A stretch of 63,977 bases of DNA, counting the filler, from Reticulomyxa filosa (lineage: Eukaryota; Protista; Foraminifera), in assembly GCA_000512085.1 (NCBI GenBank). It is 25 parts of 25 records of this genome, joined end to end, with 100 filler letters (N's around TTAATTAATTAA, not from the genome) between each part and the next. Parts side by side here need not be neighbours in the genome. Positions count along the whole stretch, not along the records: positions 15,679 to 20,780 come from ASPP01014832.1; 24 more parts are not named here. One strand, given 5' to 3'. The translations under genes and the position numbers were made by a program. Position 1 is the first letter of the stretch. Each line of letters opens with the position of its first letter. Positions 1-63,977 of the stretch are shown here, one piece after another. The notes under the pieces were generated by a model. That model had not been told where the DNA came from and searched no databases. It saw only the letters and a program-made list of their open reading frames with translations.

Positions 1-2140
1 TACGATGTCCAAATTGCTGTGGTCGATCAATCAACTGGGTCGGTGTGCTTGTATACGACAAAAATGGAATTGATTCGTATAACGTGCGTGTGGTGTTTCA
101 AATTGAACTAACTACAAAGTTGATAATATGCTTTCCAAAATAGTCGAAATATGAATTAGTTGCACGCACAGCAAATAATTGGATCAAGTTGAAATCGAGT
201 ACATGCGTTAGCTCCGAATTATGTGATTGAGATTGGATTGAAGTATTTGATTGCATGTACGCCAATATCTTTGTAATGCGACTTATATTAAAATCCACGT
301 TGATTCTTGTACGATGTGATAATCAGATTATAGAATGAACTGAACAATCGATGCATAATTGATATAGTCAAATGATATGTTCAATTTCTGCAAATCCTTT
401 TTAAAGTTTGATACATTCTGTTAAGCTATTGAATACGATATATTTGATATTTTTAAAAAATACGGAAATATCCACATGAACTCCAAAATGTACATAAGAA
501 ATTAGTGTGCTTTTGTTTTCAATCAAGTCTTTGCATAACTAATGGCAGATTAGTCATATGTGGAAACGTAGTCACATCTGACAATATCAACATTTCAATC
601 CAATGTGTATCGATGTGGAGTAAGATGCAGACATTGAGTATTGAGCTGAATATTGTAAATGCGAATATAAACGACATATTTGAGATATAATCGTTGTATA
701 TAATAACCAAATTTGTGCCGACAATATCAAGAACGCATGCACAAACGATATGCTCATGGAAAATAACAAAAACTAACTTTGTGTGATCTTTTTTCTTTTG
801 TTAATTGTTCAGTTTCGTATCTATGTGTACATATACGTATTTGTATATGAATGTATACATTTGTACATATATTATCCAACATAAATATATAAGTTTGCTT
901 TCACATTAAAAAAAAAGATTTAATCCACACCGTTGTGTAGCGTGAAAGGATAATACATGTTGCTGTTCGCTATATGGTCAAGTATAAGTGCGACAATGTA
1001 TCAAAAGGTATATCACAAACTGTGGATGAAAATTGTTAATGCGACATTTGAAAGACATTGAATAGATAACCCATAACTTGTCTTTGGCACTGATTAGTAT
1101 AATGGTCGAAAAGGATGTCGGCAAATATAAATTATATACTATAACCAATATTAATGTAATGTGAGTATGTGATATTGCATTGTCAATGATATCAATAACA
1201 ATAAATAATATAATACAATAATCGGCGATTGTACCAAATAAACATGAATTACAACAAGACTGAAACAGTAAAAATGAATTGTCGATTTTTTATTTTTTAT
1301 ATAACCTATTAATATTGACATATAACAAACACATATAGATATCGAATGTTTGTATGTGGTACATAAATACATATGCATATATTGTAAATACCGTCGTGAA
1401 TGTAGTTTATATTATATTCGCCGAATATTCACCATCATTTTCACTCATGACATCATTGACATTAAATCAATATAAATACCAGTGTGGATATCAATAATGA
1501 TGTGATTAAACCACGATAAATACAACATTCGATATCGGATAGCAGAATAAAAGATCACACAATGGACAATGAGTAACATCGATACGAATCTTAATGAATT
1601 GCAACAGCAGTATGATACACAAACATTATTCTTCGCATTTCTGACTTTCATATCATATAACTCTGTTGTCGACTTTGTCTATTCACACATGCACATATGC
1701 ACTCGTTCATATACATGCTTAATACAAACATACGTCTTTGACAAATATACAAAAAGATAGCATACCCTCGTTACAAGAAAAAAAAGAGATTGTATTCTGC
1801 TAGTCCAATATCGAATTTAATTTGATAAAATGGAGTCCAATACCAAATTATAACCACAACCAACAAATGCTACGACATCGTCAAATCTTATCTGATTCTA
1901 TGCACCATTTGCCTTGGATTGAAGAAAGTGAATTGAATATATCAAACCAGATTGGATTAAAAAATATAATAAATCGATTGGATTAATGGAGCGAATCGGA
2001 CTGTACTCAGGATAAATCGAATGATATTTGTATTTAAGGATGAGCAGGATCGCGTGGATATTTTTTGAATAGTTATTTTATTTTATTTTATTCTTTGGAC
2101 ATAGGACTAATATAGCAAAAGAGTGGGTAAAGAGCAAGAA

Positions 2141-2240
2141 NNNNNNNNNNNNNNNNNNNNNNNNNNNNNNNNNNNNNNNNNNNNTTAATTAATTAANNNN
2201 NNNNNNNNNNNNNNNNNNNNNNNNNNNNNNNNNNNNNNNN
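2141..2240. other. Artificial contig linker (first of 24 copies)
   Basis: N44-TTAATTAATTAA-N44. It recurs at about 3611, 7618, 9527, 14479, 15579, 20781, 22515, 28785, 29979, 31881, 33052, 34640, 39506, 41450, 48133, 49767, 51034, 53148, 56645, 58502, 60505, 61625 and 62769, and puts stops in all six frames. Confidence 0.99.
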
Positions 2241-2741
2241 TTATTTTCAGATAAAGCATACAGGTCGTTTAGTTTGTAATAACTCAGATAAAAAGCTTAT
2301 AGTCAAAACATTTTGGTTCAAATTTCGTAGCATCAAAAAATAATAATAATTTGATATAAATATCATTATTTTCTATCGTTATTCTGGAATATATCAATAT
2401 ATTTTTTTGTTAGGTTAAAGTTTATATATTTTGTCATATCTTTCATTGTAACATCAATAATGCAAAATGCACTTATCACAAGTGAGTTACAGACCCGCCA
2501 GCAGCTTTTCACTTCGTACAACTTCACTTATATACATGCACAGCGACATACTATGCTATGAAAGTTAAAAAAAAATAATGATCACATGTAATAACCATTT
2601 TTTAATGCAACTTTGATGAATTTCAGCCACTTAACAAATGAGAGAGAATGTTTTGATTTTTGGCAGAGAGCGAAAAGGTTTTTTCTTCCTTTTCCTTTTT
2701 CTTCCCCCCCTTCTCTCTCTTTCCTTTTGGTGCTTATAAAA

Positions 2742-3610
2742 ATGTCGCAAAAGAAGAAGCAGTTCATGATGGTGTGTCTAGTGTTTGGCAAACCGCTATG
2801 TATTTTGTTAATCTTGATAGTGGGAATGTTGAGATTCTACAATGACTTTAGAGGGCAGACAATAGCGACTGACAGCTTGGAGGCCGTGTCAGAAGGACAA
2901 GCGGAGATGATGAAAGTGTCTCCACCGACGGGACAAATCCAACAACACCAAGAGCAGAGACGAGGAGAGCAAGAGAAAGACCGAGTGCAGTTACATGCAA
3001 GTGTATTTGAAGGAAAGCACGTGCGACAAAAGCGGTCATTATCAACGAGGAATGAATTGGAAAAAGTGTTAATAGAGAGATGTGAGCAAGTGTTGGCAAG
3101 TTCTCCGGGACGAGAGCTACAGATCAGTGGAGGATTGAAAAACAGCGAGCTGTTGGCCTTGCAACATGTAATAATTGATCGAAAGAATAAGGTGCTATAT
3201 TGTAAAATAATGAAAAACAGTTGCACCAAATTTTCGAACCTAATGTGGCTCTTAAGCGACGAGCGTCGTGATAACCAAGGCTTTAACATTCATCGACGTG
3301 TGTTGCCATTTGCAAAGACCTGCAAACAGTACATACGCTTGTTGTTGGACCCGCAGTGGAAGTCTTTCGTTGTCCTTCGAAGTCCATGGGAGCGCTTGTT
3401 ATCTGCTTATTTGCATTTGTGCTTGAATAAGACTCGTTGTAAAAATAATTGCTATTGCCAATTTTGGAACGACACCGCCACCCCTCATAGCAAGCCCACG
3501 TTGGAACAGTATATGATTCAATTGATTCATAATATTGCACGTGCAAAACACATTCTCAAAACTACTACTACCACTACCGATCATTATCATCATCATCATC
3601 GTCGTCGTAG
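2742..3610 (+). CDS. Golgi-type carbohydrate sulfotransferase (Sulfotransfer_2/CHST-like), 3' partial
   Basis: Likely start MSQKKKQF followed by a hydrophobic type II anchor. PAPS-binding 5'PSB-like motif LYCKIMKNSCT and 3'PB motif FVVLRSPWERLLSAY. Runs into the contig end. Confidence 0.8.
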
Positions 3611-4608
3611 NNNNNNNNNNNNNNNNNNNNNNNNNNNNNNNNNNNNNNNNNNNNTTAATTAATTAANNNNNNNNNNNNNNNNNNNNNNNNNNNNNNNNNN
3701 NNNNNNNNNNTAATCAGTCAACCACAAAAATTTTTTTAAAAGTAAATGAAATAATAAAATTTTTGAAAAAATTATAAAGACTTAATAAAAAACCAAAATG
3801 ATATTTAAAAACTACACGATTCGTAGATATTTTTTTTTAAATAAAAAAAATTTTGATTAAATGTTGTTTTTTCATGAAGAAACAAAATAATCTATCTAAG
3901 GTGGCATTTTAGGTGTCAACTTTCTTTTTTATCCTAATGTAAAAAGAAAACTGACATAATGAAAAAACGATATTACAGACATTCCTTCGAGTTACCATTC
4001 ACCATTTAATAAGAAGGAGCTGTCAATAGATAAAAGAAATTTAACAACACATACATGCATGTTATAGATGTTTCAAATATATTTAAAAGAAAGATTGTGA
4101 CATTAGTAGTTGATAAGACAAGCAATCGTTGGTCATAAAATATTACACCAAACCGGATGACAAAGACAAGTTCACATGAATTGATTTATGGTCGTATTAC
4201 ATTGCGTGCAGACATCAAATTAGGACAACCAGAAAACAAAGCGACTGAAAAGCATGATATGTGTACGTGCAAGAAAATTCTAAAAGCGCAACACTACTTA
4301 CGCCACAATGGAGTCAGTATGACTCTAAGTTTTTTTAAGAAAAGTGAAATATTTGCTTTCCCGTTCCAGATTCTCTACAAACTGGAACCTCAAATAAGGT
4401 AAACATCAAGTAGACAAATCTGAAACAAGCAAACTAATTTTCTGAGGAATAAGTGTTTCTAGTTTTTCACCCAGAAAAACCGTGAATCAGTTTGTTTTTG
4501 TGGAAATATCGAATACAAAAAGGAGAAACAAGTTATTCTTTTAAATGTGCACAAGATATTCACAACGAAGTTGAATAACAGAAGGCAAAGGAGATTTGTA
4601 TTGCATTC

Positions 4609-6466
4609 TCAAACTGACAAAAGTCTTCTCTTTATTTCTTTTGCATACAATTTTTTTTCTGTTGCAGTGGCATTCAGTATGTCTTGATTTTCATGAATGC
4701 GGCGTATCAAATATGGCCAAACTTCTTCAAAAGGTCCATAAGGAAGTAATTTACACACATTGTATCCGGAAAGGCTGAGTCCAAAAGTCAAATTATCTGC
4801 CATGCCTTTCAATTGAGCAAAGTTAACATCAAAACAATTACGTGGGATATCTCGGTCTGACATTAATTGTAAGGCTTTCTGCAACGATCTACGATTATGA
4901 CTGCAAACTGCAACTCCAACATTGCGAGTATCTGGTACACCACTACGATATGCTTGAATTTGATTCATTGCCAATATAAGGCCTTTGTCATAGTTTTTGT
5001 CTGTTTCTTCCTGTCAATAGACAAAACAAAATTCTTTCCATTTTTAGTTTTTGTGTGTGTATGATGTGGTGTCATGAACCCAACTTTAGTAGGCCAAATG
5101 GGGTAAGGTTTATTTTCGAGTTTCGAATATTTTTTCTCGTACTCCATATACGCGCCACGAACAAGCTTGATGCCCATAGAGGCTGAATTTATTTGGGCTG
5201 TCTCCAGGTCATAAAGTAACCAGTAGTATGAGTCCTTCAAATACATTTGGTAAGTATTGTATACGTGAACTTGTTGATTAACGTTATACTCTTTCATCAA
5301 TTGTCGTGCAAACAAATTCAAAGCAGGTTGTTTATGATATGTCTCCGCATCTAACCATACGCCAATTTGATTGGACTTGCACGTATCTATAATTTGTCGC
5401 AACCGCTTCATGCAATCTTGAAACAACTTCTGTTCACGTTCGTTCAAATTAGACAAAATCGTTGCATCATCTACCTTAGGCAGTGGCAATTGTGAATCCA
5501 TATTGCTTTGGATAATGTGATTAATCTTTTCGAACAATGAACTCGAGGTTAGGCAGGTCAGCTAAAAGTTATTGAAATTTAAAGAACACGTAAAGGAAAA
5601 AAAAAAAAAAGCAAAAACAAATAAACAAAAATTTAAGTTACTTGGCAGTATACGTAGGGAAAAAAGAAAAGTCCTAGCAACAGCCAGAAAAATCAACAGC
5701 AAAAAAAAAAAAAAAAAATAAACCAAACTTTAATTGGCATAAAGCGTACACTTCCTTTGAAATTCTGAGCTAAATTTTTAGCCAAGTCGACTTTGTTTTG
5801 TGCGTTCAAATCCCATAAGTGTGCTTCTTCGGTTTCTTCCGTAGATAGATCAATGACCAATCGCACGCCATTTTTTTGAAATATCGTGCTCGTTCGTACA
5901 CACTCTTCCATCGTTTCTCCTCCAGTAAATAACGGGTAATACAGGCGCTTCGTGAGTCGTAGCAGCCAATCGCCTTTGGCTTTTTCCACATAGGTTTTTG
6001 GATCATATTTAAACTTGGCCAGCTTTTTCAAGCTCAAGTTTTGATACTTTATCAACCTTTCCATGACTGAAGGGAAAGAACACATATAGAATAGAAATGC
6101 GCTATTCGCTAGTTGACTAATTGAAAATGAACGAAAGATTGCACGGGTATCATCAGGATTGAATGGTCTCAATTGTGGCGAACCATCAGGAAATACGCCA
6201 GTTCGTTTCTTTATGCGATAGCTGTAAAAAAAATCATCTGTTGGAGAAGACGATGGTGGGGGTGCTAGAACTGGTGAGTCAGTGGGCAAAGGTTTTGGTG
6301 CATTTGATGATCCACCGTGTGCGAGACGTTGGGAAAGGAAGGAAAGTGAGGGGGAGACACGGGAACGCGCAATCTTTGCAGAAATCGGCACAACTCTCTT
6401 CAAAGAAGAATTAGAATGAAAATGCAAAGAAGAGAAGGGCGAATGAGAAAGAGTACCCAATAACAT
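4609..6466 (-). CDS. PRODH: Mitochondrial proline dehydrogenase, 3 exons
   Basis: Motifs LDAETYHKQPA, YNTYQMYLKD, GIKLVRGAYM, CSHN, FAQLKGMAD and KLLPYGP..VWPYLIRR. GT-AG introns 5562-5728 and 5011-5084 restore K|LTCL and TK|EETD in frame. Ser/Arg-rich N-terminus resembles a mitochondrial presequence. Confidence 0.93.
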
Positions 6467-8399
6467 TGTTAGACGTTGGTTTTGAAGATCTTTGCAAGGA
6501 GGAAATATTGATGATACTTTAAAAAAAAAACCTACGGCGTCCTAAAAAAAAGTAGACACGTTCGTTTTCCTGTGAAAAATTACAGAATTCTACTACATAT
6601 TTAAATTTTTTGTCTTATTATACTTGGTGTCAAATGTAAAATTAGTATCATCTGACAATTTTTTAAAAATATTCTGATTTTTTGACAATCTTTTTTTTTG
6701 CACCAAAATTGCATCGTGCACATACAAACTTTTTTGAATAAAAATTCATTTGAGTTAAATCAAGTCAAATGATTTTCTTCGAGTCACTGTAATGATAATC
6801 TTGCAGCCAATATTTAAAAAATCGAATACAACATTCGATATTTTTCTTTACACAATGAAATTTCATGAATAAAAGTTCACACAACGACCAAGCACAAAAA
6901 AGGTGACACAAAAAGAGGCTTTTAGTTCTAAAAAAAACTAACGCATCTTCTCAAACGTCATCAACATTAGTGACAATTATAAGTTGTTCAATACATAGGT
7001 AATATGATAAACGTATATTAAGGTGAATTGAAAGTGACCAACATCAATAACAAATCTGTTGACGCAACAACAACGACAACTGTCAAGTCACTAACAAAAA
7101 TAATTAATTTGTACAATTATAGTATTCACAACAACAAGAGAAGCAACATTAATAAAAATACTAATAAAAACTAGAACAATAACAAGTATAAAAAATGTAA
7201 ATATGTATATGTGATAATTTTGTATATGATCTGGTATAGATATACTGAATATATTTTTTTGTTTTTGACAAATGAATAAATTTATTATTATTTAATATGT
7301 TATTATCAAAGTTATTATGATAAACTTAATAATCTAACAACAAAAAAACAAATGAATAAGTAAAATATTTTTAATTGACAAAAAATGTTTGAAAAAATTA
7401 AATGTACAGTAAGTTGCAAAGAAAACTGAACGCCTAAAACATATCTTATGATGATAATTGATTTTCTCAATGAAAAATCAACATTTAGACATAATTTTTT
7501 TTTTATTTTAAAAAAAATATCTACAAGTCTTGTAGTTTTTAAATATGATATTGATTTTTTAATAACTTTTTTTTTATTGGATGAAATCAACATTATTTCA
7601 AATGATTTTTGAAAATTNNNNNNNNNNNNNNNNNNNNNNNNNNNNNNNNNNNNNNNNNNNNTTAATTAATTAANNNNNNNNNNNNNNNNNNNNNNNNNNN
7701 NNNNNNNNNNNNNNNNNCTTTACTTTGCATTCTACTGTACTTCATTTGAAATAGCTTCATCCCAAAAATGTGATGAAAGAACAAGCAACCCCTTTTTTTT
7801 ACTGAAAGTAATTCAATATTTGCAAGATTCTTATCTTTGAACATGATTATAACATTGATTTTTTGATAATGTGAAAGAATACACTTTTAGACAAGTAATT
7901 GGCTTTTGTCTCGTGTTGTCATCATTGTATCCGCAAACTGATGAAAAATGTTATTAAAAAACAAATACAATATGTTCGCTTTCTTACTAACTATTTTAAA
8001 TAATGGAACATGAATACTAACTTATATTCTTTGCTTAAGATTAAATAAAGCAAAATGTGTATGACGGAAAAAAAGGAAAATTATTCTTAAAATAATAAAC
8101 AAAATACAGAAAAGGTGTGTAATGATAACAAAGTACTTTCTTTGGCTTTCTAAATAATCGGTAAATTTATAATTTACAACACTAATTGTGTAAAATGATA
8201 TTTTCTATACAACTAAAAAAAAATTATATGACATACCCCCCCTTTTATTTCTCCCCAAAATGTTTTACTTACGTCTCCACTCTTTATATACACATATACA
8301 TACATAGAACGCATTTCCTAGTTTTATATTTTTCTTTGCTTAGACTCCCTAAACCTAAAAAAACTTAGAAAAAAAGCTAGTCTGAACTATAAAAAAAAA

Positions 8400-9451
8400 A
8401 TGTCCAATTCAGCGATATTTTTTGTGATTTTTTTGGTGATCAGACTCAAAGGACTAGAAAGTTTGGAATTGCCTCAAACTCGTTCGTATAACAATGTGCA
8501 GCCAAGAAGCAGACTGCTAAACTCTCCTTGCGGAGGCGAAGAGTACAACAAGGATTGGGGAGTGGAAATGGAATTCAAAGCGACGGAGATAAAAGAAGGA
8601 GGAATATTGCAAGTGTCGCTTCGACCGATTGCCTATTCTCGGAACACGACATATCGCTTTGTGTTATGTCAAAGTGACGACAAGGAGACCCATTTGGACA
8701 GATGTATATCGCTTTCTTCAGTTTGTTTTGATTTGCTGCATGTTAAAGGAGATTTTTTTTTAATAAAAAAAAAAATCCCATATCCCAATTACTAACACTG
8801 CGTGTGTGGGGGGGTATACTAATAAACAAATAAAACAAGAAGGATGGACAAACAGTATTTGAATTGAACGTGGTCGACAAAAACAAAGATAAGAAACAGG
8901 AAGAGTACGTCGCACACGTATTTTGTATCCCACGTGGCATTGGAAAGCCATTGACAACAACAACAACAACAACAACAGCAACATTGCCTCACAGTGACAG
9001 CCTTTCAATGACTCTGATCTTCGAATGGCTCGTGTCACCTTTCAACGTCATTTACAATTGCGTTGATTTACAGTTGGTGCAAGATACGTCCATACTTTCT
9101 TCTTCCGACTCCGTCATTTGGGAGACTTACGTATCACCGTTCCGTTTTTTTTTTTTTTATACTTATAATTTATTATATATACATATATATATATATGTAT
9201 ACGTATGTATATATTATTATTTTTCAAAAAATGACGTCAGGTCAGTATTGAATTGGAATACAACAACATCGAACCCGGTGACGAGTGTTGTGGAAAAAAA
9301 AACGTCAGGTCTCAGCACCATGGCCTTGGCTGTGATCATTGTTTTGTCCATTGTTGGGTGCTGTTGCATTTGCATGTGCATCATCTCCCGACAATTTCGA
9401 AGGACTTGTTTTGGTTACATCAATGATGCATGCGAGGCAACGGGCAGATAA
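8400..9451 (+). CDS. Signal-peptide, single-pass membrane protein with a possible LPMO/X325-like beta-sandwich (multi-exon)
   Basis: N-terminal signal peptide, then LxxPxxR...PCGG, a later FEW...IYNCVDLQL motif, Thr-rich linkers, and a C-terminal TM helix (ALAVIIVLSIVGCCCICMCII). Exon limits are approximate. Confidence 0.5.
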
Positions 9452-9626
9452 AACAAAATAAAAATAAATAATGAGAACGACCAAATAACGTGCTTTACAT
9501 TTTATTCCCTCTGAATCTTTTTTGTCNNNNNNNNNNNNNNNNNNNNNNNNNNNNNNNNNNNNNNNNNNNNTTAATTAATTAANNNNNNNNNNNNNNNNNN
9601 NNNNNNNNNNNNNNNNNNNNNNNNNN

Positions 9627-10454
9627 ATTGTCATTGTCATTGTCATTGTCATTGTCATACTTACCACCATCATGTTCAAAAATCACACTGGGCTGTTGCA
9701 TCAACTGCTTAATTTGCTTCTTTCGTATCGGCGCAGTCGCATACGCAACGACACGTTCCAAGGTCGTCCAAATGTGAGTGGCACATTTGGGAATGGTAGT
9801 CAGACATTGCAAAATGTGAGTGAATTCCATAACATAGCCGTCGGAAATGGCGTGAGAGTCGAGCCAACCAAACAGGTCCTGTGGCGAGGTCATGTCCAAA
9901 TTTCCGAGTGTGGAGGCACGTATATCGATTGACTCCACGCTTCGATATAACTCCAACTGCTCCTCCATTTTTGCAATCAACGGATCCGCGTCCATACCGC
10001 TGCTGCTATATCCGACATTGATCCCTTCGATCTTTGCTTCGATCGCCTGCAAAACATTGTCAATGCCCAGCGCTCCCAATTGCTTGCGATAAGTCACACG
10101 ATCTTCGAGTGGAAACGAGTTTAATATTGCATTTAAAAGGCCAATGGTATACAATTGAAACTCAAATGAAGGTATTGGTCCTTTTTTTGTTTATGCAGAG
10201 ATGATATGATAATAAGATGATATGATGACATGATAATATGGAGATGTTTTTGTTTGAATAGATAAAAGAACATAATACATACGAGCAAAGGAAAAACTTC
10301 CATTCTGTTCCTGCACGCTTTTTTCATCTTCGTCTGTGACAGTGTTCGAATTACAATTTTTGTGTTTCATCATTGCTGTCAGTGTTGTTTCCTCTTTGTC
10401 TTGTTTTTGCTCTGTCGATGTGAATTCATTGTCATTGTCATCGTCATCGTTATT

Positions 10455-10489
<35 letters not shown>

Positions 10490-12003
10490 TGCTATCTGAG
10501 TCGTCCAATGTAATTTCATTTGACAAGGATATATTCTTATGCAATTGCAACATCGTGGCCATTGGCAACAATGGATGTACAAATGGCTCCCAAATACTGG
10601 TCAAATGCTTATCTTTTGCATATTGATTCAAACACTCGATGACTTTGTCAAACCCCATTTCGTCGTGCCAACACACGGCAGAGACCAACTTGATGATCAG
10701 TAAGCGCACACCGAGGTCTTCATTGTCCAACTATTGTGTTTAATGGTCCCTCATTCCATTGACACAATGGGAAAAGAAAACATAACATAATGCACATACC
10801 AAATCAATGATGGCTTGCAGAGCGTATTCATGACGAACAATAAACTTTAGTCCAATTTTGTCATTGGTATTGACATTGCGTTTGTCCATGATCGCACGCA
10901 GACATCTTAAAAACTCGATCTCATATTCTGTCTTGCCTTTCATTCTTGGCATCGATTGAATCAACAATGTCAATCCTTGTTCGTGAATAAACTCTTGCAG
11001 CCATTCCACGCCCTCTTCAATTAATCGATCACTTACATCCACCAGCACTTCTGCTGTTACGTCTTCTGTCACACGCAGTTGTTTTATCCAATACGACACG
11101 TTACGATCATTGCCAGTGTTCTTATTGTTGCTCGCAGTCGAGACACTCGTATTTGCTGTTTGAATGGACGACGGGGCAATATGATGGAGTGAGTCCATTT
11201 GGTCCATTACAATCTCCATTCGCTGTTGTGTCGACAGTGTTGCCAACATTTCTTGTCGCTTTTGTGCAGGGATGTTCAGACCTTTCAACACTTCTTCGCA
11301 CGCTTTGTCTCTGTAACACCATTCCACTGATTTCTTTTTTCAAACAAATATCGCAAATTGTCGTCACAAAACAATTTGAAATATATGATTGGCCCTTCCC
11401 AACTTAACAATTCTTCTGGTGCAATCTCCCATTTTTTTGATTTTTCATTTCTTTTTTTTTTTTTTTTTTAGGACATTCAAAGTTACAAAAAAAAAAAAAA
11501 AAAAAAGAGGGACATCAAAGAAATGAGAAAAATATATTTAAATAACATGTCCGTATTTGCTGACGAGGAATAATTTACCACAGATTGTCTTTTATTTTGT
11601 TTGTTGCCAAAAGGATGTTTTATATCAAAGATGACTCTATTGATTTGCTAAAAGCAAGAGGCGCGAGAGTAAAAAAGAGGAAAATATTATAATGATACCT
11701 TTGAGTCAATTTGATGGCTGCCATACATTGATCTAAATCCTCACTGGTTTCCAAGGATAATCGATGCAATTCTTCTCTATCCTTTATTAGGATCACAAAC
11801 GGATGTCTTGGTTCTTCTTCTTGAAGCATTGTTGCTCTTCGCAATGGAATACTTTCCAGTGCGTTTCTTTGCTTTTTGAACTGAGACTCATCCGTGTATA
11901 TGTATAAATGTCCATTTTTTATAACCGCAAAACGAAAGTCATAACGACTCAACCAACCACTTTTTTTGTATTGGCATACAAAGCCAACCCAACTATCAGC
12001 CAT
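9627..12003 (-). CDS. Formin N-terminal half (PH domain + GBD/FH3), 3' partial, multi-exon
   Basis: PH-like exon (KKSGWLSRYDFRFAVIKNGHLYIY...ESIPL...CMAAI). GBD/FH3 motifs PEEL|DKACEEVLKGLNIPAQKRQEML, WLQEFIHEQGL, EFLRCLRAIM, KLVSAVC and LLNAILNSFPLEDRVTYRKQLGALGI. Intron 10181-10282 checked in frame. FH1/FH2 would lie beyond the contig end. Confidence 0.75.
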
Positions 12004-12377
12004 TCAACGGCAAGGGGGCTTTCTTTTCAATGTATTTCAGCATATGACTAGAGTTTTCAATCTTTAATGACTGGACATCAAAGAAAGGCATACATTGACG
12101 GAAATATAGCATTACTGCATCAAATTCACAGGCACGAAGCATCTTAAGACACGTTGCCAAAAGCAATGAAGCATGAATAAGAATTGGGTGGTTTAAAATT
12201 CAATAGAACAAATTAAAAGGGTACAATAGAGGGAGAATTTTTTTAAAAAACAGTTTTGATCTTCTCAAAGGATAACTTTGGAAAGAATCTAAATTCTCCA
12301 AATACGTGACATTTCTTTTAGTTTGTTTGGGTGAGAAAAGTAATCAAAGAGAGTGCTTATAAATATCGTTGTTCAGT
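12004..12377. promoter_or_regulatory. Short divergent intergenic region, putative bidirectional promoter (formin / CLEC16A)
   Basis: About 374 bp between head-to-head start codons at 12003 (-) and 12378 (+). Inferred from gene geometry only. Confidence 0.4.
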
Positions 12378-14478
12378 ATGATCTCGTCACTTTTCAAGAA
12401 GCGGCCAAAGTTTTCAGTGGAGAACTTGAGGTATGATAATTGCTTGAATAAAAAATGTTCTTCTTGTAATTAGTGCAAAAGTGAAACAAAACAAAAAAAA
12501 GATATCAATGCTCGATACTGGAAAAGAATCCAACAGTGAATGAAAAAAACAAACCATTGATAATTGAGACATTGCGTCAAATAGCAGAGCTAATGATTTG
12601 GGGTGATCAAAATAATGATAATTTTTTTTTGTTAAGTGTAGCAAGTGTTATATGTGTATAAAACAAGCACACTTGTACTTGGTACAATCGGTGAGTAATA
12701 CATAAATATACATACACATATACATATTGTATATATGCATAAATATATACACATATATAAAGTATGTAATGTGTTGTATGTGTGTGGAACAACAACAATA
12801 CGACAACAAATGAAGCTTTTTAGCAGAGAAGAATATATTGGGAAATTTTCTTCGAATAGTTCGACAAAAATATGACCGAGATGTGACAATCCAAGTGTTG
12901 CAAACGCTATCAATAATGATTCAAAATATAAGCAAACAAATGTCACTATATTATCTGTTTAGCAACAATTATATCAATGATATGGTTGTCCACGACTTTG
13001 ATTTTATGGACAATGAAATATTAGCCTATTATATATCGTTTTTGAAAACTATTTCACTTAAGTTGGATCGTGATGTTATCAATTTTTTTTTTAATGCCAA
13101 AGCCCACGGTGTGTGTGTTATTGATAATCTTTTTAGTTTGTACAAATGATAATTAAAAGAATATGGATATGGTGTTTGATATATGTCGGTGCAGACTTTC
13201 CATTGTATTCGGAAGCACTTAAGTTTTTCAAACACAAAGATCAGATGGTGCGTATTGCCGTGAGAACTTTGACTTTGAACGTGTTCCGTGTGAATGACCC
13301 CGACTTGCGCAAATATATCACGGATAAAACAGCGGTTCCGTACTTTAGTAATATAGTGTGGTTTATGAAGGACCAGTGTTTCTTATTAAATGAGTTTTTG
13401 CATCAGGCTTCTGTTGCTTCGTCTTTGCAGCACCCATTGGAAGAGAACGTCAATCCAAGTCCAGCATCAGCACAATCACAAGCACAAGCACAAGTAGGTG
13501 CAACAGCAAAAGAGGAAACGTCTTCTTCTCATCCTTCAATGATTCAAAATAGCGGTGGTGCTGTTGAGTCAAGCAATAAAATGATTCGCACTCAAATTCA
13601 GCAAGGAGTGGAAGAACAAGTGGACCATTACTACTATTTGGAGGTTGATTTTGTGTGTGTGTACATTTGTATGTATTTGTGTATATTTATGTATACTTGT
13701 GCATATTGTGCGTGGTAATGAATTGTGCAGGATATATTTTTACTTGGTATTCGTCCTCTCAGTGAGTCGTTGATGGATCAACTGTTTTCCCACTTTATTC
13801 TACCCGTTCTGTTGAAAAGCATTTTAGACAAGCCGTCACAAGATGTAATGACAACATTGACGAGTAGTGCACGCAACGAAGTGCAAATGTCATCCGCAGC
13901 GGACGACAAACAAACAGCCACAAGTCATCGCGAGAAACAAGAGTCATTACGAACTCGAATCGATCGACAGTTGGCTTTGTTTTTGTTAACGCAGGTTTTG
14001 AAAGTATTTAGCGAGGGGGGATTCGTCAATGCCCTGATCGTCGCTCTGATGCATCCCAACCCTCCCAAATTGGTCAATCAACTCATAGAATGTCCACCCC
14101 CAAATGCAGTTAAGCCGTCGGTCGCCGTCGTGCGCATTTTGTGTCGTCGAAGGGCTTATTATCGACGATCCATTAGTCAGAGCAGCGATAGCGAGACCAA
14201 TGTCAACAACAACAGCAACAGCAACAGCAATAGCAATAACAGCAATAACAACAACAATAACAACAGCAATAACAGTAACAGCAATAACAGTAACAGCAAT
14301 GCTTCCGCAAAGGACAATGAAGAGCGCGAAGACTCCAGTTCTTTTCAACAAAAAAGAGTAGCTTTCTTTTTATATACTATTGTAATTTATATATGTTTAT
14401 ATTTTTATCAAATGATTAAAATCAATCTTTGTTATGTGTGTGTGTGTGTGTGTGAAATAAGTGAAAAACAGAAGCGAA
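12378..14478 (+). CDS. CLEC16A: CLEC16A/TT9/GOP-1 family (FPL domain) endolysosomal trafficking protein, 3' partial, multi-exon
   Basis: Exons read MISSLFKKRPKFSVENLR, ETLRQIAELMIWGDQN, QVLQTLSIMIQNI..SLYYLFSNNYIN, EILAYYISFLKTISLKL and DFPLYSEALKFF..KDQMVRIAVRTLTLNVF, which are hallmark FPL-domain motifs. Confidence 0.9.
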
Positions 14479-15678
14479 NNNNNNNNNNNNNNNNNNNNNN
14501 NNNNNNNNNNNNNNNNNNNNNNTTAATTAATTAANNNNNNNNNNNNNNNNNNNNNNNNNNNNNNNNNNNNNNNNNNNNATCATTCTGGAACGATTCTTGG
14601 CCGGATTGACTTTTTCTTCCAATTTCAATTTAGTCTTTGCCTTTTCCAACTCCTTTTTATCTGGTCACCATCTTTTTGCCTGGACGAAGTTGTTGGTGTT
14701 GAGTTGGATGATCGGTATTCGAACGCTCACGACAGGCACCAACGACGATATTATCTTTCACACGTTACCTGGACACTGTATATTTACAAGACGATGCAAA
14801 AGCAAAAAGTTTGATCCAATGCATTCAATGCAACTTATCGTCATTACATTGACGCACACTATACGATTGCTGGGATTGAACTATTTCAATTTGGAGTCGC
14901 ATTGGAAGTTTTCGGGTCCACCACTTGAGAAATGAATCCTTTTTGCGAGAAGTGACCACTACATACGTCAGCTTCAAAACATTCTTTCATCACGATGTGC
15001 CATTTTGCCATACGAGTTCCATTGTCCAAATCCAAACCAGCGTCATCCTTTCGTGAAACCAGTTTATCATTCGCGTCTTTCTATGCTGTGTTTGCCATTG
15101 AACGTCAACGCGACAGTTTTTCTCACACTGTATTGAAACAAACACATCTATGATAATACAAAGTAAATATACTTTTTTTTTCTAGTGAACTTGGAACCAT
15201 TATTAATCGTAACCATCGTTCAACTCATCATCCAGTTCAATTCACAACATTTCTTCGCCACGACAAAGCCAGCTACGCCGATACATTTCATAACACTTTT
15301 ACGACCACGAGCCAACGTTTATCTTTTTTTTCTTGGATCGATCCAATCTTCTTCGTCGACTGCACCATCGGCAAATATCTTGAAACGAACAACTCCAACT
15401 TTCCACGTGCTGTTCGCAATCGATCTTTATTGGGCATTCACTTCATTCACCCATCTTTCTTTGAATATTGCGCTAATGCGCATCTTTCAAGTTTATGGGA
15501 TAAAATCCCCTTTTTACATTTTTTATTATTTTTTTCTTTCTTTTTTTCTTTTTTTCTTTTTTTCTTTTTTTCTTTTTTNNNNNNNNNNNNNNNNNNNNNN
15601 NNNNNNNNNNNNNNNNNNNNNNTTAATTAATTAANNNNNNNNNNNNNNNNNNNNNNNNNNNNNNNNNNNNNNNNNNNN

Positions 15679-15836
15679 CCGCCAGTTGATTGAAAAATTC
15701 CTTGATAGTCTTTGATATGAAATCTATGTTTCTCATTTATAAGTTCTCTTATTAGTTAGTTACCTAAGAGAACTTATATTATTTGCCTGATATAGGCCAT
15801 TCTAATTCCTTTCTTCTCCTTAACTTGACGCGTATG
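15679..15836 (-). mobile_element. Left end of an IS4-family (IS231-like) insertion sequence with transposase N-terminus
   Basis: Minus strand begins CATACGCGTCAAGTTAAG (15836-15819), similar to IS231-type terminal IRs (CAT...TCAAxTTAAG). An ORF from 15736 (MRNIDFISKTIKEFFNQLA...) runs off the contig and resembles N-termini of Rickettsiales IS4 transposases as I recall them. Confidence 0.65.
15738..15778. repeat. Perfect 14-bp inverted repeat (hairpin) just upstream of the transposase ATG
   Basis: TATAAGTTCTCTTA (15738-15751), a 13-nt loop, then TAAGAGAACTTATA (15765-15778). Confidence 0.9.
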
Positions 15837-15853
15837 GTTCTTTAAACGCTCCC

Positions 15854-18800
15854 CTATTTCAAGCAAAAATCATATCTATCTTTAGGTAAAGACTCTCCTT
15901 TTTTTATAGCTTCATACACGGAAGTAAGCCTGAACGCTTCTTTTAATTGCTTCAAAGTTAAATCAGCGGGAATGTCAGCCTCATCGGCGAAAGCCCTAAC
16001 TCGGCTATATTCTTCAACAAATGCCTTGGCGCTTTTTAAAGCATTCTGCGTATCAGAAAGATTTTCTGTATTCTCGGCTTTTACAACAAGAACAGACTTT
16101 ATTGTATCAAGCGCATTCAATCCTTTTTCCAATTCGGCTTTTTGCTCAGAAAACCAATCATAAATAAGGCGGTCTTGATATTTTAAAACATTGTATAAAC
16201 GGGTTCCATAAGTAGGGAATTTAAGGGTATCATTGCGCAACGCATCATAAAACGACACGGCGCTTTTCAAGCTCTCGATATCGGTTTCTATGCCGCAATA
16301 GAAATTCGGCAAAAGTGTTTTATAAACTGCATTCTGGGCTAATGCTTCAACACCAGCGCAATAATTAATTAAAGATTCAATCCGTACCGCTACCGCAGAA
16401 TAATCCTTTTCCTTTTTATTCTTTGCAAACTTGCGATAATCCAACAATGCCAAACGCCATTGAGAGGATAAAATACTTAATATTCCCTTGTTTTTAAATG
16501 CCTGTTGAATTTCTTTTAGACGCTCAATTGGTAATACTTTGTCTAACTCAAAATGCTCTTTTAATGCGGCTTGCTCATCGCACAGTTCTTTAACTTTAGT
16601 GGTGATTTCAGGCAATGCAGGATTGCCTATAGCGTTTTCAATGACAGGATTTCTGTATGATAAAATCGTCTTGTCTATGGCACTGCAAATTCCTGCACCA
16701 TGAGTAATAGCGCGTAACGCCTTAATAGAGTTTATTTCCTCTCCAAGGTTTAAATAACCAGCGGCTTCTTTAAATAATGCGATTGTCTTTTTAAAATCAG
16801 CAATAGCATGGATTGCTTTCCTTGTTATACCGTACATTTCTTGGAAAGTTAGGGCTTCTGGCAGCCTCACATCGTCAATGCTCACGCTTCGGCTAAATTT
16901 ATTAAGCTGCTCCTGCTGAATTTTGCAGGCATCCATAGCTTCTGAATAGCTTTCCAGATGGTTCTTATATGTTTCTACCAGTATTATAGTATGTTTCAAC
17001 AAAGGCTCAATTTCATCCAATTTCAGCAATTCATACAGATTCGCTTTATTAAAATCTTCCAGTGAAAATTCAGCCAAGCCTGATGCTAACGATGGAAAAT
17101 CACCAAAAGAATAATCTTGGAAACCTTTGCTTTCAATATGCGCATATGCTGTGCGTGCTTCACTTGCTGTACCAGCAAGTTTTTGCAAGCCCGTAAAAAT
17201 ATCCTGCTGCAAAGCCCAATCTGCAGGACCTTGTATATTTAAGCCAAACCAATAATGAGTTTTAGTTTTATTTTCGCCTCCAAAATAATCCCTGAAATTA
17301 TCTGCTAGATTCCTTATTAATTCTATATGCCCGCGCAACTCAGCAATTGTAGTTTCAGCGACGTTCTTCGGGGCAGTATAGCTCTCAGCCTTGTATGGCT
17401 GAGATAATTCTTTATAGAGAGCTTCTGTTTTCCAGAAGATTTGATGTGGCGTTTCTTCCGTTTTGCCATACGGGGCATTTATAGCTTCAGTATATTGAAT
17501 TAATTTTTGCTTTTTTTGATTTAGTTCGCTCAAGCACATATCCGCAAGATTCGCGGCTGCTTTGTAGCTGTTGGTATTCATATCCAGCCGCTTTTTTAGG
17601 TCATTCATCATGGTCTTCTTTTGCGTTTTATGGCTATGTAGTTCTAAGCAAAAATTGCCAAGATTAACGCTGTCAAGTCGCTTCCTTACTACTTCTAGTG
17701 CGGCCAACTTTTCTGTAACGAATAAAACAGTTTTGCCCTCCGCTAAACAGGCTGCAATCAAATTGGTAATGGTTTGTGATTTTCCCGTTCCAGGCGGACC
17801 TTCTACTACAATGTTTTTGCCACGCAAAACATCTATAATCGCACTATGCTGAGAACTATCAGCATCCATTACATGAGGAAGTTTTGGCAAAGTCTTGTCA
17901 TTATCAATATCAAAGTCAGCGGCGACGTTTCCATCACCCGAATGATTCCCTCTAAAAATATCAACGATAAGGGGTGTGTCGGCTATGCCACTAACCTCAG
18001 GCCAACGCGCAGGGTCTAAATCCAAATACATCAGCATTTTGCCGAATGATAAAAAGCCCAGAGTTATAAAGCGTTGAATTGCCCAATCTGGCTTAATATC
18101 AGTCAGTATTTTTTCTAATGCAGAAAAATATTCTTCAGGAGATTCAAAGCCTTCAAATGAAGGTAATTCAATAGCAAATTGCAGTAATTTTTCACGCAGG
18201 CAAATATTATCTAAAATATCTTCCCCTGTATATTTAAGATGAAATTTAGCATATCCAGTTTTGGAGTCTACTTTCTGGCGCTCAATTTCAACTGGAATCA
18301 TAATTAGCGGTGCCTGATTAAAAATATCAGAATTATTGCTATCAGACCACTTCAGAAATCCTAGGCATAAAAAGAGCATATTAACGCCAGATTCTTCAAC
18401 TGCAGTTCTTGCTTCCGATTGAATTCTTCTTGCTAAACGGTCTAAATCTTCTGGGTATAACAAGGTCTGCAGCTTATCATCATGATGATAAGGTTTGCTA
18501 GATTTTGTAATAGCCTGCATTTCCCATTCCGTGGATATAGCTAAATTCTTTGCATGGGTCTTAACGTCTATTTTCAATAGATTTTTTTTGTCTTCAATAT
18601 CTGGATAATCACTTTTTTTTGGTAGTTGTACCGGAGAAAGAATAAAGCCGCCTTTAGAGTCACTATCGGCGCTACTTAGAAGCTCTGTATATATATGGTT
18701 TGGTAACTCGTCCACAAAGCGGATGATTTTGGCGCTAGTGTGCTTGAAATTAAGCAGTCTATTGCGCCCACTCAAATCCAATAAGTCTCTGCGGGTTTTC

Positions 18801-18856
18801 TCTAAACCATCGCGAACAATTTTTCTTAACTCATCTAGGTTTTGTGGATTGCTCAT
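15854..18856 (-). CDS. Bacterial DUF4011 + SF1 (UPF1/DNA2-like) helicase, Hhe-like, C-terminally truncated (possible pseudogene)
   Basis: DUF4011 motifs LLDLSGRNRLLNF, EESGVNMLFLCLGFLKW and APLIMIPV. Helicase motifs DADSSQHSAI, Walker A VEGPPGTGKSQTITNLIA, VLFVTEKLAALEVV and CLELHSHK. Intronless, 1000 aa. No Walker B (DEASQ), second RecA domain or Vsr-like nuclease before the stop. Confidence 0.88.
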   Translation of the reverse strand: MSNPQNLDELRKIVRDGLEKTRRDLLDLSGRNRLLNFKHTSAKIIRFVDELPNHIYTELLSSADSDSKGGFILSPVQLPKKSDYPDIEDKKNLLKIDVKTHAKNLAISTEWEMQAITKSSKPYHHDDKLQTLLYPEDLDRLARRIQSEARTAVEESGVNMLFLCLGFLKWSDSNNSDIFNQAPLIMIPVEIERQKVDSKTGYAKFHLKYTGEDILDNICLREKLLQFAIELPSFEGFESPEEYFSALEKILTDIKPDWAIQRFITLGFLSFGKMLMYLDLDPARWPEVSGIADTPLIVDIFRGNHSGDGNVAADFDIDNDKTLPKLPHVMDADSSQHSAIIDVLRGKNIVVEGPPGTGKSQTITNLIAACLAEGKTVLFVTEKLAALEVVRKRLDSVNLGNFCLELHSHKTQKKTMMNDLKKRLDMNTNSYKAAANLADMCLSELNQKKQKLIQYTEAINAPYGKTEETPHQIFWKTEALYKELSQPYKAESYTAPKNVAETTIAELRGHIELIRNLADNFRDYFGGENKTKTHYWFGLNIQGPADWALQQDIFTGLQKLAGTASEARTAYAHIESKGFQDYSFGDFPSLASGLAEFSLEDFNKANLYELLKLDEIEPLLKHTIILVETYKNHLESYSEAMDACKIQQEQLNKFSRSVSIDDVRLPEALTFQEMYGITRKAIHAIADFKKTIALFKEAAGYLNLGEEINSIKALRAITHGAGICSAIDKTILSYRNPVIENAIGNPALPEITTKVKELCDEQAALKEHFELDKVLPIERLKEIQQAFKNKGILSILSSQWRLALLDYRKFAKNKKEKDYSAVAVRIESLINYCAGVEALAQNAVYKTLLPNFYCGIETDIESLKSAVSFYDALRNDTLKFPTYGTRLYNVLKYQDRLIYDWFSEQKAELEKGLNALDTIKSVLVVKAENTENLSDTQNALKSAKAFVEEYSRVRAFADEADIPADLTLKQLKEAFRLTSVYEAIKKGESLPKDRYDFCLK

Positions 18857-19054
18857 GTAATTTTCATAGTTGTTTTAGTCAGTTGGCTGCCTCAAATCAT
18901 TTATTAAACGATTAAATCTGCAAACCTATACTGAGCAGCTTGCTAACTTAATTATGAATTAAATAATATTTTTTGGTCGGCAATTCGTATCCCAAAATCT
19001 AACACATCTTGGTAATGCTTTGTTCGCAACACACTGATTAGGGGGAATTAAATA

Positions 19055-19798
19055 ATGGGAGAGTATAAGGTATTTAAAGTATTAGTGGTTGTTGTGTTGT
19101 GCATATGTTTGTCAGGATGTGGAGCAACGCAGAAGCTGATAAAGCATGGTAACCTTGAAGTTGAGACAAAGATGTCTGATACAGTATTTTTGGATCCTAT
19201 ATAGGAAGAAAAAAAGATAGCGTTATTACAAATAAAGAACACAACGGACAAGAAAGGACTAGAGATAGAAGGCTCAATAAAGGAGGTGATAAAGGGGAAA
19301 GGATATAAAATTACCAATAATCCGAATGAGGCTCAGGTAATGATACAGGTTAATATATTGCAAGCAGGGAAAGTCCAAGGTGCAGATCCATTTACAGCAC
19401 TAGCTGGCGGTTATGGAGGAACTTTTGAGGGTATAGGAACTGGTGTAATGCTAGGAGGAGCAGTAGGTGGTAGTGGGTGTGATATGTTAGGTTTAGGTTT
19501 GGCAGGAGGAATTGCAGGCACGATAATAGATGCTGCAGTAGAGGTGGTGAAATATTCAATGATAACTGATTTACAAATTAGTGAGAAAGCAAGTTCTGAT
19601 ATAGTAACAGAGAGTAGCAAAGCGAAGCTAAAGCAGGGGACAAGCGGATATAAGAAATCGAAATGGGAAGAGAAGAGTAATTGGAAAAGATATCAAACCC
19701 GGATAATAAGTGTGGCAGAGCAAGTAAATTTAAAATTTGAGGAAGCAGAAGGAGAATTAACAAAAGGATTAATTCAATCCATATCTGGTTTGTTATAA
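19055..19798 (+). pseudogene. traT: TraT surface-exclusion/complement-resistance lipoprotein, interrupted by one in-frame TAG
   Basis: ATG at 19055 follows a G-rich RBS. Translation MGEYKVFKVLVVVVLCICLSGC (lipobox LSGC) GATQKLIKHGNLEVETKMSDTVFLDPI*EEKKIALLQIKNTTDK...KGKGY...IQVNILQAGK, glycine zipper, YSMITDLQISE, WKRYQTRIIS.A.QVNLKFEEA. This follows F-plasmid TraT end to end. TAG at 19202-19204. Confidence 0.92.
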
Positions 19799-19899
19799 GC
19801 TTATGATATTACTTGAATTGAAGTGAAAGAAAGTACTATACTATATATAAGGCAATATGGGTTTTATATAAAAATCAACAAAAGAGAAAAGGTTATATT

Positions 19900-20463
19900 A
19901 TGAAAAGAATAATAGTCTTATTAGTAGTTATGTTGGTTAGTGGTTATTCGCTTAATGTAAGTAGTATGGGAAGGAATGATGTGCTGGTTGGCAGAGTGCG
20001 GGTAATAGATGGAGATACGATGGATATGGATGGAGTCAAAATAAGACTGAAGGGTATAGATGCCCCCGAGCTTAGACAGACATGTGGATTAATAGAAGAA
20101 GGGAAGAAAGAATATTTTCCATGTGGAGGGTATGCGTCATTGCATTTGGCAAAGATTATTGATCATAATCGTATAAAATGCAGTAATGAAGGGAAAGATA
20201 AATACGGACGTATATTGGCCTATTGTTATCTAAATGAGATAAATATAAATCAAAAGATGGTAAGGGATGGTTATGCGAAGGCGTGTTCTAAATGCGATAA
20301 GAGTTTTATACAAGAAGAAGAGCTAGCTAAGAAAGAGAAGGCAGGGTTGTGGCATAGTGAATTTGAAGATCCAGCAGAATGGAGAAAAAAGAACAAAGGC
20401 AAAAAGAAGAATCAACATAAAGATATAAGCAATCATTTAAAAGAAAAGCAGCATGCTCAATAG
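19900..20463 (+). CDS. Thermonuclease (SNase-like) family nuclease with signal peptide
   Basis: Motifs VRVIDGDT, IRLKGIDAPE, DKYGRILA, INQKMVRDGYA and AKKEKAGLW...P.EWRK. Hydrophobic N-terminus. Confidence 0.93.
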   Translation: MKRIIVLLVVMLVSGYSLNVSSMGRNDVLVGRVRVIDGDTMDMDGVKIRLKGIDAPELRQTCGLIEEGKKEYFPCGGYASLHLAKIIDHNRIKCSNEGKDKYGRILAYCYLNEININQKMVRDGYAKACSKCDKSFIQEEELAKKEKAGLWHSEFEDPAEWRKKNKGKKKNQHKDISNHLKEKQHAQ

Positions 20464-20532
20464 CGATCCTTTCATGAGTTCAATGAGTTGAGAGCTTTTG
20501 CTTAGTAAGTATATTTAATCCAGCAAAGTAGT

Positions 20533-20780
20533 TTAATAAGTATCTATAATCATTTGAATAAGCTCATCAAAAGAGAGTATAGGAATAGATGCTAAGTATT
20601 CAATATCTGTAAGCTCCTTATTTGGTTGTAAACCTGTAATCTTTATAGACTCAATTTTAGAGTCTTTCTCGTTTATTATAGGAGCATTTTTTATATCTTT
20701 TATATCTTCGTTTTTCAAAAATTCACTCTCTTGAGGGTTTGGATGAATGAGTTCATCTCCATCAATCAATTTATCTAATT
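20533..20780 (-). CDS. 3' end of a bacterial hypothetical protein (5' part lost at contig end)
   Basis: Frame stays open to the contig edge and converges on the SNase gene. No motif recognised. Confidence 0.5.
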
Positions 20781-20959
20781 NNNNNNNNNNNNNNNNNNNN
20801 NNNNNNNNNNNNNNNNNNNNNNNNTTAATTAATTAANNNNNNNNNNNNNNNNNNNNNNNNNNNNNNNNNNNNNNNNNNNNACAACAGAAAAGCGTCCTTT
20901 TTCCACAAAAATCAAGTATTTACATACTTGATTTGTTCAATTAAAAGAAAAAAAAAAAA

Positions 20960-22333
20960 AAAGAAGAGAGCAAAACTCGGTTGTTATTGCGCTGGAATAA
21001 ACTTGTGCGCAGATTCATGTCGATAGTTTGAAGCCAAGCATCGACGACATCTCGTTTGAGACAATACGAAGGCACCAAATAAAACAGCGCCTCAAGTATG
21101 GTGTGGCAGAGCACCTCTTGGGAGCGCCACGTGAAAGCGATGTTCCACAGGTTTTGGAGCGTATTCCTTGGAATGACACCCAGCAAGTCTTCCACATCCC
21201 GTTTGTGTTCAGTGCATCGTATTATCGTCACAAACGTCAATGGAGTCTTGACACAAATTCCAAACACAAGACAAATATATATATGTATATATATTCTATG
21301 TATTTGTCTTGATAGAGGAGGGGAAAAAAAAAGAATAACAAACTAAGCCCAGTTTCCACATTTGCGAATGTTCAGATGTGGCCACAGTGTCCAAACACAT
21401 TTGAATAATTTTGCAATTGGCAGTGATCAGCACAACCGAAAACAGGGTTTCTTCGGAGCTGTCGTTATCGCAGCACTGTAAAGAGAAAGGAGGGAAAGGG
21501 AGTTGAATACAATTCACAACACATTAGCAGCTGCTTGTGGTCCACTAACAACAACAACAACAACAATTTTTCTTTTGTAAGCACAAAACATATTCATCGG
21601 GCAATGCAAGACGTTGATTCCAAATTTCTGGTATGTGTAGGAAAGGAATGAGCTGCAAGAATAACTGCAGATTTGCCAGGTTTTCTTTCTCGCGTTGTAT
21701 TAACTTCCAAATGGTCTTTACAGGCTATTTTGGTCGATGGACATATTATTTAGTAATTGTACAACTTACATTCTGCCTCCTCCTCCTCCTCTTTCCCCTT
21801 TTGTAATTCTCTTGTTTGTGTTACTGAACATAATTGACAGGATCCATGCGAAGCTGGTGACGCACGTTCCAATGCCACGCTTGAAGGAGGTGAGGATTGG
21901 ACAGCAGTTCAAACGAGGCCGAATAAATGGTGGCGCCAAGGATGTCTCCGGGCATCTGCTGTGCAAACAAGTCGCACACCACATTCTCTGGGATTATTCG
22001 CTGCCACTTTTCAATTGTCTCCACGTCCTTTGCCTTACGTAGCGCTTTCAAAAACATATTCGTCCACTATTTTTTTTTTTTTAATTTATGTATTTTTTTT
22101 GTTTTATTCGACTACGATTCATTTCTCGTGTGCAAAGAAGTTCCAACAATCAACATTGGAATTCACTTTTTTTTTAAAATGTGCAAAGTACCTGATTGAC
22201 TTCAGTTTGCCAAAGGGTAGTGCGCAAGTCGTTGTCCAAATTGTTCAACCATGCTTCAATGATGGAAGGATTTCCCACTCTCGACACAATTGCAACAAAT
22301 ATTGTTTCGTTCGAATGCTTAAAAAAAAACAAA

Positions 22334-22375
<42 letters not shown>

Positions 22376-22511
22376 TTGTGCTAAGAAAAAAGAAGAAAAG
22401 GTAACCAACCGAGGGACAAGACTTGGTCAACAAACTTTTGAACACGTCATTGGGAATGACAGTTCTCCACTTCGATACATGATCAATTTGTGTTGTTTTG
22501 TTCACAACCAT
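20960..22511 (-). CDS. Hypothetical multi-exon eukaryotic protein, partial
   Basis: Several GC-richer exon-like minus-strand ORFs separated by homopolymer- or (AAT)n-rich intron-like segments. Family not recognised. Confidence 0.45.
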
Positions 22512-22615
22512 CCANNNNNNNNNNNNNNNNNNNNNNNNNNNNNNNNNNNNNNNNNNNNTTAATTAATTAANNNNNNNNNNNNNNNNNNNNNNNNNNNNNN
22601 NNNNNNNNNNNNNNT

Positions 22616-22658
<43 letters not shown>

Positions 22659-24575
22659 GAAACTGATCGTGTGCTTGCGCACACATTCGCAACTTTGATT
22701 CGTGCATATACCGACAGTATGAATCTTGAGCAACGAATACGTCCAACAATGAAAAATGAATAAACAAGAATGGTACGCGCACTCCTTCATTAGATTGCCA
22801 ATTGAAACGTTGCGCGGGCGTTTCCAGTACATCCAAAATATGTCCCTTATCAAAAGGGAGACTTTTTTTTTTTTTTGTAAGTACAAAGTCTATCCGTTCT
22901 AGTGGAACAGTCGACCTGCTTTGTTGAGTTTGGTGATGAAGTTGTCCTTCATGTCTGGAAACACGCAAATTCGCCACTTGCGGGCGTGGACTAACTTCCC
23001 GTATCGCACCCCAATGGAAAAGGTTGAACAAATGCGGCAATATCTAACAATAACAACGCGAAGCATCGAAAAGAACTTATTTGTCACAACGTAGGCGCAC
23101 ACGAGTCTCTGCTGATAACTCGTGGCACGTTACATCACCAAAGAGGCCGTCGAATTGCGAACTATCGGCGCCAGCAAGGGAAACTCGGGGTGTGCGTACG
23201 CACATTCGCAACATTGGGTCTTGGGCATTGATGATCGTAGCTGGCTGCATTTTCTGACTTCGAACAAGCGCCGATGATGTTTACTGAATTGTCTCCAAAA
23301 TCGACTATGGACGCGCAATACTTTGGTTCGTTGCATTGTTCCAGCACTTGGATAACAATGAAGTCGCCAATTTGTATTCGTTCGAGTTTGGATGCGAGTT
23401 GTCAGTTTTGAGCTGTGAAGCAGTAGGGGTCTTTGGCATACTCAAAAAATCACGTTCAGCCATTGCACGCAAGAAATGCAGGAAGAAATAATCTCTTTCA
23501 TTGAATCGCAAATCCCAAACATTGTCGAATGAGCTCATGGCAATGATGCGAATGTTTCCAATAACGAGAATTATTCCAATGCCAAAGTGTATATATTTCA
23601 TCACAATGGCGGCGAAAAAGGAAGAATTTGGTATTTACAAAACATCAATTATATGATGCCATTGGACCCGTTGAAAAAAAATTTTCCAGTTCAATCGCGG
23701 GCGATTTGGATCTTGGTGCTGTCCGACAACGAAGGCAAACTTGTAAGAAGAAAGAAAAAAAAAAAGATGTGATAATATTGTGCAAAATGGAAACGATAGT
23801 GTGATATTGCGGTATCGCAACGACAGCAGTGACTGGTTTGACCGAAGAAATAGAAGACAAAGAAAAAAACGACGTTGTATGAAATAAATAATCACACCAT
23901 GGTGATTGAGTAAGCCATTCTCACATTGAACTGGTGTGTGAACGCCAATACTTGGGTGCCGCTGCTGTATTCCATCATTTGATTTGGTGTGCGCAGGAGA
24001 GCTAATGATATTGCACATTTGTTCCAAAAAGTAACAACGTCGTGTCAATCAATAATTGGATCAACTATTCAAAAAGTCGCTCCATTATTTAGGAATCAAG
24101 AAAAAAGCTTGGATATTAGCAATGTGTGGGGCGCTGGGCCTGCTGGGTGGAACGTAGACAATATTTCACGTCAGAAGTCGAGCCCCTCCTTTACACATAG
24201 GCTTGCTTTTATTTGGTTGGTCATTTATTTGTCTGTTCCCAAGTTCATGTTAACTGTGTTATAATCGTGTTTTAGTCCATTGCTTGAAAAGGTCTTTTAT
24301 ATGTACATTTTTTTAAAATATGTACATATTCAATAACTAATAGGAACACAGCATCTTTATACGTATATTGATTATTTATATGTATGTAACATGTGTTGCT
24401 TGAAATGCTTAAATAGGTATTTCAAAGTGTATCAATAAAGTTTTGGAGATGGATATATTTTTGCTGTTTACATTGTCATTTGTGCTTGCAACGAGTTCCG
24501 GCAATAGTGGCAGCAACGACAATGAAAGTAAAAGTGGCAACCTCATGATCGAACTGTTGCCGAGGGAAATCCAAT

Positions 24576-24680
24576 ATATCGTCGAATCATGGAAGGCCGC
24601 ACTATAACGCACACGTCTGTCATTTTTCCAATAAATGTTATTTGTTCACCATTGAACAAATATCGTTTTCAATGACTGTG
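24576..24680 (+). pseudogene. Degenerate ubiquitin-specific protease (USP) His-box remnant
   Basis: Reads ISSNHGRPHYNAHVCHFSNKCYLF then IVFNDCV in another frame, against the USP consensus NHxG...GHYxA....W..FND..V. Confidence 0.4.
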
Positions 24681-25012
24681 TGCATCAAATATGGATCATG
24701 GTATTGCGTTTTGAGTTGGATAAAAAAAATTGAAGGTCCATATCGTGTAATGTGGCTCATGATGGATTGAAATTAAATCGAACAATTGAAAGTGGTGAGC
24801 TGATGATTATCGTGATTATGTGCGCAGGATACTTGCCTTAAATTTTTTGATTGAAAAATTGTTTGTTGTGTGAATTGTAATTTCTTTTGATTTTTTTTTT
24901 TAACAATAATTTTAATTCCTCCTCCAACTCATCTGAAATCTTATCAAATTACACTCATTGTAAAAAATTTTTGAACTTAATGTTTTCAATCTGAGAAAGC
25001 GTGCAAGACTGT

Positions 25013-25093
25013 GCGAAATAGGAATTGACTTTGGCAGTATTCCTGGCAAAAAAGACTTCGAGTATTGTCTTCTTGCGGTCATGTAGGAGTAGA
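25013..25093 (-). repeat. Dispersed repeat, copy A (related to 50398-50470)
   Basis: Minus strand CTACATGACCGCAAGAAGACAATACTCGAAGTCTTTTTTGCCAGGAAT...TCCTATTT aligns by eye with plus-strand CTACATGATGGCAAGAAGATACTACTCCAAGTCTTTTTTTGCCAAGAATTCCTATTT on another contig. Confidence 0.7.
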
Positions 25094-26725
25094 TGAAAAG
25101 AAGAATACGTATAGCAGAAAGGAACAAGAAGATGGTAAAGTCAATGGCGAGAAAGAACTTGGATTGCAGCGTTTTTATATCAAATTAATATAAGAGAACA
25201 CGTGTTTTCCTCCATATTCGACTTTTTTTCAAAGGTTTCACTGCGATGACAGTTGTGCAAGTTAGTTTGAAACAAAGCAAAAGTGTTTTAGAAAACAATT
25301 AAAAAGGTTGACAACGCTTTTATCTTTGTTGTAGTAAACCTGGCAAACAATGGAATCTGATTTGTCGAGTACGAATGGCTGCTGTTCCGCGCCATATACA
25401 TCATGATGAATGACACTGTTATGTTTATCTTGGCGAATCATGATAACACAACAATAGTGTTCATTATTTTTGCCTTTTTTTTTTAAAAAAAAAAAATTAA
25501 TAATATGGCCAGACCTCTCTAAAACAATATTTCCCTTTTTCTTTGGAAAAAAAACGAGACCATCCCAAAATTTTTCTAAATATCTGTTCTCCCTTTCGTC
25601 TGCAGTGACAACATTTTTGCCTTAATGCTTCCCTTCATCCTTTTCCCATTGCATTTTCAACTCCACAATTTGCTGTTGGGCAGCGTCTTGTTCATCAACA
25701 ACTTGCCAGTACATTAGCACATCTTTCAATCAAAAAGTTGTTCATGAAGGGACCCTACAAATGTACCTTCCAATATCGTCGCATTGCTTTTTTTTTGTTT
25801 TTGAACTTTCAAAAAAACTTGTGGTGGGAACCCTTGTTCGACGACCCATCAGAACCCACGATATTAGTATCCATTGTATGAAGCATCATTGACTTAGCAG
25901 TGTCTAAACAAATTGGGACGATTTGATGTGTAATTTTGAAAAACTGAAGTGACGATAAAGTGTTATGTGACGGCAATCCGCCGTTTTCGCAACATACAAC
26001 AAATGACTCCTTTTCAACAATAACCATCCAACACTAGAGATTGTCCGTCATATCGCATATGTAAAACGTCTTGTGATGATTCAAATAGTCCAAATTCTCT
26101 TTATCTATCGCTGCCTCACGGGCCATTCGCACCGAAACTCTCTGTGTCGTCATCTTTACTTTTAGATCAAAGAGGAGATACACTCTTCCAATAAGCTTTT
26201 GAAAATGCTTCTTCTTTTGGGTTGGGAAACTTAAAAAAATTATATGGACTAGATTTTATTTCTGATATTTTTTAAAGAAAAAGGGGATTTTTGTTACTGG
26301 TCCTTAAGTACTGACAACAAAACGGTTTGCAACGATTGAAGTATCTAATATTTCTGAATTTGGAAAATCTTAAATATATCCCTTTTCCATCAAAATTCTT
26401 GTAGTCAATAGGACTTAATTTCATATGTTTATTTTTCTTTAACATTTTTTCTATTGATTACACATAAATGAAATGAACATATCGAAAAAATTTTTTAGTT
26501 TTGTAGTAAGGTTTTTTGTTGTTAGAATATGATAATATGAAGTCATTTTTAATTGTTTGTTGGATAAAATAGACAACATTTGACGATAATTTTGAGATGC
26601 TTTATTGTTATACATTTGTAGAGTTGTGGCATACATCTCAATACCAGTGCTTTCATTTTTTTTTGCAAAAACAGACTTAATGTCCGTATCAGCATCCACA
26701 TGATTTGATCAAAAGATCCAGATGC

Positions 26726-27420
26726 TCATAGCATTGAAATTTGAGGACTATGTACCTGATTAGCCACTAATTCCAACGTAGCGGCATTCTGTTCCAGTGG
26801 CAAATAAATAGTGATTTTAAACTTCTTTTTATTTCTGGAGTCAAATGACACGTCATATTCGGGGACATTTGGAGTCTGATTTTCGACATTAGAGCCAAGT
26901 TCTTCGAATAGAGGCTGACTGCGTCCGATTTGGATGACAGCACCTGCAACACTGACTGTCGTCGAGGGAACAAGCACAAACCCATTTTGGTTTGAAACAG
27001 GGTTTGTTCATTAAATGTTCCGTCGTTGGCATTGGGATCCCACATGTCCAACTCTCGCTCCAATGAGAGGCTCCGCTCACCCGAGTTGTTGTCGGCCATT
27101 TGACTGTGCCGTCCGTTGGATTGGCCAAAAAATCATCCAACACAAGTCCGATCCATGTCCCTTTGGCAAACTCCGTGCTGAAATACTTTTTGCTATTTAC
27201 ATTTCCATCACCTTCATTGAGCCACCAATGTTGCAATTTCAATCCGATAATTTCGCCGTCGCTGAGTACAAGGCCAGTTAGGACAATTGTGAGAACACTT
27301 TGTGAATGTCTTTCGTCGTCACAAACAGTTCATAACCATGTCTTGTCGAAAACTTGCCTTTGCCGTCATGACCTTGAGCGACTGATTTATCCAACTCGAT
27401 TCCAATGCTTTCATTCCTAT
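26726..27420 (-). pseudogene. Tandem CAP-Gly domain protein pseudogene
   Basis: KYFSTEFAKGTWIGLVLDDFLANPTDGTVK and ELDMWDPNANDGTFNEQTLFQTKMG are two CAP-Gly-like units in different frames, with stops and frameshifts and no clear splice sites. Confidence 0.7.
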
Positions 27421-30078
27421 TGATTCCATTTGGTGAAATATATCGAACTGTTTCCTTTTATATATGTACATAAATATGTATATATGTATTATTATGTGTA
27501 CATATTTTTTTATGTCATTTGTCCGTTGAATAAACAAAACAAAATGACAAATGATAAATTATTATAAAATAAACTTGTTCGTCATGCAGCTATTTCAATA
27601 TGATCATTCACTTGCAATTTTTCAATTTACTCAATTCCTCCTTTTTGCAACTACTTCTCTTTTTTTTCCAAAATATTGAGCCGCTCTTCCATATTGATCC
27701 TGTTGCCCGTTCGTGGATCGTACTCTGCAACAAAAATATTTGGACCTGAATTATTTTTTGAATGAAATGATTGCAAGCCCCTTTTTTTTTTTAGGTGCTG
27801 AAGATTTACACGCCAAATATCATTGGATTGATTGTGTATACATTTACCCGTGGTTTTTCTTCTGTTTTCTTGTATTCGGTACTACACCTTTTTCCCATTG
27901 ATGATAATTCCAAAAAAGAGGACCTTTTCAATTTCATCCCAAATTGAACCATTGCCAATTTTGTTATGACTTGCTTTTTAGAATCCTTTTTTATAAGATA
28001 ACGAGTATTCTGGATAGTCAATGTTTTGAAATATTAGATTTAAAAATGTTTTGAAATGAATTTGGTCACAATAAAGCGACATAAAAATATGACCCTGCTA
28101 AAAAGATTGAATGAAACAACAAAAAAACTGATGTCCTCTCTTGATTATGAAGATAAATGTACAACATCAACCTGCATGTTGCCAATGTCAGGAGAGACCA
28201 CAATAGGCAAGCGTATTTGCTTGGGTCGTGACGATAGCACCTTTTTTTCGAAAGGTGTTGTTTTTGGTGTATCGGATTTACACTGATTATTTTCTTTCTT
28301 TTTCGCCAATTGTTGCACTTTAAGGAGAGCATTGGTGAAGGAACTCTCAAGAGAGAGTTCCATGTCGTAGAAATTTGCTTTAGTTAGGTTGTTTGAAGAG
28401 GAGAGCCAAAACCACATTCGCAATGTCCAAGAGAACTTTTTCTGAAAGGGAAAACTTTTTCTCTTCAGCAGAAAAATCATTACTCAAGGAAAAATAATTA
28501 ATCATTCCAAAAAAACATTTTGATTTTCAATTATCTGTAATTAATCCATTTTTTTGAATCACAATTATAGAAATACTGTACAAAAATTTAAACAATTATT
28601 TTTTCAAATTTTTTCGTCAAAATATCAAAATGTCAAAAAAATTGCAAATTTACATCTTTTTTATAATATTTATGAATTGTGCATTTACGTCTTAATGGAA
28701 CAAAAAGGTCTTTTTTTTTTGGTTTGTCTATCTACAGTACCAGCTCGCAATTAGGGTGATTACACCCTCTTCCGCTGGTATATCNNNNNNNNNNNNNNNN
28801 NNNNNNNNNNNNNNNNNNNNNNNNNNNNTTAATTAATTAANNNNNNNNNNNNNNNNNNNNNNNNNNNNNNNNNNNNNNNNNNNNTTTAAAGAATAATATT
28901 TTGTCGTTCTCGATAATGAGACGACATTAGTAATATTATATTTTTTTTTTGTAAGTCGAGGTCTGGCGTGTTTATATCAAATGATTGGCCAACTTTCGTT
29001 TCATTTGAATTAATGATGTAACTGGCAATGATGAAACTATTGTCATTTGGTTTGTGTTTATCTGTTTGTAATATAAACAACAAATAAATAAATATTTATA
29101 TGTTTATATGTATACTTCTTATTATTTATAATTAATTTGTTTTTGTGATCAATAATAGATTTGTTGGATGTAAATGCAAAGATTGGAGTATATGCGAAAC
29201 AGTGGTGTTTTATGCCTGTTTGTATTTTGCACAAAGAAAGGCAATATCAAATGCAGTGATCCACATATAAAAGGGCAGCTATACGAAATTGAGCGTTTGC
29301 AATGATGGCAAATTTCAATGACGATTGGTAAAGACGATCGAATACTTGCAAGAAAAATAACGATTGGATGTGGAGCTATATGATAAAAAGAAAGAAAAGA
29401 AACTCTTGATAGTGAATGAAGAAAATGTAACCTATTGTTTAATGAAAATACCATCGAATTCTACTCACCGACTATTGGCCCAGATGCTTTTAATAGGAGC
29501 ATATTCGAACAAAGATGCTGCACAATTTGTTTCCGATGAAAGTCGATTCCAAATATCAAATTGCCATTGCCATTGAGTTGGACGAGCGCAGACCATTAAA
29601 GAACTCATGGCTATTCACATTGCCAAGACTGATCCGACGCTTTGAGCGAGTTTGCTGCTTGTGCTTGGGTCAGTGCGACGGAGTCCAGTACCGCTTTCAG
29701 TTCGTCAATAAAGTAAAAATGGTTCGTTGCAAAATGAAGCAATGCCAAGTTCATTGGATTTATGGAAATGATCATTTTGTGGTTGATCAATGGAGAAAGG
29801 GGCACATGACAGATAAAGGGGAGCATGACTGATAAAGGGGCCGCAACGGAGAAGGGGACACATGACGGAAAATTCCATGTCGTGGGGGTTACCAACGGCG
29901 ACCGTGGTAGGACCAACACAAGAAGCAAAAAGCGTCAAAGTTGGCGACAGTGTTCGTAAAAGTGTTGTGAAATGGGTCNNNNNNNNNNNNNNNNNNNNNN
30001 NNNNNNNNNNNNNNNNNNNNNNTTAATTAATTAANNNNNNNNNNNNNNNNNNNNNNNNNNNNNNNNNNNNNNNNNNNN

Positions 30079-30739
30079 ATTCATTGACAATGATTGACCA
30101 TAAGTATTCAATATCATCATTATTTTCATCTTTTTTTTCATCATCACAATTATCATTAATATGATGAAAAGCATTGATAATAATTCTCAAAGGGATGTGC
30201 AATAGATATTGAAATTGATGATTCCACATCTGACCATTTCCCCACAAATATGCAATTCTTTGAGATAACACACTTTTTCCACTCCCTGCTTCTCCTCGAA
30301 TGCTAATGTGACGTACTTTTGATTCATTTTGTTTGTTATTCCAAATATCTTGCAATTGAATATGTTCAGTTTGATTTCCATAAATTAATGAATAATCTAA
30401 TGAATTTGGCCATTTTTCATTTTCTTCTTTATAGTCTGTATATTTTTTATCTTCTTCACTTTTTTCCTTTTCTTGATTGTTGGTCATTTTATCTTTTTGT
30501 TGCTGGAGTTGTTGTTGGGTCAAAAGAACCAATCGGATATAGCATGTGTTAATGGATTGTTCAGGGTCATCGAATAATGGAGCCAATTTATCTTGTGATT
30601 GGTAATATCGCTTCAGTTTTTGTTTGATTGAATTTAATTGTTCGCTTTCACTTTGTGCTTTGCCGTTGTCATTTTTTTCTTCGTTAATACTTGAAATTTG
30701 TGCAAGAAAGTCCTCTCTTGCTTCTCTTTGGCCATCCAT
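30079..30739 (-). CDS. NACHT-type STAND NTPase, N-terminal part, 3' partial
   Basis: HISIRGEAGSGKSVLSQRIAYLWG...WNHQFQYLLHIPLR is a NACHT Walker A and following strand. It is preceded by a KLKRYYQSQDKLAPLFDD..YIRLVLL pre-NACHT segment. Intronless over 661 nt. Confidence 0.85.
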
Positions 30740-32079
30740 GGTGATTTTTTCCTTTGAAGCGTTGAAGAATTGATGAAGGGTCCTATTTAAAGTTTTAAAG
30801 AGTTTTTATTTAAGCTCGTAGAGTTTTTTTTGTTTTACTTTGCGTCTTTTTTTTTTTTGTACGATGTGTGGAAATCTTTTCGTGCTTATAGTTTCAATTG
30901 ATGAAATGAAACAATTGAGCTCCGAGTCTAGTAAATGTGTGCTGAGAACGGATTCCATTTCAATTGCAATTTTGTGAAAATTGGATGAATGCGATTTTGT
31001 ATGGATGTATCTATTTGAAAAACAATGTCTGAATTGGAATGACCGCAATTTTAGTAGTGCTATTCTTCATGCCCGTTATCCAGCTGATGTTTGTGCATAA
31101 CTTAACACAAAAGAAAAACGAGTTGAAAACAACAGAAACTAATGACGAAAGAAAAGAAGATTCAACACAGACGTACGAAATATCACTTGTTTCAGACAAA
31201 GGCTATGCGCTTTTTTTTTTAATTGGTTGAGCACAGAAAAAGATGGAACAATCCTAAGAAACATGGGAATATGGGAACTATATAGAAAAGGCATGGAATT
31301 GAAGAGAATGCAAACTGTATCACCGAACGATTATCAAAAAGTATTTTTACTTGACAACAAAGATGATAAGTTTTATTTCGGAAGAGGTGATGTTCAGTTT
31401 TGTGATCGCTTTGATGCGATATTTAGTGTACGTGAGTCCTCTCAAATGGTCTCGAGTGCACACACTCCAACAAATCGTATTTACTTTGGTCACGTTGAGT
31501 GTTTGATTGTGAGTTACTACAAATGGAATTTTGCAATGAAACTGATTACAATGTTGGGTGGATCTTTGCTGATATTGTGCCCCCGAGTATCGTGGGAAGG
31601 GTTTGTCACCACAAATAATTCAAAAAGCAGTGCAACACTTGAGTGCTTTTGTTGCGTGTGTGTACGTATTGATTATCACTAGCAATAACTGTGCTTTTAA
31701 TTGTTTCAAAAAATCTGGCTTTTGTCATTTCAAATTTGTTGGCGAAAAAAGAAGAATTTAGGCTGATGAATTGCTTACTAAGTGATAAACTATCTTCTTA
31801 GGGCTCTCATTTCTAAAACGATTGTTGTTGACAATACATTCATTTTTCTGGCACTCTTTTTATTTGATGGATGCGTATTTNNNNNNNNNNNNNNNNNNNN
31901 NNNNNNNNNNNNNNNNNNNNNNNNTTAATTAATTAANNNNNNNNNNNNNNNNNNNNNNNNNNNNNNNNNNNNNNNNNNNNGTTATATGATATATGTATTA
32001 TATATGATATATGTGTTATATATATGTATATATGTATATATCATACATATGTATATATCATATAATCTAATTAATTAGA

Positions 32080-33051
32080 TTACGTGAATCAGTGACTAAA
32101 GTATTATTACAAATGTATTATGATAAACAAGCTTTTTATTATTTGAATCAAAATATGAATGAATCATATTCTTTAAATAAAGATCGTAATGGATTAATAA
32201 TTGATAATTGTGGTCAAAGATTGTGTATGGATGTGTTAAGTTGTTTTTTTTTTTTTAAAGAAAAAAAAAAAAGGATAAACCTAATTTAATAAAGTATTTT
32301 TTTTTTATATATATATGTGCGAATATGTTATATTCCCCCTTTTTTTAAATAATATTATGTATGTGTGTGTGTGTGTATAACAAACAGAAATGAATTATGT
32401 TGGGGTTTAAATGAACTTTTATCAATTTTAATGAATGCTTCTGCACAATTATTTGGTTGGTCATTAATATTATATCAAATGCAAGTATTATCAATGGGTG
32501 TTATGTATTTAATAATTTTTGGTATTTTATTTATAAATATTTGGTTATTTGCTTCTGGAATGTCGTGGCATTCATATCGTGCATTTATGCATGAATATGA
32601 TTTTACATCACATATTTTAAGAACAGGAGAATATAGTGAAATAATTGCATTAGCTAATGCACAAAAATTTGAGAAATATATTTCATTAAATAGAATGAAT
32701 AATATTATTCGTGCTATTCAAAATGTTGCTGTATATTATATTGGAATGAAAACATTATTACATTTAATGAAATATATATTTATGTTAATTCCTTTTTTTT
32801 TATTATGGAAAGCTTTTATTGAACAAGATATTTCTTTTGGAAGTATTACTCAAGTACAATTAGCATTTGTTCAAATGATTGCAGTTGTTACTGAATTATG
32901 TGGACAAATGTTACGTATTGTTCAAATTGGAAATTCAAGTCAACGTGTTTTTGAATTATTACAAGCTTTAAAAGGATCTCATTTAAATTCTTTTATTAAT
33001 GATAATAATAATACTATTACTAATATTGAAATTCAAATTCAAAATAATAAT
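32080..33051 (+). CDS. ABCD/YddA-type ABC transporter membrane domain (ABC_membrane_2), internal fragment
   Basis: IDNCGQRLCMDV (cf. IDNPDQRIxxD), EYDFTSHILRTGEYSEIIAL (EAA-like motif), ISFGSITQVQLAF and RVFELLQAL. One intron at about 32235-32387. Confidence 0.75.
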
Positions 33052-33450
33052 NNNNNNNNNNNNNNNNNNNNNNNNNNNNNNNNNNNNNNNNNNNNTTAAT
33101 TAATTAANNNNNNNNNNNNNNNNNNNNNNNNNNNNNNNNNNNNNNNNNNNNAAAAAAAAAAAACTTAGTCGCAATTTCGTCTATTCAAAAACCACTGTGC
33201 TACTTGAAAAATTTTCAAAGATTATCTCGGTGTGAATTTGTCATACAAAAACTTTTTATTTCTTTTCATTGATTAGGAAGTGTTTCCATTTTCTTGGTAT
33301 TGCTCTAAAAGTACTTAAATATGTTACCGTTTATTCGCTAAAAGCTCTTTTATTTGCAATTACCATATCAAATCCCAATCGTGTGACGTTTACACACTAA
33401 AAGACTACCAAAAAAAAAGGGGGGAAGACGAGAGGAAAGGGGAAAAAAAG

Positions 33451-34249
33451 ATGCGTTTTTTGAAGACTAGATTATTAACCTCAATTATCAAGAAAAGATC
33501 ATCAAAATCCTGGCCATTAGCTCTGGTCATACTTTTTGGTTTGTCGCTTTGCTTGAATGGATATCTTTATCTCTACGGAGTAGCAGCTAAGCAGTGCACG
33601 TTCAACGACAGGCCATTGGTAATGAAGGAGGTGAATTGGGACTTGCTCAGTAACAAATATGCCATTTGCCTTTGTGGTGTGGACAAGTAAGTTTGACATT
33701 GCATTACATAGTTACACAAACTAAAACTAAAACTGCCATTTGTTTGGAATATTATTTAGTTACTGTCGTTGTGGTCCGTCCGTGGCAACTGATATCGTGG
33801 CGTTTTTGCCAGGGGATCGATATATCATCCTTGTGGAGCGAAAGGCGCCACCATTTGGATTGGCTTGTGTGGGTGGATTTGTAGAGGTAGGTGAGTCAAT
33901 AGAAGAAGCGGCTGTACGTGAATATGCCGAGGAAACGCATTTGGAAATAACTGATTTACATCAGGTTCATACATTTAGCAATCCTTATCAGGACCCAAGA
34001 AGAACGGCTGTGTCCACTGTTTTCATTGCTTCACTTAACCCACAAAAATATAAGCATTTGAATAAAGACAACTTTGAGTCTTTGACTAGTGCAGGCGACG
34101 ACGCCAAAAAACTAGTGCTTATGTCTATTGAAGATGCTTTACAAATTCTAACTTATAAATTTGATAATGTGTTTGGCTTTGAGTGTCATCGACGCTTTAT
34201 TTATGATGCAGTCAAATTCAAACTTGAATATGATAATGAACGTTCGTGA
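33451..34249 (+). CDS. Nudix hydrolase (ADP-ribose pyrophosphatase-like) with N-terminal membrane anchor, 2 exons
   Basis: Nudix box GGFVEVGESIEEAAVREYAEET plus DPR and AGDDA motifs. Intron 33687-33759 (gtaagt...tttag) joins the TM exon in frame to give CLCGVDNYCRCGPSVATD. Confidence 0.9.
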
Positions 34250-34739
34250 TATTCAGACTTTTGATTATGCATTTGTTTCTTGTATTGTCGATCATTATTA
34301 TATTTGAATAGTTGCATTATACGTTTGGATTAAATCGAACAAAATACTATGTTAAATTAAAATACTGTTATTTAATTGTCTTAAATAAAAAATATTTGTT
34401 TTTGTAGTTTGACATAAATTTAAGAAAGCATTTTTTTTGGATATTTTTTGTAGAAATTACTAGTTAGGATGCCAATATGAAAAAGCAATTATAAATTAAT
34501 TAATACTAAAAATAGAATAATTTGTCAATTAAAGCTTTGTTATGAATGTGTAGTTATTTATATTATTACATATTATATTGTGGGACGTCAGCTGGAAGAG
34601 TTGTACTAAATGTAATACGAAAATGGTTTTGCTCAAGAANNNNNNNNNNNNNNNNNNNNNNNNNNNNNNNNNNNNNNNNNNNNTTAATTAATTAANNNNN
34701 NNNNNNNNNNNNNNNNNNNNNNNNNNNNNNNNNNNNNNN

Positions 34740-35633
34740 TATAGAAAGAAACCAAAAATTGGTTTTGAAATTTACCCTTCACCGAACTTGTCGACCTGCG
34801 TCGTAGAACCTTATAATGCGTTATTGGCTACGCATTGGCTGTTGGACCACACCGAAGTTTCTTTGTTATTAGATAATGAGGCCATTTACTGGATCTGCCA
34901 AAAGCAATTAAGAATCGCAAAACCAGAAAATTGATATCGAAAGTTATCTCCGCCATGACTGCATCTTTGCGATTTAGCGGTGAATTAAATGTTGATTTGA
35001 ATGAATTTCAAACAAACTTAGTCCCTTTCCATCGGTTACATTTTATGACTACTGGAATGAGCCCAATTATTCCAATAGTAGACGTATCAACAGCGCCAAA
35101 CGATATCCAAAAAATAACAAATACTGTTTTAAGCCAGCGAATTTGTTTGTTAAATATACCGAATTTGATCCCGCAGAAGATAAATATATGGCCATTTCAT
35201 TAAACTATCGTGGTGATATAAAATCTAAAGAAGCAAATGCAACGGTACAATGGTCAAAATCAAATAATAAAATTGCCTTAGTTGAATGGTGCCCAATAGG
35301 ATTTAAAATTGGTTTAAATGAAGTACCAGCAGTAACGTTAGAAGCTGATGATATTGGAGCATTTAGTAAAAATGCTGTGATGATAGCCAATAATACGGGC
35401 ATTTCGCGCGTCTTAGTAAACACATTGCCCAGAAATATGATATTATGTACTCGCAACGAACATTTGTTCATTGGTACGTAGTAGAAAGAATGGAAGAATG
35501 AGAATTTGCTGAAGCTCGTGAAGATTTGGGCTTCTTAGAAAAAGATTATTTGGATGTATTAAGTGAACAACCAACCGATGATGTTGGAGGTGATAATGCT
35601 GGCAACGACGCAGGTGACAATGATAACTATTAA
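34740..35633 (+). pseudogene. Divergent alpha-tubulin pseudogene (5' part missing)
   Basis: VVEPYN, DNEAIY, TASLRFSGELNVDLNEFQTNLVP, VEWCPIGFKIG, FVHWYV and EFAEAREDL. Frameshifts near 34930, 35125 and 35412, and an in-frame TGA at 35499-35501 (MEE*EF). Confidence 0.92.
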
Positions 35634-36397
35634 ATTTTTTTTTTTTTGCGAACAAGTGTGTGAAGTGGTGTAAGCTAATTTGAATATGCTTTGAAAGCCA
35701 TTTGACTAAAAAGTGGCACATGAATTTTTTAAATTGTATCTTTTAGAATACAATTTTTAATGAAATCTTTTCACAATTTGTATTCAGTTCTTTAACAAAA
35801 ATTTTTGTAAATCGTTTTGCATTGATTTTCTAAATCAGTTGATATTATATTATACGATAAATACTGTCAAATTAATGTTGTATACGTTATACTTTATAAA
35901 AACATAAACTGTATACAAAAATATAATTATATGTAAATCGATTATTATTTTCATGTTATGCATAAGCTATCCAAAAAATGTTTCATACTTTATTTCGCAA
36001 ATTGTTTTTTGATTTATTACAAAGTGTTACATGTCCAAATACTCTTGGAAGTAGATCTTCTCTGTTACTTCTGATACATTTGGCAAAGAATGGCAGATTC
36101 CAATATGATTCCAAACAAGCTTTCAAAAGAAAATAATTTTATTATAGTTTCCATATAAAACATTCTTTTTTTTTTGCATTAATTCATCCTTTGATTATGA
36201 GATACCTCACTCTTCAAAGTGTTGATTTTGAATCTATTATTCTCCCCTTTTTTGTTTTATTTCAGTTACAAGATATGCCGATATCAATCGCGTATTGAAT
36301 TGAAAAAATAAAATACTTTTTTTTGGATAGTATAAAAAAGTATAATTATGCAACAAAATGCTAACAACACTAAAAATTCACATACACAGCCAATATC

Positions 36398-37877
36398 TCA
36401 ATTCATTCCTTGATACCTATCAGCCACTTTTCTCCTGTTACGACACGATTGCGAACAAATAAGTAAGCCACAAAATAAGCAAAATAGACAAAACACTGAC
36501 ATGACAATAAGGCCAATAATGACACTAGAAAGACCATGGTGACTACTTGAGGTTTCATGTTCAACACTGGCCATCATGTAGGAGCTTGCACCGACAAACA
36601 TCTTGCACACGCGCATGTTTGCACCTTCGCCACCAGTCCAGTCCATGTTTTGTAAAAAGTAGCGATGCAATCGATTAGTGGTCCACCATACATATCCCTG
36701 ATATTATTTATAAAAAAAAAAACAGCCTTTTCTTTTTTTGTATGTTGCGTGTGATTTACAGTTGAAAAAAAATAAACAAATAAAGTACTTGGTTATCCCA
36801 TGCCCATGTGTCTTGCCATTGCATGGTAGTGGAATTGCGAAAGAGCAGTTGTTCTTGAGAAGAGACGTTTGTAAAAAAAGAAGGCAACATCGCAATGGCA
36901 TCATCGCTAAAGCTGCCAAAATATAAGACGCTGTCATTGCTGAATGTCATACCATCCATTTGCGACCTTCGCTCCCCTAAAAATTGAATCGAATGCGCAG
37001 TTTTATCGTCTGTATAATTTCGCAATGTCGATGTTGGAATGCGATATAACTTGTAGCTTGCCATTGGACAATAATACACGTACTCCAAATTTGGGGATAA
37101 GCTTATCCCGTCCTGTGACGTCGTGGTGTTCAACGTGTAATTATTTATTCGAATCGTGCTTGCCTCACTACTCTCTGGATCATGCGTCATCGTCGGATCT
37201 GCAAATCGGTGGCTCTGTTGTTCCGAGTGATCGTACACCACAATTGCACCTATTTTTTAAAATAACACACAACCTTATGTTTTTCGCACATGCGCATACA
37301 TGCACACACACATAAAACCTGGCTCCGTTCCAAGCACGTCCGAAATGTAGGCGATCTCATGTTTGATATCGACGACAATGTCATTTAAAAAAGTGGAGTT
37401 GTATGGAGCCACTTCGTTTGGGAACGTGTACTTCGAGAGCAATTGATTTTTTGGTATATCCCATAACAAAAACTTTGGAGGACACGTATTGTCAGGTACC
37501 GTTTGATTGTCCAAAAAATTCACACGTCCCGTGTCAATGATCCACATGCGTCCATATGGGTCGATTTCCATCGATTGCACGTATTGCAAACAACTACAAT
37601 TCCCCAGGGTTTGCATTTCCCAAGATGGAAACGGACGTAATACATAGTTAGTTGTGTTCTTTGGGTTTACAACTACCTCGTTTAGAGTGGATGGTACACC
37701 TTGCTTCCATCGTGGGACTGTTACAAACACTCGGTTTTCATAGATTTTTAGTCCTGTTATTATATTGTTTGACACAATAAACGAGCCGTTGTTGATGAAT
37801 GCTTCTTTGCTAGTTTCTTCAGGCCAATCATAATCAACAGTTACAAATTGATATACTATCAAAGGTGAAGCCGTCAT
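36398..37877 (-). CDS. Yellow / major royal jelly protein family beta-propeller with C-terminal TM helix, multi-exon (start uncertain)
   Basis: RVFVTVPRWKQGVPSTLN, LRPFPSWEMQ, LQYVQSMEIDPYGRMWIIDTG, CPPKFLLWDI, FLNDIVVD..AYISD, DGISLSP and QWQDTWAWD. The last exon encodes a TM helix (VIIGLIVMSVFCLFCLFCGLLIC). Confidence 0.9.
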
Positions 37878-38292
37878 GAGCTTTATATAAATGTAGGAAA
37901 AAGTTCTTTCTCTTTCCCTTTGGTTAAAAACACTATTTAGCAGTACATCCTTAAGCCTTCGTTACACTCACTAAGCAATTTTTTCCTGCAGAAAAAAAAG
38001 TAAATAAAACAATATTTGTTCAACATAAATCTATATTTGAAACATATTTTCGTGAAAATTGAGAAAATTAAGCTTTACAAAAAAAATTGGCAAAAATATT
38101 AATTCGAAATCTACAAACGAGAAAAGCAAACCAAGCAAACACACAAAAAAAATATTTGCCAATGTTTGAGAAAATGGGAAAAAAGATGGGCAGTATTGGA
38201 ATTAAGCAATTTGAACAAGCAACATGTGTTCGATACTTTGTCAAGATAAGCTGTAACCATTAACATTTAAAAAATTATGACCTTCCCCTCCC

Positions 38293-39270
38293 CTATCGTC
38301 CCAAAAATATACTTTTCTCAAAAAAAGATTGATTTTTTGTTGTTGTATTATTACAAAAAAAGAAACCACAATAACATTTTAGTTTTTTTTTTTTTTGATG
38401 AGGTAAGTTATCGCAAGCTTCTTGGCCATCCAGGCGGAACTCTGGGCGGCCTTGCGTTTCGAAGACGACTCCAAGTGTTATCACCAGCCACGTGGGAGGA
38501 ATCTCCTCGGCTGGGAGTATCATTGAACAGCCATCGATAGAGGACATAAGCGCCCCAAACCCCTTCGGTTCCAACGCAGTGACCAAAAGCGTGATAGCAT
38601 CGGTATGTTGCGTTTCCACATGATCTGGGGTTTGAGTGATGCTTACGTGGCCGACCGCTGAAACATTGTTTCCAACGGGGACAATTGGTCTCGCATAGCC
38701 ATTGTGTTGCATAGCAAAAGATTGTGGTTGATGATGATGAGGGGATCTTTGTCCTCCTTGATACACAGGCTGCTGCGCAAACCCTTGTTGAGGGATGCTT
38801 GGATTCTTTTGATGGACGTACGCAGGGGCTGGAGATGGGGTCATGTCATTGTCACTGTCGTTGTCACTTGTGCTGGTGTGCAACAAGTCGGACATATTGT
38901 TGTAGTGATGGCCTCCGTTTTGCGCTTTGCCGTTCATTCCTGCGACGGCGTTCTGAGGCTTGGCGTTCGTCCCACTGTCCGATGTACTGTTGTCATCCGT
39001 GTTACTATTTCCACTGCTGCTCAGTGTTTTGCGGTGACCTGTCTTGTTCAACCTTTCCAATAATACCGTTGATGCTTTATGCTGGTCTGTCATCTCCTTC
39101 ACTTGGTGGATGAATTCCACATCTTCCGCTACTGGTTCCATCTTCAGACTGTTACGCTTCGCTGGGATAATGTCCACTGGGGGATGGCTTTTTTCTTCAA
39201 GTGATTTATCTATCATCCCCTCTGTTGAATGAGGATCAGATACCGGCTTTGCATCTTCCATTGAACTCAT
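38293..39270 (-). CDS. Hypothetical protein with a low-complexity N-terminal region
   Basis: 325-aa ORF, GC-richer than its flanks. The 3' end is uncertain. Confidence 0.55.
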   Translation of the reverse strand: MSSMEDAKPVSDPHSTEGMIDKSLEEKSHPPVDIIPAKRNSLKMEPVAEDVEFIHQVKEMTDQHKASTVLLERLNKTGHRKTLSSSGNSNTDDNSTSDSGTNAKPQNAVAGMNGKAQNGGHHYNNMSDLLHTSTSDNDSDNDMTPSPAPAYVHQKNPSIPQQGFAQQPVYQGGQRSPHHHQPQSFAMQHNGYARPIVPVGNNVSAVGHVSITQTPDHVETQHTDAITLLVTALEPKGFGALMSSIDGCSMILPAEEIPPTWLVITLGVVFETQGRPEFRLDGQEACDNLPHQKKKKLKCYCGFFFCNNTTTKNQSFFEKSIFLGR

Positions 39271-39848
39271 TCCTGCGAAATGTTATTTGATTAAGACATG
39301 CGAAAGGGAATCCCAAAACTCTTCCAACATTTTTAAAACGTTTTTGTGTAAACGGTGAGATATTACAAATGTGTAGTTAATAATGTTCTAAATTTTTTAA
39401 ATCTTCAAAAGGTAAACAAAAATTAATTCACACGAACAAGAAATAAGAAAACAGAAAAGTAAAAGAAGAAAGACAGTGAAGGTTGTTGAGGAAAAAAGGG
39501 TTCCCNNNNNNNNNNNNNNNNNNNNNNNNNNNNNNNNNNNNNNNNNNNNTTAATTAATTAANNNNNNNNNNNNNNNNNNNNNNNNNNNNNNNNNNNNNNN
39601 NNNNNTTATTTCATCTTCTTCTACATAGTTCTGTTTTGTAAGAACATACCTTTCAAAATCTTTCAACCATTAAATATTTTTATCTATTATATTTTAATTA
39701 TTTTTTTGTCTAAGATAACAATAAATATATATAATTAAACTTGAAAATAGTTTTTCATGTATACATATTTATTTTGTAATGCGTTAGTATATTCACTTTC
39801 TTTTTTTTGTTCAATCAAGTCTATCAATTTGTCTATTTCATAACCATT

Positions 39849-40699
39849 TCATTTGAAATTTCTTTCAACTTCATTTTTTACTTTATATTCTATTCCAGCT
39901 CGAAATAACATTCTAGATATTTTCTTTTTTTTTAATGAAGGTTTGAATACATTTAAATCTTCTATTTTTTCTATTTCGTTTTTCTCTTTTTTGTTTTGCT
40001 TGCTCTTGTTACTGCCATTTCTAGTAGCTGTTGCATATTCCATGTCTTTGCATTTTTACGAATCATTTCCAATTACAATCGAATTTTTTGAGTAATATCT
40101 TCTTCGATTTTAGTCCATGATTTTTTGCAATTATATATTGATGCTAAATCAACCGCTGCATGCAATTTGCCAAACAGTTCCTTGGGTGGAGCGGAAGCGT
40201 ATGGATTAAGATATGATTTTTCCAGATCAATTACTTTGTATTTATTGACAACATCTTTCAATACTTTTTTCAACTCTGCCTCCAGTTCATTGATACTATT
40301 GACAACGCTGCTAGTTTTTTCTGCTTCATGTTCTGTTTTGTTGTCACTATAGTATTAAACAATTGTCCAAAATACATATAGCATTTTGAATTAGTTTGAT
40401 ATTCTCTTCTGCTTGCCAAAAATTGTAAGAATTAATGCTGCTCTCACCATTACTACCACATTTAGCATCAATTTTTTAATTGCTAATTTCGCTTCACACT
40501 CCATCTTTTCGATATCTTCTTGAGTCTTTTTATCTATATATTTGAACACATAATTTTTTGCATCATTGATCGCTTGCAATTGTAATTCAAACTCAATTAT
40601 ATCGTTTAAATCTATTTTGTTATTGCTAACATCAATGCTTTCGTCACAGTCTTTCTGACCAAATTCCTCAATGAATGCGATAGAAATATTTTGCGTCAC
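39849..40699 (-). pseudogene. Fragmented helical-protein pseudogene, family unassigned
   Basis: Three consecutive same-strand ORF fragments (40391-40699, 40073-40273, 39849-40043) with protein-like composition, broken by stops and frameshifts. Confidence 0.45.
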
Positions 40700-41590
40700 T
40701 GAAAGATTTTTGGTTTTGTATTAAAGTGTGGTTTCCTTGTGGGTTTTTTTGCAAATTTTTTTTAACAATAATTTTAAAAAAAATAGTTTAAACAATCAAA
40801 TTTATTTTCAGCAAAATTCTCAAAAAATTGAACTTCTTCTATAGATAACTAAAATGTTGGTAAATTTGAAGACAGAGCTGTTAGCTAGTCTGAAAAAAAG
40901 GGAGCAAGACTCGTGTAGTACCAATTTTTTGGTATCTTAGTGCCCCTTTAAGAGATTTATGGAAAATATAAAACTAAATTTGAGTTTATATGCATGAGTA
41001 AGTGTAGTTAGTTTGAAAATGGCAGTAACAGCTTTTGAAAGATAACCCGGATTTTTTTGAAAGTTTTCTTTAGTGTCAGGGAAACTGGCAGCAAAGAAAG
41101 TTTTGTTTGAACAACCTTGTAACGTAGAGTAATTAATTTTTGATTGTATCAGAAGGGGAATTTGCTTTCGATGTAATTTGGCTGCATCATTTGAATGCAA
41201 ATAGAACCACATGGAGCCAAAGCAGCCACCTCCAAGAGTTCATTCAAGCCAATTTGCTGGTGTTGTTATCACAGCTCAAGCAACTGTCACAATATCCATT
41301 CGGCAACACACATTCACCACAAATGCAATTCATAACAATGTCATTCAATAGCTCTGCGTATTGCATATTCTATCTCAATTTTTAATCATTCAAAAACCCA
41401 ATACACCCTCTTGTTTGTCAGTGACTATACACCGCTATTGTTCTCACGTNNNNNNNNNNNNNNNNNNNNNNNNNNNNNNNNNNNNNNNNNNNNTTAATTA
41501 ATTAANNNNNNNNNNNNNNNNNNNNNNNNNNNNNNNNNNNNNNNNNNNNGCAAGTGTATATGACAATGCAGGTGCAAAAAAAAAAAATGA

Positions 41591-42036
41591 CTAAACCTGA
41601 ACATTATTATTGGAAGAGGAGGAAGGCGAACTATATAAGATAGGATAACATTGAAAGTCCGGAGAGAAAGTGACCATAAACTGTTTGGAATGAATCCAAT
41701 TGGGATTTTGACGATCACCGTCAAAGTGCTTAGACAAATGATAACGAAGCCAAAGTTCACAGTTGTCGAAATGCGCTTGAAAGATACGTTGAGGACTGGT
41801 TTGGATATGAATGAGTTTTGAAATGATGCTTTGTGGTTGGCAACAAAGGCCATTCCAATGATCGTTAAATATCGACTCGATTTCCTTGTAAACCACATCA
41901 ATCCAAAGGTTTGAATCAAAACTATTTTTGAATTCGGATGACAGAAATGGATATTTGCAGCAATGGTAAATTAATACATTTAGCCATGTTATCATTAGTG
42001 CACGGGACTTTTCATTATTATTGTTATTATTGCTGA

Positions 42037-42091
<55 letters not shown>

Positions 42092-42973
42092 GTTGGTATG
42101 ACCCATTATATTATTCACATTATTGATTTTGTCCATATTACCATTGCTATTCAAAGTTGTTCCAGATCCGTTTACACTTTGATTTTGATTTTCAGATTGT
42201 GCGGATTTTGTTTTTCCCTTTGCCGCCTTTCTCTTTTTTGTGATTGTTGCATTTCCATTGGCATTTGTATTTGCATTTGTATTTGCATTTGTGTTTGAAG
42301 TTGTGAATTGATCCCACAAATTATGACAAGTCTGTGTTTTGAAAAGTGATGAGGAAATATAGTAATTCCATTGTTTGGTCGGACCATTGAAATCCATTGT
42401 CACATAGCCTTGGCTTTTTTTGTCATAATACCCACCCAAACCATTGTTTATTAAATGCATACGCAAATGCTCACACTGCCGTTGCACATGTTGTATTTCT
42501 TTACTTTGTCCTAATCCACTCCAATAATACATTTGCATGCTCGGTTTCATGTTTTGTCTATTTTTTGTTATTGTTGTTGTTTTGTTTATTTCACTTTTTT
42601 TTAAAAAAAAAAAAAAAATTAAAAAATAATACTTTCAAAACTGTGTGAACAATTGGTGACAACTGGAAGCCATTACGCTGATCATCACTTGACACGCATT
42701 CATCATTTCCGCGATTTGTGTAGGATGTCCATGATTGCATGTCTTCGGATTGGATTGCGGTCTTGAGATGCATTCCGCACATGTTCTGGGCGCGTTTCCG
42801 TTCGTGTGACCCGCTTGCAGTGCCCCGCTTGTCGCGGCATTCGTTGAAGATCCCGTTCCAGTACACGAGGGATTGCTTGGCAAATGGCCTGATGATTGTA
42901 TTAATTTGGGGTTTTCGTTAGTGGATAGGCTCTTTACCGTGTGCATGTTCTGATTCTTGAACCTTGGATCCAA
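41591..42973 (-). CDS. Hypothetical protein with poly-Asn tract, multi-exon
   Basis: A 319-aa ORF plus an upstream exon-like ORF (42635-42973). (AAT)n encodes poly-N. Confidence 0.55.
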
Positions 42974-43291
42974 AAAAAAAAAGGGGGAGCCACTGTGAAC
43001 GAAAGAAAAGACCCTTTTTGCTGTCTAGAAAGAAAAAACATTAAGGAAATATCAACAAGAAAAACAACACAACAGCGTAAAAAAAAAAAACACACAACAA
43101 AAAATGGACTCATTGCCAAAGGCAAATTGCTTGTGAACATCGTTGGATTTATTATGCATATGCGAAAGTTTAAGCGTAACTGAAAATAGCAACGTACAAA
43201 GAAATGCATAGTTTGTTTGACAGAGAAAAAAAAAAAGAAAAAAAAAAACAGCACCAAAGAAGTACAAACAATCACAGCAAGTAAAAAGACA

Positions 43292-46085
43292 TCAGACTTC
43301 GGACAAGACATTAGCGACTAATTCACTAATTCCAACCGATTCGTCAAAATCAGGCCTTTCCTTCAATTGGCCGATATAAGTGTTACTTTGACTGTTTTCT
43401 TTTTTTGAGCGCTCGCTCTGGTCGTTGGCAAGCATAGGCACACTGATTTGTTCAATAATGGATTCCATTCTGTGGATACTGTGAATAGATTCGCTGAGCC
43501 GTTTTTGCAAGTTTGTCTGTGAAGAATAAATAGGCATTTGAGAGAGGATATCTGTCAAACTTTTTTGATGATCAATCTGTACGTTCTCTATCGAGGCATT
43601 TGGATCGTGTTTGTGTTCTTCTTTATTTGCTTTGTTCGTCATCAATGAAAAGATGTCGTCATCGTCATTGGCCTCATCCGATTGATGCAGACTCAAAACA
43701 AGGGCTGAGGGTCGTCTCATTATGTCTGCCAAATCTTGTATTTTTATCGTACCTTTTTGCATTATTTATTACCAATCAATTAATTTTTGCTTATTTATTA
43801 TTGTTAAAATGCAAATACAGAAAAAAAAAGAAAGCAAACGAGCAGTGACCTCTTGGAGAGGCATTTTTTTGTGCAAAGGAGTGCAATGCAACATTGATTT
43901 CGTCGACTTCCTCGTCGGATTTGGCTTTTTCAGCAAAATGTAAGCGCAGGTCGTCCACGGTGACACTTTCATTTCGCGGACGCGATGGAGGTGAAGCGCC
44001 TTTCACCATATCTTGCAGTTCTAGAGTTGTCGTGCGAGTCAACATCACTTCTGCTCGAGCACGAACAAATCTTATATATGTATATATATATATATATATG
44101 TACATGTATGTATATAATATGTAACCCCCCCCCCTCCACACATGTTAATACAACATTGAAAAAAAATAGTGAACTCCTCAAGTTTAATTTTGCCATCATT
44201 ATCGGTATCCAAATGTTTCATGATTTCTTTGGTACGGTCATTGGCATCATGTTCAAGAAACCCTAGCCGAATCAACCACGCATTTAGCTCATTTTCTTCG
44301 ATACACCCATCTTGGTTCGAGTCGATTTCCTGAAACGCTTCCAGCAGTACACGGTATTGAGTTTCTGTCATATTCTGTATCAATTGGCTAAACCCTCCCC
44401 CCCCCCACCCCCTTTTTCTAATAACTCAAGTGTTTTCGTTGTCGTTGCATATTTATAGACATGTACGTAGTCCCTCTTCCCATTGTGATGATTTTTATAA
44501 AGTGTAACAAAAACAATGATACTAAAACTTGATCAAAAGGTTTCGCAAAACGACTATATATTAAAGAAGAGCCATTTTGTTATTTGTTCGTTCTTCAAAG
44601 CTAACATATAATATATATATATATATATATGTACATATACATGTATACACATACAAACCAGCATCTTGAAATTTGCCCAGATCATGCAAGAGATCATCTC
44701 CCAAATGGACGGTGCTTTGTGAATGGAGGATGAAAGGGTGCAAAAGTGCGTTGGCAGCAGACAGTCTTTGTGTGGTGTTTCTAGTGAGCAGCTTTCGAAT
44801 AAAGTCTTTGCATTGAACTGACAATTTGTGTTTATTCTTGCGGAACGTAAAATCGATGCAGGGCTTGTCATCGTCAAACATTAAAATCTGTTTCATTATT
44901 TCATTTTCGTTGCCAACAAAAGGGGGTCTTCCTGTTACCAATATGTACGCAATCACACCAACACTCCACATATCCGACTTTTTCATTTCCCATCCGTATC
45001 TCTGTCGTCCCACCTCTGGCGGCAGATAAAGCACTTTTTGTATTATTACAAAGCAGCGCATAAATAAACATACAAAGATACAAGTATATGTGTAAGTATT
45101 TATTGAAATTAAACACTTAAAAAAAAAAAAAATTAACAATTTTATACGTATTCTATAAACATAGAAAATAAATAGCACATATATACATATATATATATAT
45201 TTGTATATGTTTGTATGTGTACAAGTGCCAAAAGTGCTGGTATAAGAGGCGTTGTCGGTGAGACGCATAGCATCGCCAAAGTCAATCAACACCAGATTTG
45301 CATCTTCGTCTTCGCTATCGAACATCAAGTTACCTGGCTTCAAGTCTCTGTGGACCACGTCATTCGTGTGGACAAACTTCATTGTTTGGATCAATGTTTT
45401 CAACATTTTCGCTGCCATGTCCTCTGAAAACACGTGCGATTTACGAATTCGATCTTTTGTTTGTTTGTTTGTTTGTTTGTTTGTTTTTGCTTATCTCCCT
45501 TCTCTTGAGCTCTCATCTCAAATGACATAAACATGCTCTTTATGTCCCCTCAATCGACTCCAATTCATCTCCAAAATATAGCCCATTATTTTTCAAAGTG
45601 AAAAGTCCCAGAGGCGATGACATAAAAAAAAAAAAAAAAAAAAAACAACTCCCAAAGTTGTTCCCAAACATACCAAGCAATGCTCCTCCTCCACACAACT
45701 TGCAACAAATATACAAGTTTTTGCCATCCGAATAACTGTTATGAAATCTGTATTTTATTACAACCAACATTTTTTTTAAAAGGGATTTTTTTGGAAATAT
45801 TATCGACTTTTTTTTTAACTTGACAACAGTTTTGTGTCTTAAAGCAGTTAAAATCGACACCTCCGTTTTGAACCGCTCTTTATTTTCTTTGTCCGTCAAG
45901 TGCATTCGTTTCAATGCATACAAAAATCCATTTTCTTTCGATTTTGCTTCAAACACCTCACACGAGGCACCTTTGCCTAGTGTCCTTGTCAACTCAAACA
46001 GATCTGTTATATCTTTTACGTAATTTTCAGATTTAATCAAACCATTAAATTCATCAGTTGATGAGTGAGCAGAATTTGTAGTCAT
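43292..46085 (-). CDS. Calcium-dependent protein kinase (CDPK-like: kinase + EF-hands), multi-exon
   Basis: LGKGASCEV, YALK, HRDLKPGN, LIDFG, GT|LLYLPPE (intron 45034-45222), DMWSVGVIAYILVTGRPPF and RLSAANALLHPFI. EF-hands DSNQDGCIEENE and DTDNDGKIKLEE. Confidence 0.9.
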
Positions 46086-46433
46086 TTGTCGTGCTTTGTT
46101 TGTTTTTTTTTTGGTGCACACTTTTTTAGTTAGCCTACAAACGGAAGCGAACAAAAGCTACACATTCGGAATTTTTAATATGTCTGCAGTAGTAAAATAA
46201 CCTGCATTACAGTGCATTTTAGCATGATCTGCTTATATATTTTAGATATTCTTTTGAACAAAATTTCAATTTAATTTAAATTAAATGTAAATGCGCTTGA
46301 TGGACAACTTGGTCCTTGTTCTCTTTTAGCTATTTTTGCCTTTGAAATGGAAAGAAACAGCATTATTGTGCGGTACACCCGCTTTTCTACAAAAAAAAAT
46401 GCCTTGTAGTAAATTATAATCTTCACAAAAACG

Positions 46434-47724
46434 ATGGAAAAAACAGGCAATAAATTTGCATTGGATTTGCCAAAAACACGGTCTCTTCCTCCGATATTTG
46501 AGGATAAATCAAGTGATGTGAGGCTCTTGACAACAAAAGGCAGAGAATATTTGTTGCAACTGTTTAAATATCGAAATATATCATGGCGCTATCTGTTATG
46601 TCACACGTTGCCGCTGCAGCAACAAATACTGGTGCAGCAGCTAAAAAGAGAGGAGGCCTCATGGAAGAACAAGGAACAGACACGAAAAAACAGAGAGAAG
46701 GAAAGGAGAGAAGAAGAGGAGGAGGAGGAAGAAGAAGAAATACAGAGCGACGAGGATAATCCTTCGGATATGCATCATCCATGGATAAACTCACCAAGCA
46801 ATTCAAACAATGACACACATCCGTCAATCGTACGCAAGTCCTCCTTTCCATTCAGTCCATCGGTGTCATCGAAACGAGAGTCAGTGGTGACACCCATGTC
46901 TCCGAGGCCATGGATCGAAGAGTCGATATCCGATGCAAGTCACACGATGTTTTATCATCTGCCAATCATCGACACCATCACCTTGAAAAAGCTGTTTGTC
47001 CAAGGTCGGGAGGAATACGAGACCCTCAAACAATTGTATTTGACTCCACAACAAATGGTGCCTTACAAAAAAAAAAAAGCGCTCTATTTTTTATTCTCGC
47101 AGAACAGGGGAGAGATTTAAAAAAAAAAAGGAGTGAACTTTCGGAGTGTCTCGTTTTGAATGAAAACATAAAAAAAAAAAAAAAAAACAAGCATGCATGT
47201 AAATATAAATATGCATAAAAATATGACTATACATATACATATATGTATACATATATGTATACATATATATGTGTGGATATGCACATATAAATAAATAAAT
47301 AAATATGTATATGTATATGTACATATATTAATACAAGGCAATTCGTGATAGTTGCCTATTGGCAACAGCTCCGGTAAGCGAGGAGAGCAACGACGAGTTG
47401 CTCCGAGATCGATCCCAAACAGTGAAGGCGTTGCAAGAGCGCGATGAGGGCTATTCTCCTCACGGGTTTTCTCGGACTGACGTAATTGCCAACGATTGGA
47501 AGCAGCAGGCCCAACAGCAACAGCAACAGCAACAGCAACAACAACAACTGACGCCATTGCTATTGCCATCATCGTCGTCCACGCCTGTGGAAGGCCTGTA
47601 TTCAGTGAAGAGCCCGTTGCGACACAACGAAGGCGACAAAAGAGGACGGAAAAGCCCGATACCTCGACAGCAACACGAGCACTTTGTTCCGTGGAGTAGT
47701 ACGGGCACAACCCATGGCAATCAC

Positions 47725-47771
<47 letters not shown>

Positions 47772-48132
47772 TAATAATAATAGTAAGAATAAAAATAAAA
47801 ATAAAAATAAAAATAAAAATAATGATAATAATAACGACAATAAAGCAGCGACAAAAAAGAGAAAAAAAAGCAGTACCTTTTCGCGGATGAAACGTTCGCT
47901 AATGCAATTGGCTCGCAAACGAACAAGTGGAAAGTCGTCGCCGTCGTTGGCCACAACGCAAGAGAAGCATGTATCGAATCGCGGCAATGACATGATTGAA
48001 TTGAATGACGAAGTGTTGCTGCCCGACGCAATGACCGCAGACGCCAACGATGTGTGTGACGGATACTCGAGCGATACGTCGATGCATGTGAGCAAGTCCA
48101 ACCCCGTTCCTTCTTCTTCTTCTTCTTCTTCT
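46434..48132 (+). CDS. Hypothetical protein, possibly TBC Rab-GAP N-terminus with low-complexity inserts, 3' partial
   Basis: YRNISWRYLLCHTLP and GREEYETLKQLY resemble the TBC N-terminal R..W..LL..LP / R..Y..LK pattern. Poly-E, poly-Q and poly-N tracts. Catalytic TBC motifs not seen. Confidence 0.4.
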
Positions 48133-48232
48133 NNNNNNNNNNNNNNNNNNNNNNNNNNNNNNNNNNNNNNNNNNNNTTAATTAATTAANNNNNNNNNNNN
48201 NNNNNNNNNNNNNNNNNNNNNNNNNNNNNNNN

Positions 48233-48266
<34 letters not shown>

Positions 48267-50078
48267 TAACAATTACATCCGCAGGACTTCTGTACACAAT
48301 TGGATATTATCACACGCCGTTTTCCCCGTTACTATACTGCACTGATGTACTGATCAATTCCATTGCTTTGCTGTTCAGCTTTTCACAGTACCAAAATGAA
48401 TTCAATATTTGTTGCTTTTTGTGTCGCTGTTGTTGTGAATTTCCTTGTGTCTCCTTTTCCGAACGCGAAGATAACAATATCATGCCTTTATTTTCGGTTA
48501 ATAGTCAAACTTCTACATCGACACGCAACTTATGACTTGTGATCAATCCTTTTGTTTTGTTTTGTTTTTTAGCGTCTGTTTGAGATTTTTGATGCAAATC
48601 GTATTTTGTCTTGTTTCATCCTCCTGTTTCGTATTCAGAGATGAAAATGGATGTACATAGATTGCAAAAAAAAAAAAAAACTGAACACTAAATGCCGCAC
48701 TATGAATGTTTATTTGGAATTATCTGTTGTACAATAAATTTTTTGTGTTTTTACAGTTTTTTACATTTCTTAGGACAACCTTTGGGATCTTTAAAAGTTG
48801 TGACATTGTTTGATGAACTCTTTCTTTTTTCTTGTTTTTTGTTTTTTAAGACCAGTAGTCGGTTTGAATGCATTAAAATTTAAGCATCTTGCTTTCTTTT
48901 TTGGTATGTTCAACATATCAGTGGCAGTGGTCTTAAATGATAAATTGAAATCAAGAGTGAATAAAATGTTGAAAGTTACAATAGAAACTTTAATTTTCAA
49001 AAAGCTTGAATTCGATAAAACTACAGCACAATCACAAGTTTTTGACAATGTACATCTTTTTTTTTAAAACTTTTAACTGTCGCCGCAACTTTCTTGGAGA
49101 AAGGTGTGGTCCATAATGTAAAAAAAGCATCTTGATTGGCTGTGTAAATAATTTCGCAAACAAAATATTGATCTCTTCTAAAAACTTAGTTTATAAAATT
49201 GAAATAAAACTTATTGAATATAATCTTAATTTAAAAAAAAGTGTAAGCATGAACAAAATTTTCTAGTATACATATAACATCGTGTATTTATATTTATCAA
49301 CTAGTGGTTTCACACGATCCCTCCTGCAGATAATTCGCAAGCGCATTTCACGTAATATGTGTATGAAAAGGTCTTATCGATTGGAGATAATTGTCATACT
49401 GTTATATATTGAAAATGATGATCAATAATATAACACCAGTTTAATGTGAAAACTAAAGATTACATATTATAGCATATATATGTAATAGTGGGTTTGTTGG
49501 GTGTTGTGGTTCTGTGTTAAACGTTAAACTGATACTAGTTGTTAATCAGCATATTTATATTGCATGTATTAAATCACCATCATAAATCTTTTTTTTTTTA
49601 TTATAATTACATTATATATAAGATATTGAAATGTATATTTGTAAAAATGAAAAAATATATATTATTTATTGGTCAATATTATTAATAATATGATTAAATT
49701 TTTTAATTTTTAATTTTTGGATTAAATACAGTATGTTGCAAAGAAAACTGAACGCATAAAACGATANNNNNNNNNNNNNNNNNNNNNNNNNNNNNNNNNN
49801 NNNNNNNNNNTTAATTAATTAANNNNNNNNNNNNNNNNNNNNNNNNNNNNNNNNNNNNNNNNNNNNAAGCACACACACACACACACACACATCTCATTTC
49901 AAAGTTCGAGTGTATACCGACGATGAATGTACATTTGTCTGAGAAAACAATAACAAGTATGAAGACAGTGCATTGACGAACATACTTTTGAAAGTGGTCC
50001 CAGATTTGCACAAGTATATTCATTGATATTAGAGCAGCAAGGTGCAAATGTTGTCTCCACACATGAATGTATTCAATT

Positions 50079-50282
50079 TCACAATGACACCTGAATTAAT
50101 CCATCGTATGGACCGTCAAGTGAGTGGATTGATAGTGTTTGATAAATCTTAATAACAACAATATCATGCGTAGGGAGTGTCTTATTCTCTGCTATGGATC
50201 CTTCATACAATTTCAATACACCGACAAAATTTGCTACAATTTGATGCAACCAAGCGTGCTTCTCACTAACAACGTGTCCCAA
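50079..50282 (-). pseudogene. Possible degenerate ABCB nucleotide-binding-domain remnant
   Basis: WLHQIV...LKLYEGSIAEN...IHSLDGPYD loosely echoes P.LF.GTIAENI...FI..LP.GYDT. No Walker motifs retained. Confidence 0.3.
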
Positions 50283-50397
50283 TTACATTATAAGTTGTGG
50301 CATTTTTTTTTTTTTTGCAAAATTGGTATACTTTTTGTATTACAATCGCGCCTTTGCTACTCAATCTTCGAGAAAATTTATTCAGTATTCAATTGCT

Positions 50398-50470
50398 CTA
50401 CTACCTACATGATGGCAAGAAGATACTACTCCAAGTCTTTTTTTGCCAAGAATTCCTATTTTAAACAGTC
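50398..50470 (+). repeat. Dispersed repeat, copy B (related to 25013-25093)
   Basis: See copy A. Both copies translate as M(T/M)ARR(Q/Y)YSKSF. Confidence 0.7.
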
Positions 50471-51133
50471 GACACTTACGCGTGGCTCTTTTGGAGCACT
50501 TGATAAAATTGAACTATCTAATGTTTTGTTTTGTTTTTTTCTTGGCACCAATTCTAAACAATAGAAATCATTAATTCCAGTTGTCAAAGACACAAGTAAA
50601 AAACCAAACTGTATTTTCGACATTCTTTTATATTTAAAATTTTAAGATTCAGAAATTTTTTTACGATGATGAGAAAGATATTAGATGAGCTGGAGGAAGT
50701 GTGTTGAAATTATTAAAAAAAAAAAAGAGAAACTCAATCCACACAAAGAAACAAAATTTTTTAATCAAAAATTGGAAGCAAGTGTTAAATACTTGCAATT
50801 GAATATGCAACCAACTGGCGTTTGAATTTTGCTGCTGACACCGCAATCACCACTTTCGATTGTTCAATCAATCATGGGAATATTACACGATATGGACATT
50901 CAATTTTTTTAAAATTATACGCCATTCGAAGCGAAATGCCATAATCTATATTCGATGCACGCTGTTGCAATCATTATTGCTATCATTGCTGGGGACTCAC
51001 TACAGCACCAATAGCAACGTAAACAGCAACAACNNNNNNNNNNNNNNNNNNNNNNNNNNNNNNNNNNNNNNNNNNNNTTAATTAATTAANNNNNNNNNNN
51101 NNNNNNNNNNNNNNNNNNNNNNNNNNNNNNNNN

Positions 51134-52135
51134 GAATTGGAATTGACATTGGCACTGCCATTGGCTTTAGACTTACGTTTGTGCTTACTTTTGCTCTTGC
51201 TTTTACTCTTACTTTTGCTTTTGCTTCTTCGTTTGGGACCGAGATGGACAGCTGGGCCAGGAGATGGCTCTTTCAAAATGATAGGCTTGACAGGAGGGTC
51301 GACTGGAACAGGAGACTCTTTTGGTTTGTCTCCATGAGGGAGATCGGGCCACTGTCCAGCGCTGCTTTCTTGAATTTTCCACGGTCTGGATGGTTTGGTT
51401 GAGGGGACATCCGTCATATGATATCTCGGCGGTCGATACAATGGCGTGTTGGGAAAGTGTCCAGGACGAGATCGTGATGACCATTCGGATTCGGAGGACC
51501 ATGAACGTCGTCGTCCCTCGGTTCGATTGCTGTCTCGACGTTGGCGCGGTATGCTTGGTTTATTGTTTTCCTCCTTCCATCGCTCGGGGTTGTAATACTC
51601 GGTCACACTACTCCTTCGGCGACCCCTTTTTCTAGTCTTTTCCTCCGTTCCCGTTTTGTTCCAATTGCCATTGTAGCCACCATTTTGGCGCGACTGTGTA
51701 TTCTTGCCGCTTTTTTTTCGCATCAGTTCATTGTGTTTCTGCAAGTTTTCTGGAGTCAATTTGCTTAAAGCTCCGTCGGCGAGGGAATAAGGCAAGGGCG
51801 ATGTGTGATCGCGTGAGTCCAGCGGCGTGCCGAGATGAGGCAGCGGAGATACTGCCAAGTTCCCAAATGGATGCATCGACGACGAGTCCACCGTGTAATA
51901 ACCAGGCGTGGTGGACGATGGATTTCGATCGGGCGCGGGTAGTGGTGAAAACGACACCTGAACATCAATTTTCGCGCCCTTTGCGATATTCTCATATTCG
52001 ATTGCCACATTGGACGTAGTCAAATCGATTCCTCCGATTACGTGATCACGACGAGGATTAAGAGAATAAGGATGACTGCTAGAGCGGGTCATGGGTACCG
52101 TTGCAAATATTGGCGGTAGTTGTTGTTGTTGTTGC

Positions 52136-52178
<43 letters not shown>

Positions 52179-53147
52179 GCTGTTGCTGTTGTTGCTGTTG
52201 TTGCTGTTGTTGCTGTTGTTGCTGTTGTTGTTGTAAATGCGTTTTAGTTTTTGCCTGTTGCTGTTGCCACGGATCAGTAGCAATTGGCTTAATTGCGTCA
52301 TACGGATTCGTTGGAGTCGCCACTTTGACGGGTGTTCCTAACAGCATACCGACACTGGGCTCACTTCCGATTTGAGGATTGGCGTATGAAGACAAAGTTT
52401 CGATCGCAGTAGTTGTCGTGGCTGTCGTGGTCGTCGTCGTGGCGCCCGTCGCGACAGCCGCGGCTGTCGGTTTTGTAATTTTGACAGGAGGCGGCTTCGT
52501 GGGTCGCGGGTAGGTGTTCTGTGGTGGAATGCTCTGTTGCGTCCCAAATGGGTTGATCACCTGTCCTTGTGGCGTTTGAAACGAGGATGGCGAGGACGAG
52601 ATTCGCGAACCGATCGATGGGGTTGTCATAAGTCGCATGGACGAATCATTGGGAGTAGTATTAATTGCCGGTCCAGGTGGCGAAATAGCCGCTAATCGAG
52701 GCCTATAAATCGGAGTAGTGTTCAACTCACCACTGTGAGTTTCACTCGTTTCGGCTCGTGAAACAATTTCGCGTCCACTTGCGGCTGTTGAATCACTGAA
52801 CATCGTTCGGCTGGTCGGACCTGTGACGTGGCCAGGAGACCTTTTCAGATTCTCGTGTCGAGTATGGTGAGACATGACGTCGCTGTTCGGATTGGAAATC
52901 ACGCTGATACTACCGACGCTGGGAAAGTGAGAATCGTAGCGCTTTGAACTGGGTACACTCTTGGTTCGAATCATATCGGGGGACTTTGCTGTCAGATCTT
53001 GTGATGTCAAACTGCCAATCACACTGGCGACTTCTTGATTTATGCTCGGACTTGGACTTGGTTCTTTGCCATAGAGATTCCTTGAATTGTATGTAATATG
53101 AGGTGCTATCATTTTTGTCGGTCCTTTGTTCGGGTTCAATTGTTTCC
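51134..53147 (-). CDS. Internal exon of a large intrinsically disordered Ser/Pro/Thr/Gln-rich protein
   Basis: About 2 kb of open frame spanning the whole contig, with a 38-Gln tract and a (SK)n tract. Confidence 0.75.
52120..52233 (-). repeat. CAA/CAG trinucleotide repeat encoding 38 Gln
   Basis: 114 nt of (TTG/CTG)n on the + strand. Confidence 0.95.
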
Positions 53148-53247
53148 NNNNNNNNNNNNNNNNNNNNNNNNNNNNNNNNNNNNNNNNNNNNTTAATTAAT
53201 TAANNNNNNNNNNNNNNNNNNNNNNNNNNNNNNNNNNNNNNNNNNNN

Positions 53248-53661
53248 GATAACAGGACCAGTCAAAAAAAAAAAAAAAAAAAAAAGGATACAAAAAAAAA
53301 AAAAAAAAAAAAAAAGTTTGTGAGAAGCAAACTTATTGCGAGATTCGATGTTTGCTTGCATACTATGCAATAGTTCGACTACGTTTAAGTGACCATACTG
53401 ACAGGCAAAGTGCAAGGCAGTGTTTCGAGTCTTGTAAACTCCATTGTCACCACCTTCGTCAGTTTCATTCACCAATGTCGGGTTCAGCCTCAACACATCA
53501 CGACAACCTGCTACATTTCCCCTCCTTGCAAAGTGAAACAGCTTCTGCGCTGGCTCTAATCCAGATAATATGTCTCGTTCTGCATCTGTTATTGGTGTCG
53601 CTGGTGTTGTTGTTGTTGTTGTCACTGTTGTTTCCTTTTCTTTCGAGGAAGATAATGACAT
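53248..53661 (-). CDS. Ankyrin-repeat protein, first exon, partial
   Basis: LFHFARRGNVAGCRDVL and NTALHFACQYGHLNVVELLHSMQANIESRNK. Confidence 0.85.
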
Positions 53662-54075
53662 TTTTAAAAAGTTCTTCGTTGTTTATTTTTCGCGTCAATT
53701 TTTAAAAAACATCCCAAAGCAAAGTAAACCCGTTGTCTGTTCTATTTATTTGTTTTTTTCATGGTTTTTCAAGAAATAAAATTGTAGTTGTGGTGACACT
53801 TTCGCTTTTTTTGTTAAATTATTCATCTTTAATAATTTTTTTGAACAATCAAAACGTTTCTAAAAAGTAAGAGGTGTCCTCCTATAATTTAAGACTGACT
53901 CTCTAACTTGAACAGTTTACTTTTTTCTTTAAAAACTAATTTGATCAGTATTAATAAGTGCCTTCATTGGGAGAAAAAAGATTGTTGGCACAACAAACTG
54001 TAGTTTCACTTTTGTTGACTACGCCCGTCAAAAGGAAAAAAGTGCACTTTCAAGAAAAAGATTATGATGTATCCA

Positions 54076-55656
54076 ATGAATCGTTTTATTTGTGCGAGTG
54101 TTTGTACAATAATATTTTTTCTGCAAAGATGTTTCTCATATGAAATAACAGTTTCAGGTACAATGAAATTATTGTGCTATGAACCAAAAAAAAAAGCAAA
54201 ACAAAAGCAAACAAAAAAACCGCAATAAACAACATAAAAAAAAAAAAGGAATATCGAGTGGTGGATACATGGCAGTGCAGTACCACGTGGCCTTCAGCAA
54301 GTCTGTGACAGGAGCAGGAATAGTGGCAGGTAAAGGAGTGCGTTTATATTCTCTCCAAAAAAAAAAAAATCTTTTGTGTCAAAACAGATAATTGTCACAA
54401 AAAAAAAAAAAAAAAAAAAGCAAGAAGGGGAAGAAAAAAGAACTTTTTAAAAAAAAAAAAAAAAAATAGGAGGGCCCTACTATTGTGCAGAAGACAATGC
54501 AGAAATGGCTACAACAGGGTGCATGACCGACCCAGACTTGATAAATGTGAACACACTGGTGGCGATAACGAACAACGAATACGACACAACATTGGCGATC
54601 GACGACCCGACCAATCTGAAATACGATCAAGTGGTGTTGTACACCGGAACGAATGACACCGTGGTGGTGAGCGGAGTGGTGTTCAAACTGCTCGACTATT
54701 ATCAGCACTTCATCCAAACAACCAACGACAACATCGAAATGATTGACAACATACCGTCAGCACACGCCATGGTCACAAACTACTACGGCAACGATTGCGG
54801 CTTTCTTGGAAGTCCATACATCGTCAATTGTAACTATGATTTGGCCGGACAAATTTTCTCCCATTTGTACGGTAATTTACACAGTCCAAGTGCTCCGGGG
54901 CAATATAATGTTCATCTATATATATATATATATATACATTATATATATGTATATATATATATACATATATATATATATGTATATATTTATATATGTATAT
55001 AGTATATATGTTATTTGTATGTATTGCACTTTTTTTTTGCTTTGTTTTGATAGGGGGACCATCATTACGACTAGCCAATCAGATTATATACCTATTGCTT
55101 ATACACCTTATGATGCTGGGTTACAAGATGACGCCTATGTGTTTGTTCCGCCAGGTACTGTTTTTTTTTTTTATTTTCCTTCCCCTCACACCACCTTTTT
55201 CTTTGGCTTCGGACTTTTGCTTCGAGATTTACAAATGGTCTTGCAAGATGGAGCCTTTTTTTTTTTTGGTGGGGAGCCAATTGGGAGTGAGGAGTTTATT
55301 TAGACTTTGTAGAATGTGTTACTCTTGCGTGGGCCGCGGGCTGTACGCTGTTTGGTTGATTCATAGGTTGCCAGTGGCCTTTGAAAGGAAACACGCAGTG
55401 CAAAGTGCACGTGAGTTACCATGGATGTAATATGTCGGTGGATGACATTGGAATGCAATATATCGAACACGCAGGGTATAATGAATGGGCGTCCACCAAT
55501 CAAATCATTGTCCTTTATCCCCAAGCGAGGGCCAATGATTTAAATCCCAATGGCTGTTGGGATTGGTGGGGCTACACAGGAATTGACTATGCCTGTAAAT
55601 TGGGCGTTCAACTGACTACTGTTGATAGTATTCTCAAAGCTGCTATTGACTCGTAA
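54076..55656 (+). CDS. Secreted poly(3-hydroxybutyrate) depolymerase-like esterase, about 5 exons
   Basis: Signal peptide MNRFICASVCTIIFFLQRCFS. Lipase box ITVSG|ISSGGYMAVQ, AG|GPYYCA, HAMVT, CNYDLAG, VHVSYHGC, GYNEWASTNQIIVLYPQ and NPNGCWDWWGY. Introns 54158-54248 and 54330-54469 checked in frame; the phase of the third intron is unresolved. Confidence 0.9.
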
Positions 55657-56899
55657 ATACAATAAAAATTCTTTGTTTCTTGTTTGTTTTTTTTTTTCAT
55701 GTACTTATCATACAAAATTACTCTTTTTTTTCTTTCTCTTGAAAACTATTATCGGAAGAAGGACGTTCAACCTATTTTCACAATTCACAAACGTTAGAGC
55801 AAAATTTCTTTGGATAAGTCACTATACACAATGGTTTTAAACTTTCTAAATGTATTACTTTGAAATTTTGTTGCATCAAGAATATTACGCTCTCTTCAGC
55901 TTTCCCATGTATCAGTCACTCAAAAAAAAAAAAAAAAAGAAACAAAGATTGGTCCGCAAAACCATTAGATTTATTGAATGTTTGAAAACATTTCGTGTAC
56001 AAAGCGCCGAAGCCCTTTCGAAAAGGAGTCCAAATATGTTCAACAAAAAACACTTAGCTTGTGATAATCGTCCGAGTCAAAATACAAAATTTTCACACGA
56101 CCTTTGCAAGTAGGCCATAATAGTCAAAGCAAAAAAAAAGAAAGTGCAGGTAAGGATATTCCATGAGGACAAAAATTGGTTTTTTGTCACGTCGATTATA
56201 TGTACTTTTCCTACATAACTTCAAAGCCTCAATTACCAACAAAAAAAAAAAAAAAAAAAAAAAAAAAGTGCAGATACTGTTGTGAGAACAACTTGAAGGT
56301 ATATTTGTGCCTTTGAAAACAACTACCGAATACAAAGTACCGTAAAAGTGAAATACATGTGGGGTGGAAAAAAAAAAAAAGATAAACAGCAGCAAAGATG
56401 GTTGTTCTTTTTGCCAAGATAATACCAAATGACGATTTGACTTATCGCGTAGTGAAGAGAATGCATTCCAACCTTAATGTAAAGAACGACAAACTTTGTG
56501 GAGGAATGAACAAAAATTACGACCGCAAAGATCAGCAAATGATCTCAAATCACTTGGTAACGCATTTTTGGTTTGTTTGTTTGTTTGTTTTCTTCAAAAG
56601 AATTTCTTTTTTGTGATTCTAACTAAAACGATAGACCAAAAAAGNNNNNNNNNNNNNNNNNNNNNNNNNNNNNNNNNNNNNNNNNNNNTTAATTAATTAA
56701 NNNNNNNNNNNNNNNNNNNNNNNNNNNNNNNNNNNNNNNNNNNNCAACAAAAATCAGTAATTCCAATCATTCAAATCAATTCTAAAATTCCAATCAGAGG
56801 AATTGTTGTTGGTTTCTGTTGTAGGTTCAACTTTCGATTTTTCATCAGGAACAATGAATGCAATTTTGCTGAGATCTTGCTCATTATTGAATAATATTC

Positions 56900-58461
56900 G
56901 TAATGTCGTCAATTTTTCTTTTTTTAGATGCAGGTTCTCAGCACTCTGCGTTTGAGGTGTTATTATCTTCGTCTTTGAAAGATATGGGAATATTCTTATT
57001 GTCAGCCATTTGCACGTCCTCAGTTTATAGGAGCACTCATTATTGAAGGATTGGCATCGGGAAAAATATTTTTAATGATATCGTACACTTTATTATCATC
57101 CTGAAAATCCTCGCTGCAGCGACAAAGGCCGAATCAGCAATGTTGTTGTTGTCATTGTTGGGGTTATCATCAATGACCACAACTTCAGATTGATTCTGGG
57201 CAGAAGGAGGGGTAGAATTAATGACAAAATCGTCATCTCCAAAAAAGTGAGCTGCTTCGTTTTGTAAATCTTCTAAATCTCTTTGAAAAATGGCATCATT
57301 ATAATTATAAGGTTCATCAAAAATATCATCATAGCGAATATCTAACTTCTCAGATATTTCTCCTTTAATTCGCGTATGAAACTCCTCTGCACTCGTTGGA
57401 AAAATTGTTGCAAAGTATTTATTCCTTCAAACAATGCTCGTTTCTAATGATTTTTCCATCACAAATACAGCCTCAATGGCATCCAAAGGCAACACAATAT
57501 CTCGATACATTAATCGCGCATGAGCCCGAGCAAGTCGAATCAACGACTCCAACAAACGTAAGGTGGTTCGACTCATATCACGTTCGATTCGACCTCTTTG
57601 CAACTGATAATAGCGTGTCAAAATGGCCTGAGCGCCTTCGGATATCGTCACTTTCCTTTTTTTGGCAAGTCGAAAATAAGCACGCATTTGGTCAATACTC
57701 CAAGACACTCGAAAGTCGTGTTCGTTCATATTTACTTTCGCTTCGTCTTTGTCCGCCAAGCATGGTTTCTTTTCGTCTTCTTCTTCTTCCATGTGTTTTT
57801 CAGGAGCTGAGCTTATGTATTGTATATTTTGCATCCCAACATCAAAAAAAAAAAAACAACGCTACAATATAAATATACATTACCTTTGCAAAAATTGTGT
57901 GTGTGTGAATATCTCTAGTATTGCAATGATTCCAATCGACATCATCATCAACGAGTTCATGATATGGTTTCCGACGATTAGATCCCAGCGGTCATTTTTT
58001 TTGTCCAAGAGGAGCAAGATCAAATCAAAGCGACTGAGCAAGCTGCTGGCCATGCCGACATTGACGGACAACGTGCTGTCGATATCGAACCCGTGTGGGG
58101 GGTTCATAGCGGCCATGACAGTGGCTCTGGAATGGAGGGAGCAAACGAACTCTCCCTTTAGCAACAGAAATGGTCTGTTGTTCCATGGCCTCATAAATGA
58201 TGCTGCGGTCATTTTCGCGAATGGAGCCCAGTTCGTCAATGCAGCATATCCCCCCCCCCCATTGGCCAGTACCAGCACCCACTCCCCGCTGTCCTTCACC
58301 GCGCTCACCGTGAGACCAGCACTTGTGGTGCCGATCCCCGTTGTCAGCACACTGCGGTCACTAATTTGCGCAGCATAGCGAAGCAGCTGCGATTTGCCAG
58401 TGCCAGGATCTCCGACCAACAGTAAATGTGATTGTCCGCGAATGCAAGAAGACGACATCAT
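56900..58461 (-). pseudogene. MCM9: MCM9 helicase gene, disrupted (5' part missing)
   Basis: [68 protein letters not shown] and TTLRLLESLIRLARAHARLM. The conserved EAGAL is deleted, there are frameshifts at the C11 run (58250-58260) and near 58155, and a stop or frameshift at 57427. Confidence 0.85.
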
Positions 58462-59099
58462 ATTGGTATTATTTTTATCATGATTTAATCCATCATAATA
58501 ANNNNNNNNNNNNNNNNNNNNNNNNNNNNNNNNNNNNNNNNNNNNTTAATTAATTAANNNNNNNNNNNNNNNNNNNNNNNNNNNNNNNNNNNNNNNNNNN
58601 NAATTACTTTTTATTTTTTTTATCAATGAAAAAAAAGATGAACTAAATATGTCAGGCCAAAACAATTGTGTGAGCTAGACCCATCCACTCTAGACTGCAG
58701 ACACTGACTAAAGGTAAGGTCGTGACATTGTAGTTGATCTAACTTTTTACTACTGTTGAAGTAATACAAAACCTCAATATATTCTTGATCCTTTTTATGA
58801 TTTTTCATGCATTACACTTTTTTTTTTCCAAAAGAAAACTGTCATAAGTGGCAAGAATTTGTTAAAAATTTGAATAAATTCAGTTTTGCTGACTTTGTTT
58901 CATCTCATAAGAGTGTTTTAGTAAAATTTTACAACATGGTGTGAGCAATGCAAAACGATGCAATTAGAATTTGAAAAAGCTGTAAAACGTTTGCAAAAAG
59001 ATGAAGCAGAGACATTTTTAGTGAAAAATTTAATAAGAGTCAAGCTAATGCTGGATTGATTTCAGCAGGGTCAAAACCTTGTCGTAGCAAATGGCGAAC

Positions 59100-60282
59100 A
59101 TTTGCAAGTGATTAATCGTAGATTTGATTACTACAAGCAAAATCAATGTAATTGTTGGTGGGGCCCACCACTATCGATAATGTCTATCATATCTCTGTGG
59201 TCGTGTAAAACTTGTTGGAAGTGAGAGATTCTTCTTTAATCGTCCATTAATACAAAGCAATTGATGTTGGCAAAATTCTTGATGTGAAGAAAACTAGTCC
59301 GCTTTGATGAAAGAGCGCAAGGTATCAACACTGTCAAAAGTAGTATTTTGATAAATTAGCAAAGGCTCGTCAATGCACTTGTGCATGTGTTTGTTGCTAT
59401 TGTAATATTCGACAAAGTTGAGCACGGTCCAGCCATAAGGGGTCAATGCTTGAGCAATGCTTCGAAAGTAGTTTGGATTCGACATGTCTAGCAATACTTT
59501 CTTTGTACCACTTTGATAATTTGAGTGTTCAAGCCAATTCAATATGGTTTGCAGCAAAGGTTTCTTTGAATTAATTAATATATCCTTTGCATTGTCTTGA
59601 AATTTGTGTAGGCAAAAACATATTTCAATAATAAAAAAAAAGACTATACTTAACAATACCTTTAAACTGACGAATATGATCTTTCAAAGTGTATATATAT
59701 TTTCATTGCCGGACACTAATTTGGATGTTTAATTGGCCAACAGAACGGTGGTGACTTGGCTTCGATGTTTGACCACGCCTTCCTTTAAGGCGATATTTTC
59801 AATTATTGCAAAGCCTTGCGAAGCGTCACAAAACGACAGGTCATTGTACTCATCGTTTTCATCCATCCTGCTAAGAGCAAAAGCTTCATCTCCAACGCTG
59901 GCATTAGCCACCACAATCAGTCGATCTAAAAAAAAATAAAAGAATGTGGATACGTTTGACAAAAAAAAAAGGGCGGAAGAAAATATTATTATTTTAATTC
60001 CAGCAATTTGGCGAGATAACAACTAGTAATAAAAGGATTTCTATGAACACCAACCAAGCAATGAATATAAACATTGCTACACTTTAATTCCGAATCAATT
60101 TTATCAATGTGATTATCCAACTCTTCCAAAAGTGCAAATTTTCTCTTACAATCGATAACAATATTAAATTCTTCTTTCCAAGTGGAAATATCAAAATGCC
60201 ATTCTCTCCTATAACAGTTCATAGTGCCAAACAGTGTTTGACATTGTGTGTTGTATTTTTGAAAAACGACAGCTAAATACAA
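59100..60282 (-). pseudogene. Hypothetical gene with in-frame stops (pseudogene), family unassigned
   Basis: Exon-like ORFs 59989-60282, 59729-60022 and 59294-59656. Protein-like reading continues past the stops at 59729 and 59294. Confidence 0.4.
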
Positions 60283-60604
60283 ATGAGATATGTTGCAACA
60301 CTCAAATACAATTCATGTCCTTCATACACTCCCCATTAATGTGAAACGCCAATTGCCGGACTGCCATTTATTGTTGCGCAACATTGTTTCAATGCATCTT
60401 GAAATCAATTTAGTAAAAAATTTTCACATACGCATTATATAACAAATGCATATAAATATATGTTATAAAAAAGAAACTTGAATATATCAAAATTTCTCAA
60501 TGAANNNNNNNNNNNNNNNNNNNNNNNNNNNNNNNNNNNNNNNNNNNNTTAATTAATTAANNNNNNNNNNNNNNNNNNNNNNNNNNNNNNNNNNNNNNNN
60601 NNNN

Positions 60605-60961
60605 ATTGTTTGCACCTAGTATCATATTAACACTGACGGCTCCCATGGCTTGGAGATTCCACGGTATTAGTTTTGCAATCATTTCTACCGCTGCTCTTCC
60701 CACTGCTCCTACTATTGCTCCTACTATTGTTCCTAATATTACTGTTCCCACTGTTGCTGGCAAGTTTCCCAAACGCGCTCTTGCGACCGCTCCTCCCGCG
60801 ACCGCTCCTATTACTAAATAGAGGATAAGGGACCCTTCTTTTGCAGCCTTAATAGTAAAATATTCTGGAGGGAATGCTTTTTTAAAGGTTTTTTCACTCA
60901 ATTCTTTTGCTAATTGTTCGTACGTATTGGGATTGTTGTGCGTTTTGAAATCCAAGTCCAA
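60605..60961 (-). CDS. Hypothetical protein with glycine-zipper-like hydrophobic segments, partial
   Basis: IGAVAGGAVA...VGTVILGTIVGAIVGAVG, a GxxxG periodic pattern. Confidence 0.45.
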
Positions 60962-61987
60962 ACATATAGCGATGCTATATTTTGTTTCCCATCAATAACT
61001 TTTGTTGTTATTTTCTAAAAAAAAAAAAAAAAGTGTAAAATAACTGTGCACAAGTCCCGTTATCAGAAGGATCCTCCAACGCTTTCACACCTTTCAATTG
61101 AGACAAATAGCCATATTTCTTGATTCGTTCTTCAATTGATTCGTTAGAAGAACGTTTTGGAATGGTAGTTGCGTATGTGTGAATAATCTTTGCTAGTATA
61201 CCTCCGGTTCCTTTTAGCCAATTTGTTATTGCTTCCTTGCTGACTATTCCGTCCAGAGTGTTATACAGCTCTTGCAATGTCATATCTTCTGGGAAATAAA
61301 CTCTAAAGCGAGAATTAGTTGTTTTTTTTTTTTTTTTGAGAAAGAGGAAAAGTGAAAGAAGTAAGAAAGTTCTATTTTTTTTTCTCCTTTCTCACACAAG
61401 AAAAGGTACCTCACGGTTTTTCCTGTTTCAGTTAATTTGCAAGCATGTTTGAGCTTTTCTCTTCGATTTTCAAATTTTTCCACCTTTCTTAAATCACACA
61501 CTTCTTCTTTTTCCTCTTTTGGTCGGTTTTTTTTTCTAGATTTTCAAATCTTTTTTCCTGTGTTTTTTTTTTTTTTTTTTTGTGCAAAGCATAACAAGTG
61601 CGATTGCACAACATAGGAACACCTNNNNNNNNNNNNNNNNNNNNNNNNNNNNNNNNNNNNNNNNNNNNTTAATTAATTAANNNNNNNNNNNNNNNNNNNN
61701 NNNNNNNNNNNNNNNNNNNNNNNNTTTTTAAAAAAAATTAAAAAAAAAAAAAGCAAAAAAAAGCAAACAATCAAAGGTTTAAAAATGAAGAAGCAAGAAA
61801 ATCCATTTCATTTCTCTCTTGGTATTTTGAACAGTAGTCAACATAAATCGACAAAAAAAAATACAATTCGCAGTTAAACAGCACACAAAATGCGTGCATG
61901 TGTATAGTACATTTGATAGATTAAGATTTAGTATTATGATGATCCCTTTTCTCCTCCCCATCTACACATACACACATAGAAAGGCAC

Positions 61988-62689
61988 TTATGGAATGACA
62001 AGTTGGTGAAATCTCTTGGACTCGTAATTGGAGACTAGTAAAAGATTGTTTCTTTGTTGACACGAAACAATGGTGGAAGATTTGGAGCGACAATCATTGG
62101 ACATTTTGAGGATGCCACATTTCATGTCCAAAGGATCGTCGCACATGAGTACAATCAAGTTGCAAATGGGTTTCATGTGAGACAGATTGTCAAAGCAACA
62201 ATGAAGCAAGACATCTGCGAGCTGAGCGCGGAATTCGTGTTGAAACAAGTGACTCTGGCATTTCCAATAACAAAAATTGAAGGGCTTCAAAAAATAAGGA
62301 CTGTGTGCAATGATACATAATTGATAATTGTGATAATTGCCCATCCATTGATACGACATGGGCTGACAACAATCAGGCAAAGCCAGCAAGTCATCCTTGG
62401 TGACAATGTATCCTCCCCCGCTATCGCTTGAAGTGTTGTGATGCCATAGCACCTGCCATTTCAACAATAGCCACTCGTTGTGCTTGCGATTGCCGATTAA
62501 CACGTAGTAGCCGTCGGGGGATATCTTCAATTCGACGCATGGTTCCTCTCTTTCGTTGATCACCTGGTTGTTGTTTGTATTGCCGTCGCGAACATTCTCA
62601 GCGATTGTTAACGTGTTTGCACATTTGATTGTCCAGTGCTGCACGTCAAATCCATGGCATAAGTATGTACGAACTCTCCTATCAAGCAT
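61988..62689 (-). CDS. Last exon of a hypothetical protein (possible beta-propeller fragment)
   Basis: 233-aa ORF after a (TA)n intron-like tract. LKISPDGYYVLIG is WD40-like. Confidence 0.5.
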   Translation of the reverse strand: MLDRRVRTYLCHGFDVQHWTIKCANTLTIAENVRDGNTNNNQVINEREEPCVELKISPDGYYVLIGNRKHNEWLLLKWQVLWHHNTSSDSGGGYIVTKDDLLALPDCCQPMSYQWMGNYHNYQLCIIAHSPYFLKPFNFCYWKCQSHLFQHEFRAQLADVLLHCCFDNLSHMKPICNLIVLMCDDPLDMKCGILKMSNDCRSKSSTIVSCQQRNNLLLVSNYESKRFHQLVIP

Positions 62690-62727
62690 GCGCTTCTATT
62701 TAATACCCAAAAGCATCATTTTACACA

Positions 62728-62768
<41 letters not shown>

Positions 62769-63707
62769 NNNNNNNNNNNNNNNNNNNNNNNNNNNNNNNN
62801 NNNNNNNNNNNNTTAATTAATTAANNNNNNNNNNNNNNNNNNNNNNNNNNNNNNNNNNNNNNNNNNNNTTCGAAAATAATGTTTTGTCAACCAATCAGAA
62901 ACATCAATATATATATACATATACATATATATGTTTATGTATATGTATGTATGTATACGTGTACATAAAACATACACACAAACTTGATCTTGCGCTTTTC
63001 TATCGACTGGGTGAATTTTGAACTGCTATCAGCTGTAGAAAACATGCTTTGTGAGTCCCTCTTTGCAGGTGATTGAAAGGAGAGAGGACGTGCTGGATGG
63101 CTTGATTGCTTTGTTCCTGTTGGAGATTATACATTTGTGCCATGAGGGGAAAGGGAAGGAGAAATGCTGTTCTCTTTGCAAAGGCTTCAAAGTAAAAGCA
63201 ATGTCGCTAAACACCTGAATAGAATAGCGAATTCTTCTGTCGTGGGGGGTTAAATGGCAGGTTTCGCAAGCCAAAGCTATGTGCTCCTGCTGGATTTGGA
63301 ATTAGTCGAGAAGTTGAAGAAACAGAGGCTGGATTTGTGGTATTCTCCTTTCTGCTGTCACTTATTTTGGCTATTAGATTGGCTCCATGGCCTTGATTTG
63401 CCAGTTGCCCGATTGATTCCCAAGTTTTGCTTTCCAAAGCATTATCGTTCTTTATCATAGTTTTTAAGATAAGAGTTTATGATGCCAAAGGTTTTTTTCT
63501 ACCTTCGGCTGACCTAAAGTTTTTTCTTTTTTCAAGAAAAATAATCTGTATCTAATTGAAAAAAATTAAAAAATTGCAGCAGTATTTTTTAAGATCTGTT
63601 TGTTTAGAAAATTATTTCTTTGCATTCAAATATGTTTCAGTTTTTGATACAACAAAAGATATGTCGCTAACAATTAGGCTCTCATTAAAAAGAAAATTAT
63701 TATACAA

Positions 63708-63977
63708 ATGACACAAGAAAAAGTGGATGTACCTGCTCGAAACAGTGAGATCTGTCTTGAAGAGCGTTTGACTTTACTGACTCGTCAAACGTACAAACCT
63801 TTAAAGGTCGTAGTGATAAATGACGATTCAACTGATAAGACAAAAGAAATGTTGGGAATATACAAAAAGCAACACAATAACATGTATATCGACATTAAAA
63901 CAATCAATAAATCGAAGCATTACACAATGGAATTAATCACATATCAAAGAATACAAGAAGATATTTTATATGTTGTT
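63708..63977 (+). CDS. Glycosyltransferase family 2 N-terminus, partial (possibly degenerate)
   Basis: MTQEKVDVPARNSEICLEERLTLLTRQTYKPLKVVVINDDSTDKTKEML matches GT2 P.xN.E..L..L..QTY....VV.D.STD.T. Open to the window end and absent from the ORF track. Confidence 0.75.
   Translation, partial: MTQEKVDVPARNSEICLEERLTLLTRQTYKPLKVVVINDDSTDKTKEMLGIYKKQHNNMYIDIKTINKSKHYTMELITYQRIQEDILYVV

What the first reader, a model, noticed from the sequence alone, without database searches (positions are those of the whole stretch)
15679..20780. Bacterial contig inside a protist assembly: decaying conjugative/defence island, probably endosymbiont
Seen: 5.1 kb of intronless, densely packed genes without microsatellites, unlike every other contig. 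Order is IS4 end, DUF4011 helicase, then divergently traT and an SNase. Known: TraT and SNase-type nucleases are typical F-like conjugative-element genes, and DUF4011 helicases are defence-island genes. Inferred: a mobile element of an intracellular bacterium (Rickettsiales/Holosporales-like, from the IS N-terminus and AT bias) co-assembled with its host and now eroding. A module pairing an anti-phage helicase with surface exclusion and a secreted nuclease could block incoming DNA at several layers. This is the best candidate here for an undescribed system.
Basis: partly seen in the sequence, partly recalled or inferred. Interest (0 to 1): 0.8.

Follow-up and report, generated by a model that had tools for sequence, protein, structure and literature searches.

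The report
Decayed mobile-gene remnant from foraminifer endosymbiont
This 5.1 kb contig in the Reticulomyxa filosa assembly is most likely a decaying variable region of the foraminifer's already published Midichloriaceae (Rickettsiales) endosymbiont, holding half an Hhe anti-phage helicase, a traT gene with a stop codon and one intact secreted nuclease, and the three do not form a new defence system.

Summary
The piece is the whole contig ASPP01014832.1 of the Reticulomyxa filosa assembly. The three main genes are real.

- **Hhe:** the N-terminal 1000 aa of a DUF4011 Hhe-type anti-phage helicase. Full-length relatives have about 1700 aa. The second helicase domain and the nuclease domain are missing.
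- **traT:** a lipoprotein gene with a single in-frame TAG at codon 50.
- **SNase:** an intact 187-aa thermonuclease with a signal-peptide-like N-terminus and all five checked catalytic residues.
- **"IS4 end":** 175 bp with no detectable relative, so it could not be confirmed.

TraT falls in a well-supported clade whose named members are all Candidatus Midichloriaceae. TraT and SNase both have their best plasmid match on the Ca. Bandiella woodruffii plasmid. The piece has 36.9% GC, against 37.5% for the Midichloriaceae endosymbiont of R. filosa published by Castelli et al. (2024).

The neighbourhood does not recur. I found no SNase or Hhe near TraT in 44 loci, no TraT, Hhe or tra genes near 80 SNase relatives, and no TraT or SNase near eight loci (three lineages) of the closest full-length Hhe.

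The "undescribed multilayer system" reading is not supported. Interest is low.

The parts
15679..15853 (.). Unassigned left end, not Hhe-derived. It holds a perfect 14-bp inverted repeat (15738-15751 / 15765-15778). On the minus strand a 19-codon open frame starts at ATG 15736 and runs off the contig edge. On the plus strand an 11-codon frame entering from the edge stops at 15713-15715.
   Evidence: Translations. Inverted repeat I11. No relative in any fetched locus and none in a degenerate-pattern scan of viral contigs. A 19-codon open frame at this base composition is expected by chance roughly one time in four (my own estimate).
15854..18856 (-). N-terminal 1000 aa of an Hhe-type DUF4011 anti-phage helicase. 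The DUF4011 domain covers aa 25-224 and the Walker A motif GPPGTGKS is at aa 353-360, followed by the long helical insert. The gene is truncated: the rest of AAA_11, AAA_12 and the MTES_1575 nuclease domain are absent. The break lies between about 15857 and 15897.
   Evidence: Pfam, PADLOC and NCBIfam results. Relatives at 55-59% identity are 1678-1702 aa long and carry AAA_12 and MTES_1575. All alignments end at aa 975-978. A 97%-identical metagenome contig reaches 15898.
18857..19054 (.). Divergent intergenic region of 198 bp between Hhe and traT. It is AT-rich (32% GC). It is too short for the HTH regulator and the 116-aa gene that precede traT in related intact elements.
   Evidence: Nucleotide similarity to relatives begins only inside traT, at 19113.
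19055..19798 (+). traT gene for an outer-membrane lipoprotein, with lipobox LSGC at aa 19-22. It is interrupted by one in-frame TAG at 19202-19204 (codon 50), where relatives have Glu. The rest of the frame is intact.
   Evidence: PF05818 matches both pieces. Translation and alignment. Relatives are 62-70% identical. The deposited 240-aa model skips the 21 nt that hold the stop.
19900..20463 (+). Intact SNase/thermonuclease-family gene of 187 aa, with a hydrophobic N-terminal signal-like segment and a Lys-rich tail. The residues matching S. aureus nuclease D21, R35, D40, E43 and R87 are all present.
   Evidence: PF00565, E 2e-19. Alignment to PDB staphylococcal nuclease chains. Best relatives are 43-49% identical.
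20533..20780 (-). Open frame of about 81 codons that enters from the right contig edge. It is AT-rich (28% GC), matches no family and has no relative. It may or may not be a real gene.

Best explanation
[quoted passage not shown] It is a variable, mobile-DNA-derived region in decay.

- **Hhe:** a horizontally acquired single-gene defence system. It has lost its C-terminal ~700 aa, which hold helicase motif II onward, the second RecA-like domain and the Vsr/MTES-type nuclease. It cannot work as a helicase-nuclease.
- **traT:** in the closest relatives this gene heads an F-type tra operon. Here it has a nonsense codon just after its lipoprotein signal and has no tra genes beside it.
- **SNase:** the only gene that still looks functional. 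It probably acts on its own as an exported Ca2+-dependent DNA/RNA nuclease.

The three genes are neighbours through rearrangement and deletion, not because they cooperate.

Shown: gene identities, the breaks, the TraT phylogeny, and the lack of recurrence of the neighbourhood. Inferred: assignment to the published symbiont, the history of deletion, and SNase activity.
For: - **Source:** the contig is R. filosa ASPP01014832.1.
- **Symbiont already described:** a Midichloriaceae endosymbiont of R. filosa was assembled from the same host's reads. It has 1.306 Mb and 37.5% GC (PMC10847448). The piece has 36.9% GC.
- **TraT phylogeny:** the window sequence sits inside an 11-row clade (support 96/99) whose named members are all Midichloriaceae. 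A Rickettsiaceae sequence branches outside it, within a 13-row clade supported 100/97.
- **Best plasmid matches:** TraT (65.7% aa) and SNase (43% aa) both match the Ca. Bandiella woodruffii plasmid best. That plasmid is itself IS-riddled and lacks tra genes.
- **Hhe truncation:**
- **traT stop codon:**
- **TraT context in relatives:** the closest TraT relatives (68-70%) sit directly upstream of traL-E-K-B-V-C...U...H-G-traD.
- **SNase context in relatives:** a 48%-identical SNase lies between traG and traD in another F-type cluster.
- **No recurrence:** 44 TraT loci (709 kb), 80 SNase loci (517 kb) and 8 Hhe loci (165 kb) show none of the other two genes nearby.
- **SNase catalytic residues kept:**
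Against: - The published symbiont assembly is on Zenodo and could not be compared directly, so the assignment rests on phylogeny, GC and host.
- The original reads are not public in the run index. The TAG in traT and the Hhe breakpoint could therefore not be checked against reads and might be assembly errors.
- Hhe's nearest relatives (55-59%) come from unnamed metagenome contigs with 42-50% GC, not from Rickettsiales. That gene says nothing about the host bacterium.
- A 1000-codon frame without any internal stop means the truncation is recent, or the fragment is still under some constraint. Against about 95%-identical metagenome fragments I counted 19 synonymous and 21 non-synonymous differences.
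Confidence: 0.8

Rival explanations
1. The three genes form a functional multilayer anti-DNA module. Hhe would block phage, TraT would exclude conjugation and the secreted SNase would degrade incoming DNA.
For: All three families have a known or plausible role against incoming DNA. The genes are tightly packed. The SNase looks active. Intact relatives of the TraT element carry a defence-like NB-ARC/TPR NTPase in the slot upstream of traT.
Against: Hhe lacks half its helicase core and its nuclease domain. traT has a stop at codon 50, and a restart downstream would lack the signal and lipobox. The neighbourhood was not found in 44 TraT loci, 80 SNase loci or 8 Hhe loci.
Confidence: 0.03
2. The contig comes from a different bacterium in the culture, either a free-living contaminant or food bacterium or a second symbiont, and not from the published Midichloriaceae endosymbiont.
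For: There is no direct match to the symbiont assembly. Hhe relatives come from non-Rickettsiales-like contigs. A freshwater metagenome holds 92-97%-identical Hhe fragments but nothing on traT or SNase. Mobile genes are poor taxonomic markers.
Against: The TraT clade has only Midichloriaceae among its named members. Both TraT and SNase match a Bandiella plasmid best. GC and third-codon-position GC are uniform across the three genes and fit the symbiont.
Confidence: 0.08
3. The contig is bacterial DNA transferred into the foraminifer's nuclear genome, a symbiont-to-host transfer now decaying as a nuclear pseudogene block.
For: The genes are broken. The contig was kept in the host assembly and given eukaryote-style gene models.
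Against: There is no eukaryotic flank, no microsatellite and no intron on the piece. A 3-kb and a 0.56-kb frame are fully open, which is unexpected for old nuclear pseudogenes. A symbiont that explains the contig is documented.
Confidence: 0.05
4. The breaks are assembly or sequencing artefacts. In the living bacterium traT is intact, and the Hhe gene continues on another contig because the join at about 15857-15897 is chimeric.
For: The break in traT is a single base difference from a Glu codon. The contig is short and comes from a 2013 draft. The Hhe frame is otherwise flawless.
Against: Substitution errors are uncommon in consensus sequence. Bandiella shows the same pattern of orphan traT and SNase on an IS-riddled plasmid. 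Castelli et al. note ongoing gene loss in this symbiont, for its type IV secretion system.
Confidence: 0.1

Closest known systems
Hhe single-gene anti-phage defence (DUF4011 SF1 helicase with a Vsr/MTES-type endonuclease; NCBIfam NF042953, PADLOC Hhe / PDC-S37)
   Same: The DUF4011 domain, the Walker A P-loop and the long helical insert align over profile positions 2-954. Identity to full-length relatives is 55-59%.
   Different: The window gene stops at 1000 aa, whereas relatives have 1678-1702 aa. It lacks the second half of AAA_11, AAA_12 and the MTES_1575 nuclease. It scores 662 bits against a family cut-off of 2000. In relatives the gene sits in integrase or recombinase islands, not beside traT.
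TraT surface-exclusion lipoprotein (PF05818), specifically the Midichloriaceae/Rickettsiales TraT clade
   Same: It aligns over the full length and has the lipobox. It is 62-70% identical to relatives and sits phylogenetically inside the Midichloriaceae clade.
   Different: It has an in-frame TAG at codon 50. No tra operon follows it, whereas the closest relatives are followed directly by traL and traE. It has the longest terminal branch in its clade, 0.29.
Staphylococcal-nuclease-like thermonucleases of alphaproteobacterial plasmids and F-type tra clusters
   Same: The SNase fold family, with catalytic D21/R35/D40/E43/R87 equivalents and an N-terminal export signal. Best matches are on the Bandiella plasmid and between traG and traD on low-GC contigs.
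   Different: Identity to any relative is only 43-49%. It has a Lys-rich C-terminal tail. Here it is not inside a tra operon.
Ca. Bandiella woodruffii plasmid NZ_CP110821.1 (Midichloriaceae symbiont of the ciliate Euplotes)
   Same: It carries both an orphan traT and a thermonuclease gene among many IS copies, toxin-antitoxin genes and no tra operon. It is the best plasmid match for both window genes.
   Different: The two genes lie 27 kb apart there, and the plasmid has no Hhe.
F-type (RAGE-like) conjugative elements of Rickettsiales seen in metagenomes (L007, L045-L052)
   Same: Their TraT is 68-70% identical. They carry defence and addiction cargo: an NB-ARC/TPR NTPase, AbiEii, Fic and Phd.
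   Different: They keep the whole traL...traG-traD operon and a DnaA_N-type replication gene. The window keeps none of these.

Membership tests
Hhe anti-phage system | N-terminal DUF4011 domain | tested here: met
   PF13195, E 4e-36, aa 25-224.
Hhe anti-phage system | Complete SF1 helicase core (AAA_11 and AAA_12, both RecA-like domains) | tested here: not met
   Only AAA_11 profile positions 3-136 of 257 match, and there is no AAA_12. Relatives have both.
Hhe anti-phage system | C-terminal Vsr/MTES_1575-type endonuclease domain | tested here: not met
   Absent from the window. PF18741 is present in all full-length relatives.
Hhe anti-phage system | Whole-protein score above the NCBIfam cut-off | tested here: not met
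   662 bits against a cut-off of 2000. The match covers profile positions 2-954 of 1797.
TraT (PF05818) | Family domain over its full length | tested here: met
   The two pieces match profile positions 1-17 and 47-213 of 214. The stretch between them aligns to relatives.
TraT (PF05818) | Lipoprotein signal with lipobox cysteine | tested here: met
   LSGC at aa 19-22, aligned with the conserved Cys of relatives. This was read from the sequence; no signal-peptide predictor was run.
TraT (PF05818) | Uninterrupted reading frame | tested here: not met
   TAG at 19202-19204.
F-like conjugative element / RAGE | Relaxase, coupling protein and mating-pair-formation genes | tested here: not met
   None on the 5.1 kb. 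Because the contig is short, absence from the wider element cannot be shown.
SNase / thermonuclease (PF00565) | Domain match with the catalytic and Ca2+-binding residues | tested here: met
   E 2e-19. Equivalents of D21, R35, D40, E43 and R87 are present in the alignment to staphylococcal nuclease.
IS4-family insertion sequence | DDE transposase and terminal inverted repeats | tested here: inconclusive
   Only 19 codons of an open frame lie on the piece. No relative and no second end were found.
Midichloriaceae endosymbiont of Reticulomyxa filosa (Castelli et al. 2024) | Sequence identity to the published assembly | not testable with these tools
   The assembly is on Zenodo only.
Midichloriaceae endosymbiont of Reticulomyxa filosa (Castelli et al. 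2024) | Same host assembly, matching GC and Midichloriaceae gene phylogeny | tested here: met

The most novel reading that the evidence does not exclude
The position directly upstream of traT may be a cargo hotspot for defence genes in Midichloriaceae F-type conjugative elements. Intact relatives carry an NB-ARC/TPR STAND NTPase there, and this contig carries Hhe. On this reading the contig records such an element collapsing inside an obligate symbiont, with only the exported nuclease kept, perhaps co-opted for scavenging nucleic acid in the host cytoplasm.
Probability: 0.1. Interest if true: 0.35.

Novelty: new member of a known kind. Interest (0 to 1): 0.12.

Why it matters
It matters little beyond curation. 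The result shows that bacterial symbiont contigs remain in the R. filosa nuclear assembly under eukaryotic gene models. One of them hides a bacterial stop codon inside an invented 21-nt intron. It also adds one example of defence and conjugation genes eroding in a protist endosymbiont, alongside the degraded Bandiella plasmid. It does not reveal a new defence system.

Tried and rejected
- **Sequencing runs:** the only run holding any part of the piece is a 2025 freshwater metagenome. It covers only Hhe, in short contigs at 92-97% identity. I could therefore check neither read depth, nor the TAG, nor the Hhe junction.
- **IS identification:** a 19-aa query is too short for the search for related loci. 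A degenerate pattern scan of viral contigs found nothing. tblastn and blastn against all fetched loci, including the Bandiella transposases, found nothing.
- **Right-edge ORF:** no Pfam, NCBIfam, PADLOC or Atlas lead.
- **Internal deletion of the tra operon:** I considered a single deletion between traT and SNase. In the element with the closest TraT, the traG-traD slot holds a lytic transglycosylase rather than SNase. No flanking nucleotide similarity survives either. The deletion scenario stays an inference.
- **Selection on the Hhe fragment:** the synonymous and non-synonymous count against the metagenome fragments (19:21) is too weak and too mixed to show selection.
- **Not run:** structure prediction, complex prediction and the large representative search. 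The families are clear and no claim here rests on absence of relatives for those proteins.


Full report
**What the piece is**

Places 15679-20780 are the complete 5102-bp contig ASPP01014832.1 of assembly GCA_000512085.1. One of its gene products is filed in public databases as "lipoprotein YlpA [Reticulomyxa filosa]". The piece has 36.9% GC and no N. It holds no tRNA, no Rfam match and no microsatellite.

**The helicase gene**

The minus-strand ORF 15854-18856 (1000 aa) has a DUF4011 domain (E 4e-36) and the first part of an AAA_11 helicase domain. It matches the curated Hhe anti-phage models. NCBIfam NF042953 scores E 2e-198, but only over profile positions 2-954 of 1797, with 662 bits against a cut-off of 2000. 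PADLOC Hhe and PDC-S37 also match.

The nearest relatives are 55-59% identical and 1678-1702 aa long. They carry AAA_12 and the MTES_1575 nuclease domain in addition. Every alignment to them ends at window residue 975-978. A 97%-identical metagenome fragment reaches 15898. The break therefore lies between about 15857 and 15897.

Walker A (aa 353-360) is present. Helicase motif II onward, the second RecA-like domain and the nuclease are gone. As a helicase-nuclease the protein cannot work.

**The traT gene**

traT (19055-19798, plus strand) has a lipoprotein signal with lipobox LSGC and matches PF05818 over its full length. One in-frame TAG sits at 19202-19204, where relatives have Glu. TAG is also the ordinary stop of Hhe and SNase on this contig, so there is no sign of recoding. 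A restart at the GTG at 19286 would give a protein without an export signal.

**The nuclease gene**

The SNase gene (19900-20463) is intact. It has a hydrophobic N-terminus and keeps the equivalents of staphylococcal nuclease D21, R35, D40, E43 and R87.

**The two contig ends**

The "IS4 end" could not be confirmed. The left 175 bp contain a perfect 14-bp hairpin. A 19-codon open frame on the minus strand runs off the edge. An 11-codon frame on the plus strand is equally open to the edge. At this base composition, such short open frames are expected by chance about one time in four (my estimate). No similarity to any fetched locus or pattern scan was found.

The ORF at the right edge has no relatives either.

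**Whose DNA it is**

- Of 72,556 plasmid records, the best match for both TraT (65.7% aa) and SNase (43% aa) is the plasmid of Candidatus Bandiella woodruffii. This is a Midichloriaceae (Rickettsiales) symbiont of the ciliate Euplotes.
- In a scan of one genome per prokaryotic species, the closest TraT genes are in Ca. Bandiella numerosa and Midichloriaceae MAGs (61-67%). Rickettsiaceae follow at 52% and Gammaproteobacteria at 49% or less.
- In a maximum-likelihood tree the window TraT sits inside an 11-row clade (support 96/99). All named members of that clade are Midichloriaceae. A Rickettsiaceae sequence branches outside it, within a 13-row clade supported 100/97.
- Castelli et al. [quoted passage not shown] It has 1,305,893 bp, 37.5% GC and 1445 genes. 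The piece's 36.9% GC fits this, and the third-codon-position GC of 31-33% is uniform across the three genes.

That assembly is on Zenodo and could not be compared here. The assignment is therefore an inference, though a strong one.

Hhe tells nothing about the host bacterium. Its relatives lie on unnamed metagenome contigs of 42-50% GC.

**Is the neighbourhood a system?**

I searched outward from each of the three genes.

- *From TraT.* In 44 TraT-bearing loci (709 kb) there is no SNase or Hhe within 10 kb. The closest relatives (68-70%) share a conserved layout. It runs DnaA_N-type replication gene, NB-ARC/TPR NTPase, HTH regulator, a 116-aa gene, TraT, then the full F-type operon traL-E-K-B-V-C...N-U-TrbC-N-F-H-G, a lytic transglycosylase and TraD, followed by AbiEii, Fic and Phd cargo. 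Other members of the clade are orphans. One is on the degraded Bandiella plasmid. Another lies between hslV and ligA in a housekeeping region of a Midichloriaceae MAG. This agrees with published evidence that traT is often chromosomal (PMC11733297).
- *From SNase.* The 80 best metagenome relatives (517 kb) have no TraT, Hhe or tra gene nearby. One 48%-identical relative does lie between traG and traD in an F-type cluster on low-GC contigs.
- *From Hhe.* Three lineages of the closest full-length relatives (8 loci, 165 kb) sit alone in integrase or recombinase islands, with no TraT or SNase.

Nucleotide similarity to relatives is confined to the coding sequences. It begins at 19113 and ends at the traT stop.

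**Most likely history (inferred)**

This looks like a variable region of the symbiont that once held conjugative-element genes and a horizontally acquired Hhe. Rearrangements removed whatever followed traT and cut Hhe. traT then picked up a nonsense mutation. The small exported nuclease survived. The Bandiella plasmid shows the same end state.

The flawless 1000-codon Hhe frame suggests the truncation is recent. The comparison with about 95%-identical metagenome fragments gave 19 synonymous and 21 non-synonymous differences. That is too weak to show selection.

**Limits**

The host's reads are not in the public run index. The only holder is a freshwater metagenome with fragments of Hhe alone. 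The interrupted traT was searched as separate pieces only.

**Verdict**

The "undescribed multilayer system" is not supported. The genes are new, partly broken members of known families, and interest is low.

Noticed in passing
window 19181-19204: The deposited R. filosa protein model for traT (240 aa, 'lipoprotein YlpA') omits exactly the seven codons VFLDPI-stop. That 21-nt stretch begins with GT and ends with AG. A eukaryotic gene predictor evidently invented a mini-intron to skip a bacterial stop codon.
   Followed up: yes
L045 1-20750, L050, L051 (ENA metagenome scaffolds GROS21-1); L007; L049: These loci share a conserved F-type conjugative element, apparently Midichloriaceae-like. TraT is the first gene of the tra operon. 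An NB-ARC/TPR STAND NTPase and an HTH regulator lie just upstream. AbiEii/DUF6088, Fic and Phd cargo lie after TraD.
   Followed up: partly
L016 9121-12924 (Midichloriaceae MAG CAZJPD010000008.1): A TraT 67% identical to the window's lies in a housekeeping context: gltX, hslV, traT, ligA, dnaX, thrS. There are no tra genes within 10 kb. In this family traT is therefore not always a conjugation gene.
   Followed up: partly
window 15898-18366: A 2025 freshwater metagenome run (coded X1) holds short contigs 92-97% identical to the Hhe gene but nothing on traT or SNase. A 42-nt stretch (15818-15859) also occurs there, with unlike flanks on both sides.
   Followed up: partly
L008 2897-3442, L009 6665-7210 (NCBI assemblies GCA_029980045.1 and GCA_029980125.1): An SNase 48% identical to the window's sits inside an F-type tra cluster. 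The order is TraG, two unknown genes of about 465 aa, SNase, an RDD-domain protein and TraD. The contigs have 32-34% GC and the organism was not determined.
   Followed up: partly
window 15738-15778: A perfect 14-bp inverted repeat with a 13-nt loop ends one base before a possible minus-strand ATG (15736). It also lies 22 nt after a plus-strand stop (15713-15715). It could be a terminator or a translational hairpin, and this is undecided.
   Followed up: partly
L002 and L044 (Ca. Bandiella woodruffii plasmid NZ_CP110821.1): This 72.7-kb plasmid is typed non-mobilizable. It is packed with IS1, IS5 and IS6 copies, group II introns, toxin-antitoxin pairs and a hemagglutinin-repeat gene. It also carries an orphan traT and a thermonuclease gene. 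It is a close analogue of the decay state seen in the window.
   Followed up: partly
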